NCBI GenBank assembly: GCA_963716725.1
Contig: CAVQUB010000008.1
Location: 192,001 to 256,000, forward strand
Source: an uncultured delta proteobacterium
Lineage (GTDB): Bacteria; Myxococcota_A; Polyangia; Polyangiales; Polyangiaceae
DNA length: 64,000 nt
Direction: 5' to 3'
In this document: positions 1 to 64,000 of the stretch, in pieces
Numbering within the stretch: the first letter of the stretch is position 1
Layout of the letters: every line of letters begins with the position of its first letter
Notes under the pieces: generated by a model
Databases searched by the model: none
What the model saw: only the letters and a program-made list of their open reading frames with translations
Told to the model about the DNA's origin: nothing
Program-made: the position numbers and the translations under genes

Positions 1-2
1 GT

Positions 3-458
3 CCAGCCAACGTACCGATGGAGTTGGCCCGAGACCTCGTATTTGGCCAGCAGGGCCGAGAGCCGGCGGCTGAGATGTCGAGCCGTCATGCTCTCAGCGT
101 GAACGCTGCGCGCCACGCTGGAGCCTCTCAGCTGCGACAGTACCAGGTCGCCGTCGCGCTCGCGTTCGAAGGGGATCTCGAGGCGTTCGAGGCGCTCGAG
201 CTGGGCCGACGCTCCGTTGGTCATCGACTCGAGAAAAGGGCGCGAGCCTGGGCCCGCGAGGGCGAGCAGGTCGTCGAGATGTCGGCTCGGGCTGTCGTCG
301 GCGCCTCGTGCGGCGTCGAAACCATCATGGCGGTGGGTCGACTCGGTGTGTTCGGCCGGTTCGCGCGCCAGCAGCAACACCGGGATGGCGGCCGCCGCGA
401 GGGCGAGCGCGGTGGCCTGGCCCGCGATGCCCTCGCCGACTACCAGCGCGGGCTTCAC
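3..458 (-). CDS. Divergent succinate dehydrogenase flavoprotein (SdhA)-like protein, N-terminal part (runs off window start)
   Basis: Hand translation from GTG at 458, which overlaps the sdhC stop (GTGA): VKPALVVGEGIAGQATAL...DSPSRHLDD...IPFERERDG...KYEVSGQLHRYVGW. GxGxxG FAD motif; colinear with the Bacillus-type SdhA N-terminus. Not in the ORF track. Confidence 0.7.
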   Translation of the reverse strand, partial: MKPALVVGEGIAGQATALALAAAAIPVLLLAREPAEHTESTHRHDGFDAARGADDSPSRHLDDLLALAGPGSRPFLESMTNGASAQLERLERLEIPFERERDGDLVLSQLRGSSVARSVHAESMTARHLSRRLSALLAKYEVSGQLHRYVGW

Positions 459-1141
459 GTGGTGCCCCAGGGCGCGGCCGTGCCGGTCGCCAGGTGGATC
501 ACCGTGGTCGCGCCGAGGGCGAAGAGCACGGCGCTGAATAGCGCACAGGCGATCCGCAACCGCTCGAGGGATTTCAGCGAGCGCACCAGGCCGAAGCTGG
601 CGCAGAACCCCACCACGCCGTTGCCCAAGTGGTACGCTGTGGCTGCGATCCCGATCAGGTACACCGCGGCGTAGAAGGGAACGCCGAGGGGTCCCGTGCT
701 CGACAGGCTGGCCACGAGTTCGCCGTGCAAATCGGCACTCGCCGCCTGTCCAATCACGAGCTTCACGCGCGTCTGCCACAGATGCCCAACGACGAACAGG
801 AGCACGACCACGCCGGTTGCGCGTTGCAGCACCCAGGCCAGGTTGCCCGAGTACGGGTAGGCAGAGACGTTCGCGCGTGACTTCGCGGTGAGGGCTAGTC
901 CGACTCCGGCGTGGACCAACAAGGGTAAGCCGATCAGCAACGCTTCGATGGTCATTCGCGTCGGGGTGAGGCGCGCGAGCGCACCCGAAAACGCCTCGGG
1001 ACCACGCAACGCTTGGGTCATGGCCACCAGGTGCGCGACCACGAAGACGCCCAAGGGCACCACGCCGCACAGCGACATCACGCGCCGCTGCACGAATTCG
1101 CGTCGATTCGTCTCGACCAGAGGCGGTCGGTCTTCACTCAC
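455..1141 (-). CDS. sdhC: Succinate dehydrogenase cytochrome b558 subunit (Bacillus-type SdhC)
   Basis: Five TM segments; SLCGVVPLGVFVVAHL, LQRATG, YHLGNG; four His at heme-ligand positions (AHL, VHAG, GHLW, YHLG). Confidence 0.85.
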   Translation of the reverse strand: MSEDRPPLVETNRREFVQRRVMSLCGVVPLGVFVVAHLVAMTQALRGPEAFSGALARLTPTRMTIEALLIGLPLLVHAGVGLALTAKSRANVSAYPYSGNLAWVLQRATGVVVLLFVVGHLWQTRVKLVIGQAASADLHGELVASLSSTGPLGVPFYAAVYLIGIAATAYHLGNGVVGFCASFGLVRSLKSLERLRIACALFSAVLFALGATTVIHLATGTAAPWGTT

Positions 1142-1177
1142 GTCGATGGGGTCGACCGTATCGCAGGCAGGGTGGGC

Positions 1178-2303
1178 TCAGGAAGGCCCCTGGGTGGCAC
1201 AGCCAAACAGCACGTCGACTTGACCCTTGGTGTTCTTCACCATCGAGCAGGTGCTCGGGCAGAGCAGGATCTTGGTGGGGGCCGCGTCGTTGTCGTAGTA
1301 CCAGCCGTTGCCCGCGGCGGGGCACGCCGCCTGATTGGCGTATTTGGGCCAGGTCTCGGGCTGGCCGCCCAGCGGCGTGAACGTGACGTTCACCTTCTGG
1401 TGATCGACCACGCCGCCTTCGGGCGTCGGGATCAGGTACTCGCAGGCGAGGGCGGCTCCGCGGATCTTGTTGAGCGCGTCGATGAACTGCTGACCGACGT
1501 TGCCAGAGGTATCCACGATGAACGCGGCGTTCGTGCCGCCCGCTTGCGCGATCTGGTTCAGATTCGAGAGCGCCGAGCCGACGCCGATCACGAAGGTCAG
1601 GATCTTGGGTGAGCCGTTGACGCCCTGTTGCGCGATCCCCGAAGCAGCGCCCACGCTGCTCGAGCAGTCGTTGGGCTGCCCGTCCGTCGCGAGCACGATC
1701 ACGACGACGTGGTCGGGGTTCTTTATCGCGTGCGTCTGCGCATACGACAGCGCACCTTGCATCGCCGGCACGGTGGGCGTGCCGCCATTCGGGCTCGTGC
1801 CGCCCAGCGCGCCGATCACGCTGCCCGCGTTGCCCGGCAGCACATTGATGGGCACGCTCGGGTTCGAGTAAGTCGACGGCGAACACTGGGGCGAATCGGG
1901 GAAGAAGTCCAAACCCACGCCGATGCCCGCGGACTGCGAGTCGTTCACGAATGAAGTGATGGCGCTGACCGTGCTCGTCCACTTGCCGCCGCCCATCGAG
2001 CCGGACTTATCGAGCATGATGTAGATGTCGAGCGGGAGCGGTTCGGCCTTCTGCGTCTCCGTCGCGCAGGCGTTGCCGTCGGTCAGCGCCCCGTCGCCGC
2101 TCCCCGAGTCGATGAGCAAGCCGCCGCCGGAGCCGGTGGTCGCCCCGCTTCCTGATGAGCCAGCACCGGATCCGCCGGCAGCGGTCGCGCCACCGTCGCC
2201 CCCCGCAATGCTGCCTCCGTCTTCGGCCGCACCACACGCCACCGCCAACGCGATGCTGCCTGCCGCCGCCCTGAGCCGAGATCCCGACGAGTCGCTTGGC
2301 CAT
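1178..2303 (-). CDS. VWA-domain lipoprotein (frameshift near 2276)
   Basis: MIDAS motif DKSGSM, TPT, ATDGQP. AGGAG RBS then ATG at 2303 (MAKRLVGIS), one base out of frame with the lipobox LAVAC. Gly-rich linker. Confidence 0.8.
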
Positions 2304-2357
2304 GTCGTTCTCCTGCACACAGGGTACTCTAACGGCGCCGCCTGCGGCGCCCCGCCG

Positions 2358-4205
2358 ATGTCTCGTCCCTCCTTTCTGTCCACGCGGCAGATTTCCGTTC
2401 TTGTCGTCCTCGTTGCCATTGGCTGCGGCGGGTCGTCTGCGAACGGACATGCGCCCCAGGCCAACGTCGCGGCGTCGACCGCGGCGCAGAGAGAGTTCCG
2501 GGAGATCCACCGGCTTTGGACCACGTTGGCGCCCGAGCAGCGCGCGCGTCTCGGGCCCGCCCTCGACGCATTCGTGAAGCGTCACCCTGATGACCGGCGT
2601 GCGCGCCGGGCGCGGATCTACCGGGCTTGGATCCATGTTCAGCAGGGGCGCGTGGACGAGGCGCGTGTCCTGGTGAAGGAAGTTCGGGCGGGCCCCAGCG
2701 GCGTCGTTCGGGATTTCGCCGCGGTAGTCGAGGCGGCCATCTTGCTCAGGGAGGGCAAACCCGACCAGGCACTCAGCGTGCTGTCGCCGCTCGAGGGCAA
2801 GATCATCGATCCCGAAGAGCGATTCCTGTTTGGTGAGCAACGGGTCATCGCAGCCCTCGGTGCCCGCCGGCCCGCGCTCGCACTCCGCGCCATGCGCGAC
2901 TGGCTTGGCGAGACTGCGCCCGAAGAACGAGACGCCGTTCGCGGGCGGTTGCTGGAGCTCACCCGGCAAATCCCCGCCGAACCGCTGTTTCGCGCGTTCA
3001 CCGAGATGGAGGCGGAGAAGAGCGAGGTCACCGCCAATCCCGATCGTGCCCGCGCCCGCGAGTTCCTGATCCCGCTCACCGCTGAGCGGCTGTCGGAGCT
3101 TGCCATTCGACGCGGCGATGGCGGACTCGCCCGCAAGCTGCTCGACAGCGGTCATCCGGTCTTTCGGCGTGGCGTGCGCGGTCAAGAGCTCGCTCGCATC
3201 GCCGCAGCAGGTTCGGTGCTGCCGCGAGTCGTGGGCCGATCTCTGGGGCTCGTGCTCAGCATCGGGAGCGCGGAGCAGCGCCGTCGCTCTGCCCAGGCTG
3301 CTGCGGGGGTGGCGCGCGCGCTCGGTTTGCCTGCGTCGGCAGCCGAGCGTGACGCGGTGCAGCTCCTGACCAGCGAGGACGACGGTTCTGAACACGGCGT
3401 CGCGCATGCGCTCGCAGAGCTGGCGGGCGAGGGCGCGACTATTCTGATCGCCGGAGTCGACCCGCCAACGGCGGCGGCGGCCGCTCGGTACTCGGCGCAC
3501 ACCGGCATCCCGGTGTTGCTGCTGGCCGACGCAGCCCCCCGGGGCGGTCCGGAGCTGGTGCTGGCCGAGACCGCGGCGCGGGAGGCTCAGACCCTGAACG
3601 AGGGCGCGCGTGCCCTCGGCCTGGACCCCGCCGCTCGCGTCGGGCCCGAGGGAGTCTCCTGCGATGTCGCAGCGAGCGCCGCAGGGCAGCCGCGTTTCCC
3701 GGTTCAGCTCTGGAAGACCGAGCGAGTCGAGGGTGTGCTCGTGCAGGGCGATGCCGCGTGCGCCCGCGACGTCGCGCGCGAGTCTCAAGAAACGGGTCGG
3801 CGTGTGACCCTCGGGCTCGGGCTCGAGGCTGGCGAGGTGTTTGCGGTGCTCGATCCGTTGCAGCCGCGCTTCGCTCTGGCTGCGGGGTCGTTTCCAGATC
3901 GGCCCGGGGCTACTGCGCCGCAGGCTCAACAGAAGCTCGTGGCGCAGTCTGGTCACGCACCGAGCTGGTTCACCACACTGGGTCACGACGCTGCGCTGCT
4001 CGCGCAGGTCGCGCTCGGAGGCTTTCCGCTCGACCGGGCCGACGACGCTCGGGTCGTCGCGGAGCTGCACCAGCGCGCGGTGCTCGAGCTGTCTCGCGCC
4101 GAGGCTCCGCTTTGGTCCAGCGACAAGCGTGGGTTTTTCGGAGCGCGGGTCCTTCCGCGCACGCTCACGGCGGTGGTGTGGACTCGAGGCAAGGCGCCGC
4201 CATGA
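2358..4205 (+). CDS. Lipoprotein with TPR-like N-terminus and periplasmic-binding-protein-like C-terminus (LpoA/LppC-like)
   Basis: Signal peptide with VAIGC lipobox; helical repeats, then SLGLVLS...ATILIAGVD...GIPVLLL...TLGHDAALL as in type I PBP-fold proteins. Confidence 0.5.
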   Translation: MSRPSFLSTRQISVLVVLVAIGCGGSSANGHAPQANVAASTAAQREFREIHRLWTTLAPEQRARLGPALDAFVKRHPDDRRARRARIYRAWIHVQQGRVDEARVLVKEVRAGPSGVVRDFAAVVEAAILLREGKPDQALSVLSPLEGKIIDPEERFLFGEQRVIAALGARRPALALRAMRDWLGETAPEERDAVRGRLLELTRQIPAEPLFRAFTEMEAEKSEVTANPDRARAREFLIPLTAERLSELAIRRGDGGLARKLLDSGHPVFRRGVRGQELARIAAAGSVLPRVVGRSLGLVLSIGSAEQRRRSAQAAAGVARALGLPASAAERDAVQLLTSEDDGSEHGVAHALAELAGEGATILIAGVDPPTAAAAARYSAHTGIPVLLLADAAPRGGPELVLAETAAREAQTLNEGARALGLDPAARVGPEGVSCDVAASAAGQPRFPVQLWKTERVEGVLVQGDAACARDVARESQETGRRVTLGLGLEAGEVFAVLDPLQPRFALAAGSFPDRPGATAPQAQQKLVAQSGHAPSWFTTLGHDAALLAQVALGGFPLDRADDARVVAELHQRAVLELSRAEAPLWSSDKRGFFGARVLPRTLTAVVWTRGKAPP

Positions 4206-4672
4206 ACGAGCCAAGGCTCGAAATCGAGCTACCGACCCGGCGTGCGACCACTCGGTTGGCGGCTCGCGTTGCGCCGCACCTCGAAGCGGGCGATCTCTTG
4301 GTGCTCTCCGGCGCGCTGGGTGCCGGCAAGACCTTCTTCGTGCGCGCTCTCTGCCGCGCGCTTGGGCTTCCGGCGAGTGTCCCGGTCACGAGCCCGACCT
4401 TCTCACTCATTGTCGAGCACGACACGCGACCTCCGCTGGCGCACGCGGACTTGTACCGCCTGTCCACCCCGAACGACGTCCAAGGCCTCGGGCTCGATCA
4501 CCAACGCGATGATGGCCGATTGGTCGTCGTGGAGTGGGGTGAGCCGTTCATCGCGCTTCTCGGCGGGGACGCCCTGATACTGGCGCTGGCCCTCGATCCG
4601 CGGCGCGCGAGTTTCAGCGCCACCGGCTCGCGCTCGCGGCGAATTCTGGCGGACTTGGCCCAAAGCGGTTAG
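4202..4672 (+). CDS. tsaE: tRNA threonylcarbamoyladenosine biosynthesis ATPase TsaE
   Basis: LSGALGAGKTFF, VTSPTFSL, HADLYRL, VVEWG; ATG overlaps the upstream stop. Confidence 0.93.
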   Translation: MNEPRLEIELPTRRATTRLAARVAPHLEAGDLLVLSGALGAGKTFFVRALCRALGLPASVPVTSPTFSLIVEHDTRPPLAHADLYRLSTPNDVQGLGLDHQRDDGRLVVVEWGEPFIALLGGDALILALALDPRRASFSATGSRSRRILADLAQSG

Positions 4673-4687
4673 GTGTCACGGCTGGGT

Positions 4688-5497
4688 ATGGCCGTGACGG
4701 CAGCGCAACAGACCGGGACGGGGCCGAGCGTGATCGGGGATCTGATCCGAACCCCGGTCGCCACGCTGGAGAAGGTTGGGCAGTTCGTGTTGCTCACGAC
4801 CCGCACGGTCAGCTGGATGATCCGGCCGCCCTACCGTCTCGGACAGCTGCTCTCGGCCATGGATTTCGTCGGGGTGCAGTCGGTGTTCATCGTCTCGCTC
4901 ACCGGCATCTTCAGCGGCATGGTGCTGACTCTTCAGACCGTGAACAGCCTGCGGCAGTTCAGCGCCGAAGGCAGCGTCGGCGCCATCGTCGCGATCTCAC
5001 TCTGCCGGGAGATCGCCCCGGTGTTCAGCGCGCTGATGGTGACCGCCCGCGCCGGAAGCGCGATGGCCGCCGAGCTTGGCAACATGCGGGTGACGGAGCA
5101 GATCGACGCGCTCGTCACCATGGGCGTGAGCCCCGTGCAGTACTTGCTCTCGCCGCGCATGCTCGCAGCCGTGTTGATGGGACCGCTTCTGTGCGTGCTC
5201 TACGGTTCTGTCGGCATGGTCGGCGCTTGGATCGTCGCCGTGAAGTGGCTCAGCGTCGATCCCGGCGTGTTCGTCGCCAACATCGAGCGCTACTTGGAGC
5301 TCAAGGATCTCTGGATGGGCGTGTTCAAGTCCGCGATCTTCGGCTTCTTGATCTCGGCCATCTCGTGCAACCAGGGCTTCTACGCCAAGGGAGGCGCCCG
5401 CGGCGTGGGCATCGCCACCACCAAAGCCGTCGTGCAAAGCGCAGTGGCGCTCTTGATCGCGAACTACTTCATCACCGATTGGCTCACTGCGTTGTGA
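4688..5497 (+). CDS. mlaE: ABC transporter permease MlaE family
   Basis: REIAPVFSALMVTARAGSAMAAELGNMRVTEQIDAL...PR; GVGIATTKAVV. Confidence 0.92.
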   Translation: MAVTAAQQTGTGPSVIGDLIRTPVATLEKVGQFVLLTTRTVSWMIRPPYRLGQLLSAMDFVGVQSVFIVSLTGIFSGMVLTLQTVNSLRQFSAEGSVGAIVAISLCREIAPVFSALMVTARAGSAMAAELGNMRVTEQIDALVTMGVSPVQYLLSPRMLAAVLMGPLLCVLYGSVGMVGAWIVAVKWLSVDPGVFVANIERYLELKDLWMGVFKSAIFGFLISAISCNQGFYAKGGARGVGIATTKAVVQSAVALLIANYFITDWLTAL

Positions 5498-5510
5498 TAT
5501 CGATGGGGGG

Positions 5511-5963
5511 GTGGGCATGAACACCGGAACTTTGCCGAGCGCGAAAGACGATGACGGCGACGACGTGCGCTGGGCGCTGGAGACCGCGAACGCCGTCTGG
5601 GCGCAGGGCGACAAACGCGCCGCGCTCTCCTGGGTGCGCCGCGCGGCCGAGGCAGCGGCGGAGGTGGGGTCGGACCAGCGTGCCGTCGAGTTGGCCAAGG
5701 CGGCCGCGGAGCTGCGCGCGGTGCTGGAAATTCCCCGGACCCTGCCGCCGCCAGCCCCGCCGTCGGCGGAGCCGTCGGAGATTCCGCAGCAGGCTCGCGT
5801 GCGTCACCACGCCGTTCGTGTCGCCGTGATGCTCTCCCCCGATCACGACGGAGCCTTTCTGGCGTGGCCGCTCAAGACCGGCGAAGCCGCACCGTCGAAC
5901 GCCCACGAGGCGTTGTTCGTCGCTCTCGATCCCGAGGCCGACCTGTTTGTGTTCAAGATGTGA
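5511..5963 (+). CDS. Hypothetical protein
   Basis: Co-oriented ORF filling the gap after mlaE; helical N-domain, Pro linker, small C-domain. Confidence 0.6.
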   Translation: MGMNTGTLPSAKDDDGDDVRWALETANAVWAQGDKRAALSWVRRAAEAAAEVGSDQRAVELAKAAAELRAVLEIPRTLPPPAPPSAEPSEIPQQARVRHHAVRVAVMLSPDHDGAFLAWPLKTGEAAPSNAHEALFVALDPEADLFVFKM

Positions 5964-8182
5964 TCAGCGGCGCCACAGCTCTTCGAGCAAGCCGGGGTTT
6001 TCGCGGCTCGCGTCGACGGGCACCAGCTTTGCGTGCTCCAGGCCGCCACCGGTGCGGAGGCGCAGCAGGTCCCACGCGTCTTTCGCGCCCATGAACTGCC
6101 CGCCGCTGTCGTGCACGATGCCCGCCTTGCGATCGAAGCGCGCGCGCAGCGTGAGCGCGCGGCCGTCCCGGATCGCGTGCAGGCGCGCTTGATGACCCGC
6201 ACCGAGCAGCACCTCGCCCCCTGGGTGCCACTCCAAGCTCCAAATGCGCGCCTCGTGTCCGGCCAGGGTGCGGTCGAGCTTCCGGCGAATGACATCGACG
6301 ACGCGGATCTGACTGTCGTCGCTGGCGATGGCGAGGAGCCTGCCGTTGGGGCTCCATTTGATCTGACGGATCGGGTGCCCCACTTGCAGCACCTCGGACG
6401 CATGGCCATTGCGCCACACGCTCACGCCGCGTTCCATGTTTGGAAACGCAATCGCGCCGCCGTCGGGCGAGAGCACCGGAGCGGCGTGCAAGGTCCGTCC
6501 TTCGATCTTGTCGAGCAGTCGCCCCGAGTCGACGTCCCAGCGCGCGATGAACTTGCTGGAGGCGGTGATCAGCGTCGTGCCATCCGCCGAGAATGACAGC
6601 GCTTCGACCCGGGCCCAGGCTGCGACCGGCTTCAGGTCGAGGTGGCGCAGCGGTTTCCAGGTGACAGCGTCGATCAAGGCGACGCCCTCGGCTCCTCCCA
6701 CCGCGACCACGGATTTGCTCCAGGCGACGCCACCAACCATCCGGATGCCGACCGAGATGGTCTTCACCACCTTGCGTTTGCCGCGGTCCCAGACACTCAG
6801 ACGCTTGGCGTCGAACACGGCGACTTGCCGCGCGTCCGGCGAGAACGCGAAGCGCGCTCCCCAATCGTCCCGGGTCGGGACGCTGATGGTGCCCGCCTCG
6901 GCGCCGCGAGCGATGTCCCAGACCGACACCGTTCCGTTGCCGACCGCGGCAGCGACGAGGGCGCCATCCGGTGACCAGGCGGGCGGACCCACCGCCGAGG
7001 TCTTGGCGCGGAATCGCTGGAGGATCTCCCCGATCGAGCGCTCCACACGTCGACCCATCCGGTAGCCGCTGTCGCGATGTGCTCGCCCGTCGGGTCGAAG
7101 CTCGCCGCCGTGACGCTGCCCCAAGGGGATCCCAGGCCGCGCACCGGTGCGCCGGAGCTCGCGCTCCACAGGCGCACCTGCGCGTCGTCGTTGCCCGTGG
7201 CGACGAGCGAAGCGTCGGGACTCACCGCCATCGATTCGAGGATGCCGACCGGGAACTTGGTGAGCGTCTTTCCCGTCTCGCTGTCGAGCACCAACACGTT
7301 GGTCCCCGATCCGGTGAACAGCCGGCGGCCGTCGCGGCTGAAGGCTGGGCGCCCCACGCGCTCGGCGGTCTTGAGCGTGCGCGACACCTCGCCCGTCGTC
7401 GGGTCGACGAGCTTCACTCCGCCGTCGCTCGAAACCGCGAGCCGTCCGTCGGGCGCGAAGCTCACGCCCCGCACGCGCTCCGTGATTCGAAAACGTACCG
7501 AGAGCTTCTTGGCGTCCCAGATGTGGGTGATGCCAGCGAGGCTCGTGGTGACGATGGTGTTGTCGTCTTGCGAGAGCGTGATCCCGACCAGCTGTCGCCC
7601 TTCGCTGCCCGGGGGCTCCGCCACGCCGAGCAGTCGTCCCGTGTTCGGGTCGTAGACCGACAGCTCGGTCTTCGGGCCCACCGTGAAGACTCGCTTGCCG
7701 TCGGCCGTGACGGCGAGGTCGAAGGCTGGCTGCTCGATCACGCGCTTGGCCACGAAGCGGGCGAGATCCCAGACGATGACCTGCGAATCCCGCCCGACCG
7801 AGACCAAGGTGGTTCCGTCGGCGCTCCACGCCACGCGCTTCACCGCCTCGTGATGCCCGGTGAGCTGCGCGAGCAATCCTCCTTCGAGGTTCCAGATGCC
7901 GACGGTGTGGTCGAACCCGCCAGTCGCGAGGAAGCGACCCGTTGGGTGAAACGCCACGGACCAGACCTGGGACGAGTGCCCGGTTTGCGGGACCAGGACC
8001 GGCTCCGGAGCGGCCGCGGGCGGTGGAGCGGATTCGGGTTCGGACGGGCTCGGCGTCGCGCGCGCGGTGACCGACCTGCGCGGCAAGTCCGGTGGCAAGC
8101 CCTCCATGCACGCCGTAGCGAGCACCAAGCTCACGGCCGTGGGCCACCTTCGCACGGTCCTCCTACGACGGCCGACAGCCAT
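5964..8182 (-). CDS. WD40-repeat lipoprotein (frameshift near 7030)
   Basis: Many GH..V..VAF.P.G..LATG..D..V..W repeats split over ORFs 6797..8617 and 5964..8147; adding one G to the G4 run gives VWSARSGEILQRF. Lipobox LATAC. Confidence 0.85.
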
Positions 8183-8225
8183 CCCTTCCTGCTCCGGACC
8201 GCGCGGGGGTAGACTGCGTGACTGC

Positions 8226-8852
8226 GTGACATACTGGTCATCCGCCGTCGTCGCGCTCTGCCTGACCGGGTGCGTCGAGAGTGCGGTGGGCTTTGTCCCC
8301 CGCTTTCCCTTCGCGGAAGCACGCGATCTCGAGCTGGTGCACGAGACCCTCACGCTGGAGGTACAGCGCGACGGGTGCGTCCAGGTCTCCGCGCTGTTCC
8401 ACTTCGTTTCACACGGGCCGTCCAAGGATCGGCTGCTCACTTTCCCCATTGGTCCACCGCGGGGCGGCGCGCGCGACTTCGTGGCTGAGCTGCCGGGCCA
8501 TCGCCCCCGGCGGATCCCCGCGACGCGGGGCACTGCGGGCGCCTTGCCCATGGGCGACACCGTCGAGTCGTGGGACATCTGGCTCGACGGCGCCGCGCTC
8601 GAAGCGCACTCCGGCAAGCTCTTGGTGCGCTACGCGCAAGCCGGCGCGGGCGACTTCGGCTACGTGCTCAAGAGCGGCGCGTACTGGCGCGGGCCAATTG
8701 GTCGGCTCGTGCTGATTGTCGACGATCCGCATCTGCGCGTCCGCGCCCTCAGCGTCGAGGGGCAAAGGCTGGACACCAAGGGGAGTCGCCGTGTATCGCT
8801 CGAATTCGTAGGCGTGGAACCCGCCGACCCGGTGAGATTGGAGCTGAAGTGA
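8226..8852 (+). CDS. Putative lipoprotein, DUF4424-like
   Basis: LCLTGC lipobox; ELVHETLTL; GYVLKSGAYWRGPIG resembles the DUF4424 motif. Start uncertain. Confidence 0.5.
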   Translation: MTYWSSAVVALCLTGCVESAVGFVPRFPFAEARDLELVHETLTLEVQRDGCVQVSALFHFVSHGPSKDRLLTFPIGPPRGGARDFVAELPGHRPRRIPATRGTAGALPMGDTVESWDIWLDGAALEAHSGKLLVRYAQAGAGDFGYVLKSGAYWRGPIGRLVLIVDDPHLRVRALSVEGQRLDTKGSRRVSLEFVGVEPADPVRLELK

Positions 8853-9484
8853 GGATTTGTCGTGCATTTGCCTGCTCGTTGTCGGCGGCGGTCTCGCTCC
8901 TCACGGGCGTGGCTTTTGCGGACGGTGGCCCCAAGATCACCGACTCGCTTTGGATGCCGGTCGGCGTGAATCTCGGCTGGGCAGTCAACCCCAGCCCGGT
9001 CTCCAATGGCTTCTTGGTCGGTCCCGAAGTGAGCTTCGTCTACCTCGATCAATCCGGGCCCTGGGTCGGCGTGTACGCAGACGCGCTCTACGACGGCGGC
9101 GGAGACCGAACCCGCATCAGCATGGGAGCCGAGGCTGGGTACGCGATCCTGGGATTCGACGTCGGCTATGTCACGACCGCGCGCGGCGATCGTGAGCACG
9201 GAGTTCGCGGCCGGCTGATGTTCTCGCTCGCAGCGGTCCACCTGTACGGCGGCGCGGGGCGACTCGCTGACTCCACCTATGGAGAGGCAGGCGTGTTGAT
9301 CAAGATCCCGCTTCAGATCTGGGCGGAGACCCCGCGTCGGCCGTGGATGGATCGCCCCGAGCGCCCGTCGACCTACGAGCCTTCCGACCCGCCGCCCGCT
9401 TCGCCGGGCCCTCCAATCGATCAGCCGCTCGAGCCCGTCCCCGCAAAGCCTGCCGAGCCCGATTTCGCTCAGCCACCGTCGTGA
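8849..9484 (+). CDS. Secreted/outer-membrane beta-strand protein with Pro-rich tail
   Basis: GTG overlaps the upstream TGA; signal peptide ending VAFA; alternating amphipathic strands. Confidence 0.55.
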   Translation: MRICRAFACSLSAAVSLLTGVAFADGGPKITDSLWMPVGVNLGWAVNPSPVSNGFLVGPEVSFVYLDQSGPWVGVYADALYDGGGDRTRISMGAEAGYAILGFDVGYVTTARGDREHGVRGRLMFSLAAVHLYGGAGRLADSTYGEAGVLIKIPLQIWAETPRRPWMDRPERPSTYEPSDPPPASPGPPIDQPLEPVPAKPAEPDFAQPPS

Positions 9485-9739
9485 ACTGCGGCCCGAGGCG
9501 GCGATCGACGCGCTTCGTGACGACCCTTGGAAGTCCCCGACGGGGGACAGCCGGAGGGGTGCCAGCGGCGAATCGGCGATTGGCCACCCCGGTCTCGGCG
9601 AAGCCGCGCCGAGCAGGAGCGCGAGGCGATCGCGGTCCGGCTCGCGGCGCTCGAGGCGCGTCTGGGCGTCGACGCCAAGAAGCCCGACTGAGCGCGAACC
9701 CACCGGCCGGCGTGCTCGTCCGAACGCCGCCGGGGTCGC

Positions 9740-10192
9740 TCACCCGCCGTCGGGTTCTTCGATGCTGACCTCGAACGACGGGCCGCGGGCGATGGTCTTC
9801 TTCACCTTGCATGCCCCGATGGCGCGCAGCAGCGCGGGACGGAGCTCTTCGGGGAAACCCGTCGGGAGCGTGACATGTAGGCGGAACTCTCCGGGAACCC
9901 TTGCCGCGGGGTCGTCGATCACATCCTGGCGGATCTTCAGCCCCTCGGTGGGCAGGTCCCGCGCGTGGCAGAAGGCGAGGGCGTACACGCCGGCGCAGGT
10001 GGCGATGGACGCGAGGAAGAGATCGAAGGGACCCGGGGCGGAGTCGGCGCCGCCGTGGACCAGCGACTGATCCGTCGAAATGACCCGGTCACCGATCTGC
10101 GCGTCGACGCGTTTTCCACCGGGAAAGCTGACCTCGATGGAGGTGATTGCGGGTGGGGTGGGGTGGCGTTGGGGCATGGCTTCAGGGTTCAT
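9740..10192 (-). CDS. OsmC family protein
   Basis: TDQS..HGG..SAPGPFDLFLASIATCAG...CKVKKTI with both conserved Cys. Confidence 0.88.
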   Translation of the reverse strand: MNPEAMPQRHPTPPAITSIEVSFPGGKRVDAQIGDRVISTDQSLVHGGADSAPGPFDLFLASIATCAGVYALAFCHARDLPTEGLKIRQDVIDDPAARVPGEFRLHVTLPTGFPEELRPALLRAIGACKVKKTIARGPSFEVSIEEPDGG

Positions 10193-10274
10193 CGCACCAA
10201 GTCAGAGCCAGATGCTCGCAAATGGGGTCGCGCCCGTCGGCCCGGGTTGACGGCTGTCATGTCGCCGGGGCGCG

Positions 10275-11396
10275 TCACCAGGGTTTCGCGATGCGCATCA
10301 CGCTGCCGTCGTGCTGGGTGCAGGCTTGCACGCCCTGGGTCCCGCGGTTCAGCCAATAGACGTGCGTCGCGTCGAGGGCGACCTTGCGTGGATCGCGCTG
10401 AGCTTGAGCCAGAGCCGTGACCTTCTTGCCCTCGAGATCGGCCGCCATCACCGCGCCGTCGGTGAACTGCGACGGAGTGCCGGCCTCGACCCAGTAAATG
10501 CCCTTGGCGTCCACCGCCACGTCGCTCGGAGTGGGTCGTCCCGAAACCAGCGTGATCTGCTCGCTGCCATCGAGCCGGGCCCGACGGATCGTCCCGTCGC
10601 TCGAGTTCGCCCAGTACAAGTGAACCGCGCTCGCGGTGATGCCGCGGGGGCGACTCTGGTCCTTGGCGAGCTCCGCATATCCGGCGCCCGTGATGTCCGC
10701 GCCCGAGACGGTCCCGGTGGTGTTGCTGATGCCGCTGATGGTGAGGTAGAACTTGGTGCCAACGAGGGCGACGTCCACGGGGGACTCGAGCCCCACGACG
10801 ACGGCGATGCCGCCCGCCGTGCCGCCGTCGAGGTAGCGGCGGCGGAGCTCACCGTCGCTGGAGCCAGCCGCGCCCGCATTGACCCAGAACAGCGAGGTGT
10901 CGTCGATGGCGAGGGCGCGTGGAAACCCCTGTGAGGTGGCGAAAGTCTCGGGAGTGCTCGCCTGCGAGGGCAAGCGCCACACGCTGTCGTCACCCACGGT
11001 CGCCCAGAACACGTCACCGGTGAGCGAGTCGATCTCCACGGCGGCCGGCGAGTGCTGCCCGGTCGCCAAGGTCACGACGCACGCACCCGCGTCGTCGCTG
11101 CACCCCGCGGCCGGCATGGTGGCAACCACGCCGTCCTTGCCGCTGTTCTGCAGCGACCCTTGATCGACCCACAGCACGCTCCCGCCCGAGACGCGCAGAT
11201 CCGACGGGCAGTCGCGACCGGCGGCGAGCACCTGCGCCGACGCTCCGCCAGCGTCCGTCGGCGCGTCGGGCGTCGAATCCGCACTCGCATCGGTGGCGCC
11301 GCCCGTGCCGGAATCCGCGGGCGACTCGCCCACGGGATCCCCCGTGCAGGCGCCGACCGCGAGGGCTGCGGCCAGCGCCCAGCTCAGCGCCCGCAC
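10275..11396 (-). CDS. Beta-propeller lipoprotein (YW-repeat type)
   Basis: LAVGAC lipobox; repeats of P..[IL]A.D...[VL][YF]W. Confidence 0.75.
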   Translation of the reverse strand: MRALSWALAAALAVGACTGDPVGESPADSGTGGATDASADSTPDAPTDAGGASAQVLAAGRDCPSDLRVSGGSVLWVDQGSLQNSGKDGVVATMPAAGCSDDAGACVVTLATGQHSPAAVEIDSLTGDVFWATVGDDSVWRLPSQASTPETFATSQGFPRALAIDDTSLFWVNAGAAGSSDGELRRRYLDGGTAGGIAVVVGLESPVDVALVGTKFYLTISGISNTTGTVSGADITGAGYAELAKDQSRPRGITASAVHLYWANSSDGTIRRARLDGSEQITLVSGRPTPSDVAVDAKGIYWVEAGTPSQFTDGAVMAADLEGKKVTALAQAQRDPRKVALDATHVYWLNRGTQGVQACTQHDGSVMRIAKPW

Positions 11397-11406
11397 AGCG
11401 GATAGC

Positions 11407-13536
11407 TCACTTGCACTGGCTCTCCCAGGTCTCCTGGCAGCGATCCTCTTCCTTGGGATCGTTGTCCACAGCGTCGTTGCAGTTGCACGCGCCCTTGCAG
11501 TACCAGCTGATCTTGCCGGTGCGGAAGAACTCGTTCTGCTGGTCGAAGGACGCATTCAGATCGCGCACGCGATCGTGGGGATCGCAGCCGTCGGCTGCCG
11601 GAATGTTGCTGGCGGGCAGGGGCTTCAGGCCAAAGTCGTACTCGACCAGCGCCGATTGATCCTGCAGGGGCGCCTTCTTCTGAGCGATCCCGTAGTAGTC
11701 GTCGAACACCGGCTGGGCCGCGTCGTCAGATGCCAGCTGAACCGCGCCGATGGTCCTGGCCATGACGTGTGCGCCGAAAGGCGTCACCTGGTGGTCACCG
11801 CGGGCGATGTGCATGAGCACGTGGTGCGCTGGGGTGTTGGGCAGGAGATCTTCGGTCATGTACGGCGTGAGCCCGCCGGGCTCGACGCGGTCCCAAGCCA
11901 TCTGCAGGGCTCCGAGCATGAGCTGCACCGAGACGCCGTTGAAGTTGAAGCCCGACTCGAGCATGAGCTCGTAGGCCGGCCAGTCGAAGCTCCGGTTCAG
12001 AACCAAGTTGTAGGACATGCCCGTCTCACCCAAGAGGCCGCGCGTCACGTCCGTGCTGACGGACATGTACGTGGCGCCCATGATGCCGCCCTGACTGTCG
12101 CCGCGGTAGGCGCGCACGCCGGCGTCGATCCAAGCGGGGTCCAGCACCAGAGTGCCGCTCGTATCCTTGATGCCCTCCTTGGCGATGCGCCCCTTCATCA
12201 TGCGCATGACCATCAGCTGATTGACCATGCCCTGGATCTGCCGCTCGGTCAGGCTCTTGAGGCCCTCGAACCTGCCGAGCAAGGTGTCGATGGCGCGCGT
12301 GACGTCGTTCTCGTCGAAGCCGAACAGATTGGTCGAGAAGGCGATCCATTGATTTCGATTGGCCGCGCGCGCCAGGTACCCACCTTGGCCCTCGAAGCGG
12401 CTGCCGAAGAGCCCATGAGCGTTCTGGAGCAGCCCGTGTTTCTTGCCCGACTGCACGCTCTTCGGGACCAGGATCAGCACGTCCCACTCCATCGTTCCGT
12501 TCTGCTCGACGTCGCCCGCGGCGTTGATGTTCAGCCGATCCAGTGGCTTCTTCTTGTCGTAGCTGGTCGAGGCGCTGGTCAGGTAGACCGGCACGGTCAT
12601 CACCAGGTGAATGCGCCGGATCAGCTCGGTGCTGTCCGTCAGCTCCTCGACTTCTTTCAGCTTGAAGGTCGGGCCGTCGTCGCCGACGACCGCGAGGGCC
12701 TTGTCCCGCATCTGGACGATCCAGCGCGAGATGTTGTCTTTGCTGGCGGTGGTGTAGTCCCAGGCGATCTGCAGGTCCTTCCGATCCACCCCGGCCTTAT
12801 CGAGTTCGCTGAAGATTTCTTGGTAGAGTCCGTGGCGCGAATGCACGCTCCACTTCTCGGCGGCCGTGCCATTGGCCAGGAGCTGGCCTTCGCGGATGGC
12901 CTTGAAGACTTTGCTCGGCGGGATCACCTTGTCGTTGACGTCCTCGACGTTCCGGATGGCGACGATGTAGCGCGTGTCGTCCTTCAGGCGCTCCGCCGGA
13001 CGGATCATCAGCAATCGGTGATCGGGCAGGTCGTCGAGGCCGTTGTTGTCGGTGCTCATGTCGAGATCGACCCAATGGGGTACCTTGCGGCCCGTGGAGA
13101 CTTCGAGCAGCACGGTGGGGTGATCTGCCTCCAGCGACTTCTCGATGCTGTACGGAGTCGCGCAGGCCGCGCACTTTGCCAGCGGCAGGTGGGTCATCGG
13201 GCCCTGGCTGGGCGAAAAGCCGTCGTGGTCGTAGAACAGCTCTGGCGGAGCGTGCAGATCGTCTTGGCGTGCCGGCAGCGTGGTGGGGCCGAAGCTCACG
13301 CGCTTTCCGTTGGCGTGCTTCCCGTCCGGATCGTCGCCCAGGTAGACATTCGAGGGGAAGGGCAGCCCGCAGTGCGTGGGCACCATCGGATCGCAGTCGT
13401 CGCCGAGCAGCGGAACAGCGCTCTGGGGCTGCTTCGGGATCTCGGTCCCGCCCTCTTCGTCGTCACCGCAGCCTGAGGCGAGCAGTCCGAACAACACAGC
13501 ACCGAGCGCGAGATAACGAGAGCGAAGCAAGTCCAT
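11407..13536 (-). CDS. Lipoprotein alpha/beta-hydrolase (lipase/esterase-like) with N-terminal Ig-like region
   Basis: LASGC lipobox; PFPSN and DGFS in the N-domain; HGLFG; nucleophile elbow GDSQGG; candidate Asp (GDHQV) and His (DPHD). Confidence 0.75.
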   Translation of the reverse strand: MDLLRSRYLALGAVLFGLLASGCGDDEEGGTEIPKQPQSAVPLLGDDCDPMVPTHCGLPFPSNVYLGDDPDGKHANGKRVSFGPTTLPARQDDLHAPPELFYDHDGFSPSQGPMTHLPLAKCAACATPYSIEKSLEADHPTVLLEVSTGRKVPHWVDLDMSTDNNGLDDLPDHRLLMIRPAERLKDDTRYIVAIRNVEDVNDKVIPPSKVFKAIREGQLLANGTAAEKWSVHSRHGLYQEIFSELDKAGVDRKDLQIAWDYTTASKDNISRWIVQMRDKALAVVGDDGPTFKLKEVEELTDSTELIRRIHLVMTVPVYLTSASTSYDKKKPLDRLNINAAGDVEQNGTMEWDVLILVPKSVQSGKKHGLLQNAHGLFGSRFEGQGGYLARAANRNQWIAFSTNLFGFDENDVTRAIDTLLGRFEGLKSLTERQIQGMVNQLMVMRMMKGRIAKEGIKDTSGTLVLDPAWIDAGVRAYRGDSQGGIMGATYMSVSTDVTRGLLGETGMSYNLVLNRSFDWPAYELMLESGFNFNGVSVQLMLGALQMAWDRVEPGGLTPYMTEDLLPNTPAHHVLMHIARGDHQVTPFGAHVMARTIGAVQLASDDAAQPVFDDYYGIAQKKAPLQDQSALVEYDFGLKPLPASNIPAADGCDPHDRVRDLNASFDQQNEFFRTGKISWYCKGACNCNDAVDNDPKEEDRCQETWESQCK

Positions 13537-13644
13537 GGAGGCCTCCGGGGGGCCGGAAGCATATCAGCCGGCTCCGCCCAGCGCAGTGATGGAAGGCGCC
13601 TCATGGCTCGCCCGGCGGGCGGGTTGCGCTAGGATGCCGCCGCC

Positions 13645-15615
13645 GTGCCGGACCTGGACGCCAGCGTCGATTCAGAGCCTCGCCCCGAGTCCGGGCGCAG
13701 CCCGGCCGTGGTGGTCGGGGAGCCCGAGCCGCCGTGGCGATCCAAGCGCCGGAGATTGCGGCGCGCGCGCAAGGCCTTCGGCCTGTTTCTGCTCTTGGCC
13801 CCCGTGGTGGCCGTGGTGGCCATCGACGCTTCACGCAGAGCAGAGCTGCTGGGCACCTTTCAGGGTTACTACCGCTGGACCTACTTCGGCGCGGTGGTGG
13901 AGAGCCTCGTCTTGTGGGGCACCCTGCTCTACGCGGCCGCGCGGCGCAGCGGCTGGGCGCGATGGCTCGCCGCCGCGCTCTTCGTCGTGGGGATCACCTT
14001 CTCGTTCGGGGGTCAGGCCTACTTCTACTCCCAGTACCACGCCTACCTGAACGTCGACGTCTCGGTGTTCGCGTCCAACTTCATGGACAGCGTGATGAAC
14101 CAGCTCTTTGCCGACATCGGGAATTATCTGAAGGCGAAGGCTCCGCCACTCATCGCTGCCATCGTGATGTTGGTGCTCGCCCGTCGCGTGATCCGGCCCC
14201 GGCGCATCCCGGGCATCGTGGCCTGCTACGTCGCGCCCGTCCTCGTGATCGCGTCGTTCTTCATCCCGACCCAGCACCGCCACATTCAGGCAGCCACCCC
14301 CGATGTGCTTTACCTGAACGCCGTGGGTGGCTTGATCCGCACTCAACTCGGGCTCACGGACCAGTCGAACCAGCTTCGTCCCCGGGCCCGGGAGTCCCTG
14401 CCGGTCGAGACGCTCACGGGCAAGCCCCACTCGCCGCGCAACGTCGTGCTCGTGATCCTGGAGAGCGTGCGCGCGGACGCCGCCTGCATCGACCACGATC
14501 CGGAGTGCCAGCGGACTGGGGCCTCGAACCGCCTCTTGCCGAAGCGCTTTGGCCTCAACCAGATGCGCTCTCTCGACTCGTCGACGGCCATCTCACTCGC
14601 GGTGTTGTGGGCAGGGCTCTTGCCGACCGAGGACCGCGAGACGCTGCACACCTGGCCGCTGCTCTTCGACTACGCCCACGCCGCCGGGTGGGACACCGCC
14701 TACTGGACCAGCCAGAACATGATGTTCGGCAACGCTCGGCTGTGGGTGAAGAACCTGGGAGTCAGCAAGTTCATCGCCGCCACCGATCTCGACCCCACCG
14801 CCGATCTCGACATGGGCGCCCCGGAACACCTGCTCGCCGATCATGTCAACCGCGAGATCGGCGGGCTCAAAGAGCCCTTCTTCGCCGTCATTCACCTGTC
14901 GAACGTGCACTATCCCTATCACATCGACCGAGACGGGCCGCTGCCCTTCCAGCCGTGGACGACCAGCAAGGCGCCCGACGAAAACCCCTACTTCTTCAAC
15001 TACTACCAGAACTCGGTCCACCAGCAGGACCTGCACGTCGCGAAGATGCTCGAGCACCTCCGCTCGACGGAGCCCGGCAAGCGCACCGCGGTGATCTACC
15101 TGTCCGACCACGCAGAGGCGTTTCGTGAGCACGGTCAGATGGGGCACACCTTCAGCGTATTCGATGAAGAGATCCACGTGCCCGCGTGGGTGGACGCACC
15201 CGATGGCATCTTGACCGACGAGCAGGCGAAGAACCTGGCCGCCAAGAAGGACGCCTTCGTGTTTCAGGTCGACGTCGCCCCGACCGTCCTGGATCTCATG
15301 GGCCTCTGGGACGAACCGAGCATCGCCAAGTACAAGACCAAGATGCCGGGTCACAGCCTGCTTCGCCCCGAGCTCACGACCCAGGCGCTGCCGATGACGA
15401 ATTGCGCTGGCGTGTGGAGCTGTGCATTCGAGAATTGGGGCTACATGAAGCAGAACATGAAGCTCGAAGCGCGCGCCTGGGACCGAGGCTGGCACTGCTA
15501 TGACGTCGCGGCCGATCCCGAGGAGTCGAACCCTCTCCCGCTCGGCCGCTGTGGCGAGCTCGAGGGCCTGGCCATAAAGACCTTCGGACGACTGCCAGGG
15601 AAGAAGCCGGACTGA
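13645..15615 (+). CDS. Membrane-anchored sulfatase/alkaline-phosphatase-superfamily protein (LTA-synthase/phosphotransferase-like)
   Basis: About five TM helices, then NVVLVILESVRAD, HYPY, SDHAE, HVP, DVAPTVLDLMG. Confidence 0.8.
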   Translation: MPDLDASVDSEPRPESGRSPAVVVGEPEPPWRSKRRRLRRARKAFGLFLLLAPVVAVVAIDASRRAELLGTFQGYYRWTYFGAVVESLVLWGTLLYAAARRSGWARWLAAALFVVGITFSFGGQAYFYSQYHAYLNVDVSVFASNFMDSVMNQLFADIGNYLKAKAPPLIAAIVMLVLARRVIRPRRIPGIVACYVAPVLVIASFFIPTQHRHIQAATPDVLYLNAVGGLIRTQLGLTDQSNQLRPRARESLPVETLTGKPHSPRNVVLVILESVRADAACIDHDPECQRTGASNRLLPKRFGLNQMRSLDSSTAISLAVLWAGLLPTEDRETLHTWPLLFDYAHAAGWDTAYWTSQNMMFGNARLWVKNLGVSKFIAATDLDPTADLDMGAPEHLLADHVNREIGGLKEPFFAVIHLSNVHYPYHIDRDGPLPFQPWTTSKAPDENPYFFNYYQNSVHQQDLHVAKMLEHLRSTEPGKRTAVIYLSDHAEAFREHGQMGHTFSVFDEEIHVPAWVDAPDGILTDEQAKNLAAKKDAFVFQVDVAPTVLDLMGLWDEPSIAKYKTKMPGHSLLRPELTTQALPMTNCAGVWSCAFENWGYMKQNMKLEARAWDRGWHCYDVAADPEESNPLPLGRCGELEGLAIKTFGRLPGKKPD

Positions 15616-15662
15616 TCCGCGCGGCCCGCTTCGTCCTGCGCGCCGCCCGATACGAGGAGACG

Positions 15663-17213
15663 ATGACCGCCCACGAGCCCTTTCCATCGCTTCTGATTGG
15701 TCCCACGGGCATCGGCGCCCAGGGCAGCTTCGCCGAGGCCCAAGCGGCCTATCTGGATCCCGATCCCGCGGAGGTGGCCGAGCTTGGTCGCCTGCTGCGC
15801 GACAAGAACGCCGGGGTGGTCGCGCACTTCTATATGGATCCGGAGCTCCAAGGCGTGCTCGCAGCGACCGACTGGCCGCTGATCCACATCTCAGACTCCC
15901 TGGTGATGGCGGATCGCGCGGTCGAGATGGCCAAGGCGGGCGCCAAGGCCATTGTCGTGCTCGGCGTGGACTTCATGAGCGAGAACGTCCGCGCCATGCT
16001 CGACGCGGGCGGGTTCTCCGAGCTGCCGGTGTACCGCGTGGCCGACCAAGCCATCGGCTGTTCGTTGGCCGACAGCGCCGAGGCGCCCGCCTACGGCGCG
16101 TACCTGACCCTGGCCAGCAAGACACCGAAGTCGCTCCACGTCGTGTACATCAATACCAGCCTGCGCACGAAGGCCTACGCGCACTCGCTCGTGCCGACCA
16201 TCACCTGCACCTCGTCCAACGTCGTCCGGACTGTGCTCACCGCGTTTGCGCAGGTCCCGGGCCTTCACGTCTGGTTCGGTCCGGACACCTACATGGGTCA
16301 GAACCTGGCTCGGCTCTTCGCCTCACTGTGCGAGCTCAGCGACGACAAGATCCGCGCGCTTCACCCGGAACACGACCGCGCGAGCATCGCGGCGCTGCTG
16401 CCGCGCTTCCACTACTTCGAGCAGGGCAGCTGCATCGTGCACCACATGTTCGGCGCCGCCGTCGCCGAGCGCGTGCGCACCGAGTACCGAGATGCCTTCG
16501 TCACGGCGCACCTCGAGGTACCCGGTGAGATGTTCGGCGTGGCGCTCGAAGCCCAGCGACGTGACGCCGGAGTGGTTGGCTCGACCTCGGACATCTTGGG
16601 CTTCATTGGCCAGAAGGTCGACGCCGCCGCTGCCGGTGGAGCACCTGCCCATCTCCGCTTCGTGCTCGGCACCGAAGCCGGCATGATCACCAGCATCGTG
16701 CGCCGCGTGCGCCAGACGCTCCGCGAGCTCGAAGGCCGCGGCGGACCGAGCGTCGACGTCGAGATCGTCTTTCCGGTGGCCAGCGAAGCGGTGGCCCTGA
16801 CCGGCGAGGCGGAGCTCGCCATCGTTCCCGGAGTCGCCGGCGGGGAGGGCTGCAGCACCGAAGGCGGCTGCGCCACCTGCCCGTACATGAAGATGAACAG
16901 CCTCGACGCTCTGCTGAGCGTGCTTGGTCGCGTCGACGTCGGCGCGCGCGCGTTGCTCGCGGGCCACGAGCCCAAGCACTACGCGGACACCATCGCCGGC
17001 AAGACCATGGCCGAGCTGGGTGGGCAGCCCATTTTGCACATGCGCGGCCTTGGAAAGCTGGGGCGCCTGCCAGATGCCCTGGTCGCCGACGTGCTCTCCC
17101 GGACGCCTGAAATCGCCCGTGTGACCGCCGCGCTGGGTCTCTTGCCCACATCAACCCCGCCGGTGCTCCCCGGTGCGCGGGAGTGCTCTCCAGTCGGGAC
17201 GCCACGCACTTAA
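15663..17213 (+). CDS. nadA: Quinolinate synthase NadA
   Basis: VAHFYMD, SDSL, GVDFMSE, GCSLA, VYINTS, CTSSN, CIVH, AHLE, GTE, CPYMKMNSL (three Fe-S Cys). Confidence 0.92.
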   Translation: MTAHEPFPSLLIGPTGIGAQGSFAEAQAAYLDPDPAEVAELGRLLRDKNAGVVAHFYMDPELQGVLAATDWPLIHISDSLVMADRAVEMAKAGAKAIVVLGVDFMSENVRAMLDAGGFSELPVYRVADQAIGCSLADSAEAPAYGAYLTLASKTPKSLHVVYINTSLRTKAYAHSLVPTITCTSSNVVRTVLTAFAQVPGLHVWFGPDTYMGQNLARLFASLCELSDDKIRALHPEHDRASIAALLPRFHYFEQGSCIVHHMFGAAVAERVRTEYRDAFVTAHLEVPGEMFGVALEAQRRDAGVVGSTSDILGFIGQKVDAAAAGGAPAHLRFVLGTEAGMITSIVRRVRQTLRELEGRGGPSVDVEIVFPVASEAVALTGEAELAIVPGVAGGEGCSTEGGCATCPYMKMNSLDALLSVLGRVDVGARALLAGHEPKHYADTIAGKTMAELGGQPILHMRGLGKLGRLPDALVADVLSRTPEIARVTAALGLLPTSTPPVLPGARECSPVGTPRT

Positions 17214-17278
17214 TTGACCGTGGCTTTGTCCGAGAAGCTTGCCGGGAGGTTTGCGTCCGGGCATTCTGTTTTCTAGAA

Positions 17279-17680
17279 GTGGCCAATTTTCGCCTAGCCG
17301 TCGGATTCCTGATCCTCGCCGTGAGTTCTCCAGCTCTCGCGGAGGAGACCCAGCACCGCTTCCAGGCGCCGTCCACCGAACTGCCGCAGAGCCTGCGACT
17401 GCCCGCCAGCGTGCTGGCCGAGGTCGGCGCCGGCAGGGACCAGGGGCCGCCCCGCAAAAAGCCCAAGCGCACGCGGCCGGACTGCAACCAGAACGGCTGC
17501 GGGTACAAAGCGTTGCTTGGTGGCATCACCATCGCCAAGGACATCCAGGCGAGCGAGGACGTGTCCGTGAGGGTGATCCCGACCAACGACTCCCTCGGCG
17601 GGGCCGAGGCGAGCACGCGGATCCTGGTGCGTGCCCGCGTCGACGGCCAGTACGGCCTGCACCTGCGCGCTAAGTTCTGA
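17279..17680 (+). CDS. Small secreted hypothetical protein
   Basis: Signal peptide ending SSPALA; C-terminal amphipathic strand ending in F. Confidence 0.5.
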   Translation: MANFRLAVGFLILAVSSPALAEETQHRFQAPSTELPQSLRLPASVLAEVGAGRDQGPPRKKPKRTRPDCNQNGCGYKALLGGITIAKDIQASEDVSVRVIPTNDSLGGAEASTRILVRARVDGQYGLHLRAKF

Positions 17681-17704
17681 AGAAAAGTTTCGCCCGCTGC
17701 CTAA

Positions 17705-17721
17705 CGCGGCAGAAAGCCGCG
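17705..17721. terminator. Hairpin between convergent genes
   Basis: CGCGGC-AGAAA-GCCGCG stem-loop; no clear U-tract. Confidence 0.25.
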
Positions 17722-17790
17722 AATCAGCATCCCATCCCCAACCTCCCCGAAGCTGGCTCCGTGGTAGGTCGGCGGGCGTCTGCGCATGGT

Positions 17791-19393
17791 TCAGCCGCCG
17801 CCGGGAGCACGTAGGAAAGGCGCGTACAGCGCGTCGGTCACGGCATGCACGCGGGCTTCGTCGCGCACCGAGCGAGCAAGCTCGTCGAGGTGCTGCTCGG
17901 TCTCGATCAACAGATCCTCGGCGGCGTGTCGAGCCAGGCCGATCTCGTCGGGTCGCGCTTGGGCTCGCAACAGACAACCGAGCGCGGCGGTGAGCGCCAC
18001 GTTGGCCCGCGCTACCGCTTGCAGCACGAGCTGGCGGCGAACCACGCTGACGCCGTGCTCGGCGCGGACGCTGAGCGTCGCGTCTTTGAAGCGAGCGCGG
18101 AGTGCGTTCCACGTTTTCGCCTCGTGCTCGAGGGGGCCGGGCAGCGAGAGCACCAGGTCGGCCGGCGAGGGTTTCCTGCCCAGCACCGCCGCGCCGCCCC
18201 GGACCAACAGCACGTCGTTGGCTCCCTCGAAGATGCGCGTGATGCGGCAGTCCCGCGCCAGCCGCGCGACGCCCGTGGGCTCGATGAAACCGAGCGCGCC
18301 GTGGAGCTGGATGGAACGGTCGCAGAATCTCGAAGCTCGCCTCGGAGCACAGCACCTTCGCCGCCAGCGACAGCTCGTCGATGACCTGGCCCGCCGCCAG
18401 TGCGTGGCCGACCCAACGCACCAGCGTCTCGCTGGCGTAGAGCCGACTGGCCATGCGAGCCACGTGGGCTCGCGAAGCGGTGAATTCACCGATGGGTCGA
18501 TTGAACTGCTGGCGCGAGGTCACGTGCGAAAGAGCGAGACCCAGCGCGGCGCGAGAAATGCCAACGCAGCCTGCCGCCATCAGCGTGCGACCCCAGGACA
18601 GCGCGGCGTGCGCCTGATCGATGCCTCGGCCGGCCTCGCCGAGGATCATCGAGCGCGGGACGGTGGCTCCGTCGAAGGTCACGGTGACGGTGGACGAACC
18701 GCGGATGCCGAGCTTGTCTTCCTCGGGACCCACGGCCACCCCCGCCGTCTCGCGGGGCACGAGAACCAGGGAGTGGGCCCGCACTCCGCCGAGCCCCGGC
18801 GTGCGTGCGAGTACCGTGTAGCAGCCGGCGAAACCGCCGTTGGTCACGTAGACCTTTTCGCCGTCGAGGCGGATGCCGTCGTCGACGAGCGATCCCGTGG
18901 TGCGAATGCCAGTCAGATCGGAGCCCGCCTCGGCCTCGGTGGCGGCGAACGCCGCGATGCGCGCGCCGCTGACGATCTCGGGGAACATGGAGCTTTGCAG
19001 CTCGGCGTTGCCGAGTTCGACCAGGGGACGCACCCCGAGCCCCGAGTGGAGCCCAATCATGATGGCGGTCGAACGTTCGATGGCCGCGAGATCTGCCACC
19101 ACGGCGCAGGCCGCCTTGAGGGAGAAGCCGGCTCCGCCGTGCTGCTCGGGCACGGTCAGCCCAAACAGGCCGGCGTCGGCCACGGCCTGGCGGAGCGCGA
19201 CCGGGATCTCGCCTTCGCGATCGATGCGAGCAGCGTCCGCGAGGCTCGCGACCAGCCGAACACTCTCGGAGCGCACCAGCGGCAGCGCTTCGGCTTCGGC
19301 AGCCGTCGCGTGCGCCACCGACAGCCCTTGGCCCAGGACGTCAGCCTGGGCGAGTCCGACGGCGATGGGCTCAGGAGGCAGCGCTGTCGCCAC
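17791..19393 (-). CDS. Acyl-CoA/acyl-ACP dehydrogenase (frameshift near 18326)
   Basis: GLTVPEQHGG, FAATEAEAGSD, GEKVYVTNG, KLGIRGS, RQQF; second frame CDRSIQLHGALG...RIFEGAN (catalytic Glu). Confidence 0.88.
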
Positions 19394-19646
19394 GCTGCTC
19401 CAGGGTGACCCGGTTCACGAAGGCACAGGCGTCGTCGACGGTGGCAAGCTCCATGGCCTCGTCCAGCTCGATATCGACGTCCAGCTCGTCGCTGATGCAC
19501 GAGAGCAGCTCGAGACTCGCGAGGGAGTCCATGCCGAGGTCTTCGCGCAGCCGATCGCTGCCCTTGATCTTGTCGGCGTCGAGCTTCAGAATTTTTGCGA
19601 CCATTGCGATCACACGATCGCGGCTCAGTGCGTCAGGCGTGCTCAT
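19371..19646 (-). CDS. Acyl carrier protein
   Basis: EDLGMDSL phosphopantetheine motif; 91 aa, acidic. Confidence 0.92.
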   Translation of the reverse strand: MSTPDALSRDRVIAMVAKILKLDADKIKGSDRLREDLGMDSLASLELLSCISDELDVDIELDEAMELATVDDACAFVNRVTLEQRGDSAAS

Positions 19647-20649
19647 GATTACTCCGTGATTGTAGCGGCGGGACTAGCTTGAGCCGCGAAAACCAAGCGT
19701 GCGCGCGGTCCAAGGCGTCGTCCAGCGGTGTGAAGGCAATGCCGAGATCTCGCTCGGCGCAGGCGTTTGATACGGCTTGCCCGCTGGTGATCAGGTCGAC
19801 CATCTCGCGCGGCACGGCGACGCGCTCGCGCTTGGGCGCGGCGGCGCGCTCGTCGGCCTCGGCGCGGTTCCGCGCTTCTTCGGCCTCGAGCTCGAGGGTC
19901 GGCACCTGTCCGCCGAAGCGGCTGGCCACGCGCTCGAGCAGCGTGCGGATCTGGATGTCGTGGCCGCCCAGGCAGTAGCGCGAGCGCGGCTGGGCGCGCG
20001 CAGCGCGAACGTGCGCCAAGGCGACGTCCCCGACATCGACGATGTTCACGGTGCCGTTCACCATCCACGGCAGCGCGCCGCGCACGACGCCGACGATGAA
20101 GGCGCCGCTGCCCACGCGGACGTCGTTGGGCCCGATGCAGCCGCCGGGCAACAGGGAGACCACCGGAAGTCCGCGATCGCACGCGGCCTCCACTTCTTGT
20201 TCCATGGCCCACTTCACGGCGCGGTACACGCTGCCTTCGGGCATGCTTGGCATCACGTCGCGCTCGTCTGCAACGCGACCCGCGGGCGCCGCTCCGAGCG
20301 TCGCGATGGTCGAGGTGTAGACGAAGCGCTCGACGCCGGCGGCCAGAGCCGCGTCGCAGGCGTTCTTCACCCCGGGCACGCCCTGGGCGATGGCGTCCGC
20401 GAGGTCGAGGGAGTAGCGCGGGTAGTATGCGCCGGTCAAAAACACCGTGTCGCAGCCGTCCATGGCGCGACGCAGCGCCTCGGGCTCTTCGAGCGACGCC
20501 GGTGCCCGCTCCACCTTGCGCTTTCGCAGCAGCAGAGTCGCGCTGCCCGGTCGCGTGGTCACGCGCACCTGCACGCCCTCCGCCAGGAGCGCGTCCACCA
20601 CGTTCACTCCGATGAACCCGGTAGCTCCGATGACCAGCGCCCGCTTCAC
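19633..20649 (-). CDS. NAD-dependent epimerase/dehydratase (extended SDR)
   Basis: GATGFIG, YTST, YRAVK (YxxxK), VDVGDVALAH; GTG overlaps the FAAL stop. Confidence 0.88.
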   Translation of the reverse strand: MKRALVIGATGFIGVNVVDALLAEGVQVRVTTRPGSATLLLRKRKVERAPASLEEPEALRRAMDGCDTVFLTGAYYPRYSLDLADAIAQGVPGVKNACDAALAAGVERFVYTSTIATLGAAPAGRVADERDVMPSMPEGSVYRAVKWAMEQEVEAACDRGLPVVSLLPGGCIGPNDVRVGSGAFIVGVVRGALPWMVNGTVNIVDVGDVALAHVRAARAQPRSRYCLGGHDIQIRTLLERVASRFGGQVPTLELEAEEARNRAEADERAAAPKRERVAVPREMVDLITSGQAVSNACAERDLGIAFTPLDDALDRAHAWFSRLKLVPPLQSRSNHEHA

Positions 20650-22355
20650 GTCGTGCCAGCCTCTGTCACCAGGCGAGCGCACTCCTTGCGGCGGATCTTG
20701 CCGCTCGACGTGCGCGGCACGCTGCCCACTGGCCAGAGACGGACGTCGTCGATGCCGACGCCCAGCACCGCGAGCACTTCGCCGCGGATCGCTTTCGTGA
20801 GCGCTTCGCGCCCGGAGGGATCCGTCTCGCTGGTCTCGGCGACGACCACCAGATCGTCGGTGCCCGTGCCTTCGTTCTCACGTCCAAACGCGGCGACGCC
20901 GCCCAGGCGAATGCCTGCCAGCTCACCCACCACGCGTTCGACGTCGTAGGGGTACAGGTTGCGCCCGGCCTTGATCACCATTTCTTTGGCGCGACCGGCG
21001 ATGAAGAGCTCGCCGTCGGCGATGAAGCCGAGGTCTCCGGTCGAAAGCCAACCGTCGCGCAGCACGGCCGCGCTCGCCTCGTCGTTGCGGAAGTAGCCGT
21101 CCATGATCGACGGACCTGCCACGCGCACTTCGCCCACCACGCCCGCCGCGACGGGCTTGCCCGAGTCGTCGACGATGCACACGCGCGTGCCTGCCAGCGG
21201 TATGCCGACGGACACGGCGAGGCGCGCGGCGCTCGCGGTCGAGCGCGTCGCGCGACTCTGTTCCTCGAGCGCCTTGCGGTCCACGGCGAGCGTCACCGGA
21301 CCCCGCCCGACCGGCGAGAAGGTGACCGCCAGAGTCGCCTCGGCCATGCCGTAGACGGGCATCATCGAGCCCGGCTGGAAGCCGGCGGGGCCGAATTTCT
21401 CGTTGAAACGCCCGAGAGTCGCCGCGTGCACGGGTTCGGATCCGTTGATTGCGACCCGCCAGCGGTCGAGCTTCAGCTCCGCGATCTCGGCGATGCGCGA
21501 GGTGCACAGGTCGTAGGCGAAGTTGGGCGCGGGTGAGAGCGTCCCGCCCACCTCACTCATCAACTTGAGCCAGCCCAGCGGCTTCACGATGAAGCGTTCG
21601 GGGGGCATCACGTGCAGCGCGCCTGGGTGACAAATCGAACGTAGGAGCGCGCCGATCAGCCCCATGTCGTGGAAGAGCGGCAACCAGCTCACGCTGACGT
21701 CCTCGGAGGTCTGCCGCATGCCGCGCGCGATGCCGTAGGTGTTCGACACCACCGCGCGGTGCGAGATCATCACGCCCTTGGGTTTGCCCGTCGTGCCCGA
21801 GGTGTATTGGAGGAACGCGATGTCCGAGCCGGAAACGGACGCAGTCCGTGGATCGATGGGAGCGATGCCGTCGAGGTCGGCCTCCGTGATCACGTTGCCG
21901 AGCAGCGCGCGCAAAGCGTCGTCACCCGCCACTGCTTCCTTGATGCGCGGATAGGTGACGAGCCACTCGGCGCCGGCGTCTTGCAGGATGACGGTCAGGT
22001 TCTTCAGGTATCGCTCGACGCCTCCGAAGGTCATCGGCGACGCCAGCGGCACTGGGATTGCCCCGGCCATCATCGAGCCGAGCAGCGCTTCGACGAACAG
22101 GGCCGAGGTCGGCAACAGTAGCGCGACTCGATCGCCGCGCGCGATCCCGCGGTTGCGCAGGGCCGCCGCCACGCGCCACGCGCCTTCGCGCGCCTGACGA
22201 TACGAAATTTCGGTGCGCAGTCGGCCCTGGTGCAGGGTCAAGAACGGAGCCCCGCTCGCCACGGCGGCGTCGAGCGCGCCGAGCAACGTGTCCTCCGGCG
22301 GGCAGTTGGGATCCGCGCTCTCGAGCAGCGACGGCCCAGAGTCCGTTTCAGCCAT
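20646..22355 (-). CDS. Fatty acyl-AMP ligase (FAAL)
   Basis: AFLQYTSGTTGKPKGV, SWLPLFHDMGLIG, PNFAY, YGMAEATL plus the FAAL insertion, TGDLG, RTSSGK. Confidence 0.9.
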   Translation of the reverse strand: MAETDSGPSLLESADPNCPPEDTLLGALDAAVASGAPFLTLHQGRLRTEISYRQAREGAWRVAAALRNRGIARGDRVALLLPTSALFVEALLGSMMAGAIPVPLASPMTFGGVERYLKNLTVILQDAGAEWLVTYPRIKEAVAGDDALRALLGNVITEADLDGIAPIDPRTASVSGSDIAFLQYTSGTTGKPKGVMISHRAVVSNTYGIARGMRQTSEDVSVSWLPLFHDMGLIGALLRSICHPGALHVMPPERFIVKPLGWLKLMSEVGGTLSPAPNFAYDLCTSRIAEIAELKLDRWRVAINGSEPVHAATLGRFNEKFGPAGFQPGSMMPVYGMAEATLAVTFSPVGRGPVTLAVDRKALEEQSRATRSTASAARLAVSVGIPLAGTRVCIVDDSGKPVAAGVVGEVRVAGPSIMDGYFRNDEASAAVLRDGWLSTGDLGFIADGELFIAGRAKEMVIKAGRNLYPYDVERVVGELAGIRLGGVAAFGRENEGTGTDDLVVVAETSETDPSGREALTKAIRGEVLAVLGVGIDDVRLWPVGSVPRTSSGKIRRKECARLVTEAGTT

Positions 22356-22486
22356 TTTGGGGCGCCATACCCCGGTGCTCGGCCCAAGACCACTGAAAAG
22401 CACCCGATCCGGTGCTAGCGGCGGGGGAGCGAGCGGGAGTGTCCTGGGACGAGGGTTCGCCGGGGCAGGTGGCTCGGCGGCGCCGC

Positions 22487-22701
22487 TCAGCGCTGCGAGG
22501 CGAGCAGTGCGCAGAATGCCAAGAGCGCGTCGCGTCCGCGCGGTAGCTCGTCGTCCAGACGGCCGAGATCCAAGCTGCCGTAGGCGTGCGCGATCAAGTT
22601 GCCGAGCCGAAGAGCACCAGCAACTCGAGCGCGGGCCAGTCGCGCGCTGCCGCAGCGAGTGCGGCCTCGATCTCGTCGGAAAGGCCCCGTCAAGAATCCA
22701 C
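22487..22701 (-). pseudogene. Deletion remnant of an MNT-HEPN (MntA/HepT-like) toxin-antitoxin pair
   Basis: 22689-22603 translates RGLSDEIEAALAAAARDWPALELLVLFGS (MNT N-terminus). Immediately after, in another frame, NLIAHAYGSLDLGRL (HEPN/DUF86 C-terminus). Confidence 0.7.
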
Positions 22702-22785
22702 GAGCAGCAGCCTAGCAGATCGCATCGGTCCTCCCAGGCCGGCAGCGCCGGTGACGTGTTCTGGTGTTTGCGCTAGAAGTCACCG

Positions 22786-24015
22786 ATGTTTCGCGTCGCC
22801 GTCACCGGTATCGGCTTGCTCAGCCCCCTGGGGTTGGACGTTCCTTCCTTCTGGAACGGGCTGTGCGCGGGCCGCTCGGGGGTGGATTTCATCACCGAGT
22901 TTTCGACGGAGAAGCTGCGCACCGACATCGCGGCCAACGTCCGCGGCTTCGATCCCAAGAGCGTGCTCGAAACCCGCGAGATCGACTACACGGGTCGCGT
23001 CGTGCAGCTCGGACTCGCGGCGTCGCTCCAAGCAGTCCGTGAGGCGCGACTCGAAGACGTCGATCGCACCCGGGTGGGTGTCCTGGTGTCCTCCGGGCAA
23101 GGCTCGGTCGAGATCTTCGTGGATCAGGTGCAGCGCGCGGCGGCCCGGGGACCCCGGGCGGTCTCGCCTTATTTCATCCCCTCTGCGATGCCCAATGCGC
23201 TCTCCGGGCTCATCGCCACCAAGCTCGGATTGCGCGGACCCAGCTTCAACATCGCGAGCGCTTGCGCGACGTCGACGCACTCCCTGGCAATTGGCGCGCT
23301 GCTGATCCTCAGCGGAGACGCGGATGTGGTCATCGCGGGCGGTGGCGAAGCCGCCACGTGCCCGGCAACCATCGCGGGATTCGGCAACGCCCGTGCGCTC
23401 GCCAAGGCGTATCAGGGGGACCCCACTCGGGCCTCGCGTCCCTACGACAAGCACCGCAACGGCTTCGTGATTGGAGAGGGCGCCGGGGCCATCGTGCTCG
23501 AGAGCGAAGCTCACGCCAAGGCTCGCGGCGCGCGTCCCCTCGCGTGGCTCACCGGATGGGGCATGTCCAGCGACGCGGAGCACGTCACCCGACCTCACCC
23601 CGAAGGTCTGGGGCTCGAGCTTGCCATCGGGGCAGCGCTGCGTCGAGCTTCCATCAGGCCGGATCAGGTCGGATACATCAACCCGCACGCGACCTCGACT
23701 CCGGCGGGTGACGTCGCCGAGTACAAGGCCCTGCGCTCGGTGTTCGGGGACGGGCTGCGAAGCGTGCCGATCTCGGCCACCAAGAGCATGATCGGTCATC
23801 TCTTGGGTGGGGCCGGTGCAGCGGAGGCCGCCGCGTGCGTGTGTTCGCTGCGCGATCAGCGCCTGCACCCGTCCATCAACGTCGACGAGCTCGATCCCGT
23901 TTTTGAACTGGATCTGGTCCGCGAGGCGAGGGCGTGCGACCTGCGCTACGTGCTGAAGACCAGCGCGGGCTTCGGTGGACACAACTGCGCGTTGGTGTTC
24001 GAGCGCGCCGGGTGA
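22786..24015 (+). CDS. fabF: 3-oxoacyl-ACP synthase II (KAS II)
   Basis: SACATS, PHATST, KSMIGHLLG, GFGGHN (Cys-His-His triad). Confidence 0.88.
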   Translation: MFRVAVTGIGLLSPLGLDVPSFWNGLCAGRSGVDFITEFSTEKLRTDIAANVRGFDPKSVLETREIDYTGRVVQLGLAASLQAVREARLEDVDRTRVGVLVSSGQGSVEIFVDQVQRAAARGPRAVSPYFIPSAMPNALSGLIATKLGLRGPSFNIASACATSTHSLAIGALLILSGDADVVIAGGGEAATCPATIAGFGNARALAKAYQGDPTRASRPYDKHRNGFVIGEGAGAIVLESEAHAKARGARPLAWLTGWGMSSDAEHVTRPHPEGLGLELAIGAALRRASIRPDQVGYINPHATSTPAGDVAEYKALRSVFGDGLRSVPISATKSMIGHLLGGAGAAEAAACVCSLRDQRLHPSINVDELDPVFELDLVREARACDLRYVLKTSAGFGGHNCALVFERAG

Positions 24016-24028
24016 GGCTCGAGCGCGC

Positions 24029-24322
24029 TCAGCCCACCACGCGCCAGATCATCAGCGCTATCCAGCCCAGGGCCAGCGCGAGCGCGACCACCGATTGGGC
24101 TGGTGCCCGACGGACACCGCCGACCGCGGGTACCACGCTCGACAACGCGAGCAAGCCCGAGACTCCCAGGGCCGCACGCCGGAGGGTCGAGCGCCAGGAC
24201 TCGGCGCGCGCAAACTCGTCACCGAGCTCGAGCCGAAACGCGACCACCAGACCGACCAGCGCCCAGGCCACGAGCACCAGCACGAGCGCCGTCCGGCTCG
24301 CCCGCTTCGGCGGAGGCATCAT
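24029..24322 (-). CDS. Small membrane protein (three TM)
   Basis: Three hydrophobic segments; start uncertain. Confidence 0.45.
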   Translation of the reverse strand: MMPPPKRASRTALVLVLVAWALVGLVVAFRLELGDEFARAESWRSTLRRAALGVSGLLALSSVVPAVGGVRRAPAQSVVALALALGWIALMIWRVVG

Positions 24323-24424
24323 GGTCAGCGGAACCGACCGCGGCGCGATGGAGGCAGGGAAGTCCAGCATGTCGCCAGTGGACTACGGCCGGCGCAGCCA
24401 ATGCTTTAGCCCCGGCTGGGATCC

Positions 24425-25174
24425 CTACTGAAATGCGAGGGAAACCATCGACGTTCCCGGCATCTCGAAGCTCATTTTGGTAGTCAGAGCTGGGCCCTCC
24501 GCGCTGCCGCCGTTGGGGATCTGACAAGAGCCATTTGCGTCGGGCTGGCAGCCGCAAACGCCCACGTCCAGGCAGCTGATCGTGGTGCCCGCCTGCACCA
24601 TCACGCCGTACGAACCCCCGGGCGCGACGATTCTACGGTCGCAGGTTCCTTGCGCGAATTCGGGCTCGAAGTAGCACTGCTCCGGCATCTGTGCGTCCTC
24701 GAAGGTCGTGCCCGACCAGGTCTCCTCGTAGTATCCGCCGGGGATGATCATCACCAGCGGAGGGATCATGCAGGCGCCCGCGCAGTAGTTGCCGTGGGTC
24801 TGCAGGGCCTGACAGGTGTGTCCGCACGGACCGGCTTGCGCGGGTACCAGACCCTGCGGCCCGCTGAGATCGTAGAGCGGACCGGAATCGCAGCCATTGC
24901 CGCCGCCCAGGTAGATCGGCACCGAAGTCAGGTTCGTGTATCGGAACGTGACCGCGCCGGGCGACTTCTCGTCGGCAAACTGATCGCAGGACGAGCCCCC
25001 CGATCCGCCCGTCGATCCGCCCGCACCGGAGGATCCGCCCATCGATCCGCCCGACCCACCGGAGGATCCGCCCGATCCGCTCGTGCCGCCGGTGGACGAC
25101 TCCTGGCTGGTGGAACCGCCGCACGCGAAGGTGCTTGCGGCCAAGAGGAGCGAGATCAGAATGCGGGTCGACAT
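24425..25174 (-). CDS. Cys-rich lipoprotein
   Basis: STFAC lipobox, Gly/Ser linker, many Cys. Confidence 0.75.
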   Translation of the reverse strand: MSTRILISLLLAASTFACGGSTSQESSTGGTSGSGGSSGGSGGSMGGSSGAGGSTGGSGGSSCDQFADEKSPGAVTFRYTNLTSVPIYLGGGNGCDSGPLYDLSGPQGLVPAQAGPCGHTCQALQTHGNYCAGACMIPPLVMIIPGGYYEETWSGTTFEDAQMPEQCYFEPEFAQGTCDRRIVAPGGSYGVMVQAGTTISCLDVGVCGCQPDANGSCQIPNGGSAEGPALTTKMSFEMPGTSMVSLAFQ

Positions 25175-25289
25175 GACGACGACATGAGCAACGCCCGTGC
25201 CGGCGTTGATCGACGCTCCGGCCGAGGAATTCGCCCGCAATGTGCCACGGGCGTGCCACCCGGAAGGGCCCGGGTGTCAGGGCATCGGG

Positions 25290-26810
25290 TCAGCGGGGTC
25301 CGCGGCGGAAGCTGCGCGGGCGCCTGCGTGCACCGGTCGGGGAGGCTTGGGAGGTCTGCTGGCCGTGGCCTTGGGAGGTCTGCTGGCCGTGGCCTTGGGA
25401 GGTCTGCTGGCCGTGGCCTTGGGAGGTCTGCTGGCCGTGGCCTTGGGAGGTCTGCTGACCGTGGCCTTGGGAGGTCTGCTGGCCGTGGCCCTGCGAGCTT
25501 CGCTGACCGTGGCCTTGCGAGCTTCGCTGACCGTAGCCCTGCGAGCTTCGCTGACCGTAGCCTTGCGAGGTCTGCGGATTGCGTGGCGGCGCGGCGTGCG
25601 CGTGCTGTTCGACGCGCGGAGCCTCCGGCAGCAGCGCCGCGTCCGCGACCGGGACCCTGCGCTTGATGAGGTGCTCGATGTCGCGCAAGAATGCGCGCTC
25701 TTCGCCGTCGCAGAACGACACTGCGGTGCCTGTGGCGCCAGCGCGGCCGGTGCGACCGATGCGGTGCACGTAGCTCTCGGGGATGTTGGGCAGGTCGAAG
25801 TTCACGACGTGCGAGATGCCGTCGATGTCGATGCCACGGGCGGCGATGTCGGTGGCGACCAGGACCGGGATGCGACCTGCGCGGAAGTCCTCGAGGGCGC
25901 GTTCGCGAGCGCTCTGGCTCTTGTTGCCGTGGATGGCTGCAGCGCGAACGCCAGACCGGGTCAGCTGCTCGGCGACCCGATTGGCCCCGTGCTTGGTGCG
26001 CGTGAAGACCAACGTGCGCTCCACGCCCTCGGCGCGCAGCACGCGTTCGAGCAGCACGCGCTTGTCGGCGCGACCCACGAAATAGACCGATTGCGTGACG
26101 AGCTCTGTCGTCGAAGCCACCGGCGTCACCGCGACGCGTGCCGGATTCGTCAAGATGCTCTGGGCGAGGTCGTCGATGTCCCGGGGCATGGTGGCGGAGA
26201 ACAACAAGGTCTGCCGCTTCTTCGGCAGCTCGCGGATCACGCGGCGCACGTCGTGGATGAAGCCCATGTCGAGCATGCGATCAGCCTCGTCGAGCACGAA
26301 CACCTCGAGGGCGTCGAGCTTGACGAAACCCTGCGACATCAGGTCGAGCAAGCGTCCCGGCGTCGCGATCACGATCTCGGGACCGCGCGCTAGCGCTTGC
26401 TCTTGCGGTCGCTGGCCCACGCCGCCGAAGATGACGGTGTGACGAACGCCGAGGTGCTCGCCGTAGCACCCGGTGCGCTCGCCGATCTGCGCGGCGAGTT
26501 CGCGGGTTGGCGTCAGGATCAGGGCGCGGATCTTCTTGTGCGCGGCGCGAGTAGAGAGCCGCTGGAGGATGGGCAGCACGAAGGCGGCGGTCTTGCCGGT
26601 GCCGGTCTGCGCGCAGCCGAGCAGGTCGCGCCCGTCCAGGAGCGGCGGGATGGACTGGGTCTGGATCGGGGTCGGGGTCTCGTAGCCTTCGTTCACCACG
26701 GCGCGGACCAAGGGGGCCATCAAGCCGAGGTCGGCGAAGGGGGAGGCGGGAGTCGACGGAGCCGTGCGGGCGGGCGCTGGCCCGAGCCGCTCAGGGCTGA
26801 AGGAATTCAT
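25290..26810 (-). CDS. rhlE: DEAD-box RNA helicase (RhlE-like)
   Basis: Q motif [43 protein letters not shown]. Confidence 0.88.
25347..25577 (-). repeat. 24-bp coding tandem repeat, about 9.5 copies (Q[QR][TS]SQG[HY]G)
   Basis: Unit GGGAGGTCTGCTGGCCGTGGCCTT on + strand, with graded variants. Confidence 0.95.
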
Positions 26811-26988
26811 CTAGAAAAAAACACACTTTCTGGCGGCGAATTTGCCGCGTTCGTCACGGTTTCGGAGCGTCGGGCTTGCCCAGACACCAGAGCCGGTTAG
26901 GGCCACACGATTCGTGAGCGCGAGCATGAGTAGCGCGGATCCCGGGGTGTGGCAAGCCAGCCCCCCGCTCCATGGTACCTTGGTCCTG

Positions 26989-28184
26989 GTGCGCCCAGCT
27001 CGTTTCGCCGCCGTTTTGGTCTGCGCCGCGATCGCGGGTGGCTCGGGCTGCAGCGAGCCCGCGCTCGAGGCGGACGAGTCGGCCGTGGTCTGCCCAGTCG
27101 ACGACCCGGACTGCGATCGCATCGACGAACCCTGCGTGATGGATGAAACGCCAGCGGCGGATCTGGAGCCGGGCTCGTCGCCGATGGGTCTTGGCGGGCC
27201 GCTGACGGGCGGCGGCAAGCACCAGATCTGGCCCAAGGGGCGCGTGCCCTACAAGGTCGGTTCGACCGTCAACAGCACGACCAAGAGCCGGCTTCTGTCG
27301 GCGATGAAAGAGTGGGAGACCAAGACCAAGAGCGTCGTGCGCTTCGAGGCGGCGACCAGCGCGGACAAGGCCCACGTGCTCGTCAGCGAGGGGAGCCCCC
27401 GCGTCGCCTTCGTGGGCTATCGCGCGGGCACGGTCTCGAACCTGTACTTACGCGATTCGGAGTACCTGACCGTGACGCGACACGAACTCGGGCACGTGCT
27501 GGGCCTCGAACACGAACACCGGCGCAAGGACCGCGCGAACCAGATTCAGGTCATTTCGAGCAACATCGTGAACACGTCGCTGTGCAAGTATCAATTTGCG
27601 CTCTGCACGGACTGCGCGCTGCTCGACAAGTACACGGTCAAGTCCGTGATGCACTACCGCTCGACGCGCGATCTCACGAGCTGCCGCGTCGGTGGCAAGG
27701 CGGTGCTCCTGACCAAGTCCGGAGCGCTGATCAACCACGAATGGCTGATCGCCACGGGCGACATCGAATCCATCTACGAGCTCTACGGCTCACCCGTCAC
27801 CGGCAGCGGTGGCAGCGGTGGCACCGGCGGCAGCAAGGACGCCGGCCTCACGGGTGGCACGGGTGGCACAGCGGACGCTGGGCGAGCGACGCGGCACCGG
27901 AAGGCAGCGCGTCGGGCGGCACTGCAGGAGTGGCCGGAGCCGCGGGTGCGGGAGCAGGCGCGGGCGATGACGGCATCGACGAACCTAGTTGGGCGGGCGC
28001 ATCTGCTTTGGATGGCGCGGCTGGCAGCGGGGCCGGCGGCGGTCAGAGCACCAGGCTCGTCGCCAACGACGAGGGCGGTTGCAGTTGTCGCGCGGTTCCC
28101 GAGCGATCTTCAGGTGGGTGGTGGTTGCTGGTACTGGGCGCAGCGATCGGGCTCTTGCGATCCGAGCGGCGCCGCCGCTGCTGA
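26989..28184 (+). CDS. Astacin (M12A) zinc metallopeptidase with MYXO-CTERM-like tail (frameshift near 27881)
   Basis: WPKGRVPY, HELGHVLGLEHEHRRKDR, SVMHY Met-turn; the other frame ends GGCSCR...hydrophobic...RRRR. Confidence 0.85.
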
Positions 28185-28185
28185 C

Positions 28186-29180
28186 TCACTCCGGCAGCGT
28201 GCCATCGACCTTGGGCACCGCCGCGTTCATGCGCTCGGCGAAGACCTCGGCGGGCTGAGCCACCGACAGATCGAGCTCGAAGTCCGGGCGCTCGGCGGGC
28301 GACAGCTTGATCACCAGCTCGTCGAGCTCGCGCCTGGACAGACCCAGGGCCTCGAGCGCGGGTCGTTCGAGCTTTTCGGCCTGGCCCGAGAGTCCGTCGG
28401 CGCTGGCGCTGACCAGCCTGCGCAGCGCGTCGAGCTCCATGCGGCTCATGCGCGTGCCGCACACGTCGTAGTCGATCCACGCCTCGTAGGAGTGGGGCGC
28501 GAGCTTCTTGAGCATGCCCGCCATCACGCGGCCGTACTCTTGAATTTCCCACTGCGCGTGGCTGTCGACGCGCAGCTTGAGGAAGTGTTGCAGGTTGTGC
28601 AGATCGATCTTCCAGTACCACTGGGTATAGGTCGAGAGCGGCAGGTCGATGCGCGCGAGCTCCCGCGCCATCTCTTGGTTGGTCATCCACTCGTAGGTCG
28701 CCTGCGAGAGGCTGCCGGATCTCGTTCCAGCGCGCGATGGCTTCGGCGTATTTGCTCGGCGGGCACGCTCTGGCCGCTGCGCCCCTGGTTGTTCTGCACG
28801 CTCTGCGTCTGAAGCTGCTCTTCGCTGGGCGTGTAGAACAGCATCGGCATCAGGGAATACCGCCCGCTGTATTCGTTCACGCTCGCCGTCCGGTGACGGA
28901 TCCACTGCCGCGCCACGAACATCGGCATGCAGCAGTGGAACTTCAGCTCGACCATCTCGGTCGGCGTGGTGTGCAAGTGACGCCGCAGGTAACGCAAGAG
29001 ACCTCGGGTGAGCTGGGCCTTGCGCGTGCCGTAGCCGTAGCTCACGCGCGCCGCGCGCTCGATGCACTCGTCGGTGCCCATGTAATCGACGAGGGACACG
29101 AAGCCGTGATCGAGCACCGGGAAGTAGAGCCCGAGGATCTCTTCGGCGCCGGGGGAGGTGGGGCGACGGGTGTCAGTCAT
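28186..29180 (-). CDS. thyX: FAD-dependent thymidylate synthase ThyX (two frameshifts near 28752 and 28711)
   Basis: AARVSY, FVARQWIRHRTASVNEYSGRY, ELARIDLPLSTYT, NLQHFLKLRVDSHAQWEI. Confidence 0.93.
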
Positions 29181-30178
29181 GCGATGAGCTCGGCGATCTG
29201 TACGGCGTTGAGCGCGGCGCCTTTGCGCAGGTTGTCCGCGACCACCCACAGGTTGAGCGCGCCGGGGACCGCCAGGTCGTCGCGGATGCGCCCGACATAC
29301 ACCGGATCGGTGTTCGCGGCCTGAATCGGCTGTGGCTCTTTGCCCGGCGCGTACTCACCGTCGTCGACCAGCACCACGCCGGGGGCGTTGGCGAGCAGCT
29401 CGCGGGCGCGGGCGGCGCTGAGTGGCTTCTTGAAGCGCACGTGCACGCTCTCGGCGTGACCGGTGACGACCGGGACGCGCACGCAGGTGGGAGTCACGCC
29501 GATCTCGGCGTCGCCCATGATCTTGCGGGTCTCGTGGACCAGCTTCAGCTCTTCTTCGCTGTAGCCGTCCTTGCCGCCCTTCCAGTCCGACAGCACGTTC
29601 ATGGCCATCTGTCCGGGGAACACCTGGTGCTCGGGTCGCTTGCCCGCGACCACGGCCGCCAGCTGAGCCCGGAGCTCCTCGACGGCCGCCTGGCCCTTGC
29701 CGCTGGTGGCTTGATAGGTGCTGACCACGATGTGCTCGACGTGCGCCTCGTCGTGAAGTGGCTTGAGCGCCACGACCAGCTGGATGGTGCTGCAGTTCGG
29801 GTTGGCGATGATGCCCTTCCGGCGGTGCAGGACCGCCTGAGGGTTCACCTCGGGCACGACCAGCGGGACCTCGTCGTCCATGCGCCACGCGCTCGAGTTG
29901 TCGATCACGACGGCGCCCGCTGCGGCGGCGATGGGGCCGTACTCGCGGGAGACCGACGCGCCGGCGCTGAACAGCGCGATGTTCACGCCTTCGAAGGACT
30001 CGGGTCCGAGCTCCTCGACCACCAGCTCTGCGCCGCGGAAGGGCAGCTTCTTGCCGGCCGACTTGCCCGACGCGAGCGCCACCACGCGGTCCGCCGGAAA
30101 CTCTCGCCGCTCCAAAGTTCGGAGCATCTCGCGACCGACTGCGCCCGTCGCACCGACTACTGCCACTACCATACTCAT
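29177..30178 (-). CDS. asd: Aspartate-semialdehyde dehydrogenase
   Basis: GATGAVG, DNSSAWRM, VPEVN, NPNCST, CVRVPV..GHAE, DNLRKGAALNAVQIAE. Confidence 0.96.
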   Translation of the reverse strand: MSMVVAVVGATGAVGREMLRTLERREFPADRVVALASGKSAGKKLPFRGAELVVEELGPESFEGVNIALFSAGASVSREYGPIAAAAGAVVIDNSSAWRMDDEVPLVVPEVNPQAVLHRRKGIIANPNCSTIQLVVALKPLHDEAHVEHIVVSTYQATSGKGQAAVEELRAQLAAVVAGKRPEHQVFPGQMAMNVLSDWKGGKDGYSEEELKLVHETRKIMGDAEIGVTPTCVRVPVVTGHAESVHVRFKKPLSAARARELLANAPGVVLVDDGEYAPGKEPQPIQAANTDPVYVGRIRDDLAVPGALNLWVVADNLRKGAALNAVQIAELIA

Positions 30179-30325
30179 CTTCGTTTCTCCGCGAGCGCGT
30201 GCCGTGAGGCGCCGGCCGTGGTGGTCGGTGCTGTCCGGCGGCGGGCGCCGCGCCGGAAAGGTAGCGCAGCGCGCCGCCAACCGCGAGCGCGCGAATCGCT
30301 TCCGATCTGCTACGCTCGGGCCGCG

Positions 30326-33300
30326 ATGTTCGCCCTCCGCCGCGCCCCGCTCTCAGCGTTTTTTGCGCTCTTGGCGGCGGCCTGCGCCCACTCAGGTAGC
30401 GCCGGCTCCGACGCTGCGGCGGGCAGGGGTTCTGTCGCACCGCCCCTCGGGGTCGTGACCCCGGCTCGCATCGTGGCGCTGCCAGACGCCTCGGCGTCCC
30501 TCGTCGAACACGATCCCGACGGTTCGACCCGGTTCATTTCCCGCGGCATGCGCGTGCTCGCTCAGCCGGATGGTTCCGTCGAGCGCAGTCGCCAGACCTT
30601 TCCCACTGGCAAGACCGTGAAGGCACTGCGGCTGCCCTCGAGACTCGGGGGCGGATTCCTGTTCTACGCGACCGGTGCGAGCTCGACGCACCTCTGGAAG
30701 TCGAGCAGCTGGACCGACACGCTCACACCATTCGCGAACGTGGACTTCGACGTCGAGCGCATCATCGACGGCTTCAACCGAATCTACTTGCAGGACCAGC
30801 GCTCGTTCGACGTTGTCGCGCTCGATCCGGAGAGCGGCGAGCCCTTGGACCTGGGCCCGCTTCCGCCATCGCCCGCGTACTCCAGCATGGCCTTCGCCGA
30901 TGCCTGGATGGCCGTGGTCGAGGTTCCCTTTCGCGGCGTGCTCGCCACCTTCGACGCGGGCGCCAGCTGGCGGCCCCTGGGCCTGTCACACAGCTACGGC
31001 GTTCACCTGGACCGCGGCGAGATAGCCATCAACACGGCCCAGGGGCGCTTCGTCCTCGACCCTTCGGGGCATCTGCGGCAGCGCGCGCAGAACAACGACG
31101 ACGACGCGACCTTCGTGGGTGCGGGTCGCCGCGGGCCGACCGCTGCGGGGACGGCCATCACACCCCCGGAACCGCCGCCCCCGCCCCCGGTGGGGCCCTT
31201 GGGCAAGCTGCCGCTGCGCGAGGCCATCCTGCACGGCATGCCGGACGGGCCGGGCTCGGCGGTGGTGGCGAAGGACGGCGTGCTCGCCCGCGTGCGGCTG
31301 AGCGACGGCAAGATCTTGGACCTGGACGAGCACGCGTTTCCGGCGGGCGCTCGCTGTCACGGTGTGCCACTGGGCGACGGCTTCGGCTTCGTATGCGGGC
31401 AAGAGCGCGGCGGCACGGTGGTCTACGCGTACAAGAAGCCGCTCGCCCTCGACCCCGTCATGCGTTTCGTCGAACCGCGCTTCGTCGCGCCAGCCGGCAA
31501 CGGCGCGCTGGTCGTGCGTGGACCGTGCAAAGGCAGGCAGGCGGAGGCCATCGGCGCCTACTGCATTCGCGCGCGCGACGGTCGGCAATCCGAGATGCGA
31601 GTGCGCGGTGATCTCGGGGTCGAGCGCCTGGTCGCGCTCTCGGACGGCGGGACCGCGGTGCTGGTTCCGCCACGGCTGGGCGCACCCGGAACGCTGACGA
31701 TCATCGCCGCCGACGGCGGCGCGAGGACCGTCAAGCTCAAGTTGCCCAAAGACGACGCGCAGACGGCGGCCCTGCTGAAGAAGGGGCTGTGGCTCGAGGG
31801 CTTCATCGAGCGAGATGCCGCCGGAGCGGACGACGTCCCCGAGAAGAAGGCCACGAAGAAGGGCGCGCCCGCGCCCAAGCGCGCTCCGAAATCCACCAAG
31901 CCCACCTGGAAGAAGCAGCTGGCCGGGTGGGTCGTGGCGGCGGGGCCCTTCGTCGGTGTGCGCCTCGATCTCGACGGCACCGTTCATGTCGGTCGCATCG
32001 AGAGCGACATCGATCGTGCGATGGTGTCGACGGATTTGGCGCTCGTGCTGCCGAGTCGAGGCGGCAGCGCGAGCGAGAGCATCGACGGCGGATTCACCTG
32101 GCGCGAGGTCGAGTTGCCCGCCGACGGCGCGGCCACCGTGGCGCGAGCGCGGACCGAACAGAGCGCGGAGCGCGGGTGTTCCCGCGTGGGCTGCGTCTCG
32201 GGCGCCTGGATGCGTGTGGGCTGGCGGGGCCGTACCGAGAGCAGCGACATCGAGGTGGTCGACGCGCCGAAGCACTCGCGCCTGCCGGCGACCCGCGGCG
32301 GGCGATGGAACCTCTCCTGCGCGGCCACCGGAGCGACGGCGGGTGCCCGAACGAAGGAGCCGAAGCCGCAAGAGCCCGACGAAGAGGTCGGCATGATCGG
32401 CACGCCCGGCAGGTTTGGACACCGTTGGGGTGCCGCCCCGCCGACGGCTTCGGTCGAACTCAAGAGCAGCGACTGGCAGCCCTTCAAGGGCGTCGCGGCG
32501 CCCGCCAAGAAACCCACGGAGCTTGGCTTCGACATGGGCACCGAGCACATGGGCGCTCAGGTACGGGCCTACGCCTGGGGAGCGCGCGGAGCCAGCTGGG
32601 ATCGCGTGGGCCATTTCGTCTTGCGCGCGCACGATCCCTTCACGCTGGAGCGAGGCGTGTGGTCCACGGCCACCGTTCGCGGGCCCTGGAGCGACGACAC
32701 GGCGGCCTCCCAGGTCTTCGGCCGCGACTACAACCAACCGAGTGCGTGGTTTCCCGTCATGGAGCCCTCGGGGCGCGCGGCTGCGATGCTGATCAACGCT
32801 CGGGGTACGACGGATCTGCTGCTGCTCGAGGAGGGCCGCGGCGTCGTCACGGTGCAAGATTCAGCGCGCTGGGGCCTGTATCAGCTGTCCGGCGCGGTAA
32901 AGGTCGGCAGTACCTGGTACCTCGGCTCGTACGTCGCGGGCAGCAACTTCCGCCTGTTCAAGGTCAACGCTGGTCGGGTCGAGCTGCTCCGCGACTACCC
33001 AATGACCGGCGGCTGGCGGCCCAACACCACGCTGGCCGTGAACTTGGTCCGCAACTCGCGCAGCGACGCCCTGGGCATTTGGGTCGAAGCAAAGCGCACG
33101 CGCGGCACCGGCACCGCTTGGTACGTCTACTCGCTCGATCCGGAGACCGGCGATCCGCTCGACATGCTCTCGATCGATCCGCAGGAGCTCTCGCGGCTGC
33201 CGGCGGCTTGCGTTCAAGGTGCCGACGGTTGGGTGTTGGTCGGTGAGCCACCCGTCGATCCCTACGTCGACTTCCTTCAGCATGCAGACGGCATCCGATC

Positions 33301-33499
33301 ACAAGCGGTGCGAGCGAAGATGATCGCGCGACCGCAAGGGCTCTGCGTAGAAGTACTGAGCGCTGAGGCCCAAGCCGATGTACCGGCGCGCATGCCTCGC
33401 GCCGACGGCGCCCTCGCGAGCGGTTCGGAGCCGATCCCGATGGTGCTCGAAGAGCGCGGTCGACTCGGTCGGCGTTGGGGTTTTCGCTGCGTGCGTTAG
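30326..33499 (+). CDS. Large (about 1057 aa) lipoprotein, probable multi-beta-propeller
   Basis: LAAAC lipobox at the probable start; Asp-box-like TFDAGASW and SIDGGFTW. The ORF-track N-terminus is an antisense shadow of asd. Confidence 0.7.
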   Translation: MFALRRAPLSAFFALLAAACAHSGSAGSDAAAGRGSVAPPLGVVTPARIVALPDASASLVEHDPDGSTRFISRGMRVLAQPDGSVERSRQTFPTGKTVKALRLPSRLGGGFLFYATGASSTHLWKSSSWTDTLTPFANVDFDVERIIDGFNRIYLQDQRSFDVVALDPESGEPLDLGPLPPSPAYSSMAFADAWMAVVEVPFRGVLATFDAGASWRPLGLSHSYGVHLDRGEIAINTAQGRFVLDPSGHLRQRAQNNDDDATFVGAGRRGPTAAGTAITPPEPPPPPPVGPLGKLPLREAILHGMPDGPGSAVVAKDGVLARVRLSDGKILDLDEHAFPAGARCHGVPLGDGFGFVCGQERGGTVVYAYKKPLALDPVMRFVEPRFVAPAGNGALVVRGPCKGRQAEAIGAYCIRARDGRQSEMRVRGDLGVERLVALSDGGTAVLVPPRLGAPGTLTIIAADGGARTVKLKLPKDDAQTAALLKKGLWLEGFIERDAAGADDVPEKKATKKGAPAPKRAPKSTKPTWKKQLAGWVVAAGPFVGVRLDLDGTVHVGRIESDIDRAMVSTDLALVLPSRGGSASESIDGGFTWREVELPADGAATVARARTEQSAERGCSRVGCVSGAWMRVGWRGRTESSDIEVVDAPKHSRLPATRGGRWNLSCAATGATAGARTKEPKPQEPDEEVGMIGTPGRFGHRWGAAPPTASVELKSSDWQPFKGVAAPAKKPTELGFDMGTEHMGAQVRAYAWGARGASWDRVGHFVLRAHDPFTLERGVWSTATVRGPWSDDTAASQVFGRDYNQPSAWFPVMEPSGRAAAMLINARGTTDLLLLEEGRGVVTVQDSARWGLYQLSGAVKVGSTWYLGSYVAGSNFRLFKVNAGRVELLRDYPMTGGWRPNTTLAVNLVRNSRSDALGIWVEAKRTRGTGTAWYVYSLDPETGDPLDMLSIDPQELSRLPAACVQGADGWVLVGEPPVDPYVDFLQHADGIRSQAVRAKMIARPQGLCVEVLSAEAQADVPARMPRADGALASGSEPIPMVLEERGRLGRRWGFRCVR

Positions 33500-33544
33500 C
33501 GGGCTTGGACCGCGTCGCATTGCATTCCTGAAAGACGCGTCACG

Positions 33545-33562
33545 CACTCGCGAAAGCGAGTG
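33545..33562. other. Perfect stem-loop with GAAA tetraloop
   Basis: CACTCGC-GAAA-GCGAGTG, 46 nt downstream of the upstream stop. Confidence 0.4.
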
Positions 33563-33766
33563 ACCCACGACATTGATGAGCGCTTCCCAGCATTTGCAAT
33601 TTCTGTCGCAGACTGCTACCTGAATGTTCGTCCGCGTGGAGCGAGGCTGTCCCCCCCCCGGCCCCTTCACGCGGACTCTTTATCGAGAGGGGTGGAGGGG
33701 TGTGAAGCGGGCTCCGAACGGACAAGCGGCCCGAGGACCGCTAACCTCCTCATCTTGGAGGTAGCT

Positions 33767-36638
33767 TTGGCTCGTTCGTTCGTTCGCTTCTTGGTTCCGG
33801 CTGTCGCGCTCTCGGGGGCCGTGCTCGCGGCTAGCTGCACGGATGGTGAGGAAGGCACGACCGGCACGACGAAGCCGACCGTTCCGAAGCCGGCACCGGG
33901 TGAGATTCTGCGAGTGGCCTCCCACTCCGGAGTACGTCGCGCTTCAGGTGCAGCCTTCGTTCACTGTGCTCGCGCCGGGGCAGACGCGCGAGTTAGACCT
34001 GATCGTCGAGCCCGACGTGTGTGTGCCGACCAAGCTCACCTTCGAGAGCAGCGACCCCAGTGTGGTCGCGGCTCCTTCCCCGCAGCTGCTTTATTTCTCC
34101 AAGGCCAAAGCCCGGGTCCAGGTCATTGGCGGGGGCGTTGGGCAGGCCACGCTCACGGCGCACTTCCCGCGCGGAGACGGCACTGATGTCACCCTCGAGA
34201 TCCCCGTCGAGGTGATGACCACGGACATTCCCACGTGCAGCGGGAGTGGCGCCGGCAAGCTCGACGACGGCAAGACAGTGAAGGGCAGCGGCGGCCTCGC
34301 GGGAGCGAGCATCGGGCTCCAGGTCGGTGCGACTCAGCCCAACTCGGGCAGCACCCTCTGGTCGGACATCAAACCTTTCGACGTCACCATCGCTTGCGCC
34401 AAGGACCAACTCCCAGCCGGTTACACCGCGCTCGGCCCCGCCGTCAGTTTCGGCCCCGTCGGCACGCGGCTGCAGCGCGAGATCCCCTTCAGCGTCCCGA
34501 TGAACCCCGCGGTGATGCCCGACGCGGCGACGCTGCGGCACGTCACCGTCAGCTACACCGGTCCGCGCGCCAAGAAGCCTCGAGCCATCCCCATCGCGAA
34601 TCCGCGCATCGTGCGCACCGGCGCCGGCTACAGCCTCGAGTTCCTCGCGCCTTGGCTCGGCACCTATCAGGCGGTCGTGCAGACCGCGGGCGGCACCAAG
34701 AAGCGCACACGCCGGCTCACGCACCGCGCGCTGGTCGGGATCTCCATGGGCGGCGGCGGCACCGCGATGTTCGGCATGCGCAACCATGACCGCTTCGACG
34801 TGCTCGCGCCCCTCGGGGGTCCCGTCGACTGGACCTGGATGCTGGGTCACATCTATCGAAACCACCTCGGGGGCTGGTTGCCGAACGACGGGACGACGCC
34901 GCCGACGGAGCTCGCGCCGATGCCGACGGCGACGCTGCCCTACGAGCACCCGAGCACCTTCAACCAGTGGTGGTACGAGTACCCGAAGAACGGCAACGGC
35001 GGCAGCTTCCCCCGCGCCGAGTACGTGCAGATCTTCCGGGACCTCGCCCTGATGTTCGGAAATCCGAACAGCTACAATCCGGCCAAGGGCGCGGAGAACC
35101 TGCCCGCCGGCATCCCGCCGGACGACAAGTCGGTCGTGGGCGATCACCCCGGACGACAGTGCGCGGTCACGGTCGATCCGCTCGACGGCCCCGACAAAGA
35201 GAAGCAGGAAGAGCTCGACAAGAACTGCCCCATCGAACGATGCAGTCACGTCAAGACGCTGTCCGGCTACTACGACGACGAGTTCAACCCGAAGGGCACC
35301 TTTCCCGTCATCACGGTCTGCGACGGCTCCGCGCAAGACTCGGCACTCTCGCCCTACGCCAACACCTGGAAGCCCGAGAACAACAACAAGCCCCTCGAGC
35401 TGGCCCTGGCCGTCGACTACAACGGCAACGGTGTTCGCGACCTGAACGAGCCGCTCTTGCGCCAAGGCCACGAGGTCTACGACGACGTCGGCGAAGACGG
35501 CCTGCCGAGCACCAAAGAGCCCGGCTACGAAGCCGGCGTGAACGAAGATCCCGCCGGGGACGACTGGGAGCCGCAGTACAATCCGGCCGGCCTCGAGGGA
35601 AACTACCGCTGGGACACCGGCGAGCCCTTCAAGGACGACGGTCTGGACGGGGTGCCCAACACCAAGAGCAGCCCCTACGACTTTGGCGAGGGCAACGGCA
35701 AGTTCGACTACGCGCCCGGTTATCGCACCTTTCTCGAGCGCGACTCGCGCACCGTCATCGAGCAGCACGCCCTCGGCACCCACGCCAAGCCTCTCGACGA
35801 CGCTGCCCTCGCGCGCCTCGACTTGTGGACCGACGGCGGCACCCGCGACTTGTTCAACTTCGCGGTGGATGCTGCGGCGTTGACCGGCGCGTGGTCAGCT
35901 CGCGACCGCATCTCGCACTACTACATCGAGTCGCATCGCATCCCAGGACAGAACCCGAACGACCCCAAGGTCTTCTTCGGCAACCGCTTCGACTGGAGCT
36001 CCATCCCAGGCGGCGTGTTCTTGCGCTACGGCAAGATCGATCCTGCGCAGAAGGACATCGAAAACGGTTCGGGTCAGCACGTCGGGACCGTCGACGAGAT
36101 CGCGCGCCGCTTGCAGTCGGCGCTCTACTACATCGGTAGCCGCTGGCCCGACGCGCCGCGCAGTCACGACGAGGAGAGCCTGGTGGATCCCGCCGATGGA
36201 GCAGAGACCTGCGAGGTGGTCGGCGCATGTGACTGGGAGTTCACCGACTCCCGGGGCCGAAAGGGGCCGGTCAGCGTGAACCTGCCGCCGGGCTACGCGC
36301 ACAAAGATCTTCAGAACAAGCGCTACCCGGTCATCTTCTTGCTGCACGGCTACGGTCAGACGCCCGAAGACCTGAAGGCGGCGATCATCTTCCTCAAGAA
36401 CTGGATGAACTTCCCCACCGACTCCCACGCCACGCGCCTGCCCAAGGCCATCATGGTCTACGTGGATGGTCGCTGCCGGCCCGGTAAAGACGAGGCGGAG
36501 TGCATCCGCGGCACCTTCTACACCGACAGCGTGCGCGAGCACGGCCCCAAGACCGAGAGCTGGTTCCTCGAGCTGATGGACGCGGTCGACAAGAAGTACC
36601 GCACGCAGGGCCCGAGCGAGATCGATTGGGTGGAGTGA
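33767..36638 (+). CDS. Lipoprotein with circularly permuted esterase (alpha/beta-hydrolase) domain (frameshift near 33907)
   Basis: GGAGG RBS and TTG; LAASC lipobox; RALVGISMGGGG mid-protein; LPPGY...YPVIFLLHG...VDKKYRT at the extreme C-terminus. Confidence 0.8.
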
Positions 36639-36892
36639 TGTTGGTCCAGTGCCCAGACTGCCAGCGCCACGTGCGAGTCTCCGAGACGGAGTGCCCGTTC
36701 TGTGCGAATCCCAGCGGCGGCACCGGTCGACGACGTGCGCTCAAGGTGGTGCTCGCCGGCGCTGCCGGCGTCGCCGCCATGACCATCGGCATCGGCTGCG
36801 CCTACGGAATGCCGCCCGAGGATCCGGCCGATGCGGACGTGGACGCTGACGCCGGGATCGAGGACGCGCCCGACGACGCTCCAGGTCAATGA
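36638..36892 (+). CDS. 84-aa Zn-ribbon/TM peptide with AYG motif; putative splicease substrate
   Basis: ATG overlaps the upstream TGA. Order: CPDC..H...CPFC, RRR, hydrophobic helix, IGIGC-AYGMPP, acidic tail. Confidence 0.75.
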   Translation: MLVQCPDCQRHVRVSETECPFCANPSGGTGRRRALKVVLAGAAGVAAMTIGIGCAYGMPPEDPADADVDADAGIEDAPDDAPGQ

Positions 36893-38046
36893 GACGCGCC
36901 GCTGTCGGCGAAGCGCCGCGCCCCATCTACGTGGTGTGGGAGATCACCCTCGCCTGTGATCTCGCCTGCGGCCACTGCGGCTCGCGTGCGGGCAAGGCAA
37001 GGTCCGACGAGCTGTCCACCGCCGAGGCCCTCGACGTGGTGCGGCAGCTCGCCGAGCTCGGCACCGAGGAGATCACGCTGATCGGCGGCGAGGCTTATTT
37101 GCGGAAGGACTGGGCGACACTGGCCCGCGCCATCGTGGACGCCGGCATGCGCTGCGGCATGACCACCGCGGGTCGGGGCTTTGGCGCGCATCACGCGGCC
37201 GCCGCCCGAGACGCCGGCGTCTCGGCCATCAGCATCTCCCTCGACGGCCTGCGCGCGGCCCACGATCGGCAGCGCGTCTTCGGCAGCTTCGAGCGGGCCC
37301 TCGGCGCCATGCGCTTCATCCGCGCGGCGGGCCTCGGGCTCAACGCCAACACTCAGCTCAATCGGCTCAGCGTGCCAGATCTCGACGGCGTACTCGAGCT
37401 GCTGATCACCGAAGGCGCCCGCGGCTGGCAGCTGCAGATGACCGTGCCCATGGGGCGCGCGGTCGACAATCACGAATGGCTGCTCCAGCCCTGGGAGCTC
37501 CGCGAACTCTATCCGCGCCTCGCAGTTCTCGCCGAGCGCGGGCGAGCGGCCGGCGTCGCCTTCTGGCCCGCCAACAACATCGGATATTTCGGCCCCCACG
37601 AGAGCACGCTGCGCAACCGCGGTGCGCCCGGGGCGATGGTTTGGCACGGCTGCAACGCTGGCGTTTACGCCCTGGGCGTCGAGGCCGACGGCAGCATCAA
37701 GGGCTGCCCCTCGCTGCCGACGGATCACTACGTCGGAGGCAACGTGCGTGAGCGCTCGCTGCGCCAGATCTGGGACGACGCCTGCGAACTCCGCTTCATG
37801 CGCGACGAATCGCCGCGCGACCTCTGGGGTTTCTGCGCCAGCTGCTACTACGCAGAAGAGTGTCGCGGCGGCTGCACCTGGACCGCGCACACCTTCTTCG
37901 GCCGCGGGGGCAACAACCCCTATTGTCACCACCGCGCCCTCGAGCACGCGGCGCGCGGCTTGCGTGAGCGGCTCACGCCCGTGGCCGCCGCACCGGGGCT
38001 GCCCTTCGATCACGGTCGCTTCGAGATCGTGGTCGAGCCGGCTTGA
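36889..38046 (+). CDS. Radical SAM/SPASM peptide maturase, PlpX (splicease)-like
   Basis: VWEITLACDLACGHCGSRAG, LIGGEA, NTQLNRLS, WQLQMTVPMGRA, NNIGY, GIEADG-like GVEADGSIKGCPSLP, CRGGCTWTAH, GNNPYCHHRA, GLPFD.G. ATGA overlap with the peptide gene. Confidence 0.9.
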   Translation: MRRAAVGEAPRPIYVVWEITLACDLACGHCGSRAGKARSDELSTAEALDVVRQLAELGTEEITLIGGEAYLRKDWATLARAIVDAGMRCGMTTAGRGFGAHHAAAARDAGVSAISISLDGLRAAHDRQRVFGSFERALGAMRFIRAAGLGLNANTQLNRLSVPDLDGVLELLITEGARGWQLQMTVPMGRAVDNHEWLLQPWELRELYPRLAVLAERGRAAGVAFWPANNIGYFGPHESTLRNRGAPGAMVWHGCNAGVYALGVEADGSIKGCPSLPTDHYVGGNVRERSLRQIWDDACELRFMRDESPRDLWGFCASCYYAEECRGGCTWTAHTFFGRGGNNPYCHHRALEHAARGLRERLTPVAAAPGLPFDHGRFEIVVEPA

Positions 38047-38844
38047 TCAGAGCGCAGCGACGAGGGCCCGGATCACGGCCTCGGCGAAGACCGCGCGCGT
38101 CTCGGGCTCGTCCCACCGCCGGGCTTCGCGATCGTCCAGGGCGTTGTGAGTCTCGATGATCACCGAAGGGATCTTGGGTCTCCAGAGCACGAAGACGCGC
38201 TCCGTGGCCGCGCGACGATCCACGAACACGCCGCGCTGCACGTCGTCAGCCGCGTAGGTCGGCGCGTACTCGGCGCCGGCGTAGGCCAGGAACCCGGACT
38301 GCTCCAGCGATCGACCGAGGGCCCGCGCGATCCCGACCCGCGCACCTATCGCGCTCGGCTCACCGTGATCCGACCAGAGTACCGACAGCCCCGGCGCCGA
38401 CCGGCTCCGCGAGCAGCTGGTCCCCGGTTCGGGTTGCCAGAGCTCGGTCTTACCGCGCACGTCGGAGTGCAGGCTCAGGAATACGTCCGCGGGCCAGGCC
38501 TCGGCCTCACGGATGCGCTCTCCGTAGGGAACGAGCTGATCGTTCCGGCGCGTGAGCTTGACGTCGAAGTGGCCAGTTCGGCTGAGCGCGGTCGCCAGAT
38601 CTTCGGCCAGAGCCAGCGTGAAGCTCTGTTCATCGCGGCAGAAGGCGTTCTTGTTTCCGGTGTTGCCTGGCGCGCCGTGTCCCGGGTCGACAACGACGCG
38701 GCGGGTGCCGAAGTTCACCGGGATCGTCGCGGTCGCCGGGTGCAGCTTGGCGTCGGGCCAGACCTCGGGCTCGAGCGCGCGGCCCAACGCCCAGCTCGAC
38801 AGCGCGAGCCCCGCGACCAACCCGAGAACCGCCGCCTTCCGCAC
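38047..38844 (-). CDS. N-acetylmuramoyl-L-alanine amidase (Amidase_3)
   Basis: VVVDPGHG, E, LTR, FLSLHSD, SVIIETH zinc and catalytic motifs; signal peptide. Confidence 0.85.
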   Translation of the reverse strand: MRKAAVLGLVAGLALSSWALGRALEPEVWPDAKLHPATATIPVNFGTRRVVVDPGHGAPGNTGNKNAFCRDEQSFTLALAEDLATALSRTGHFDVKLTRRNDQLVPYGERIREAEAWPADVFLSLHSDVRGKTELWQPEPGTSCSRSRSAPGLSVLWSDHGEPSAIGARVGIARALGRSLEQSGFLAYAGAEYAPTYAADDVQRGVFVDRRAATERVFVLWRPKIPSVIIETHNALDDREARRWDEPETRAVFAEAVIRALVAAL

Positions 38845-38914
38845 GACCGTGGCGGAATCATCGCCCAGGCCCCGGTCGATTCACGAGTTTGTGACGAAAT
38901 CCGGATCGCGCCGC

Positions 38915-39376
38915 TCACGGGCTCACGAACACCGCCATACCGACGCCGAAGATCAGGATGCCTGCCTCGAGGATCCAAAACAGCAGCCAGATCCCACCAA
39001 AGATGCCGCCCATGATCATGCCCACCAGCGCCAGGGTGGCGTTGTTGCCGGTGTCGTTCTCTTCCTTGGCCTTCTGACGTGCGCGGTTGCCGAAATAGAG
39101 CGCAGCAAAGCCCATCGGGAAACAGGTCGTCGACATGGTGGCGATGGCGAGCACGAGGGCGATGACGGCGTCGGAGTTCGTGGGCTTGGACGGGGTGCCG
39201 AAGGGTGCGCCGTAGGTCCCCGGAGGCGGTGGAACGAAACCCATCGGTCCTCCGGGCGGCGGGCCGCCGGGCGGAACACCGGGCGGAACACCTGGGGAAC
39301 CCCACGACGGACCGCCGGGCGGAACCCCCGGGGGACCTCCCGGGGGGCCCCAGGGCGGGCCAGGCGGCGGTTGCAT
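38915..39376 (-). CDS. DUF4190-like membrane protein with Pro/Gly-rich N-terminus
   Basis: PPG repeats, TN..A.IALVLAI, LALVGMIMG. Confidence 0.75.
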   Translation of the reverse strand: MQPPPGPPWGPPGGPPGVPPGGPSWGSPGVPPGVPPGGPPPGGPMGFVPPPPGTYGAPFGTPSKPTNSDAVIALVLAIATMSTTCFPMGFAALYFGNRARQKAKEENDTGNNATLALVGMIMGGIFGGIWLLFWILEAGILIFGVGMAVFVSP

Positions 39377-39377
39377 C

Positions 39378-40214
39378 TCAGCTCCGCTCCAGCTTCTTGG
39401 CCATCTGCTCGCCCAGCTGAGTCGCGCGCAATGTCGCGCTCTCGACGGCGTCGATCAGGGTGCGCCTGAGCCCACCGGCCTCCAGGGTGTGCAGGCCCGC
39501 GATGGCCGTTCCCCCCGGGCTGGTGACCATGTCCTTGAGGCGGCCCGGGTGCTCACCGGTATCGAGCAGGAGCTTGGCGGAGCCGTAGACCGTCTGCGCG
39601 GCGAGCAAGAGCGCGGTGTCGCGGTGGAGTCCGACCTTCACGCCTCCGTCGGCCATCGCCTCGATCATCAACATGACGTAGGCGGGGCCGCTGCCCGACA
39701 ATCCCGTGACCGCGTCGATCAACGACTCGTCGAGGACCACGCTGCGCCCGGTCGCGTCGAACAAGGTCTTGGCCAGGGCCACGTCTTCGTCGGTGGCGTG
39801 CGCTCCAGGTGCGATGCCGGTCGCGCCCGCGAGCACGATCGACGCGGTGTTGGGCATGGCGCGGACCACTCGGACACCGGTGTGCAGCCGCGACTCGATG
39901 GAACGAATCGGCACACCGGCGGCGATGGAAATCACCAGCGTGTCGGCCCGGATGCTGCCTCCGATCTCGTCGAGCACCCGGTCGATGACCTGTGGCTTGA
40001 CCGACAGCACCAGCAAGTCGGCCCAGGCCACCAGCTCTGCGTTGTCTTGGGTGGTCCCGATGCCGTGGAGCTTGGAGAGCTCGTCGAGACGCTCTCTGCG
40101 CACGTCGCTGACCCGCACGCGTGCGGGGTCCACCGTGCCCGACGCGAGCAGACCCCGGATCAGCGCCCCGGCCATGTTGCCCGCGCCGATCATCCCGACG
40201 TTCTTGGTCTTCAC
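39378..40214 (-). CDS. proC: Pyrroline-5-carboxylate reductase
   Basis: IGAGNMA, VKPQ, SIAAG, RAMPNT, LSGSGPAY, VTSPGGT. Confidence 0.96.
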   Translation of the reverse strand: MKTKNVGMIGAGNMAGALIRGLLASGTVDPARVRVSDVRRERLDELSKLHGIGTTQDNAELVAWADLLVLSVKPQVIDRVLDEIGGSIRADTLVISIAAGVPIRSIESRLHTGVRVVRAMPNTASIVLAGATGIAPGAHATDEDVALAKTLFDATGRSVVLDESLIDAVTGLSGSGPAYVMLMIEAMADGGVKVGLHRDTALLLAAQTVYGSAKLLLDTGEHPGRLKDMVTSPGGTAIAGLHTLEAGGLRRTLIDAVESATLRATQLGEQMAKKLERS

Positions 40215-40255
40215 GCGGCGTAGAATCGTCGAGTCGCGGGCCTCGGGCAAGGGCT

Positions 40256-40942
40256 TCAGAGGCCGAAGCGGGTCAGCGCGGCCCTCACCTCGGCGGCGTC
40301 GCGAGCCCGGAGTACGCCTTCTGGGAGCGCGCGATCGTCGCTGGGAGCAAACCAGACGGCGCGGGCCCCGACGCCGAGCGCACCGACGACGTCGGCGTCC
40401 CATGCGTCGCCCACGTGGATCATGGCCGAGGTCGGCACCCTCAGGCGTTCGGCGGTCCACTCGAAGATGGCCGGCTCGGGCTTCTCGATGCCCAGCACCC
40501 CCGAGTCGGCGAAGGCGCTGAAGCAGTCACGAATGCCCAGCTCGGTGCAGAGTTCGTTGAGTTTGCCCTCGCTGTTCGACACGACGCCCAACGGGACCTT
40601 CGGGTCGCAGAGATCGCGGACCAACTCGAACATGCCGGCGATGGGTCGGCGCCACAGGTTGGTCGACGGCTGCTCGGTCCAGAGCCACTCGGCGAGATCG
40701 CCTGCGGCCGACCGCGGTTCGACCCCGGAGCGTTCGAGCAAGGTGCGCATGAACGTGCACCAAGCGTCGTGGGCGACCAACCCTTGGCGTTTCGCCGCGC
40801 CATAGGCAGCCCAGGCCGCGGCGCTCTCCCCTTGGGCGCGCGAAGCGTCGAGCCCTGCGCCGCGCTCGGCCACGCGGTTCGCGAGCAGATCCAGATCGAG
40901 CTCCGCGAGGGTTTGTCCAAAGTCGAAGGTGACGGCGATCAT
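40256..40942 (-). CDS. HAD-superfamily hydrolase
   Basis: FDFGQTL, VVSN, EKPEPAIF, HVGDAWDADVVGA. Confidence 0.88.
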   Translation of the reverse strand: MIAVTFDFGQTLAELDLDLLANRVAERGAGLDASRAQGESAAAWAAYGAAKRQGLVAHDAWCTFMRTLLERSGVEPRSAAGDLAEWLWTEQPSTNLWRRPIAGMFELVRDLCDPKVPLGVVSNSEGKLNELCTELGIRDCFSAFADSGVLGIEKPEPAIFEWTAERLRVPTSAMIHVGDAWDADVVGALGVGARAVWFAPSDDRALPEGVLRARDAAEVRAALTRFGL

Positions 40943-42033
40943 TCGAACAGGCTCTTCAGCTTCTCCACGAAGGTCCTCTGCTTCGGCTGCACGTCTTCGC
41001 CCAGCTCTTTGCCCAGCTCGACCAAGAGCTCCCGTGCCCGCTCCGAGAGTTCGGTGGGCACTTCGACGCTGATTTCGACCAGCTGATCCCCCCGACCTGC
41101 CCGCAGGCGATGCGGCAGCCCTTTGCCTTTGATGCGTAGCACGGTGCCAGGCTGCGTCGCGGGCGGAACGCGCAGCTTCACTTTGCCATCGAGCGTCGGC
41201 ACCTCGACGTCACCCCCGACCGCGGCTTGCACGAAGCTGACGGGCACCACGCACACGACGTGGTCGCCGTCGCGGTGAAAGAGCGGGTGCGGCGCGACCT
41301 CGACGATGATCTCGAGATCCCCCGGCGGGCGATCTGCGCTGGTCCGGCTGCCGCCTCCTTCGACGGTGCGGTTCGAGCCCGAGTCGACGCCCGCTGGGAT
41401 GCTCACCTCGACGCTTCGGGTCTTCTTGCCGAGGCCCGCGCCCGAGCAACGCTTGCAGGGACTGCTTGGCAGCTGCCCCGTCCCCCGACAGCGCGAGCAC
41501 GGCCGTTCGAGCGCGATGGGAAACATTGCTTGTTGGAAGCGCACGCGACCGCGTCCGCTGCAGGCGCCGCAGCTCGTGACGCTGGCGCCGGGCTCCGCGC
41601 CGCTGCCTTTGCACTCATCGCAGCGATCGAGGACGTCGACTTGCACGACCTTCTCGCAGCCGCGCGCGGCCTCCTCGAAGCTGAGCTCGAGGGCGACCCG
41701 CAGGTTGCCGCGATCGCCCCCGCGGATCCCCATGGCCGCCAAGATGTCGCCGAACATGCCGTCGAAGCCACCGAGGTCAACGAAGGGCATGCCCCCGGGC
41801 CCCGCCCCGCCGGGTCGGAACGCCGCCTCGCCGTAGCGCTCCCAGGCCGCGCGCTTCTGCGGGTCGCTCAGGATTTGGTAGGCCTGATTGAGCTCGGTGA
41901 ACCGGTCGTGGGCCGCGGGGTCGCCGGGATTGCGATCGGGGTGGTGCTGCGCCGCCAACCGGCGAAACGCGGTCTTCAGCTCCGCGTCGCTCGCCCCTCG
42001 CCCGACGCCGAGCACCTCGTGAGGATCGCGCAC
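40939..42033 (-). CDS. dnaJ: DnaJ-family co-chaperone (class I paralogue)
   Basis: J domain with HPD; four CxxCxGxG; C-terminal VPTLDG...GKG. No dnaK adjacent. Confidence 0.85.
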   Translation of the reverse strand: MRDPHEVLGVGRGASDAELKTAFRRLAAQHHPDRNPGDPAAHDRFTELNQAYQILSDPQKRAAWERYGEAAFRPGGAGPGGMPFVDLGGFDGMFGDILAAMGIRGGDRGNLRVALELSFEEAARGCEKVVQVDVLDRCDECKGSGAEPGASVTSCGACSGRGRVRFQQAMFPIALERPCSRCRGTGQLPSSPCKRCSGAGLGKKTRSVEVSIPAGVDSGSNRTVEGGGSRTSADRPPGDLEIIVEVAPHPLFHRDGDHVVCVVPVSFVQAAVGGDVEVPTLDGKVKLRVPPATQPGTVLRIKGKGLPHRLRAGRGDQLVEISVEVPTELSERARELLVELGKELGEDVQPKQRTFVEKLKSLFE

Positions 42034-42141
42034 CGCGGGCCCATACCACGGCCCGCCCGGGGGCCGGAGTGGGCGCGGACCGCCGGCCGGCATCGGCGAG
42101 GGCTTGGCCCTCGCGCTCGGCTCGCCCTAGTCTGGTCGGCG

Positions 42142-42549
42142 ATGAGCACGTCGGACCCTCCCGGAGACCGGCGCCGAGGGGATCGCCTGCCGGTGGAGCT
42201 GAAGGTCGAGTACCGCCGGGTGAACACCTTCTTCGCGGACTACACCAAGAACATCTCCCGCGGCGGCACCTTCATTGCCACCGATCGCCCCTTGCCCGAA
42301 GGGACCGAGTTCGTGTTCGCCCTCGGCGTTCCGCTCATGGCCGAGCCGCTGCGCTTGAACGGACGGGTCTGCTGGGTCGTCTCCACCGACGACGCCACCA
42401 AGGCGAACCCGGCGGGCATGGGGATCGAGTTTCAGTTCGTGGACGATGCCGAGCGGCGAGCCACCGAGCGTACCGTGGAACACCTGCTGGTGGAACAACT
42501 CGGCGAGCACATCGCCGAGAAGCTCTTGGGCAAGAAGATCGAAGACTAG
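42142..42549 (+). CDS. PilZ-domain protein (myxobacterial TIGR02266 type)
   Basis: RRGDR, NISRGGTFI, GMGIEF. Confidence 0.88.
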   Translation: MSTSDPPGDRRRGDRLPVELKVEYRRVNTFFADYTKNISRGGTFIATDRPLPEGTEFVFALGVPLMAEPLRLNGRVCWVVSTDDATKANPAGMGIEFQFVDDAERRATERTVEHLLVEQLGEHIAEKLLGKKIED

Positions 42550-42571
42550 CGGCGCAGGCTCTACCCTGAGC

Positions 42572-43036
42572 TCACTTGCCGACGAGTCGCTCCAACTGCT
42601 TCTGAGCTTCGTCCTTTGACTTCGTGTGCAGGCTGACCGACAGGAACGTGCTCCCGTCGAGGGTGTAGGCAGCGCCCTCCGCCTCGAGTTGCTGCTTGCG
42701 GCGATCGACGTTCGTCGCCGGATCCTTGTACAAGGCGATGGTCAGGCGCGCGCGCTTCTTGCCGTCCGGCGAGGCAGTGCCGTCGGGGCTCTCTTTGCTG
42801 CAGCTCGCCATGATGTTGGAAAACCCCGTGCTGCTGGAGAAGGTCACGCCGCTGTTCTGCCAGCCGAGCTTCCCGCACGCGTCCCCGATCTCTTCTTTGG
42901 TCAGATCAGCGATCGGCTTCTGAAAAATGGGTGGGCCGCTCGACTCCGCGGAGTCGCCACCGCTGCTCTTCTTGCAGGCGAGCAGCGCAGCGCAGACGCA
43001 AATTACGGTGATGCCAAGGGAGCGGGTCTCGATCAT
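42572..43036 (-). CDS. Hypothetical lipoprotein
   Basis: LLAC-KK lipobox. Confidence 0.7.
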   Translation of the reverse strand: MIETRSLGITVICVCAALLACKKSSGGDSAESSGPPIFQKPIADLTKEEIGDACGKLGWQNSGVTFSSSTGFSNIMASCSKESPDGTASPDGKKRARLTIALYKDPATNVDRRKQQLEAEGAAYTLDGSTFLSVSLHTKSKDEAQKQLERLVGK

Positions 43037-43045
43037 GCTCGGAGC

Positions 43046-46000
43046 CTACCGCACCGGTGTCCAGGTGGGGTGTGCTTGGCCGCTCAGGCGCGCGCGCCGT
43101 CGACGAAGCAGCGCCGCGCACGCGAGCGCCGTGAGCCACTCGGCCCCTGAACGCGGCGTGTTCGCCGGAACGCGGCAGCCACAGCCGCCGTCGTCGCCGC
43201 TGCTGTCACCCTTCTTGCCCCCGGTGGAGGTTCCACCTGTAGCGCTGCCGCCCGTCGAGCTGCCGCCTGTAGCGCTGCCGCCCGTAGCGCTGCCGCCCGT
43301 AGCGCTGCCGCCGGTGGCGCCCGAACCGCCGACACCCGAGTCGCTTCCGCCGTCGGCCGCCACGCAGGCGGTCCCGGCGCAGGTGTAGCCCGGTGCGCAG
43401 TCGTTCACTGACGAGCACTGCTGCTGACAAGCCCCACCCAAGCACTTGTACGGGACGCAAGACTGGGTCTGCCCATTCGCAAGCTTGACGGTGGTCGCAT
43501 CCTGGCAGGTGGCAGCGCCGGTCGTGCACTGGCCATTCGACGTATTGCAGGTGGCACCCTGGCTGCAATCCGCGTCGCCGGCGCAGCTGGCCTTGCAGGT
43601 GCCAGCCGTAGAGTTGCAGCCGTAGGGCGCGCAGTTCTTCGTGGTGGGCAGCGCGCACACTCCCACGCCGTCGCAGGTGCCCGCGGGTTGCGAGACGTCG
43701 CCGGTACACGCCGCGTCCTTGCAGGCCGTTCCCGATGCCGGATAGGTGCAGGCGTTCGGGCTGCTGCCGTCACACGCTCCCTTGCACTTGTCGCCAGCGA
43801 CACCCAGGCACTCGGGTCGAGGCTGGCGCGGCACGCCGGACACGATCTTGCACTGCCCGACGCTCCCAGTCTCTGCACAGGCCTGGCACTGACCACTGCA
43901 GGGCGAATCGCAGCAGACGCCGTCTGCACAGAAGCCGCTCTTGCAAGCGTTCGCGGCGGAGCAGCCCTTGCCATTGTCCGACTTGGCCACGCAAGCTCCG
44001 GTCGCGCAGTAGTAGTTCGTCTCACAGTCGGTGTCCGCGACGCAGGGGCTGGAGCAAGCGCTGGCCTTGCAGACGTAGGGCGAGCACGCGACGTCGGTCT
44101 GGGCGGTGCAGAGCCCCGCGCCGTTGCAGATCTTGCCGGTGACGTTGCCGTTGATGCAAGTGGACGGGCCGCAGCTCTTGCCGCTGGCACCCAGCGCGCA
44201 CTGGCCGGGAGTGCCCGAGCACGAGTTCTGCTCGCCGCACGGATCGCTAGAGGTCACGCACTGACTGCCGGGGTTGGTGCCTTGCTTGGCCGCGTTGCAG
44301 GTGCCGCTGTTGGCCGGGTTGGTGTCTTGCTTGTTGCCCGCGGCGCAGGCCATGCACTTGCCAGTGCAGGCCGTGTTGCAGCACACGCCGTCGGCGCAAT
44401 AGGTGGAGGCGCACTCGGCTGAGCTGGTGCAGGTCACGCCGAGGTTCTTCTTGGCCTGACACTTGTTGGTGCTGTCGCAGAAGTGGCCGGCGAGACACTG
44501 GGCGTCGCCGCTGCAAGTTGACGGGCACTGCGCCCCGCCGCCGCATTTGTAGAGGCCGCATTGGCCTGGCGAACCGGCGCTCAGAGCCGTGCAGGTCCCA
44601 TTCTGGGACGCGCCCAACGAAGACGCGCAGACGTCGCAGCCCTCGCCGCAAGTGCTGTCACAGCAGTACGAATCCGAACAGTTTCCGCTCAGGCACTCGC
44701 TGCCGGCCGAGCACGACTGCCCCTTGTTCTTCTTGCAGTTGCCGCTGCCGTCGCAGGCATTGACGGCAGAGCAGGTGCCAAGGTCTTCGGCGTTCTTGAT
44801 CACCGTGTCACAGATGCCCGTCCCCATCGTGCAGGATCGGCAGGGCGTGGTGCAGGCGTCGGAGCAGCACACGCTGTCCACGCAGTTGCCGTTCTTGCAC
44901 TCGGTCGACCCGCTGCAGCTCTGCCCGACCTTCTTCTTGCAGTTGCCGCCGCCGTCACAGCTGTTGTTGCCATTGCACTGGTCGTCGTCCTGGTTGGTCA
45001 CTGGCGTGGTGCATGTGCCCTGGGCGTTGGCGCAGGAAAGGCACGCTCCCGCCGCCGAATTGCACTTCGCGGCCTCCTTGCAGCAGGTATTGTCCACGCA
45101 GGCACCCACCGCGCACTGGCTGCCGGCGCTGCAGCTCTGACCGTCGTTCAGCTTGCACGCGCCGGCCGCGTCGCAGATGTTCGCGCCGCTGCATCCGCTT
45201 GGGTCGGGGGCGCCTTTGATTTGAATGCACTTCCCGGGGAGGTTGGTTCCGTCTGTGAGATTGCAAGACGAGCAGTCGGGGCAGCTCGAGGTCTCGCAGC
45301 AGAAGCCGTCCACGCAATACCCCGTGTCACATTGGGAGCCCGATGTGCATATTCCGCCGAACGCGTGGTATTCCCAGGTCTCGCTCCTCGGAGTGCCTTC
45401 CCCATCCTGGAAGCCACCGAACATCACGGTGCGCCCGCGGTTGGCGTCGAAGGCCATCCCAAAGTTCTGCCGCGGGACGCTGGTGGCGTCGGTCTTGGTC
45501 CAGACCGTGCCGTTCCACTCCCAGGTGTCGCTGAAGCTGTTGGTGGGCGGCGCAGCCCCGTTGTTGCCGCCGAACAGGACGACTTTTCCGCGTCGACTGT
45601 CGTAGGCCATGCCGAAACCGCTGCGAGGCTCCGGCCTCGTGGTGCCGGAGACGCAGCTGGTGCAGGCCTGGGACCAGGTCTGGGTCGCCGAGTCCCAGAG
45701 CCAGGTCTCGGAGCTTAGCCCTGCAGCGTTGCCTCCGAACAGGACGGTCTTGGCGTGCGCTGCGTCGTAGGCCATGGCGTGGCCGAGGCGCGCACTGGGT
45801 TTGGTGGTGCCGGTCACACAAGTCGTGCACTTGGCGGTCCACGTCGTGCCGTTCCACACCCAGGTGTCGTCCAGGAGCGTGCCCTCATAGCCGCCGAAGA
45901 GCACGGTGCCATAGCCGGCGTGATAGGCCATGGCGCTCGACTTGCGGCCGGACGGTCGGAACGGCGCAGCCGTGGGTGTGCAGGTGGCGCATTGCTGCGT

Positions 46001-47092
46001 CCAGTTGGCGCCGTCCCAGAGCCAGGTGTCGCCGGCGCTCGGGTCGGTCGAGCTGTAGCTCGTCTCACCACCAAAGACGAGCACGCCCTTCGTCGAGCCG
46101 TCGTGAAACGCGACGGCGTGCTGGGTGCGGGGAGCGGGACCACAGGCCGCGAGCGGCGATCCGCAGCGCTGCGTCCACGTGGTGCCGTCCCACTCCCAGG
46201 TGTCGTCTCTCTTGGACGCGCCGCCGTGCTGTCCACCGAAGAGCACCGTCACGTTCCGGCTAGGGCGGGGGTCGTAGGCCAGCGGAGCCCACCGAGTGGC
46301 CAGACCAGTCGGCGCCGCGAGGTCGTCCTGCTTCAGCTCCCACAGGTAGCTCTCAATCATGGGATCCAGAAGCACTGGGTACTCGAGCCCTCGGGTGTCG
46401 AGCTCCACGGCCAGCTCGTCGCCAGCGAACGTGAGCTTGGCCTCGCGTCGGGTTCCGGCGCGGTCCAGCGCGAAGGCGGGCAAGATCCGCAGCGCCGCTT
46501 CCCCTTGGGCGTTGACGAAGCGAATGCCTTCGCCCGGCGACTGACGCACTTCCGTGAACGCCGGGCCGCGCACCACCGACCAGGCGAAGCGTCGCGGGGC
46601 GCGCGCGTCGCGCAACAGGAACAGCTGCTCCACCCGGCCCGGCGTGGCCACCACTACGAGATCCGTGGCTGGGTAGGCGTTCTCGTAGGTGACGCGACCC
46701 TCGCTGAGGACGGCCACGGATCCAGTGGCCGCACCCAGGGGTCGAAGCTCGAGTCGATGCCCGTCGCGGCGCGCGACGTTCAGCTCGACGGTGCCGTCCG
46801 CGGTCGCCGGGAGTCGCCCCGCCAGCGAGCCTTCCACGCCGCTCCTCGAACCGGGAGAAGAGAACGCGGTCCCGTCGAGCTGCCACCCCTCGGCGCTCGG
46901 AGCGAGCAGCCGATCGAGCGTTGGATCGGGTCGGGCCAAGGCGCGCACGGAAGCGAGCGCGCCGCTGGGTGTCAGGCCCGCGTCTGGAGTCGTCGCGGGC
47001 TCACTATCGGTGGCCGAGCACGCGGTCGCCGCAACGACGACCAACGGGGCTACTCTCGCGCGCAAGAACCTCAACGCCTCACTGCACCGCAT
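43046..47092 (-). CDS. Large surface protein: N-domain, kelch-like propeller, Cys-rich repeats, MYXO-CTERM
   Basis: Repeats AMAYD...VLFGG...DTW.W.G..W; many C.DG.CC...C..C units; GGSAT linker; DDGGCGCR, TM segment, RRRR. Confidence 0.88.
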   Translation of the reverse strand: MRCSEALRFLRARVAPLVVVAATACSATDSEPATTPDAGLTPSGALASVRALARPDPTLDRLLAPSAEGWQLDGTAFSSPGSRSGVEGSLAGRLPATADGTVELNVARRDGHRLELRPLGAATGSVAVLSEGRVTYENAYPATDLVVVATPGRVEQLFLLRDARAPRRFAWSVVRGPAFTEVRQSPGEGIRFVNAQGEAALRILPAFALDRAGTRREAKLTFAGDELAVELDTRGLEYPVLLDPMIESYLWELKQDDLAAPTGLATRWAPLAYDPRPSRNVTVLFGGQHGGASKRDDTWEWDGTTWTQRCGSPLAACGPAPRTQHAVAFHDGSTKGVLVFGGETSYSSTDPSAGDTWLWDGANWTQQCATCTPTAAPFRPSGRKSSAMAYHAGYGTVLFGGYEGTLLDDTWVWNGTTWTAKCTTCVTGTTKPSARLGHAMAYDAAHAKTVLFGGNAAGLSSETWLWDSATQTWSQACTSCVSGTTRPEPRSGFGMAYDSRRGKVVLFGGNNGAAPPTNSFSDTWEWNGTVWTKTDATSVPRQNFGMAFDANRGRTVMFGGFQDGEGTPRSETWEYHAFGGICTSGSQCDTGYCVDGFCCETSSCPDCSSCNLTDGTNLPGKCIQIKGAPDPSGCSGANICDAAGACKLNDGQSCSAGSQCAVGACVDNTCCKEAAKCNSAAGACLSCANAQGTCTTPVTNQDDDQCNGNNSCDGGGNCKKKVGQSCSGSTECKNGNCVDSVCCSDACTTPCRSCTMGTGICDTVIKNAEDLGTCSAVNACDGSGNCKKNKGQSCSAGSECLSGNCSDSYCCDSTCGEGCDVCASSLGASQNGTCTALSAGSPGQCGLYKCGGGAQCPSTCSGDAQCLAGHFCDSTNKCQAKKNLGVTCTSSAECASTYCADGVCCNTACTGKCMACAAGNKQDTNPANSGTCNAAKQGTNPGSQCVTSSDPCGEQNSCSGTPGQCALGASGKSCGPSTCINGNVTGKICNGAGLCTAQTDVACSPYVCKASACSSPCVADTDCETNYYCATGACVAKSDNGKGCSAANACKSGFCADGVCCDSPCSGQCQACAETGSVGQCKIVSGVPRQPRPECLGVAGDKCKGACDGSSPNACTYPASGTACKDAACTGDVSQPAGTCDGVGVCALPTTKNCAPYGCNSTAGTCKASCAGDADCSQGATCNTSNGQCTTGAATCQDATTVKLANGQTQSCVPYKCLGGACQQQCSSVNDCAPGYTCAGTACVAADGGSDSGVGGSGATGGSATGGSATGGSATGGSSTGGSATGGTSTGGKKGDSSGDDGGCGCRVPANTPRSGAEWLTALACAALLRRRRARLSGQAHPTWTPVR
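43237..43320 (-). repeat. 15-bp coding repeat (GGSAT)
   Basis: GTAGCGCTGCCGCCC-type units in the linker. Confidence 0.8.
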
Positions 47093-47276
47093 GAACGACC
47101 CTCCGATGTTCAACCCCGAAGCCCTAGTCTACGGCGCGACCAGAGTCCGAGGCAACGGGCAGTCCGCGCGAACGATTGCTCCTTCGGGGGGTGCGGCAAT
47201 CGGGCGACCCCGCCGAGCAGATTGACAAGCGCCGCCGATCCCGCTCCAGTACCGCCTGCGCGGAAGGGGAAATGCG

Positions 47277-47666
47277 ATGCGAGAGCTCGTGAAAGTGCCG
47301 GAACGATACCGGCCGTTGCTGGGACAGATCTTCGCGGACTACGCCGACGCGGTGCGCGCGATCGAACACGGGCCCGGCAGCGTCTGTCTCGAGGTCGAAT
47401 TCGATCGCGGTGAGACGCTGTGTTGGCACTACCTCGGCGACGGAAAGCGCGAAATCTGCGAGGGCGCGCCCGGTGACAAAGGGCAACCGCTGCTTCACGT
47501 CAAAGTGACGGCCGAGCAGTTGCGCTCGGCGATGGAATCCAAGAAGTCGATCCGCGAAGTAGCTTTCGCCACCAACGTTCAGGTCAAGGGCGACATCGAC
47601 TTCGCGTTCCGCGTGCTCGCGGCGGCCGAGAAGGTGCGTTCTCACAACCTGCGGAAGGAGTGCTGA
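47277..47666 (+). CDS. SCP2 (sterol/lipid-binding)-like small protein
   Basis: C-terminal pattern V.AEQL...AF...VQVKGDIDFAF typical of SCP2 domains. Confidence 0.5.
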   Translation: MRELVKVPERYRPLLGQIFADYADAVRAIEHGPGSVCLEVEFDRGETLCWHYLGDGKREICEGAPGDKGQPLLHVKVTAEQLRSAMESKKSIREVAFATNVQVKGDIDFAFRVLAAAEKVRSHNLRKEC

Positions 47667-48587
47667 GTGGCTTTCGTCGAAGACTTGGTGCAGGAAGTCG
47701 TCGTCGCCGGCGGGTCCTGCTGTTTCTGGGTGGGACCGAGCCGGTCCAACTCGCAGCTCTTCGCCATCGGCCTGAACGGCACCGTCCCGCAGGCCGCGAA
47801 CAACGGCGCGGCGGTCAGCCTGGTCATCACCGCTGAGCTGTGCAGGCTCAAGCTGAAGGTGACGACGGACGATGCGAGCGGACGCCTCACCAACGTCAGC
47901 TGCAAGCAGTCGTCGGTGGACCTCAGCGCCGTGTCGGACCAATCGCCGTACGTGTTGAAGGGCGCGATGGGTGACTACGCGCCGCGGATCCACAACCACA
48001 ACGACTTGTATTCGCAGCTCGGGCACAACCACGACGGCAGCTATTCGGGGCTCGGGCACAACCACGACGGCAGCTATTCGGGGCTTGGGCACAACCACGA
48101 CGGCAGCTATTCGGGGCTTGGGCACAACCACGACGGCAGCTATTCGGGGCTTGGGCACGGCCACGACGGCAGCTATTCGGGGCTCGGGCACAACCACAAC
48201 CACAACCTTCTGACCAACCGTCTGCCCAGGGAGCACACGCTCGCCTTCGAGACGCGGCTCGTTCGGCAGGTTCCGCAGGGCGTGCCGTTGCAAGAGCTGA
48301 TCGCGACGTCGCCCGAGTTCGCGTCGCTGGTCACGGAGCTCGGAGGCTTACCCCTCGCCGCATACGTTGCACGAAACGGCATCTCTTCGGTCTCCGCCAT
48401 GGTCACGGAGTTTGGCGTGGTGACCCGAGTGCTCGCTGGCATCTTGGTACGCAACGAGACTGCGCCAGATCTGCGCTGGAACCTCCGCGTCTTCTACACC
48501 TCGACGGAAGCGCAATACTCTCGGCCCTCAGGCATCTCGACCGAAGATCTGCATCTGTTCGTGACGACGCACCTGAACGCGCCCTGA
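47667..48587 (+). CDS. Hypothetical protein with His-x-His tandem repeats (tail-fibre-like)
   Basis: GTG directly follows the upstream TGA; central HNHDGSYSGLG repeats. Confidence 0.65.
   Translation: MAFVEDLVQEVVVAGGSCCFWVGPSRSNSQLFAIGLNGTVPQAANNGAAVSLVITAELCRLKLKVTTDDASGRLTNVSCKQSSVDLSAVSDQSPYVLKGAMGDYAPRIHNHNDLYSQLGHNHDGSYSGLGHNHDGSYSGLGHNHDGSYSGLGHNHDGSYSGLGHGHDGSYSGLGHNHNHNLLTNRLPREHTLAFETRLVRQVPQGVPLQELIATSPEFASLVTELGGLPLAAYVARNGISSVSAMVTEFGVVTRVLAGILVRNETAPDLRWNLRVFYTSTEAQYSRPSGISTEDLHLFVTTHLNAP
47991..48206 (+). repeat. 33-bp coding tandem repeat, about 6.5 copies
   Basis: CACAACCACGACGGCAGCTATTCGGGGCTYGGG units with no spacers. Confidence 0.95.
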
Positions 48588-48738
48588 CGCGGGCAAGCTC
48601 TCGTTGGGAGATCAGCCGGAAGCGAACCGCGTGCACCCCGGCTGTGCCTGGCGTCCCGTCGGTGGTCGCGGGTCGAATTCGCTGCGGCGAGGCGGGCGCG
48701 TGGACGCGGCCACGTTCCCGGCGTAGATCTGGGACGGG

Positions 48739-50229
48739 ATGAGCCGAGAGCTCTTGGTGGCAGGGCAACTCTTCGCGGGGCGCTACAAGATAGAACGCTT
48801 CCTCGCCGAGGGTGGCTTCGGTGCGGTGTACGTCGCAGAGCAGCTGGCGACGGAGGCCCGCGTCGCGGTCAAGGTGCTCTGGCCCCACGTGCTCCAAGCC
48901 AAAGACGCGGTCGAAAAATTCGAGCAAGAGGCGCGCATCGCCGGGCGCGTCAACAGCGAGCACATCGTGCGCGTCGTCGACGCCGGGTACGACGAAGCGA
49001 CCGAGATGCCGTTCATGGTGATGGAGCTCTTGATCGGCGAAGACCTCGGGCACACCGTCGAGAGGCAGGGTGCTCTCGCGCCGGATCTCGTCGTGGAGTA
49101 CCTGCGCCAGACCGCGTCGGCCCTCGACCGCGCGCACGGCTACAAGGACCGCGATGGTGCGTTGCGACCCATCATCCACCGGGACCTCAAGCCGGAGAAC
49201 ATCTTCGTCGCGCGCCGCGACAATGGCGAGACCGTGATCAAGGTGCTCGACTTCGGCATCGCCAAGGTGCTCGGCGCGACCTCGAACGTTTCGCAGGAGG
49301 TCAAAGGCACTCCGCTCTACATGGCGTTCGAGCAAGCGGGCGTAGGGACGATTTCGCCCCGCACCGACGTATGGGCGCTGGGCCTCATCGCCTTTTACAT
49401 CTTGACCGGTCAGAGCTACTGGCGAACCGCGAACACGGCCGAAGGTTCCCTCACCCAGCTCTTCGGCGAAGTGCTGTCGTTGCCCATCGTCCCGCCGAGC
49501 CAACGACTGACCGAGCTCGGTCGACCCGCGAATTTGCCGGCCGCATTCGACCCCTGGTTCCTCGGCTGCGTGAATCGTGACCCCGATCAGCGCTTTGCCT
49601 CTGCGGGCGCCGCCATCGCGGCGCTTGGAGAGGTGTTTGGCATTGTGGCGGTCGGCTCGCGCTCGGCGCCCAGTCTCACTGGCCTGCCCGCGCTGGGCGA
49701 CGGACGGGCCGCGTTCGCCACGCCGGTGGCCGCTGCGGTGACCCACCCGTCCGGGCGCGACGTCGGAACCCTGCTCTCGGCTCGACCGCTGGCGGGGACG
49801 GTGACCGCGCTCGCTGTCTCCGGCAACGTCGCCACGCCCAGCACGAAGCGGAGCGGGCTCATTCCGAGCCTGGCGGTGCTGGGCGGGTTGGTCGTACTGG
49901 CGGTGATCGTCGTCGTCGTCGTCGTCTTCGCGCGAGCGAACGGGGGCACGCCCGCGGCCGGCGCCGACACCGCGGTCGTTCTGGCAAGCACCCCGCCACC
50001 GCCGAGCGATTCCGCAGCCGCAGTCGAGGTCACACCCGCCACGCCGCCGCTGGACAGCGCAGCCAAAACGCCAGAAGTTGCCTCCGCCAAACCGGCTGTG
50101 GCGGTCGCGGAGACCGCGAAGGCCGCCCCCCCGAGCAAGTCTTCTGCACCGACTCCGTCCGCCGCCCCCACTGCCAGCACGAAGCCCACCACGCCCGTCA
50201 AGGATCCCTCGCTGTATGGTGAACGCTAG
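48739..50229 (+). CDS. Membrane Ser/Thr protein kinase
   Basis: EGGFGAVY, VAVK, HRDLKPEN, DFG, GTPLYM, DVWALG; TM segment and Pro/Ala/Ser tail. Confidence 0.95.
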   Translation: MSRELLVAGQLFAGRYKIERFLAEGGFGAVYVAEQLATEARVAVKVLWPHVLQAKDAVEKFEQEARIAGRVNSEHIVRVVDAGYDEATEMPFMVMELLIGEDLGHTVERQGALAPDLVVEYLRQTASALDRAHGYKDRDGALRPIIHRDLKPENIFVARRDNGETVIKVLDFGIAKVLGATSNVSQEVKGTPLYMAFEQAGVGTISPRTDVWALGLIAFYILTGQSYWRTANTAEGSLTQLFGEVLSLPIVPPSQRLTELGRPANLPAAFDPWFLGCVNRDPDQRFASAGAAIAALGEVFGIVAVGSRSAPSLTGLPALGDGRAAFATPVAAAVTHPSGRDVGTLLSARPLAGTVTALAVSGNVATPSTKRSGLIPSLAVLGGLVVLAVIVVVVVVFARANGGTPAAGADTAVVLASTPPPPSDSAAAVEVTPATPPLDSAAKTPEVASAKPAVAVAETAKAAPPSKSSAPTPSAAPTASTKPTTPVKDPSLYGER

Positions 50230-50626
50230 CTCCTGGTTCGCGCGCCTATCCGTCGTCGCGCTGCTCTCGACCCCTGGTATCGCAATCGCTCAGGGCAACG
50301 TCTCCGGCGACGCGCGCTGAATGCGAGAGCTTCTGCACTGCGGCCCCCGCCAAGCCCAGCAATTGCGATTGGAACAAGAGCTGCGACGCGCCTGAAAAGA
50401 AGCAGGGGAGCCCGTGTCTGGGTCCGGGCGAGGTCGACGATGCGGGCGCGGACGCTGCCACCCTGCCCGGTAACCTGCCAGTCACCTGCGTGGACTGGTG
50501 CGACGCCTATGGCTTCTGCGCAGCCGCGGGCAAGACGCTGTGTCCGGGCACGTTCGCGAAGCAGGGCGCGTGGTACGACGTGTGCTCGTCGAACGGGCAG
50601 AATCCCTGCCCGTGTCTCGGGAACCA
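50216..50626 (+). pseudogene. Secreted Cys-rich protein, frameshifted near 50316 and apparently truncated
   Basis: Signal peptide MVNASS...AIA, then in another frame ECESFC...SC...PC...CVDWC...FC...LC...VC...PCPCLGNH, running into antisense phoB. Confidence 0.55.
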
Positions 50627-51160
50627 CAGCCCGCGGTTGTACGCGGTTGCGACGGTCGTAGAGCGTGAGGAGCAACCGGAGCTCGAGGGTGGTCAGCTCG
50701 ATCTCCTTGCCCGCGACCCAGGTTCGATGCGCGCCACGGTCGATCTTCAACCTTCCAAACTCGACCACGCCGTTGGTGTTGGGAGCGGTTCCCCCGGTGC
50801 GTCGCAGCACGGCGCGGATCCGCAGCAGCAGCTCACGCACGCTGAAGGGCTTCGTGACGTAGTCGTCGGCGCCCAGCTCGAAGCCGACCACCCGATCGAT
50901 CTCGTGGTCCCGCGCCGTCAGCATGACGACCGCGACGCCTCGGGTCTGCGGGTCCGACTTGATGGCGCGGCACACCTCCGTGCCTGGAGGTCCGGCAGCA
51001 TCAGGTCCAAGAGCACCAGATCCGGGTGACGGGAACGGACCAGCTCCAACCCCTCGTGCCCACCGGACGCCAAGCACACGTCGTGCCCCGCCTCTCTGAG
51101 GTTGTACTCGAGCACTTCTCGGGTGTCGGCCTCGTCGTCGACGACGACAATCGTGCCCAT
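50626..51160 (-). pseudogene. PhoB-like OmpR-family response regulator, frameshift near 50988 and truncated wHTH
   Basis: VVDDE, LLDLMLP, MLTAR..EIDRVVGFELGADDYVTKPFS; similarity ends at NRVQPRAV, so the VW...VDVH recognition helix is missing. Confidence 0.75.
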
Positions 51161-51185
51161 GCGGGCCTAGAGCTAGCGGCGCAGT

Positions 51186-51212
51186 GTGACTCGTTGGTGA
51201 CAACCGAGTGGC
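51186..51212 (-). promoter_or_regulatory. Pho-box-like direct repeats upstream of the phoB-like gene
   Basis: GCCAC-N6-GTCAC-N6-GTCAC on the minus strand (11-bp period). Confidence 0.6.
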
Positions 51213-51241
51213 AGGTTGCGAACAAGCGCGCTTCGCGGGGG

Positions 51242-51279
51242 TTCACCTCGTTTTTGCGCGGCTGCCACGAAAAAGTCAT
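51242..51279 (+). promoter_or_regulatory. Pho-box-like array upstream of tonB
   Basis: TTCAC-N6-TTTGC-N6-GCCAC-N6-GTCAT; contains CTGCCAC-GAAA-AAGTCAT. Confidence 0.6.
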
Positions 51280-51307
51280 CGAGCGGCGGCACGCTCCCGG
51301 CACTGCC

Positions 51308-52063
51308 ATGAAGCTCGATGCGTGGACCGAGAACGACGTCGCGGATACTGCCCGGCGCAAGCGCCTGACGCTGGGCTACGCGATCGGCGCCGTCACCGTT
51401 GGGGCCGCGCTCACGTTCATCACCTATTCGGCCCACGGCCAAGCCTTCACCCCCGAAGAGACGATCGACGTGAGCCTGGCCAAGGCTCCCGTGATGGAGA
51501 AGGCGCCCGAACCCGAGTCCACGCCGCCCCCCGAGCCCGCGCCCAAGCCCACTGCCAAGAAGCCGCACAAGAAGGGCAAGCTCTCGCTGGCGACGCCGAA
51601 GGACGTTCCCGACGGCGTTCCCGACGAGGCCGAGGCGGGATCGAACCCCTACGACGCCGACTACGACGGCGTCTTTGGCGGCGAGGGCGGCGGCGGCGAC
51701 GACTCCGCCAAGGCCAAAAAGCAGCACGTCCCGGCGAGGCCCAAGGCGCCGCCGACGCTCGCAGCACCGGTGTTCGTCGCGGAGCGCGACAAGACGCGGT
51801 CCCCGACGCCGCTCGCGCGCAGCTCGCCGCGCTATCCCGAGGAAGCACGAGCCGAGGGCGTCGAAGGCGTGGTGACCGTTCGCTTCGTCGTCGCGCCCAA
51901 CGGCTCCGTCGAACAGGTGCAGGTGGTGAGCGGACATCCGCTACTGAACGCCGCGGTGGTCGCCGCCGTGAAGACCTGGCGCTTTGAGCCGGCCACCTAC
52001 GACGACCGGCCGATCGCCATCTGGCAGACGGCGCGGTTTCCGTTTCGCCTGAGCAGCAGCTAG
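51308..52063 (+). CDS. tonB: TonB family energy transducer
   Basis: N-terminal TM, Pro-rich linker, YPEEARAEGVEG.V.VRF.V...G.V, WRFEPA. Confidence 0.9.
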   Translation: MKLDAWTENDVADTARRKRLTLGYAIGAVTVGAALTFITYSAHGQAFTPEETIDVSLAKAPVMEKAPEPESTPPPEPAPKPTAKKPHKKGKLSLATPKDVPDGVPDEAEAGSNPYDADYDGVFGGEGGGGDDSAKAKKQHVPARPKAPPTLAAPVFVAERDKTRSPTPLARSSPRYPEEARAEGVEGVVTVRFVVAPNGSVEQVQVVSGHPLLNAAVVAAVKTWRFEPATYDDRPIAIWQTARFPFRLSSS

Positions 52064-52096
52064 CCGGCTCGACCGAGCCCCACCGGAGAGGAAGTC

Positions 52097-52810
52097 ATGC
52101 AGTTCGATCTCGCACACATTTGGGCGAGCATGGGTGCGCTCGGCAAGACCGTTGCCGCCGTTCTTTTGATGATGGCGATCGCCAGCGCCGGCGTCACCGT
52201 CGAGCGCTTGATCGTGCTCGCCAAATCGAAGAGCGCCTCCCGTAAATTCGCGGCGGGCGCGGCGCCGCTCTTCGAGCGTTGGGATCTGCAGGGCTTGGTC
52301 GCGCTGGCCGAGACCCGCAAGGCGTCGGCTCTGGCCCGCCTGTTCGCGCCGATCCTGAACCGCTATTTGAGCTCGAAGGACGGCAACGTGGGCCGCGTGG
52401 AGCTGGCCCGGGCCGAATCCGAGCGCACCCTCGAGGCGCTGGGCGCGGAGCTTCGGCGCGGCCTCAGCGTGCTCGCGTCGGTCGGCTCGGTGGCGCCCTT
52501 CGTCGGCCTGCTGGGCACCGTCGTGGGCATCATCGGCGCGTTTCAGGGCATCGCCGCCAGTGGCGCCGGCGGGCTGGGGGCCGTGTCCGCTGGCATCTCC
52601 GAGGCGCTGATCGAGACCGCTTTCGGCCTGATGGTCGCGATCCCCGCGGTGCTTTGCTTCAACTGGCTCACCGGCAAGATCAACGCCGTCGAGCTCACCC
52701 TCACCCGTTCTGCTGGTGAGCTGCTCGACGAAATCGAGAACAACCATGGCCGCGAAGACCTCCCCGAAGCAGCGACAGCGGAAGAAGCGACCGCGAGCCG
52801 GGCAGCCTGA
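52097..52810 (+). CDS. exbB: ExbB/TolQ proton channel
   Basis: LASVGSVAPFVGLLGTV.GI, GISEALIETAFGL.VAIPA. Confidence 0.9.
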   Translation: MQFDLAHIWASMGALGKTVAAVLLMMAIASAGVTVERLIVLAKSKSASRKFAAGAAPLFERWDLQGLVALAETRKASALARLFAPILNRYLSSKDGNVGRVELARAESERTLEALGAELRRGLSVLASVGSVAPFVGLLGTVVGIIGAFQGIAASGAGGLGAVSAGISEALIETAFGLMVAIPAVLCFNWLTGKINAVELTLTRSAGELLDEIENNHGREDLPEAATAEEATASRAA

Positions 52811-53198
52811 GCCCGACATCAACGTCACGCCGCTGGTCGACGTCGTCCTGGTGCTGCTGATCATCTTCATGGTGGTCACCCCGGCGCTCGAGCAGGGCGA
52901 GACCATCGTGCTTCCGCAGGTCGCGAAGATCGACGCGCGGCCGAAGGACGTCGCGCCCATCAAGGTGGTGCTCTCGGCCGGCGGGGCCACGCTGCTGGAC
53001 GGAAAGCGCTACGAGTTGCCCGCGCTGCAGCAGCGGCTGCGCGACATGCACGAGCGGACGCCGGACCGGAATCTGCAGCTGAACACCGACTCGAAGGTGC
53101 CCTACGTGCGAGTGCGCACCATGCTGGCGACGCTTCAGACCATCGGCTTCAAGGGCGTGTCCCTCAGAGTGGACCCCAAGCTGCGGGAGGAGGGCTGA
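52746..53198 (+). CDS. exbD: ExbD/TolR family protein
   Basis: INVTPLVDVVLVLLIIFMV. Confidence 0.9.
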   Translation: MAAKTSPKQRQRKKRPRAGQPEPDINVTPLVDVVLVLLIIFMVVTPALEQGETIVLPQVAKIDARPKDVAPIKVVLSAGGATLLDGKRYELPALQQRLRDMHERTPDRNLQLNTDSKVPYVRVRTMLATLQTIGFKGVSLRVDPKLREEG

Positions 53199-53201
53199 GC
53201 C

Positions 53202-53645
53202 ATGGGCATGTCGTTGCCCTCCGGCGGAGGCCGGAACAAGAAGCCACGCCCGGTGCCGGTCATGAACGTGACGCCGCTGGTCGATGTCGCCCTGGTGGTG
53301 CTGATCATCTTCATGGTGATGGTGCCCATGCTGGAGAAGACGTTCTGGCTGAACCTGCCGCGGCAGGACAAGTCCAAGACCGACGAGCCGGATCAGGACC
53401 CCGACGACGGGCCGCTGGTGATGACCATCGACCGTAGCGGCGTGATCCGCATCAACAAGGCCATCCTTCGTCAAGAAGACATCCCCCAGCGCCTGCCGCG
53501 CATGCTCGCAGCGCAGCCGCTGCCCGTGCTGTACTTCGACGCCGCCGACAACGTGAGCTACGGGCGCGCGGTCGAGGTGATGGACACCGCGAAGCTCTCG
53601 GGCGCGAAGGCCATCGCCATGCTGACGGAGAAGGTCGCCGACTAG
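53202..53645 (+). CDS. exbD: ExbD/TolR family protein (second copy)
   Basis: MNVTPLVDVALVVLIIFMV; SYG.AVEVMD. Confidence 0.9.
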   Translation: MGMSLPSGGGRNKKPRPVPVMNVTPLVDVALVVLIIFMVMVPMLEKTFWLNLPRQDKSKTDEPDQDPDDGPLVMTIDRSGVIRINKAILRQEDIPQRLPRMLAAQPLPVLYFDAADNVSYGRAVEVMDTAKLSGAKAIAMLTEKVAD

Positions 53646-53689
53646 CGGGCGTGGGTCCCTCGCGCTTCCGATCTCGAGCGCCACCATTT

Positions 53690-53727
53690 TTCACGCGATC
53701 GTCACCCACTGCCCGCCACTTCGTCAC
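53690..53727 (+). promoter_or_regulatory. Pho-box-like array upstream of the TBDR
   Basis: TTCAC-GCGATC-GTCAC-N6-CCCGC-N6-GTCAC. Confidence 0.6.
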
Positions 53728-53738
53728 TGCTGCGCCGC

Positions 53739-56675
53739 ATGGTCCGCGCCGTGATCGCTGCCAAAGTGCGAAGCAGAGTTGGTGGTCTCGCGTTCGCTGC
53801 CGCGTTGTCTCTCGCGACTACGGCGTGGGCGCAAGACGACGCCGGCGCCGGTGAAGAGGACGCTGCGCCCCACGGAGAAGGCGAAGCCGCCCCACCCGCG
53901 GGTCGCCGCCCGCCCGCGGGCCAAGCCGCGTTGTACGGCGTCGTGCGGGACACCGAGACCGGGCATCCCGTCGCCGGCGCGGCAGTCGAGGCAGTGGGAA
54001 CTGGCCTCTCGACGCGGACGAACGCAAGCGGGAGCTATCACTTGCTGCTCCCGCCCGGCGTGTACGCGGTGCGCTACTGGGTGGGTGGCTATCAGAGCCT
54101 GCGGGCCACCCAAGTACGGGTGTTCGGCGGCATGGCGCGCAAGATCGACGTCAAGCTCAGGGCCGATCAGGGTGACGCATTCGTGCTCGTGGTGCGAGCC
54201 AAGCCCGACACGGCATCGATCGACGCGCTGGCATTGGAGCGCAAGAAATCGACCAGTGTCGGTGACGCCGTCGGCCGCGCGGAAATCTCCAAGACGCCGG
54301 ATCGCGATGCCGCGCAAGCCGCTCGACGCGTGGTGGGTGCCACGATCGAAGGCAACCGCTTCGTCTACGTGCGAGGGCTCGGTGAGCGTTACACCAACGC
54401 TCAGCTCAACGGCGCGCCGCTGCCGAGCCCAGAGCCGGATCGGGCCGCAGTGCCCCTCGATCTCTTCCCGACGCAGGTGCTCGAGAGTCTGACCATCGTC
54501 AAGACCTTCACGCCGGACGCGCCGGGTGACTTTGCCGGCGGTTCGGTGCGCATCCAGACACGGCGCGCCCCCGACGACTTCCTGTTCTCGTCGTCGCTCT
54601 CGCTGGGCTACAAGACGACGACCACCTTCAAGGAGCGCTTGGCGCATCGCGGTGGTTCATTGGACTGGCTGGGCGTGGACGACGGCACGCGCGCTCTGCC
54701 GGGCGGCGTGCCGGATGACCATTCGCTCACCCTCGGCGTCGAAAAGCCGAACGGCGACTACGTGCTCGACCCCGAGCTGAAGCGGCAGGGCGAAGAGCTG
54801 AATACCTTCATGTCGGCCACGCGCAGCACTGCGCTGCCGGACCACAGCGCGGGCATCGTCGCCGGCAACGCGTGGAAGGTGGGCAAGGACAGCCGCCTTG
54901 GCTTCCTCGCGTCGGTCAACTATCGGCGGGCGTACACCATTCGGAACGAAGAGCGCCGCGTGCTCGAGCCGGACCCAGCGTCGCCCACCGGTCTGAGGAC
55001 GTTGAACGACCTGGATGTCGAGCTGGGTTCCGAGGAGGTGAGCTGGGGCACCTTCGCCAGCTTGACGGGCGAGCTGGGCAAGCACCACCGGCTGAGCTTG
55101 GTCGCGTTTCATAGCCAACTGGCCGACAACGATACGCAGACCTTCGACGGCTTCTGGTCGCGCAACGACGCGAGGCTGCACACGACGCGCCTGCGCTTCG
55201 TCAGCCGCGCACTGAACGTGCTGCAGCTGCAGGGCGAGGCCGACTTCGACGAGCTCGCTGGAGGCAAACTGGACTGGAACCTGTCGTACTCGGTCGCCGC
55301 GCGCGACGAGCCCGACACGCGCGACGTCGTCTACCAGCTGAACCCGAATCTGGGCGCTTACACCTTTGTGGACGGATCTGAGAGCGGGCGGCACTTCTTC
55401 TCGTCGCAGAGCGAGAAAGCCTACGGCGTAGGCGCGGACTGGACGCAGCCGCTGCTGTCCGGCGACCGGGCGACGTGGCTGAAGTTTGGGGGCCTAGTCA
55501 GCGTCAAAGACCGTGAGTTTGACGCGCGGCGCTTCGCGTTTCGCCGCATACCCGGCAGCCCGCCGGACTCGTTCACCTGCGCTGGCACCACTTACGTCGA
55601 AACCTGTCCGGACTCGCTGTTCGTGCCCGACAACATCGGCACCGCGCTGCGGTTGCAGGAAAACACCCGGCCCGGGGACGCCTACACCGCTGGTCTGGAC
55701 GTGTACGCCGCCTACGTGATGGCCGACGCGAGCCTGGCCCGCGACTTGCGAATGATCGTGGGCGAGCGGATCGAGGTCACGCGGCAGAACATCCAGCCCT
55801 TCGACCAGTTCGATACCGGCGCGATCGTGCGCGGCGCCGACCTGAAGAGCACGGACCAGCTGCCAGCGGCGGTCCTGGTCTTCGACGCGACGTCGAAGAC
55901 CAAGCTGCGCTTTGCCCTCTCCCGTACCCTGGCGCGCCCGCAGCTGCGTGAGCTGGCCCCCTTCGCCTACAGCGACTTCTTCGGCGGCCGGCTCACCGCG
56001 GGCAATCCGGATCTCGAGATCACGCGCATCAGCAACGCCGACCTTCGCCTGGAGCACTTTCCCAAGCTCAGCGAGGTGCTGGCATTCAGTCTGTTCTACA
56101 AGCAATTCGAGAAGCCAATCGAGCCGGTGGTCTCGCCCTCGGGCGACTCGGGTCTCGTCACGTTCCAAAACGCCGAGGGCGCCAAGCTGCTCGGCGTCGA
56201 GCTCGAGGCGCGCTTCGGTCTCGATCACTTCTCGCGCTCGGCCAAAGGGTTCTCCGCCGTATGCAATCTCACGCTGGCGCATTCGCGCATCGCCGTGCGG
56301 CAAACGGACACGGACTTCTTGACGAACACCTCCCGGCCGATGGTGAACCAGGCGCCCTACGTCTTGAACCTGGCCTTCGACTACGAAAACGAGCCGCTCG
56401 GGCTGAACGCACGACTGCTCTACAACGTCAACGGAGCGCGTCTGGTCGAGGTGGGCGCCGAAGGGCTGGATGACGCCTACGAGCATCCACGCCACCGCTT
56501 GGACTTCGTCGCGGCGAAAGACCTCGACGAGCACTTTCAGATCAAGCTGTCGGCCACCAACTTGCTCGACCCGGAGCGCGTGGTGACGATCGGGAGAGAG
56601 CTGCGCGACGATCGCGTGACGTTGCGCTACCGCGATGGCAGGAGCTTCTCCTTCGGGGCGAGCTGGAAGTACTGA
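53739..56675 (+). CDS. TonB-dependent receptor with N-terminal carboxypeptidase-regulatory-like domain
   Basis: GVVRD.ETG.PVAGA.V; plug VRGLGERY...PLDLFP...KTFTPD.PGDFAGG; barrel GNPDL, NLLD, terminal aromatic residue. Confidence 0.93.
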   Translation: MVRAVIAAKVRSRVGGLAFAAALSLATTAWAQDDAGAGEEDAAPHGEGEAAPPAGRRPPAGQAALYGVVRDTETGHPVAGAAVEAVGTGLSTRTNASGSYHLLLPPGVYAVRYWVGGYQSLRATQVRVFGGMARKIDVKLRADQGDAFVLVVRAKPDTASIDALALERKKSTSVGDAVGRAEISKTPDRDAAQAARRVVGATIEGNRFVYVRGLGERYTNAQLNGAPLPSPEPDRAAVPLDLFPTQVLESLTIVKTFTPDAPGDFAGGSVRIQTRRAPDDFLFSSSLSLGYKTTTTFKERLAHRGGSLDWLGVDDGTRALPGGVPDDHSLTLGVEKPNGDYVLDPELKRQGEELNTFMSATRSTALPDHSAGIVAGNAWKVGKDSRLGFLASVNYRRAYTIRNEERRVLEPDPASPTGLRTLNDLDVELGSEEVSWGTFASLTGELGKHHRLSLVAFHSQLADNDTQTFDGFWSRNDARLHTTRLRFVSRALNVLQLQGEADFDELAGGKLDWNLSYSVAARDEPDTRDVVYQLNPNLGAYTFVDGSESGRHFFSSQSEKAYGVGADWTQPLLSGDRATWLKFGGLVSVKDREFDARRFAFRRIPGSPPDSFTCAGTTYVETCPDSLFVPDNIGTALRLQENTRPGDAYTAGLDVYAAYVMADASLARDLRMIVGERIEVTRQNIQPFDQFDTGAIVRGADLKSTDQLPAAVLVFDATSKTKLRFALSRTLARPQLRELAPFAYSDFFGGRLTAGNPDLEITRISNADLRLEHFPKLSEVLAFSLFYKQFEKPIEPVVSPSGDSGLVTFQNAEGAKLLGVELEARFGLDHFSRSAKGFSAVCNLTLAHSRIAVRQTDTDFLTNTSRPMVNQAPYVLNLAFDYENEPLGLNARLLYNVNGARLVEVGAEGLDDAYEHPRHRLDFVAAKDLDEHFQIKLSATNLLDPERVVTIGRELRDDRVTLRYRDGRSFSFGASWKY

Positions 56676-56683
56676 GGGCGTCG

Positions 56684-56721
56684 TTCACGCAATCGTTACC
56701 TCGCCCCCACCGTGTGGTCAC
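56684..56721 (+). promoter_or_regulatory. Pho-box-like array upstream of the lipoprotein gene
   Basis: TTCAC-GCAATC-GTTAC-N6-CCCAC-N6-GTCAC. Confidence 0.62.
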
Positions 56722-56756
56722 GCCGCTGCGCGATATTCCTCCCCCAAGAGGCAATC

Positions 56757-58229
56757 ATGATCAAACTTCGCAATCTCTGTTTCATCTCGGCAATGACCCT
56801 TCCGATGGCGATCGCCTGCGGCGGCGACGACGACGCGGACAAGCCCGGTGGCAGCGGCGGTACGGGCGCCACGGGCGGTTCGGGCACGGGCGCCACCGGC
56901 GGCGCGGGCGGCACCGGCGGCGCGGGCGGCACCGGCAACGCGGGCGGCACCGGCAACGCGGGCGGCACCGGCGCGACGGCAGGCGCGGGTGGCAGCGGTG
57001 GTGGCACGCCGACCTGCGATCTGTCGGGCACGGGCAAGACCAAGGCGGTCATTCCCAAGCAGATCACCGGCACGCTCACGCTGACCAAGGACAAGGTGTG
57101 GACGCTGGAGGACACCAGCTACGTGAACGACGGCGCGACGTTGGTGATCGAGCCCTGCACCCGCATCGAGGGCAAGAAGGCGCCGCTGGGCACGCTGGTC
57201 GTCTCACGCGGCGGCAAGCTCATGGCCGACGGCAAGCAAGACGAGCCGATCCTGTTCACCAGCCCGCTGCCCCCAGGCGCCCGCAACCCCGGCGACTGGG
57301 GCGGCATCATCTTGCTGGGCAAGGCGCAGAACTTCAAGGGCGCCAACGTGACGATCGAAGGCTTGGCGGACGCGCCCGAGAACCAGTATGGGGGCACTGA
57401 CGACGCCGACTCGAGCGGCGTGATGCGCCACGTGCGCATCGAGTACTCGGGCTTCGAGCTCAGCGCCGACAACGAGATCAACGGTCTCACCCTCGGCAGC
57501 GTGGGTAGCGGCACCGTGATCGAACACGTCATGGTGAGCAACACGCTGGACGACGGCTTCGAGTGGTTTGGCGGCACCGTGAATGGCAAGTGGCTGGTGG
57601 TGAACAACGCCGGTGACGACATGTTCGACATGGATCAGGGCTATCGCGGCAACCTGCAATACCTGTTCGGTCGGCAGGTGAACAACCTGTCGTCGAATCC
57701 CAACGGCTTCGAGTGCGACAGCGACCTGGGCGGCAAGATGCCGGTAACCAAGCCGAACATCTCGAACGTGACCTTGTGCGGCGCCGGCACTGCCGGCGTG
57801 AACGTCGCCTTCGGAGGTGTGTTCCGTGAAAACCTGGAGGGTAATTTCATGAACATGATCATCACCAAGTTCGACGTGGGTGTGGACGCGCGTGACGGCT
57901 TCGGAACGCCGGCGAGCCCGAAGGTGAAGCTCACGAACAGCGTCTTCTTCGGCAACTTCGCCCACAACATCTCCAACCCTGGGGAAAAGGACAACGATAG
58001 CGGCTTCGACGAGGCGGCATGGATCAAGGACGCCGCCGCGAAGAACTCCGAGACCGCCCCCGCGCTGGGTGACTGCGCAGCCGCCACCCCCATGCCCTAC
58101 CCGGCGACCACGATCGCCGGCGGCGCCCCGGGCAGCGGCCTGGACGCTGCGGGCAGCTACGTCGGTGCCTTCAAGGACGGCAGCGACGCCTGGATGACCG
58201 GTCTCTGGATCGATTGGTCGCCGAACTGA
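56757..58229 (+). CDS. Beta-helix-like lipoprotein partnered with the TBDR
   Basis: MAIAC lipobox, GGT/GGA linker; GDWGGIILLG, SSGVMRHVRIEYSG, EINGLTLGSVGSGT, DDGFEWFGG, DDMFDMDQGY, YVGAF...W..W. Confidence 0.8.
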   Translation: MIKLRNLCFISAMTLPMAIACGGDDDADKPGGSGGTGATGGSGTGATGGAGGTGGAGGTGNAGGTGNAGGTGATAGAGGSGGGTPTCDLSGTGKTKAVIPKQITGTLTLTKDKVWTLEDTSYVNDGATLVIEPCTRIEGKKAPLGTLVVSRGGKLMADGKQDEPILFTSPLPPGARNPGDWGGIILLGKAQNFKGANVTIEGLADAPENQYGGTDDADSSGVMRHVRIEYSGFELSADNEINGLTLGSVGSGTVIEHVMVSNTLDDGFEWFGGTVNGKWLVVNNAGDDMFDMDQGYRGNLQYLFGRQVNNLSSNPNGFECDSDLGGKMPVTKPNISNVTLCGAGTAGVNVAFGGVFRENLEGNFMNMIITKFDVGVDARDGFGTPASPKVKLTNSVFFGNFAHNISNPGEKDNDSGFDEAAWIKDAAAKNSETAPALGDCAAATPMPYPATTIAGGAPGSGLDAAGSYVGAFKDGSDAWMTGLWIDWSPN

Positions 58230-58295
58230 GCTCGGCGCACCGAGACAGACCATCAAGCGCCCTGCCAGCGGGGGGGAGGCCGAGCTCGCGCGCTG

Positions 58296-60506
58296 TCAGG
58301 GCACCGCGACGCCGTCGGGCAGCTTCATGGGCAGCGGCGCTTCGCGCGCCAAGAGATCGCGGGCGATGGTCACCTCGACCAACTCGATGGTCTCGCTCGA
58401 GGCGACCTCGGTGAGCTCCTTCTTGATCTCGCCTACGCCCTTGGCGCGCCGGCGCATGGCCGCGTAGAACTTCGCTTCGGTCTTTTGGACCCGGGTGCGC
58501 GCGGTCTTCGTCAGTTGCTCGTCCGTCAGCTTGCCGCGGCCCCAGCTGGCCAGCTTTGCCGGCCAGCCGCCGCTGTCGTCGATGGACGCAAAGGCCTCCT
58601 CGGTGCTGCCATCGCTGGTCGCGTTCATGCTCCTCTCCAAGAGCGAGAGCCAGAGCGCGGCGTAAATCAGATCTTCTTCGGCGAGACCCGCGTCGAGCGC
58701 TTGCCGCAGCGCCTGGCGGGCGGTCAAGAGGTCGCCCGAGGTGAGGGCGCGTCGGGACGCATCGAGCACGGTGGCCGTGAGCTGGCGCGTGTCGGCGCGG
58801 GAGGCCTCGTAGGCGCGATCGGTGGCGCGCTTGGCGCTCTGGGTGGCGCCAAAGTGCTCCAGCACCCGGGCCAAGACGCGCTCGGAACGCGCCTGATCCG
58901 AGCCCGAGCGGCTGGACTCCCGAGCTTTCAGCGCCGACTTGAGCGCGGCGTCGAGGGCCGACTTTGCCTCGGCGACGTTGCCCTGGTCGCGGTTGATCTC
59001 GAACACCAATATCTGAGCCTCGGCTTCGGCGGTGGCGTCGCCCGATTTTCGCGCGAGGGACGCGACCCTATCCAGCGACGCGAGAGCCGCCTTCGCGTCG
59101 CCGCGCTGACGATCGATGGCCGCCAGCATGTTCAGCCCCTCCAGCGTTTGCTCGACCTGCACCGCGGCGGCAATCAGCGGGCGCGCGCGGCCAAGATCCC
59201 CCGCGCGCGTCTCGAGCACGCCCATCACGTAGCGCAGGCGCGCCGGTGTGGGGCGCACCTTGCCCACGAGCTTTTGCGCATCGGCGAGCGCCAGCATGCC
59301 TTCGGCCGCCTTGAACGTGCGCCGTGCCGCCGCGTGTTCCCCGATCTCGGCTTCACCCAAGAGCGCGCGAAGCGTCAGCGACAAGGTCCAGCTCAGGTCT
59401 TGTGCGGAGGGTGAGTTGCCCAGCGCCGGCGTCAGCACGGCCGGCGCGACTTCGGCCATGCCCTGGTCCACGAGCTCGACGGCGAGGGGTCCAGCGCCTC
59501 TCAGCGAGCGGGGCTCGGCCCGGAAGAGCTCGACGGCGCAGCCGAAGGCAGCCGCCTTGGCCAGGGTGGGATCCATGGACGTTTCTGGGCGATTCGCGTC
59601 TTCGGAGCTGCTGAACAAGCGGTAGAGATCCGACCACGCCGAGGGATCGTCGTCCTCGGCCGCGTGCTCCAGGCGCTCGACCAACCCGGGCGGCGTGACT
59701 CGGACCAGGTCGCCCTTTTCCAGGGCGGCGAGCGCCGCTTTGGCGTCACCGTAGCGCAGGTAGATGGCGACCAACGTCGCGCCGCCGGCTCGAAGCGCAC
59801 GGTAGGCCTCGATGGCCTCGTCGCGCTCGAAGTTTCCCGTTTGGGCAGCCTCGCTGGTGTTGAGCTCGAGGGCTCGATGGATCCACGTGATGGTGGCGTC
59901 CCGCGCGCTGCCCATTGCCTTCGGCGTGGGCTCGAACATCGCGCGGTCGGTCGTGGTGCGTTGGTAGCTCCCAGAACTCTGCATCTGGCTCGCGGACTTG
60001 AGGGCGGCGCTCCACGACTTGAGCGCGTCGAGGTGCGCGTCCACGTCCGCGCGCTCGTTGCCGCGCGGCAGAACGGTCTGCAGCATGCCGTACAGCGCCA
60101 GGGCACGACCTTCGTTCCCGACTCGCGAGACTTCAGTGGCGCCGGCCCGCAAGGCAGGAGCGCCGCCCACGAGCATCTCGGGGCGCAGGTCGCCGGTGCG
60201 CATCAGGTAGAGCGCCCCGGTCAGGGCCGAGAGACCGGCTTCGCGCTTCTCTCCGCCGAAGCGCGCGGCCGCGCGCGCGAGCTGGCGCCGCACCACTCCG
60301 GCCAACAGACCCATGCGTTGCGGAGTACGTTCGTCCGAGAGCAGCACCTGGTAGGCGGCGCCCGCGAACTGAGCGTCACTGACCGGTGTGGCATCGACCG
60401 CGCCCTCGGGGCCCGTCGGGACCTTTGGCCCCGACTGATTGCCCACCCCACACGCTGCGGTCGACAGCGCGAGGGCGGTGCACAGTGCAAGCCGGGGCAA
60501 TCGCAT
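58296..60506 (-). CDS. TPR/helical-repeat lipoprotein
   Basis: TAAC lipobox; Ala/Leu-rich helical repeats. Confidence 0.75.
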   Translation of the reverse strand: MRLPRLALCTALALSTAACGVGNQSGPKVPTGPEGAVDATPVSDAQFAGAAYQVLLSDERTPQRMGLLAGVVRRQLARAAARFGGEKREAGLSALTGALYLMRTGDLRPEMLVGGAPALRAGATEVSRVGNEGRALALYGMLQTVLPRGNERADVDAHLDALKSWSAALKSASQMQSSGSYQRTTTDRAMFEPTPKAMGSARDATITWIHRALELNTSEAAQTGNFERDEAIEAYRALRAGGATLVAIYLRYGDAKAALAALEKGDLVRVTPPGLVERLEHAAEDDDPSAWSDLYRLFSSSEDANRPETSMDPTLAKAAAFGCAVELFRAEPRSLRGAGPLAVELVDQGMAEVAPAVLTPALGNSPSAQDLSWTLSLTLRALLGEAEIGEHAAARRTFKAAEGMLALADAQKLVGKVRPTPARLRYVMGVLETRAGDLGRARPLIAAAVQVEQTLEGLNMLAAIDRQRGDAKAALASLDRVASLARKSGDATAEAEAQILVFEINRDQGNVAEAKSALDAALKSALKARESSRSGSDQARSERVLARVLEHFGATQSAKRATDRAYEASRADTRQLTATVLDASRRALTSGDLLTARQALRQALDAGLAEEDLIYAALWLSLLERSMNATSDGSTEEAFASIDDSGGWPAKLASWGRGKLTDEQLTKTARTRVQKTEAKFYAAMRRRAKGVGEIKKELTEVASSETIELVEVTIARDLLAREAPLPMKLPDGVAVP

Positions 60507-60682
60507 AGCGACCGGCAGTCTACTCGTACCCCGCGTCGGTGCACGATTTCGCGACCTGACAACGCGAAAGTCGCTCTCGGGCCGGCGGAGCCCAGCGAAG
60601 CCCTGCGAAATCGGCCTCGGCTTCGGGGCCCACCGCTTGGCCCGTCATCGCGCTAGGATCCCCCCCAATATCCACGCGCCCG

Positions 60683-63600
60683 ATGAGTGACGAGCCGCCC
60701 CACCCAGTGCCCGAGCGCCTCGCGGACTTCGAGGTCATCCGCCGCCTCGGTGCCGGTGGCATGGCCGAGGTGTTCTTGGCGAAGCGCCGCGGCGCCGAGG
60801 GCACTTACAAGCTCTTGGTCGTCAAGCGCATCTTGCCGCAGTTCGGCTCCTCCCGCCGGTTCCGTTCGATGTTCGCCGAGGAGGCGCAGCTGGCGACCCG
60901 GCTCAACCATCCGAACATCGTTCAGGTCTACGATTTTCAGGACTACGGTGACGAAGGTCAGCTCCTGAGCATGGAGTACGTAGAGGGTCCGGACCTTCGC
61001 AAGGTGATGCGCGCCGCGCGCAGCAATCAGAAGAAGATCCCGCCCTTCGTCGCGGCGCACGTGATTGCCGAGGTCGCCAAGGGTCTCCACTACGCCCACG
61101 AACGCCGCGACGAAGGTGGAGCGCCGCTCGAGATCGTGCATCGAGACGTCTCACCGCAGAACGTGTTGCTCTCGTTCGAGGGTGCGGTGAAAGTGGCGGA
61201 CTTCGGCATCGCGAGCGCCAACCTGTTCCGCGAAGAGCCCGGCGTGCTCAAGGGCAAGACGGCGTACATGTCGCCGGAGCAGGCGCGGGGCGAGAAGGCG
61301 GATCGACGCACCGACATCTACTCGCTCGGGGTGGTGTTCCATGAGCTTCTGACCGGTCGCCCGCTGCACGGCGCGGCTGAGGGGCAAGAGTTGCTCGACG
61401 TCGTGCGGGCCGGGGCTGTGGAGCCGCCGAGCACCTTTGCCCGGGACGTGCCGCCGGAGCTCGAGGCCATCGTGATGCGCGCCCTCTCCAAGGGGGTCGA
61501 GGACCGCTTCAAGAACGGTCGCGAGATGGCCGCCGCCATCACTCGCGTGCTCTTCCAGCAGCAAGAGATGATCGACGCCCACGTCGTCGAAGGCGTGCTG
61601 TCTCAACTCGTCAGCCGCGAGCACACGTCGCCGGGCGTCGACGCTGAGATGCAGAGCCAGGCCGAGAGCCAGTTCGGCGAAGACGAGAGCGACGTCAGCC
61701 GCTCTTCGGCCAGCAGCACCGGCACGGTCGAGCCCATGGCGCTGCCGACGGACGAGCCCACGGGGCCCGGTCGTCCCATTCGGCCGAAGCGCCAGCGCGA
61801 GGCCGGGCGAGAGGTGCGCCACGTTGCCATCGTGACCTTGCGTCTGCACGGCATCGACGAGCTCGAGAAAGCCATTGGGCCGGGTGGCGCGGCGCGTTTT
61901 CTCGAGCAGCTCCGGAGCACGCTCGACGAGATTGCGTTCAAGCGCGCCGCGCGTTGGACCTGGGAAGCTCGACAGTCGCCGGCAGGCGGCGGCTCGCCGG
62001 GGCACTCGACCGCCGGTCGCGCAGTCGTCGGGCTCACCGCCAACCCAGCACGCGCTCCCTTCGACGCGGCCGTGCTCGCCGTGGACGTCCACGAGGCCAT
62101 CCACGGCGCCGCGGACGATTTGGAGGTGCAGATCGTCGCCAGCGTCGGCATCGTACGCGGCGTGGCGACCGGTCGCCGCGACAAGGGAGGTCACCTCGTC
62201 GAGCACAGCCTGCAAGAGGCGGCCGACTACCTGTCCGGGCTTCTCGGTCAGAGCGCGCCTGCCGGTGCGACCTGGGTCGCTGGCGGCTTGTATCGCCTGG
62301 TCCGTCGAGACTTCGTCTGGGGCGACGCACCGACCATCGTGCTCGACGACGCGGTCGCCCGCGGCTTGCCGCAGAACATGCGGATCTACTCCCTGGTGCG
62401 ACCGCTGACTCGCGACGAGCGCCTGCACGAGACGGCCCAGGCCCCCCGCGACCTGATCGGTCGGGACTCCGAGCTGGCGGACCTCCAGGCGGCGTACCAC
62501 CAAGCGCTCACGCCGGGGTCGAACGGCGGCGAAGGACAAGTCACGTCGCGCGTCGTGTACGGCGAGATGGGCATCGGCAAGACCGCCCTGGTCGGGACCT
62601 TCCTGGCCGAGCTGCCGCCGGACGCGCGAGTGCTCCGCGTCGAGTGCTCGCCGTCTCGCACGGAGGTGCCCTTCTCGAACGTTGCCGAGTGGATCCGGCA
62701 GCTGACGAACACCAAGGCCGATCAGCCCATCGAAGAGGTCGCCGAGGCCATCACCGACGTGCTCGGCGACTTCGTGCTCGGCGCGAGTGGGCTCGAGATC
62801 GTGACTCGCATGGCCGAGCTGGTGGTGGGGCGAGTCGCGGCCGCCGCGGACGACGGCGACGTCGCTCACTACAAGCGGCTGATCGCCTCGGGTATCCGGC
62901 GCTTTTTTGCCAAAGCAGCCAGCACCTCTCCCTTGGTCGTGATGATCGAGGGCATTCAGTGGAGCGACCGCCCCAGCCTCGAGCTGGTGGCAGAGCTGCT
63001 CAAAAAGGGCGATCAAATTCCGCTCTTGGCCATCCTCGTCACGCGGCCTGACGACGCAACCGCGCCCTATATCGACGGCCTGGTGCGCATCGAGCTGGCC
63101 GGGCTGTCCGCCGAGAACCAGATCCGCTTGCTCCAGGCGCGCTTGGGGGCACGCGATGGGGTCGCTCAGGTGTGTGCGGACCTCTTGCCGCGCGCCGCGG
63201 GCAACCCGTTCTTTCTCATCGAGATGGTCGATGCGCTGCTCGAACGGGGAGCGCTCGAGCTCCACGAGCGAGATGGTGGCAGCCAAGAGCTGGTGCGGGT
63301 GGAGCGTCCGGGCGAGGTCGGGGCGGCGCTGCCCTCGACCCTCGAGCAGCTGATCGCAGATCGACTGGCCGAGCTGCCGCTAGAAGAGCAAGAGGTCATC
63401 GAATGGTTGGCGGTCGCCGGAGGGCCGCTCGAGATGGAGGATCTCGACGCACTCAAAGGCGAGAGCGCAGAAGAGCCAGTGATTCGCCTGTGCGCGCGAG
63501 GGCTCTGTGACACCAAGGGCGACGCCGTCGACGTCCGACACCCGCTCACCCGAGACGTTGCCTACCGCGGGCTCGAGAAACCAACGCGAGAGCGCATGCA

Positions 63601-64000
63601 CCGGCGACTCGGCCAGCACCTCGCCGGCTCACCGTTGGCTCGCGGGTTGACGGCGGCCATTGTCGCGCGACACCTGTCTCGGGGCAAGGCCAGCACTGAA
63701 GCCGCGGAGCTCTACCTGGAGGCCGCCACGGTCGCTCGCTCTAGCTATCAGGTGCAGCTCGCGACGCGCTACTATCGTCGAGCGCTGGCGCTCTTGCCCG
63801 CCGACGACCTGAAGCGGCTCGAAGCCCACGAAGCCCTGGAGAACATCACACGTTTCCAGGGGCGCTGGCGCGAGCGCCGCCGTCACCTGATGTCCTTGCG
63901 CCAGCTCGCGCGAAAGTCGGGATCGGCGGGTTGGGCAGCCACTGCGCTGTTTCGAACGGCGCGTTTCGAACAAGATGAGGGCCACCTCGCCCGCGGACTG
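60683..64000 (+). CDS. Ser/Thr kinase - cyclase-like - AAA ATPase - TPR multidomain protein (runs off window end)
   Basis: Hand translation from ATG 60683: GAGGMAEV, HRDVSPQN, DFG, YMSPEQ; REVRHVAIV; LIGRDSEL, GEMGIGKT (Walker A), MIEGIQWSD, AGNPFF, RHPL. Not in the ORF track because it has no stop in the window. Confidence 0.88.
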   Translation, partial: MSDEPPHPVPERLADFEVIRRLGAGGMAEVFLAKRRGAEGTYKLLVVKRILPQFGSSRRFRSMFAEEAQLATRLNHPNIVQVYDFQDYGDEGQLLSMEYVEGPDLRKVMRAARSNQKKIPPFVAAHVIAEVAKGLHYAHERRDEGGAPLEIVHRDVSPQNVLLSFEGAVKVADFGIASANLFREEPGVLKGKTAYMSPEQARGEKADRRTDIYSLGVVFHELLTGRPLHGAAEGQELLDVVRAGAVEPPSTFARDVPPELEAIVMRALSKGVEDRFKNGREMAAAITRVLFQQQEMIDAHVVEGVLSQLVSREHTSPGVDAEMQSQAESQFGEDESDVSRSSASSTGTVEPMALPTDEPTGPGRPIRPKRQREAGREVRHVAIVTLRLHGIDELEKAIGPGGAARFLEQLRSTLDEIAFKRAARWTWEARQSPAGGGSPGHSTAGRAVVGLTANPARAPFDAAVLAVDVHEAIHGAADDLEVQIVASVGIVRGVATGRRDKGGHLVEHSLQEAADYLSGLLGQSAPAGATWVAGGLYRLVRRDFVWGDAPTIVLDDAVARGLPQNMRIYSLVRPLTRDERLHETAQAPRDLIGRDSELADLQAAYHQALTPGSNGGEGQVTSRVVYGEMGIGKTALVGTFLAELPPDARVLRVECSPSRTEVPFSNVAEWIRQLTNTKADQPIEEVAEAITDVLGDFVLGASGLEIVTRMAELVVGRVAAAADDGDVAHYKRLIASGIRRFFAKAASTSPLVVMIEGIQWSDRPSLELVAELLKKGDQIPLLAILVTRPDDATAPYIDGLVRIELAGLSAENQIRLLQARLGARDGVAQVCADLLPRAAGNPFFLIEMVDALLERGALELHERDGGSQELVRVERPGEVGAALPSTLEQLIADRLAELPLEEQEVIEWLAVAGGPLEMEDLDALKGESAEEPVIRLCARGLCDTKGDAVDVRHPLTRDVAYRGLEKPTRERMHRRLGQHLAGSPLARGLTAAIVARHLSRGKASTEAAELYLEAATVARSSYQVQLATRYYRRALALLPADDLKRLEAHEALENITRFQGRWRERRRHLMSLRQLARKSGSAGWAATALFRTARFEQDEGHLARGL

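Follow-up and report, generated by a model that had tools for sequence, protein, structure and literature searches.

A radical SAM enzyme related to PlpX-type spliceases and its zinc-ribbon, lipoprotein-like candidate precursor in an uncultured member of the Polyangiaceae

What could a radical SAM enzyme of the splicease kind do with a small peptide that carries a zinc ribbon and a lipoprotein-type signal? The question is raised by two overlapping genes in a 64,000-nt stretch of DNA (the window) from an uncultured delta proteobacterium of the Polyangiaceae, positions 192,001-256,000 of the forward strand of contig CAVQUB010000008.1 (GCA_963716725.1). In our reading, to which we give a probability of roughly 0.55, the two genes make up a binary RiPP system of the splicease type whose precursor, an unusual one, would yield a spliced, exported and lipid-anchored ketoamide peptide. 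The genes concerned are as follows.

33843..36638, plus strand: 931-aa ORF upstream of the pair, weakly esterase-like at its C-terminus (Pfam PF00756, 1.5e-6)
36638..36892, plus strand: candidate precursor gene, 84 aa plus stop, with zinc ribbon, lipoprotein-type signal, AYG site and acidic tail
36889..38046, plus strand: radical SAM/SPASM enzyme, 385 aa, a splicease relative by family models, motifs and tree
36955-36978, plus strand: CxxxCxxC motif of the enzyme (C23, C27, C30)
37651-37926, plus strand: SPASM cysteines of the enzyme (C255 to C346)

The precursor frame runs from an ATG at 36638 to a TGA stop at 36890-36892, and this stop shares an ATGA (36889-36892) with the start codon of the enzyme gene at 36889. 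Every sequence statement made in the initial annotation about the 84-aa ORF and its overlap with the radical SAM gene holds. The precursor ATG in turn overlaps the stop of the 931-aa ORF in a TGATG at 36636-36640. A longer form of the precursor proposed by the ORF lister (130 aa, starting at GTG 36500) was rejected in favour of ATG 36638, because GTG 36500 lies inside the 931-aa gene and every homologue opens with MLV or MLI. Homologues of the 931-aa ORF were found by tblastn at only two of 80 loci (L001 and L002), and relative to both of them it is frameshifted near 33900. It is context only and no conserved component of the precursor/radical SAM system.

The enzyme contains Radical_SAM (PF04055, 5.3e-18) and SPASM (PF13186, 2e-7) domains, and C23, C27 and C30 together with seven cysteines of the SPASM region are unchanged across 36 relatives. 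Its two best families are TIGR04103 (500.3 bits, 3.3e-150, model positions 5-380 of 412) and TIGR03913 (440.1 bits, 7.4e-132, model positions 18-389 of 477), with TIGR04133 third at 155.5 bits; however, both leading scores fall below the respective cutoffs of 725 and 591.75. In the tree, five TIGR04103-like rows are split from the other 76, the window enzyme included, with a support of 100/99.8, and the TIGR03913 enzymes are nested within the 76-row clade. The assignment to PlpX-type enzymes in the initial annotation therefore stands with respect to the best-matching families but not with respect to membership: as judged from model scores and tree, the enzyme is closely related to PlpX-type spliceases but lies outside that equivalog, in a clade that forms the sister group of the TIGR04103-like enzymes. 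With the enzymes on the TIGR04103 side it shares 52-58% identity; among them is the cyanobacterial enzyme of locus L057 (54% identity; 789 bits against the TIGR04103 cutoff of 725), which has three Nif11-like XYG precursors upstream ending in AAYGMSPF, LAYGLSPM and AMYGISPF. The nearest solved relatives of the window enzyme are SkfB and PqqE, and we know of no assayed member of its subclade.

The candidate precursor has no match to any Pfam or NCBIfam family, DUF1843 included, and belongs to a large family without a name. BLASTP gave 11 homologues of 65-95% identity, and C5, C8, C19, P20, F21, C22, C54, A55, Y56, G57, M58 and P59 are invariant in these and the window precursor. A search of 1.84 billion representatives with the precursor profile (E<=1e-3) matched 493 clusters at 50% identity. 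Among the best 150 representatives, the zinc ribbon is present in 147, at least one YG in 143 and YGxP in 129. In the common plan, the ribbon is followed by a basic stretch, then by some 16 uncharged residues up to a lipobox Cys, and last by a tail rich in Pro, Gly and Asp with xYGxPP sites. In the window precursor, these parts are located as follows.

36650..36703, plus strand: putative four-Cys zinc ribbon, C5-x2-C8-x-R10-H11-V12-R13-x5-C19-P20-F21-C22, proposed to dock or activate the enzyme
36728..36799, plus strand: signal-peptide-like segment with n-region R31-R33 and K36, uncharged h-region V37-G53 and lipobox I-G-I-G-C54
36800..36808, plus strand: A55-Y56-G57, proposed tyramine-excision (splice) site, conserved in 12 of 12 close peptides
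36809..36889, plus strand: Pro-rich acidic tail of the predicted mature peptide, M58 to Q84

The same peptide/enzyme pairing recurs in many myxobacteria. We surveyed the best 80 loci of 605 enzyme relatives in GTDB genomes for the co-occurrence that the initial annotation had put forward as a check, and at 60 of them at least one separate zinc-ribbon/YG peptide gene lies beside the enzyme gene (55 by profile and 5 by pattern inspection). The peptide genes are upstream at 15 of these loci, downstream at 44 (in one to four tandem copies) and divergent at one. At seven further loci the ribbon is fused to the enzyme and accompanied by a DUF1843 peptide with a PLYGRPI site, three have YG-repeat precursors without a ribbon, and at ten the profile and pattern screens found no zinc-ribbon or YG-repeat peptide; L057 is among these ten, and L014, L028, L038 and L052 are negative in both screens though their flanks are full. 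No recurrent peptidase, ABC exporter, RRE or small accessory gene was seen in the flanks of the surveyed loci, where just the enzyme and the peptides recur. The lack of an adjacent PlpY/RRE gene, pointed out earlier for the window, is unremarkable, since the splicease pathways found beyond cyanobacteria are all without a Y protein (Richter 2024; PMC11414181).

The ribbon of the window precursor has its knuckles at CPDC (residues 5-8) and CPFC (residues 19-22). Pfam zinc-ribbon and RING models match members of the family only below gathering scores (E 0.0009-0.1). Alignment of 40 precursors with the seven fused enzyme tails by hhalign gave a probability of 97% and an E of 1e-10 over 32 columns, and 6 of 17 peptides match positions 426-459 of the TIGR03913 model, weakly. 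The presence of a homologous ribbon at the C-terminus of TIGR03913 enzymes fits a docking role for the ribbon and lends independent support to the earlier suggestion that it is the recognition element. Spliceases are known to become active when a leader helix or Y helix is attached to their C-terminus (Richter 2024; PMC11414181).

Y56 is the sole Tyr of the window precursor, and the sequence A55-Y56-G57-M58-P59-P60 directly follows the lipobox-like C54, as the initial annotation had described. Conservation of YG in neighbouring peptides, on which its proposal depended, is borne out by both the close and the distant relatives. In the family, 202 of 281 tail Tyr residues are followed by Gly, as compared to 37 on average and never more than 51 in 500 shuffles. 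Pro occupies +3 in 165 and +4 in 138 of the 202 sites, giving the family motif P/A-X-Y-G-x-P-P, in which YG is fixed and X is varied (Ala, Leu, Val, Met, Pro, Lys and others). This motif is similar in sequence to GGPIRPGYGLPI, the validated splice tag of Plp given in PMC10533398.

The lipobox-like Cys has proved to be a family feature. The core of the PS51257 pattern (an uncharged stretch followed by A, G or S and Cys) is matched by GVAAMTIGIGC of the window precursor and is present in 128 of 147 ribbon-bearing representatives and in 63 of 80 locus peptides. A lipoprotein signal usually has its Cys within about residues 15-35 and a Lys or Arg close to the N-terminus. This positional rule fails here: R31-R33 and K36 sit after the ribbon, and C54 (family median 53, range 26-92) lies beyond the usual stretch because the ribbon precedes the signal. 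We know of no other signal peptide that is preceded by a folded zinc ribbon.

From these observations we infer a course of events that runs from the splicing chemistry through export, lipidation and loss of the leader to the function of the product. The enzyme would dock on the precursor zinc ribbon in the cytoplasm, the ribbon taking the role of the leader helix or Y protein of known spliceases, and would cut the equivalent of tyramine (C8H9NO, about 135.06 Da) out of Tyr56; the Tyr56 carbonyl would then bond to the carbonyl carbon of Ala55 to give an Ala-derived alpha-keto-beta-amino amide. Since the radical SAM enzyme is cytoplasmic, modification must precede export. Sec would export the modified precursor, Lgt would diacylglycerylate Cys54 and LspA would cut before it, and therefore the ribbon and signal peptide would act as a leader that is removed by the general lipoprotein machinery without any dedicated peptidase. 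The predicted mature product is a lipid-anchored peptide that spans residues 54-84 and bears an electrophilic ketoamide on its second residue, a fate that presupposes tolerance of a beta-amino ketoamide at +2 by Lgt, LspA and Lol. Modification of a signal-peptide-bearing Sec substrate before export is known from the anaerobic sulfatase-maturating enzyme, also a cytoplasmic radical SAM/SPASM enzyme, which differs in its formylglycine chemistry, its substrate and the absence of lipidation. Membrane targeting of the nascent chain would, however, compete with cytoplasmic modification, and this counts against the lipoprotein-spliceotide reading. Those spliceotides that have been tested are inhibitors of Ser and Cys proteases and need the ketoamide for activity (PMC11626197), and by analogy the mature product would most likely inhibit serine or cysteine proteases while bound to the envelope.

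The hydrophobic segment could instead be an uncleaved signal anchor. Pairing and splicing would be the same, and the product would be no lipoprotein but a small bitopic membrane protein with its ribbon in the cytoplasm and its ketoamide tail outside. We regard this as rather less likely than the lipoprotein reading: the distance of Cys54 from the N-terminus and the folded ribbon ahead of the hydrophobic segment favour it, as do the Gly at -3 of the window lipobox, found in just 14 of 144 representatives, and the 3 of 147 ribbon-bearing representatives without any Cys after the ribbon. Yet a plain membrane anchor gives no reason for conservation of a lipobox, and the family shows a short uncharged stretch (median 16 residues, IQR 13-17) with its apolar run ending at the Cys in 136 of 144 representatives, Ala or Gly at -1 in 124 of 144, and Leu, Ala, Val or Ile at -3 in 100 of 144. 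The lipobox Cys is also the sole Cys after the ribbon in 107 of 144.

It is rather improbable that the enzyme modifies the YG sites by other radical chemistry, such as cross-linking, epimerisation or hydroxylation, with no ketoamide formed. Radical SAM/SPASM enzymes are chemically diverse, SkfB and PqqE being the nearest solved examples, and scores below both curated cutoffs and a clade separate from the TIGR04103-like enzymes leave room for such chemistry; against it stand the 52-58% identity noted above, the identical substrate motif P-X-Y-G-x-P, and the combination of variable X with fixed YG, which is expected if Tyr is excised and X provides the side chain. We think it very unlikely that the small protein is no substrate but a zinc-ribbon accessory or regulator bound to the membrane, such as an anti-sigma-like factor, with the true substrate encoded elsewhere. 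A zinc ribbon with one hydrophobic segment does recall small regulators, the ribbon belongs to the enzyme in the fused systems, and 5 of 80 flanks contain ECF sigma genes; but these genes are sporadic, no other YG-bearing candidate adjoins the window enzyme, and the YG enrichment with a fixed xYGxPP motif in the tails and the tandem arrays of up to four paralogues, typical of RiPP precursors, argue for a substrate.

Read as a spliced lipoprotein precursor and its enzyme, the pair can be compared with several known systems. The type I cyanobacterial spliceotide systems PlpX/PlpY/PlpA and PcpXYA (TIGR04103, IPR026482) share with it the radical SAM/SPASM superfamily, TIGR04103 as best model, and precursors in which an X-Y-G site is followed by x-P. 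Their tyramine excision, which gives an alpha-keto-beta-amino amide (PMC11414181, PMC10533398), is the chemistry expected here too. In contrast to these systems, the window enzyme is below the TIGR04103 cutoff and lacks about 30 C-terminal model positions, there is no Y protein, and a zinc ribbon and lipoprotein signal replace the Nif11 or NHLP leader and double-Gly cleavage site. The absence of such a leader agrees with the lack of any Pfam or NCBIfam match for the peptide. The type II binary spliceases of Rheinheimera (RhaX/RhaA, RcsX/RcsA and RasX/RasA) likewise have two components and no Y protein, and a leader element of the precursor binds and activates the enzyme (PMC11414181, PMC11626197). 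That element is an alpha-helix, whereas a four-Cys ribbon is its proposed counterpart in the window; in Rheinheimera the genes belong to multi-RiPP clusters, whereas housekeeping genes surround the window pair.

The TIGR03913 GDL-motif-peptide maturases have the homologous ribbon (LxxCxxCxRHV...CPFC) and peptides with one L/P-Y-G-x-P-I site. In their fused systems, of which the Pyrinomonadaceae enzymes score 595-634 against the cutoff of 591.75, the ribbon is on the enzyme C-terminus and the substrate, a DUF1843 protein, is soluble and helical and has no signal peptide; in the window, by contrast, the ribbon is on the substrate and the 385-aa enzyme ends before it. A similar enzyme/lipoprotein pairing is that of TIGR04133 radical SAM/SPASM enzymes with the TIGR04134 'radical SAM-associated putative lipoprotein', but its relationship to the window pair is much more remote: the peptides have no family match to TIGR04134, the one alignment (E 0.054) covering the signal region only. 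We know of no YG logic in that pair.

To our knowledge, spliceases are the only known enzymes that install beta-amino acids post-translationally by removal of tyramine from a ribosomal peptide backbone. A 2022 review (PMC9811515) described both the end products of spliceases in nature and the biological roles of these enzymes as unknown at that time. A leader that is a lipoprotein signal would point to the cell envelope as the destination of the product and would account for leader removal without a dedicated protease, and an envelope-bound ketoamide might serve in self-protection or in prey-directed protease inhibition. It is tempting to go further and propose a large class of "lipoprotein RiPPs" with ribbon and lipoprotein signal as leader, Sec/Lgt/LspA as exporter and leader peptidase, lipid-anchored ketoamide products and a mobile docking ribbon, although we would put this generalization at somewhat short of even odds. 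If true, longer members of the class would give lipid-anchored proteins, backbone alpha-keto-beta-amino acids would sit at or near an acylated Cys, and the different residues at X before YG would give Myxococcota and Planctomycetota a varied set of protease inhibitors bound to the envelope. In this view, evolution would have moved the docking ribbon as a module onto either substrate or enzyme. Its swap between the two is a natural parallel to the engineered leader-enzyme fusions of Richter 2024, and it could supply protein splicing with a compact and perhaps portable recognition tag. Carriers in culture are Plesiocystis pacifica SIR-1 (L064), Enhygromyxa salina SWB007 (L058) and Sandaracinus amylolyticus (P0045).

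The peptide gene overlaps both of its neighbours on the forward strand, as laid out below.

33843-36638, + strand: upstream ORF of 931 aa, abutting the peptide gene
36638-36892, + strand: peptide ORF of 84 aa, whose ATG overlaps the stop of the 931-aa ORF (TGATG)
36889-38046, + strand: radical SAM/SPASM enzyme gene of 385 aa, whose ATG overlaps the stop of the peptide ORF (ATGA)

The overlap between the peptide stop codon and the enzyme start codon, reported in the initial annotation, is thus seen as ATGA at 36889. All of the elements earlier ascribed to the peptide are present: CPDC (residues 5-8) and CPFC (19-22), RRR (31-33) with K36 and the hydrophobic stretch (uncharged residues 37-53), the lipobox end IGIGC finishing at C54, then AYGMPP and an acidic tail. 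Its sole tyrosine, Y56, does lie within AYG, two residues past the lipobox-like cysteine. The pair sits among chromosomal genes of an ordinary kind (asd, proC, dnaJ, a HAD hydrolase, an amidase, Ser/Thr kinases and TonB-ExbBD), and no second copy of the peptide-enzyme system was found within the 64-kb window.

Eleven homologues of the peptide were retrieved by a word-indexed search (BLASTP identity 65-95%). Residues C5, C8, R10, H11, R13, C19, P20, F21 and C22 of the N-terminal part and I50, G51, C54, A55, Y56, G57, M58 and P59 of the lipobox and site part are invariant in their alignment. Comparison of the peptide profile with 1.84 billion cluster representatives identified 493 proteins with E≤1e-3; among the best 150 of these, an N-terminal CxxC...CxxC is present in 147, at least one YG in 143 and YGxP in 129. 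Conservation of the YG across related peptides, on which the proposed splicing depends, therefore holds in both the close homologues and the wider family. Pfam and NCBIfam contain no model for the family, only sub-threshold zinc-ribbon matches, and its members, where sources name them, are solely called "hypothetical protein". The peptide is a member of a large unnamed precursor family, and its pairing with the enzyme is real and conserved.

A GTDB scan with one genome per species gave 605 enzyme relatives, and the loci of the best 80 (L001-L080, 52-82% identity) were compared. In 55 loci, profile search of the six-frame ORFs located at least one ribbon/YG peptide gene next to that of the enzyme, and pattern inspection added five more (L031, L035, L042, L061 and L074), so that the anticipated co-occurrence of CxxC..CPFC and YG peptides with enzyme homologues is observed in 60 of the 80. 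The peptide gene lies upstream, as in the window, in 15 loci (including L030, a doubtful 36-aa match), downstream in 44, as one to four tandem paralogues with several matches truncated at contig ends, and divergently in one (L019). Seven further loci, all from Acidobacteriota (L045, L047, L054, L065, L067, L071 and L073), carry the ribbon in frame at the enzyme C-terminus, together with an immediately upstream peptide of ~75 aa containing one PLYGRPI- or PPYGDPI-type site. This peptide matched DUF1843 (PF08898) in all three of the fused loci tested, and the 'GDL motif peptide' to which NCBIfam refers in naming TIGR03913 is probably the same protein. Two papers (PMC12114271, PMC10994174) note operons that pair DUF1843 with a TIGR03913 enzyme and describe them as uncharacterised. 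The fused TIGR03913 enzymes of Pyrinomonadaceae/Acidobacteriota end in the ribbon plus a basic helix (e.g. L045:6135-6410).

Ribbons are absent from three other loci, L062, L069 and L075, where upstream precursors contain YG-bearing repeats such as QPVYGAPMPS. These loci, from Vulcanimicrobiota, Myxococcota and Blastocatellia (L062:4389-4934, L069:4005-4823 and L075:4648-4989), have TIGR04103-like enzymes of 665-697 bits, just below the cutoff, and their precursors show QPVYGAPMPS five times, QPMYGVTIP, and PIYGPPPFP followed by a C-terminal hydrophobic stretch. Neither a zinc-ribbon nor a YG-repeat peptide was found by the profile and pattern screens at the remaining 10 of the 80 loci. At four of these the relevant flank is shorter than 700 bp, four have full flanks (L014, L028, L038 and L052) and L076 is a long branch; the last (Brevundimonas, L076:6299-7378) has a second radical-SAM-like ORF (…CNIECRHCG…) directly after the first. 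The tenth, the cyanobacterial L057, has three upstream precursors, which we take to be Nif11-like, ending in AAYGMSPF, LAYGLSPM and AMYGISPF, sites that resemble the CAYGMPPE of the window. When all plausible flank genes were clustered, the enzyme and the peptides alone recurred; no recurring peptidase, ABC exporter or RRE-like gene was found in the flanks of the 80 loci.

The window enzyme has Radical_SAM and SPASM domains. Its homologues are numerous (7831 of the 8000 candidates scored in a word-indexed search had E≤0.001), and the best 120 (BLASTP identity 59-100%) are mostly from Myxococcota and Planctomycetota, including Sandaracinus amylolyticus. The initial annotation had described the enzyme as PlpX-like. 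In the NCBIfam ranking, the PlpX-type splicease family TIGR04103 ("nif11-class peptide radical SAM maturase 3", 500.3 bits, cutoff 725) and the GDL-motif-peptide maturases of TIGR03913 (440.1 bits, cutoff 591.75) stand far ahead of the third family (155 bits), which agrees with that description; the enzyme nevertheless scores below both curated cutoffs, which weakens the splicease reading. With two leading families and neither cutoff reached, it is closely related to both equivalogs without belonging to either. Among the 20 of the 80 enzymes to which NCBIfam scoring was applied, L057 clears the TIGR04103 cutoff (789 bits) and, having precursors as well, provides the approach with a positive control. 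The TIGR03913 cutoff is cleared by the Pyrinomonadaceae enzymes L045, L047, L065 and L071 (595-634 bits), and the ribbon-associated Myxococcota/Planctomycetota enzymes reach 487-524 bits for TIGR04103 and 405-498 bits for TIGR03913.

In a tree of 81 enzymes, five TIGR04103-like rows (L019, L057, L062, L069 and L075) separate from the other 76 (support 99 in the quick tree, 100/99.8 in the careful one), and the window enzyme falls apart from these five, among the 76 rows within which the TIGR03913 clade (support 100) is nested. Its sister in the quick tree is L001 (99), followed by L002 (98), inside a 15-row clade (97). The divergent zinc-ribbon/lipobox/PVYGAP peptide of L019 (L019:4466-4954, - strand, Sericytochromatia) accompanies an enzyme on the TIGR04103 side (605 bits), so that at least one ribbon-type precursor occurs outside the 76-row clade. 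The PDB contains no splicease structure, the nearest solved relatives being SkfB (6efn) and PqqE (6c8v), and we know of no assay within the subclade of the window enzyme.

The TIGR03913 model has 477 positions, and six of 17 family peptides match its positions 426-459 weakly (E 0.0013-0.1), which shows that its C-terminus is likewise such a ribbon. When 40 precursors were compared with the seven fused enzyme tails by profile-profile alignment, 32 columns aligned (97% probability, E 1e-10), and the free and fused ribbons have the motif LxxCxxCxRHV-x6-CPFC in common, so that one module is found either on the substrate N-terminus or on the enzyme C-terminus. According to Richter et al. 2024 (PMC11414181), the Y protein and the leader helix of RhaA share a binding surface on the splicease and are both activators, fusion of either to the splicease C-terminus gives leader-independent activity, and the spliceotide pathways beyond cyanobacteria all lack a Y protein. 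The exchange of the ribbon in these natural systems is analogous to those C-terminal fusions. We infer that the ribbon may be a docking or activating element, for which its exchange between enzyme and substrate is the best available argument.

A cysteine occurs within 70 residues past the ribbon in 144 of the 147 ribbon-bearing representatives. It is preceded at -1 by A in 66, G in 58 and S in 9, at -2 by A, S, V or T in 102 of the 144 and at -3 by L, A, V or I in 100, with glycine, the form of the window, in 14. Of 147 representatives, 128 match the core of the PROSITE lipoprotein pattern, as does GVAAMTIGIGC of the window. The uncharged run ahead of the cysteine is 16 residues long in the median (IQR 13-17), the apolar run ends at this cysteine in 136/144 and it is the sole post-ribbon cysteine in 107/144. 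Such anatomy is indicative of a lipoprotein signal peptide, not of a membrane-spanning helix. The position of Cys54 and the minority glycine at -3 count against the lipoprotein reading of the window peptide; the family median for the cysteine is position 53, beyond the range usual in lipoproteins, since the ribbon comes ahead of the signal.

In the tails of the family representatives, 202 of 281 tyrosines are followed by glycine, as compared to a mean of 37 and a maximum of 51 in 500 composition-preserving shuffles. The consensus of the 202 sites is [P/A]-X-Y-G-[A/G/P/L/V]-P-P, with proline at +3 in 165 and at +4 in 138, and X is A in 92 sites, C in 23, L in 21, V in 16, P in 14 and M in 7. 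The first YG follows the lipobox cysteine directly (CYG) in 21 of 139 representatives and after one residue (CAYG, as in the window) in 27. The cysteine as part of the enzyme target, in a Cys-Tyr link, is unlikely, as most YG sites lie away from it and the first YG is next to it in just 48/139. An anti-sigma or regulator role of the peptide was rejected, since ECF sigma genes occur in only 5/80 flanks and the peptide tails carry the YG logic. A role of the enzyme as the anaerobic sulfatase-maturating enzyme for the sulfatase at 13645-15612 was likewise rejected: its two top models are splicease-type, and a sulfatase-maturase model is absent among the 25 NCBIfam models listed for it. The abutting 931-aa gene was also rejected as a component of the system, its homologues being found in L001 and L002 only, among the 80 loci. 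The enzyme is a splicease relative, and the spliceotide reading of the pair survives every computational test available.

We assume that modification would come before export; for a radical SAM/SPASM enzyme acting ahead of the Sec pathway, the anaerobic sulfatase-maturating enzyme offers a precedent. In the cytoplasm, the enzyme would bind the ribbon and excise the tyramine equivalent from Y56, joining the Tyr carbonyl to the A55 carbonyl carbon as in the known reaction (PMC9811515, PMC10533398). The modified precursor would be exported by Sec and lipidated at C54, and LspA would cleave before C54, so that ribbon and signal would serve as the leader. The predicted product is a lipid-anchored acidic peptide of residues 54-84 with the ketoamide at position 2. 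Its role is most likely, by analogy, that of an envelope-bound protease inhibitor, because the spliceotides tested inhibit serine and cysteine proteases, solely when spliced (PMC11626197). Variation at X, together with the tandem paralogues, would be consistent with diverse target specificities. The enzyme may also act on lipoproteins proper, and the precursor class may include them, because longer family members appear to continue into folded domains or long C-terminal sequence. Five representatives of 146-332 aa (P0171, P0196, P0232, P0234 and P0271) have longer, apparently non-repetitive sequence past the lipobox/YG region; P0234 has a single YG away from its lipobox, P0271 an above-threshold MopE-type metal-binding motif, and P0196 a sub-threshold match to the AgmX/PglI C-terminal domain and no cysteine after the ribbon.

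In the literature searched, no paper combined "spliceotide" with "lipoprotein", "splicease" and "zinc" came together in three reviews alone, where "zinc" occurs once in each, and no relevant mention of the family accessions was found. Splicing papers from 2024 onward, among the matches listed, do not point to such precursors in their titles or abstract openings. Spliceotide systems number 939 predicted and 27 characterised (PMC10533398). According to a review (PMC10849128), Scott et al. 2022 screened 3418 rSAM-SPASM proteins for how often YG occurs in their neighbours, and systems emerged from 189 genera. Such mining would very probably have caught these YG-rich neighbours, and the ribbon/YG loci may therefore already be catalogued there as a "type".

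Compared with its homologues in L001 and L002, the 931-aa ORF carries a frameshift in its start region (window 33560-33930). Those homologues have a lipoprotein signal (…AASC…) and '…KPAPGEICEWPPNPEY…' in a single frame, while the window has the signal together with 'KPAPGEI' in one frame and 'CEWPPTPEY…' in a different one, reflecting either an assembly error or a broken gene near 33900. If intact, the gene would encode a lipoprotein of ~990 aa whose C-terminus is weakly esterase-like (PF00756, 1.5e-6). Further upstream, the long ORF at 29441-33499 (+ strand), with no Pfam family at E≤1e-5, has its likely true start at an internal lipoprotein-like signal (MFALRRAPLSAFFALLAAAC…), and a counterpart of its C-terminal ~520 residues (66-80% identity) lies upstream in both L001 and L002. 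On the other side of the pair, a gene for a DUF4190 protein (38915-39376, - strand; PF13828, 5.2e-10) with an N-terminal Pro/Gly-rich repeat (PPGGPP…) adjoins that of an Amidase_3 N-acetylmuramoyl-L-alanine amidase (38047-38844, - strand).

What the first reader, a model, noticed from the sequence alone, without database searches (positions are those of the whole stretch)
33767..36638. Circularly permuted esterase in a large lipoprotein
Known: Esterase (PF00756/Fes/XynC-like) proteins read LPPGY...YPV.YLLHG...V..DG...ID..YRT, then RA..G.SMGG, then Asp and His. Seen: RALVGISMGGGG..RNHDRFD lies about a third of the way in. Candidate Asp (DGGTRD) and His (GQHVG) come after a long acidic insert (DYNGNG, DG.DG, possibly Ca-binding). 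LPPGY...YPVIFLLHG...ELMDAVDKKYRT forms the extreme C-terminus. The two halves of the fold are swapped exactly at the YRT/RA boundary.
Basis: partly seen in the sequence, partly recalled or inferred. Interest (0 to 1): 0.75.

Follow-up and report, generated by a model that had tools for sequence, protein, structure and literature searches.

The report
Circularly permuted esterase lipoprotein of Polyangiaceae
This myxobacterial gene encodes a cell-surface esterase whose two halves are joined in swapped order compared with ordinary esterases, a rearrangement already known from one other enzyme family, and the copy in this window also carries a one-base frameshift.

Summary
The body ORF (33843-36638) matches Pfam PF00756 and solved CE1 feruloyl esterases in two out-of-order pieces. 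The C-terminal 140 aa match the canonical N-half (beta1-alphaB, oxyanion HG, YRT). The segment a third of the way in matches the nucleophile elbow. The two matches abut exactly (7xrt 144|144, 8z91 131|133, a canonical myxobacterial esterase 131|132). The order is the same in 305 of 306 module-covering homologues. Ser, Asp, His and HG are near-invariant. The strongest covariation in the module links the extreme C-terminal tail to the linker before the nucleophile strand, as expected for one permuted domain.

First, the lipoprotein signal (TTG 33767) is out of frame with the body: there is one extra base at 33906-33908, absent from a 99%-identical protein and from relatives. Second, this kind of permutation (beta1-4 moved to the C-terminus) is already known from type-2 PHB depolymerases.

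My verdict is an undescribed, mainly Polyangia family. It is probably an independent permutation of a CE1/esterase-D-type domain with a ~300-aa acidic cap. It is a new variant of a known kind, of moderate interest.

The parts
33757..33761 (+). Shine-Dalgarno GGAGG, 5 nt upstream of the TTG start
   Evidence: Read directly from the sequence.
33767..33838 (+). Lipoprotein signal peptide, 24 codons from the TTG start, ending ...L-A-A-S-C (lipobox Cys at 33836-38). Reading frame A.
   Evidence: Translation. The first 47 aa are identical to those of the 99%-identical intact homologue P0004.
33839..33907 (+). N-terminal linker of the mature protein (TDGEEG...PAPGEI), still in frame A
33906..33908 (+). 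Site of one extra base (+1 frameshift) that uncouples the signal peptide from the body
   Evidence: DNA alignment: the window has GAGATTCTGC where L001, L017 and L002 have GAGA-TCTGC. P0004 reads ...GEI-CEWPP across this site.
33909..34328 (+). Domain 1 (body residues 1-140), Ig-like (Big_2-like)
   Evidence: PF02368 is precomputed for homologues P0031 and P0046. There is a weak match to S-layer protein 4uid (E=0.16). NCBI names P0104 'Ig-like domain-containing'.
34329..34694 (+). Domain 2 (body 141-262), beta-rich, with no family match. Absent from the short forms of the family.
   Evidence: No Pfam hit. No similarity to the esterase halves (hhalign probability <1%). Architecture classes.
34695..34898 (+). 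First esterase segment, equivalent to canonical beta5, nucleophile elbow, alphaC and beta6. Ser301 is at 34743-34745.
   Evidence: Matches PF00756 profile 111-152, 7xrt 144-179 and canonical P0284 132-163 (hhalign 84.7%, E=6.6e-6). Ser is conserved in 75 of 76 sequences.
34701..34718 (+). Linker just before beta5 (module residues 11-16). It covaries with the C-terminal tail.
   Evidence: mfDCA couplings 15-650 (3.43), 13-652 (2.83), 13-650, 15-648, 16-649 and 11-652. After shuffling, the maximum was 0.85 and 0.94.
34899..35798 (+). ~300-aa insert at the lid position (between beta6 and beta7). Acidic (52 D+E against 25 K+R), with 4 Cys. Presumed cap domain.
   Evidence: No Pfam family. Composition. 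Strong internal couplings, and couplings to elements around the active site. The matching region of canonical P0284 is only 164-249.
35415..35450 (+). EF-hand-like loop D-Y-N-G-N-G-V-R-D-L-N-E (candidate Ca site)
   Evidence: D503 and R510 are invariant; Y504, N505, N507, G508, D511 and E514 are >=90% conserved in 115 sequences. That this is a Ca-binding pattern is recalled knowledge, not tested.
35469..35687 (+). Two copies of an acidic D-x-G-x-D-G-[LV]-P... repeat unit (35469-35537 and 35619-35687)
   Evidence: Self-hhalign 34%, E=4.4e-4. The same unit matches 12 times in the PorV-domain protein P0243.
35799..36218 (+). Second esterase segment, equivalent to beta7-Asp ... His-alphaF. Asp669 is at 35847-49 and His746 at 36078-80.
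   Evidence: D and H are each conserved in 76 of 76 sequences. The Asp block aligns to canonical 250-305 / 238-314 and shares the D-[GC]-G-T-R-D-x-F-N motif (hhalign 37.7% and 66%; weak 7xrt match). The His was placed by eye against the canonical D-G-H-x-G-V.
36219..36635 (+). Third esterase segment, equivalent to the canonical N-terminal half (beta1 to alphaB). Oxyanion His-Gly is at 36345-50 and Y-R-T at 36597-36605.
   Evidence: Matches PF00756 profile 5-113, 7xrt 27-144 (independent E=3.4e-16) and P0284 24-131 (98.3%, E about 2e-14). H is conserved in 72 of 76 and G in 76 of 76 sequences.
36612..36635 (+). Extreme C-terminal tail after YRT. It covaries in an antiparallel ladder with the linker before beta5.
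36636..36638 (+). Stop codon TGA. It overlaps by 1 nt the ATG of the next ORF.

Best explanation
The gene encodes a lipid-anchored, extracytoplasmic serine esterase. Its alpha/beta-hydrolase domain is a natural circular permutant of the PF00756 (esterase D / CE1 feruloyl-esterase) type.

Chain order:
1. Lipoprotein signal.
2. Two beta-rich stalk domains.
3. beta5 with the nucleophile Ser301, then alphaC and beta6.
4. A ~300-aa acidic, Cys-containing cap inserted at the usual lid site.
5. beta7 with Asp669, then His746 and alphaF.
6. A ~40-aa linker.
7. beta1-beta4 with the oxyanion His-Gly, then alphaB ending in YRT.

The ancestral alphaB-to-beta5 connection is cut. In its place, the new C-terminal tail and the new lead-in to beta5 appear to pair as a small antiparallel clasp. 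The enzyme most likely hydrolyses ester bonds on a polymer outside the cell, by the ordinary Ser-His-Asp mechanism. The best guess for substrate is acyl or feruloyl groups on polysaccharide.

Shown here: the out-of-order homology and its exact breakpoint; conservation of the order and of the catalytic residues; purifying selection; covariation between the two halves.

Inferred, not shown: that the halves form one domain in 3D; the role of the cap; Ca binding; the substrate; that the permutation arose independently of the PHB-depolymerase one.

In this window the signal peptide is frameshifted away from the body by one extra base. This is either an assembly error or a very recent inactivation.
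For: Out-of-order homology and breakpoint
- Pfam.
- PDB: 1jjf; 8z91 at 131|133; 7xrt E=4.6e-24 at 144|144.
- Profile-profile against canonical 335-aa myxobacterial esterases: 98.3% for module 530-648 vs 24-131, 84.7% for 16-47 vs 132-163, and 37.7% for the Asp block. The junction is at 131|132 (the tool's own hhalign; pairwise BLASTP).

Same order in relatives
- 305 of 306 sequences (>=500 aa) that cover the module are collinear. The one exception is a duplicated acidic stretch.
- 176 species genomes encode a relative. The best 80 are all Polyangiaceae, Polyangia or Myxococcota by record title, apart from 14 records titled only 'delta proteobacterium', 'Deltaproteobacteria bacterium' or 'proteobacterium'.

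Catalytic residues in 76 divergent sequences
- Ser 75, Asp 76, His 76, oxyanion His 72, Gly 76.

Selection
- dN/dS is 0.12-0.21.

Covariation (306 sequences, Meff 222)
- The top long-range coupling of 64,336 pairs is module 15-650 (3.43, about 15 sd). It comes with a ladder: 13-652, 13-650, 15-648, 16-649, 11-652.
- Helix couplings alphaC-alphaB: 37-629, 41-636, 41-637, 38-633.
- 7 of the top 20 pairs link the nucleophile segment to the C-terminal segment, against about 3 expected.
- When the C-terminal block was dealt out at random (2 runs), the maximum was 0.85 and 0.94 with no pair above 1.0. Observed: 13 pairs above 1.0.
- Element-level couplings fit the sheet order: beta1-beta2 1.29, beta3-beta4 1.27, beta2-beta4 0.97, beta5-beta3 0.97, alphaA-alphaF 1.02.

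Cap
- Strong internal couplings, and couplings to the elbow, Asp loop, His loop and beta3.

Precedent
- This topology is known to fold as one domain: P. funiculosum PHB depolymerase (PMC3531081, passage read).

Lipoprotein
- 74 of 76 evaluable loci have an in-frame signal ending in Cys by my pattern. The other two also show ...SC by eye.
Against: - The single-domain fold is therefore not shown directly.
- The DCA is underpowered (Meff 222 for 364 columns). The shuffle control destroys relatedness as well as coupling, so phylogeny may inflate the scores. The top pair is largely R-E in one set of sequences and H-D in another.
- Some couplings do not fit the canonical sheet order (beta3-beta7 1.10, beta4-beta6 0.82).
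- The His is not aligned to canonical esterases by any program, and the Asp block aligns only weakly (37.7-66% probability).
- The Atlas's own model of the short homologue P0226 has only moderate confidence (pTM 0.71, pLDDT 0.62). It aligns to canonical esterases at TM 0.42-0.47.
- Nothing in the neighbourhood points to a substrate: astacin protease, DEAD helicase, amidase, proC, dnaJ.
- All NCBIfam hits fall far below their cut-offs.
- In this window the gene is not intact.
Confidence: 0.8

Rival explanations
1. The family is a divergent member of the already known permuted group, the type-2 catalytic domains of extracellular PHB/PHA depolymerases such as P. funiculosum PhaZ. On this reading the permutation is shared by descent and the enzyme is a polyester (PHB) depolymerase.
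For: - The topology is the same: triad first, oxyanion segment last, beta1-4 at the C-terminus (PMC3531081 and PMC2666664, passages read).
- There are weak sub-cut-off NCBIfam hits to the type-1 dPHAscl model, best P0200 at 29.8 bits against a cut-off of 150.
- The proteins are extracytoplasmic, as PHB depolymerases are.
Against: - The family profile finds canonical CE1 feruloyl esterases at E=1e-24 to 1e-12. 2d80 and 2d81 are not among the 60 matches shown, of 66 with E<=10; the six not shown have E>1.6.
- Both halves still match canonical-order esterases of the same phylum, and share a D-[GC]-G-T-R-D-x-F-N motif with them.
- The NCBIfam dPHAscl hits are to the canonical type-1 model and are themselves out of order.
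- No PHB substrate-binding domain was detected.
Confidence: 0.1
2. The two esterase-like segments do not assemble into one catalytic domain. The protein would then be a non-enzymatic surface protein that carries relics of an esterase.
For: - No 3D model could be obtained.
- About 470 residues separate the nucleophile segment from the C-terminal segment.
- Pfam scores for each piece alone fall below the cut-off (15.6 and 20.4 bits against 22).
Against: - Ser, Asp, His and HG are near-invariant in 76 sequences that go down to about 30% identity.
- dN/dS is 0.12-0.21.
- The strongest covariation links the two segments.
- Neither half is a viable alpha/beta-hydrolase on its own.
- Each protein has exactly one copy of each half, always in the same order.
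Confidence: 0.05
3. The swapped order is an assembly or gene-calling artefact of this window.
For: The window copy does contain one indel, so its assembly is not perfect.
Against: - The same order appears in 305 of 306 module-covering homologues.
- It appears in 80 of 80 fetched loci, including the complete genome of Minicystis rosea and isolates of Polyangium and Chondromyces.
- No homologue shows the canonical order.
Confidence: 0.01
4. On the state of this copy only: the +1 frameshift at 33906-33908 is a genuine recent mutation. It would leave a 140-codon frame-A product and a body with no export signal, which makes the gene a young pseudogene.
For: - The extra base is in the window sequence itself.
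- It does not lie in a long homopolymer (T to TT, or an added C).
- The neighbouring genes align to relatives as single unbroken matches.
Against: - The body differs from the intact P0004 at only 8 of 909 residues and has no stop codon. The 47 N-terminal residues are identical.
- P0004's cluster is seen on 7 contigs.
- Only 1 of 80 relatives (L016) shows any frame break.
- One isolated indel is just as well explained by a consensus error. Reads were not available.
Confidence: 0.4

Closest known systems
Penicillium funiculosum PHB depolymerase (PDB 2D80) and the 'type 2 catalytic domain' of extracellular short-chain PHA depolymerases (Comamonas, Delftia, Acidovorax TP4, Streptomyces exfoliatus)
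   Same: It is the same kind of circular permutation of the alpha/beta-hydrolase fold. Strands beta1-4, with the oxyanion element, follow the Ser-Asp-His part instead of preceding it. Both are secreted or extracytoplasmic, and both carry extra insertions around the active site (PMC3531081, PMC2666664, PMC13552848 and PMC11878206, passages read). The primary paper, Hisano 2006, is not held.
   Different: No sequence similarity is detectable with the family profile. The window family is clearly PF00756/CE1-like at sequence level in both halves. It has a ~300-aa acidic cap, a lipid anchor and, in the window's clade, two N-terminal beta domains. No PHB-binding domain was found.
CE1 feruloyl/acetyl-xylan esterases with solved structures (7XRT, C. 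thermocellum XynZ 1JJF, 8Z91, 7B5V, 5VOL, 6RZN/6RZO, 6MOT, 5CXU)
   Same: These are the closest sequence relatives in the PDB (E=4.6e-24 to about 1e-12). They share LPPGY, the YPV..LLHG oxyanion strand, YRT, the G-x-S-M-G-G elbow and a G-x-x-D acid motif. Several also have an N-terminal Ig-like or CBM48 domain.
   Different: They have the canonical order (N-half first), a short lid and no lipid anchor. The window protein matches them only as two to three out-of-order pieces.
Canonical 335-aa PF00756 esterases of Myxococcota (P0284 Pyxidicoccus caerfyrddinensis, P0291 Cystobacter fuscus, P0292 Melittangium boletus)
   Same: They come from the same phylum. hhalign gives 98.3% for the N-half and 84.7% for the elbow. 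They share the D-[GC]-G-T-R-D-x-F-N acid motif and a G-H-x-G His motif.
   Different: They have the canonical order and an 86-aa region where the window family has about 325 aa. Their oxyanion motif reads L-H/N-A rather than L-H-G.
Engineered circular permutants of Candida antarctica lipase B (cp283)
   Same: They show that an alpha/beta-hydrolase tolerates new termini and keeps or gains activity (PMC8540959, passage read).
   Different: They are artificial, belong to a different family and have a different breakpoint.

Membership tests
Pfam PF00756 'Putative esterase' (esterase D / CE1 type alpha/beta hydrolase) | HMM score at or above the gathering cut-off (22 bits) | tested here: met
   P0003 scores 28.6 bits, E=1.5e-6. 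The score is reached only as the sum of two out-of-order stretches. Each piece alone scores 15.6 and 20.4 bits. PF00756 is precomputed for 111 of the 120 listed homologues.
Pfam PF00756 'Putative esterase' (esterase D / CE1 type alpha/beta hydrolase) | Nucleophile elbow G-x-S-x-G and an oxyanion H-G after beta3 | tested here: met
   G-I-S-M-G is present, with Ser in 75 of 76 sequences. L-L-H-G is present, with H in 72 of 76 and G in 76 of 76.
Pfam PF00756 'Putative esterase' (esterase D / CE1 type alpha/beta hydrolase) | Catalytic Asp and His at the canonical structural positions | tested here: inconclusive
   Asp669 is conserved in 76 of 76 sequences and aligns to the canonical acid motif at only 37.7-66% hhalign probability. 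His746 is conserved in 76 of 76 but was placed by eye. No 3D model was available.
Pfam PF00756 'Putative esterase' (esterase D / CE1 type alpha/beta hydrolase) | Canonical linear order beta1 to beta8 | tested here: not met
   The order is beta5-beta8 and then beta1-beta4.
Circularly permuted alpha/beta hydrolases of the type-2 PHA depolymerase kind | Catalytic triad lies N-terminal to the oxyanion / beta1-4 segment | tested here: met
   Ser301, Asp669 and His746 precede HG835-836. The definition comes from PMC2666664 and PMC3531081.
Circularly permuted alpha/beta hydrolases of the type-2 PHA depolymerase kind | Sequence homology to known type-2 depolymerases (e.g. 2D80) | tested here: not met
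   The family profile against the PDB at E<=10 shows no 2d80 or 2d81 among the 60 matches shown of 66. No bacterial type-2 sequences were on hand to compare directly.
Circularly permuted alpha/beta hydrolases of the type-2 PHA depolymerase kind | PHB hydrolysis and a PHB substrate-binding domain | not testable with these tools
   This needs an enzyme assay. No binding-domain family was detected by Pfam.
CE1 feruloyl esterase | Release of ferulate or acetate from xylan-type substrates | not testable with these tools
   Only sequence proximity is shown. NCBIfam NF041944 scores 11.7 bits against a cut-off of 1200.
Bacterial lipoprotein | Signal peptide with a lipobox Cys, in frame with the mature protein | tested here: not met
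   The signal and ...LAASC are present at 33767-33838 but are out of frame with the body in this window. They are in frame in P0004 and in 74 of 76 evaluable loci by pattern; the other two also show ...SC by eye. A crude test on stored proteins gave 216 of 301. A stricter lipobox pattern gave only 57 of 120.

The most novel reading that the evidence does not exclude
This would be a second, independent natural origin of the 'beta1-4 to the C-terminus' circular permutation of the alpha/beta-hydrolase fold. It arose inside the PF00756/CE1 lineage of Myxococcota. It is recent enough that both halves still match canonical-order esterases of the same phylum at sequence level. It is held together by a co-evolving clasp between the new N-terminal lead-in and the new C-terminal tail. 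It is combined with a large Ca-binding-type cap built partly from an unnamed acidic repeat, which also occurs 12 times in a PorV-domain outer-membrane protein. If so, the alphaB/beta5 junction is a preferred, repeatedly used break point of this fold. The family would also give a natural matched pair, permuted versus canonical, for studying how permutation evolves.
Probability: 0.5. Interest if true: 0.55.

Novelty: new variant of a known kind. Interest (0 to 1): 0.45.

Why it matters
The alpha/beta-hydrolase fold is among the largest enzyme superfamilies. In the papers I could read, its one documented natural whole-half circular permutation is the PHB depolymerase case. That relationship is mostly structural: 28% similarity after correcting for the permutation, according to PMC13552848.

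This family is large. The window's protein has 962 clusters at 90% identity with E<=0.001. The family occurs in 176 species genomes. The permutation is visible directly in sequence, with an exact breakpoint, and canonical relatives exist in the same phylum.

That makes three questions testable:
- whether the alphaB/beta5 junction is a recurrent break point of the fold;
- how the new termini are stabilised;
- what a 300-aa cap does on a surface-anchored esterase of polymer-degrading myxobacteria.

There is also a practical point. These proteins are currently labelled 'hypothetical', 'Ig-like domain-containing' or 'S-formylglutathione hydrolase FrmB'. Domain callers see only half of the catalytic domain.

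Tried and rejected
No 3D model or permutation-aware structural alignment exists in this report.

2. Remnant of an ancestral N-half in front of the nucleophile segment (duplication-truncation model). hhalign of six blocks of the protein against each other gave every pair below 3% probability. Rejected.

3. Tandem relics, meaning a second nucleophile elbow after YRT. The second G-x-S-x-G in P0175 and P0185 is incidental. Rejected.

4. Minimal permuted forms without the cap. The 117-328-aa hits P0274-P0282, P0286, P0287 and P0227 are C-terminal fragments of the family.

5. A functional link to the downstream Zn-ribbon ORF and the radical-SAM/SPASM gene. Despite the overlapping stop and start codons, the pair is present in only 3 of 80 loci. 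Rejected as part of the system.

6. Identity of the conserved upstream neighbour. There was no Pfam, NCBIfam or PDB hit. A profile of 27 orthologues found only HCF136 at E=1.3. Atlas feature scores of 0.85-0.89 to BNR/Asp-box clusters are a lead only.

The plasmid tblastn found only canonical hydrolases matching residues ~450-610, with 0 of 63 records covering >=80%.

8. A Pfam scan of the whole alignment A3 was over the size limit and was not repeated.

9. The CIRPIN supplement, which might list this family, could not be read.

10. A literature search by PDB code returned only materials-science papers.

11. Six searches of the held library for a described permuted PF00756/CE1 esterase found none. 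Subscription journals are not covered.
Full report
**What is at the coordinates.** The window is 65-70% G+C. The finding sits on one long + strand ORF, 33843..36638, 931 aa (P0003). It opens a classical lipoprotein signal ending ...L-A-A-S-C, with the Cys at 33836-38. That signal is in a different reading frame from the long ORF.

A protein 99% identical to the body (P0004, 956 aa, its cluster seen on 7 contigs) reads straight from this signal into the body. Its first 47 residues are identical to the window's frame-A translation. The 909-residue body differs at only 8 positions. A DNA alignment with the three closest loci shows GAGATTCTGC in the window where they have GAGA-TCTGC. So the window carries one extra base within 33906-33908.

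Among 80 related loci, only one (L016) has the gene match in two frames. By my pattern, 74 of 76 evaluable loci have an in-frame signal ending in Cys. The other two also end ...SC by eye. The break in the window is therefore an exception. I cannot tell an assembly error from a very recent mutation.

**The observation.** All the quoted motifs are present in the stated order. Body residue numbers below are P0003 numbers.
- Nucleophile elbow: Ser301.
- D-G-G-T-R-D: Asp669.
- G-Q-H-V-G: His746.
- LPPGY...LLHG: His835-Gly836.
- YRT: residues 919-921, ten residues before the stop.

**Is the order really permuted?** Five independent comparisons say yes.
- Pfam PF00756 matches the whole protein at 28.6 bits (cut-off 22) as two stretches. 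Scanned as separate pieces, residues 805-922 match profile positions 5-113 and residues 288-330 match positions 111-152.
- Single-sequence phmmer against the PDB finds the XynZ feruloyl esterase 1jjf with chain 38-77 on residues 800-843 and chain 145-178 on residues 293-326.
- A profile of 115 close homologues (A1) puts 8z91 chain 27-131 on the C-terminal segment and chain 133-163 on the elbow.
- A profile of 65 sequences that includes distant members (A3) gives E=4.6e-24 to feruloyl esterase 7xrt. Chain 27-144 falls on the C-terminal segment (independent E=3.4e-16). Chain 144-179 falls on the elbow (1.2e-05). A weak third piece, chain 202-247, falls on the D-G-G-x-R-D region. All the best hits are CE1-type feruloyl esterases.
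- Canonical 335-aa PF00756 esterases of other Myxococcota were retrieved with the C-terminal region of a short family member. Against them, hhalign gives 98.3% probability for module 530-648 on residues 24-131, 84.7% for module 16-47 on residues 132-163, and 37.7% (66% for the block alone) for the Asp region on residues 250-305. The Asp region shares a D-[GC]-G-T-R-D-x-F-N motif (pairwise BLASTP).

The breakpoint is thus exact: 144|144, 131|133 and 131|132 in three references.

**Is it an artefact?** No.
- The word-indexed search found 962 clusters with E<=0.001. The 120 listed are 52-99% identical and mostly 890-1050 aa, and 111 of them carry PF00756.
- The exhaustive search of 50%-identity representatives found 403.
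- Of the stored proteins of >=500 aa, 306 cover the module from the elbow to YRT, and 305 are collinear with the window. The one exception has a duplicated acidic stretch, not a different order of halves.
- In one-genome-per-species contigs, 176 species encode a relative. The best 80 are all Polyangiaceae, Polyangia or Myxococcota by record title, apart from 14 records titled only 'delta proteobacterium', 'Deltaproteobacteria bacterium' or 'proteobacterium'. They include Polyangium isolates, Chondromyces apiculatus and the complete Minicystis rosea chromosome.

- Conservation. In 76 sequences going down to about 30% identity, Ser is kept in 75, Asp669 in 76, His746 in 76, the oxyanion His in 72 and its Gly in 76.
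- Selection. dN/dS against three relatives is 0.14-0.17, and 0.12-0.21 over all pairs.
- Covariation. I ran a mean-field DCA on 306 sequences (364 columns, effective number 222).
  - The strongest of 64,336 long-range couplings is module 15-650, score 3.43 (the sd of all scores is 0.225).
  - It is followed by 13-652, 13-650, 15-648, 16-649 and 11-652. This is an antiparallel ladder between the linker just before beta5 and the last residues of the protein.
  - A second set (37-629, 41-636, 41-637, 38-633, 24-643) links the helix after the nucleophile to the last helix before YRT.
  - Seven of the top 20 pairs join the two segments, against about three expected.
  - The contingency tables show real residue swaps (R-E, H-D, K-E), not gaps.
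  - With the C-terminal block dealt out at random, the best such coupling was 0.85 and 0.94 in two runs and none exceeded 1.0. Thirteen exceeded 1.0 in the real data.
  - This control removes relatedness too, so it is generous.
  - Element-level maxima mostly fit the canonical sheet (beta1-beta2, beta3-beta4, beta2-beta4, beta5-beta3, alphaA-alphaF). Two pairs do not fit (beta3-beta7, beta4-beta6).
- Atlas model. The ESM Atlas holds its own model of the short homologue P0226 (pTM 0.71, pLDDT 0.62). Sequential structure search aligns it to canonical PF00756 clusters over only 162-196 residues of 300-389, at TM 0.42-0.47, and only within its Ser-to-His part. That is what a permutation would cause, but it is weak evidence.

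**Anatomy** (window coordinates).
- Signal peptide: 33767-33838.
- Ig-like domain: 33909-34328.
- Second beta-rich domain: 34329-34694.
- Elbow segment: 34695-34898.
- Insert: 34899-35798.
- Asp/His segment: 35799-36218.
- Canonical N-half: 36219-36635.

The insert lies where canonical relatives have about 86 residues. It is also where most alpha/beta-hydrolases carry a lid (PMC11878206, passage read). It has no Pfam family. It is acidic (52 D+E against 25 K+R) and has 4 Cys. It contains an EF-hand-like loop with invariant or near-invariant D, N, N, G, D and E. It also holds two copies of a D-x-G-x-D-G-[LV]-P unit (self-hhalign 34%); that unit recurs 12 times in a PorV-domain protein.

A second DCA that included the insert gives strong couplings inside it. 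It also gives weaker couplings from it to the elbow, the Asp loop, the His loop and beta3. That fits a folded cap over the active site. Calcium binding is a guess from motifs.

**Family structure.** Shorter members (550-750 aa) consist of a lipoprotein signal followed, about 20-25 residues after the Cys, by the nucleophile strand. On a midpoint-rooted FastTree of the module, the 58 short forms fall mostly in two deep clades, and the 189 long forms (two N-terminal domains) are nested. The rooting is an assumption. All source-given organism names are Myxococcota or 'Deltaproteobacteria' MAGs. JGI's automatic names are 'S-formylglutathione hydrolase FrmB' or 'enterochelin esterase-like'. Some short forms have K/N/I-rich signals that look non-myxobacterial, but I could not obtain their origin.

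**Context.** A 1057-aa lipoprotein with no family (30326-33499) is adjacent to the esterase gene in 42 of 80 loci. It lies upstream on the same strand in the window's clade, and convergent in the Polyangium clade. The downstream Zn-ribbon ORF and radical-SAM/SPASM gene overlap the stop codons but accompany the esterase in only 3 of 80 loci. Other neighbours are housekeeping genes. Nothing identifies a substrate.

[quoted passage not shown] The PHA depolymerase database paper defines type-2 catalytic domains by the oxyanion hole lying C-terminal to the triad, and lists Comamonas, Delftia, Acidovorax, Streptomyces exfoliatus and P. funiculosum (PMC2666664). So the kind of permutation is known.

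The window family shows no detectable similarity to 2D80. It is clearly similar to canonical CE1 and esterase-D-type enzymes in both halves. I read that as an independent permutation at the same junction. This is an inference.

I looked for relics of a duplication-truncation route and found none. Six full-text searches found no description of a permuted PF00756/CE1 esterase. The supplement of the 2026 CIRPIN survey of permutations could not be read and might list it.

**Verdict.** It comes with two additions: the frameshift, and the existing precedent. The family is an undescribed, widespread Polyangia lineage of lipid-anchored, capped, circularly permuted esterases. It is a new variant of a known kind, of moderate interest (0.45). 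The window's own copy is not intact as assembled.

Noticed in passing
window 30326-33499 (+): A 1057-aa predicted lipoprotein (signal ...LLAAAC) with no Pfam, NCBIfam or PDB match. An orthologue profile reaches only HCF136 at E=1.3, and Atlas features hint at a BNR/Asp-box propeller (0.85-0.89). It is adjacent to the esterase gene in 42 of 80 related loci, in two different orientations, which suggests a functional link.
   Followed up: partly
window 36638-36889 (+): An 84-aa ORF whose ATG overlaps the esterase stop (TGATG). It has an N-terminal CxxC...CxxC zinc-ribbon, one hydrophobic helix and an acidic D/A/P-rich tail, and no family match. It may be a precursor or partner of the radical-SAM enzyme that follows.
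   Followed up: partly
window 36889-38046 (+): A radical SAM/SPASM protein with an ATGA overlap to the small ORF. It is closest to the nif11-class peptide maturase TIGR04103 (500 bits, cut-off 725) and the GDL-motif peptide maturase TIGR03913 (440 bits, cut-off 592). Together with the small ORF, it sits next to the esterase in only 3 of 80 loci (L001, L002, L017).
   Followed up: partly
window 35469-35687; protein P0243: An unnamed acidic repeat of about 45-50 aa (D-x-G-x-D-G-[ILV]-P ... E-P-G-Y ... D-P-x-G-D-D ... N-P-x-G-T-E). It occurs about twice in the esterase cap and matches 12 times in a 1111-aa protein with a PorV-like C-terminal domain. No Pfam family covers it.
   Followed up: partly
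L016:5001-7728: The orthologue in this MAG is also split between two reading frames (query 1-268 in frame 3, 220-909 in frame 1). The stored 665-aa protein P0050 is its downstream part. It is the only one of the 80 loci with a frame break.
   Followed up: no
proteins P0200, P0299, P0300, P0301: Short forms of the family (602-619 aa) have K/N/I-rich lipoprotein signals unlike those of high-GC myxobacteria. The family may extend beyond Myxococcota. Their source organisms could not be obtained.
   Followed up: no
window 26842-28812 (+) and 38047-38844 (-): An astacin-family metalloprotease (PF01400, E=8e-23) lies upstream, and an Amidase_3 N-acetylmuramoyl-L-alanine amidase (E=7e-21) lies downstream. 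Both are likely secreted lytic enzymes, in keeping with a predatory or polymer-degrading myxobacterium.
   Followed up: no
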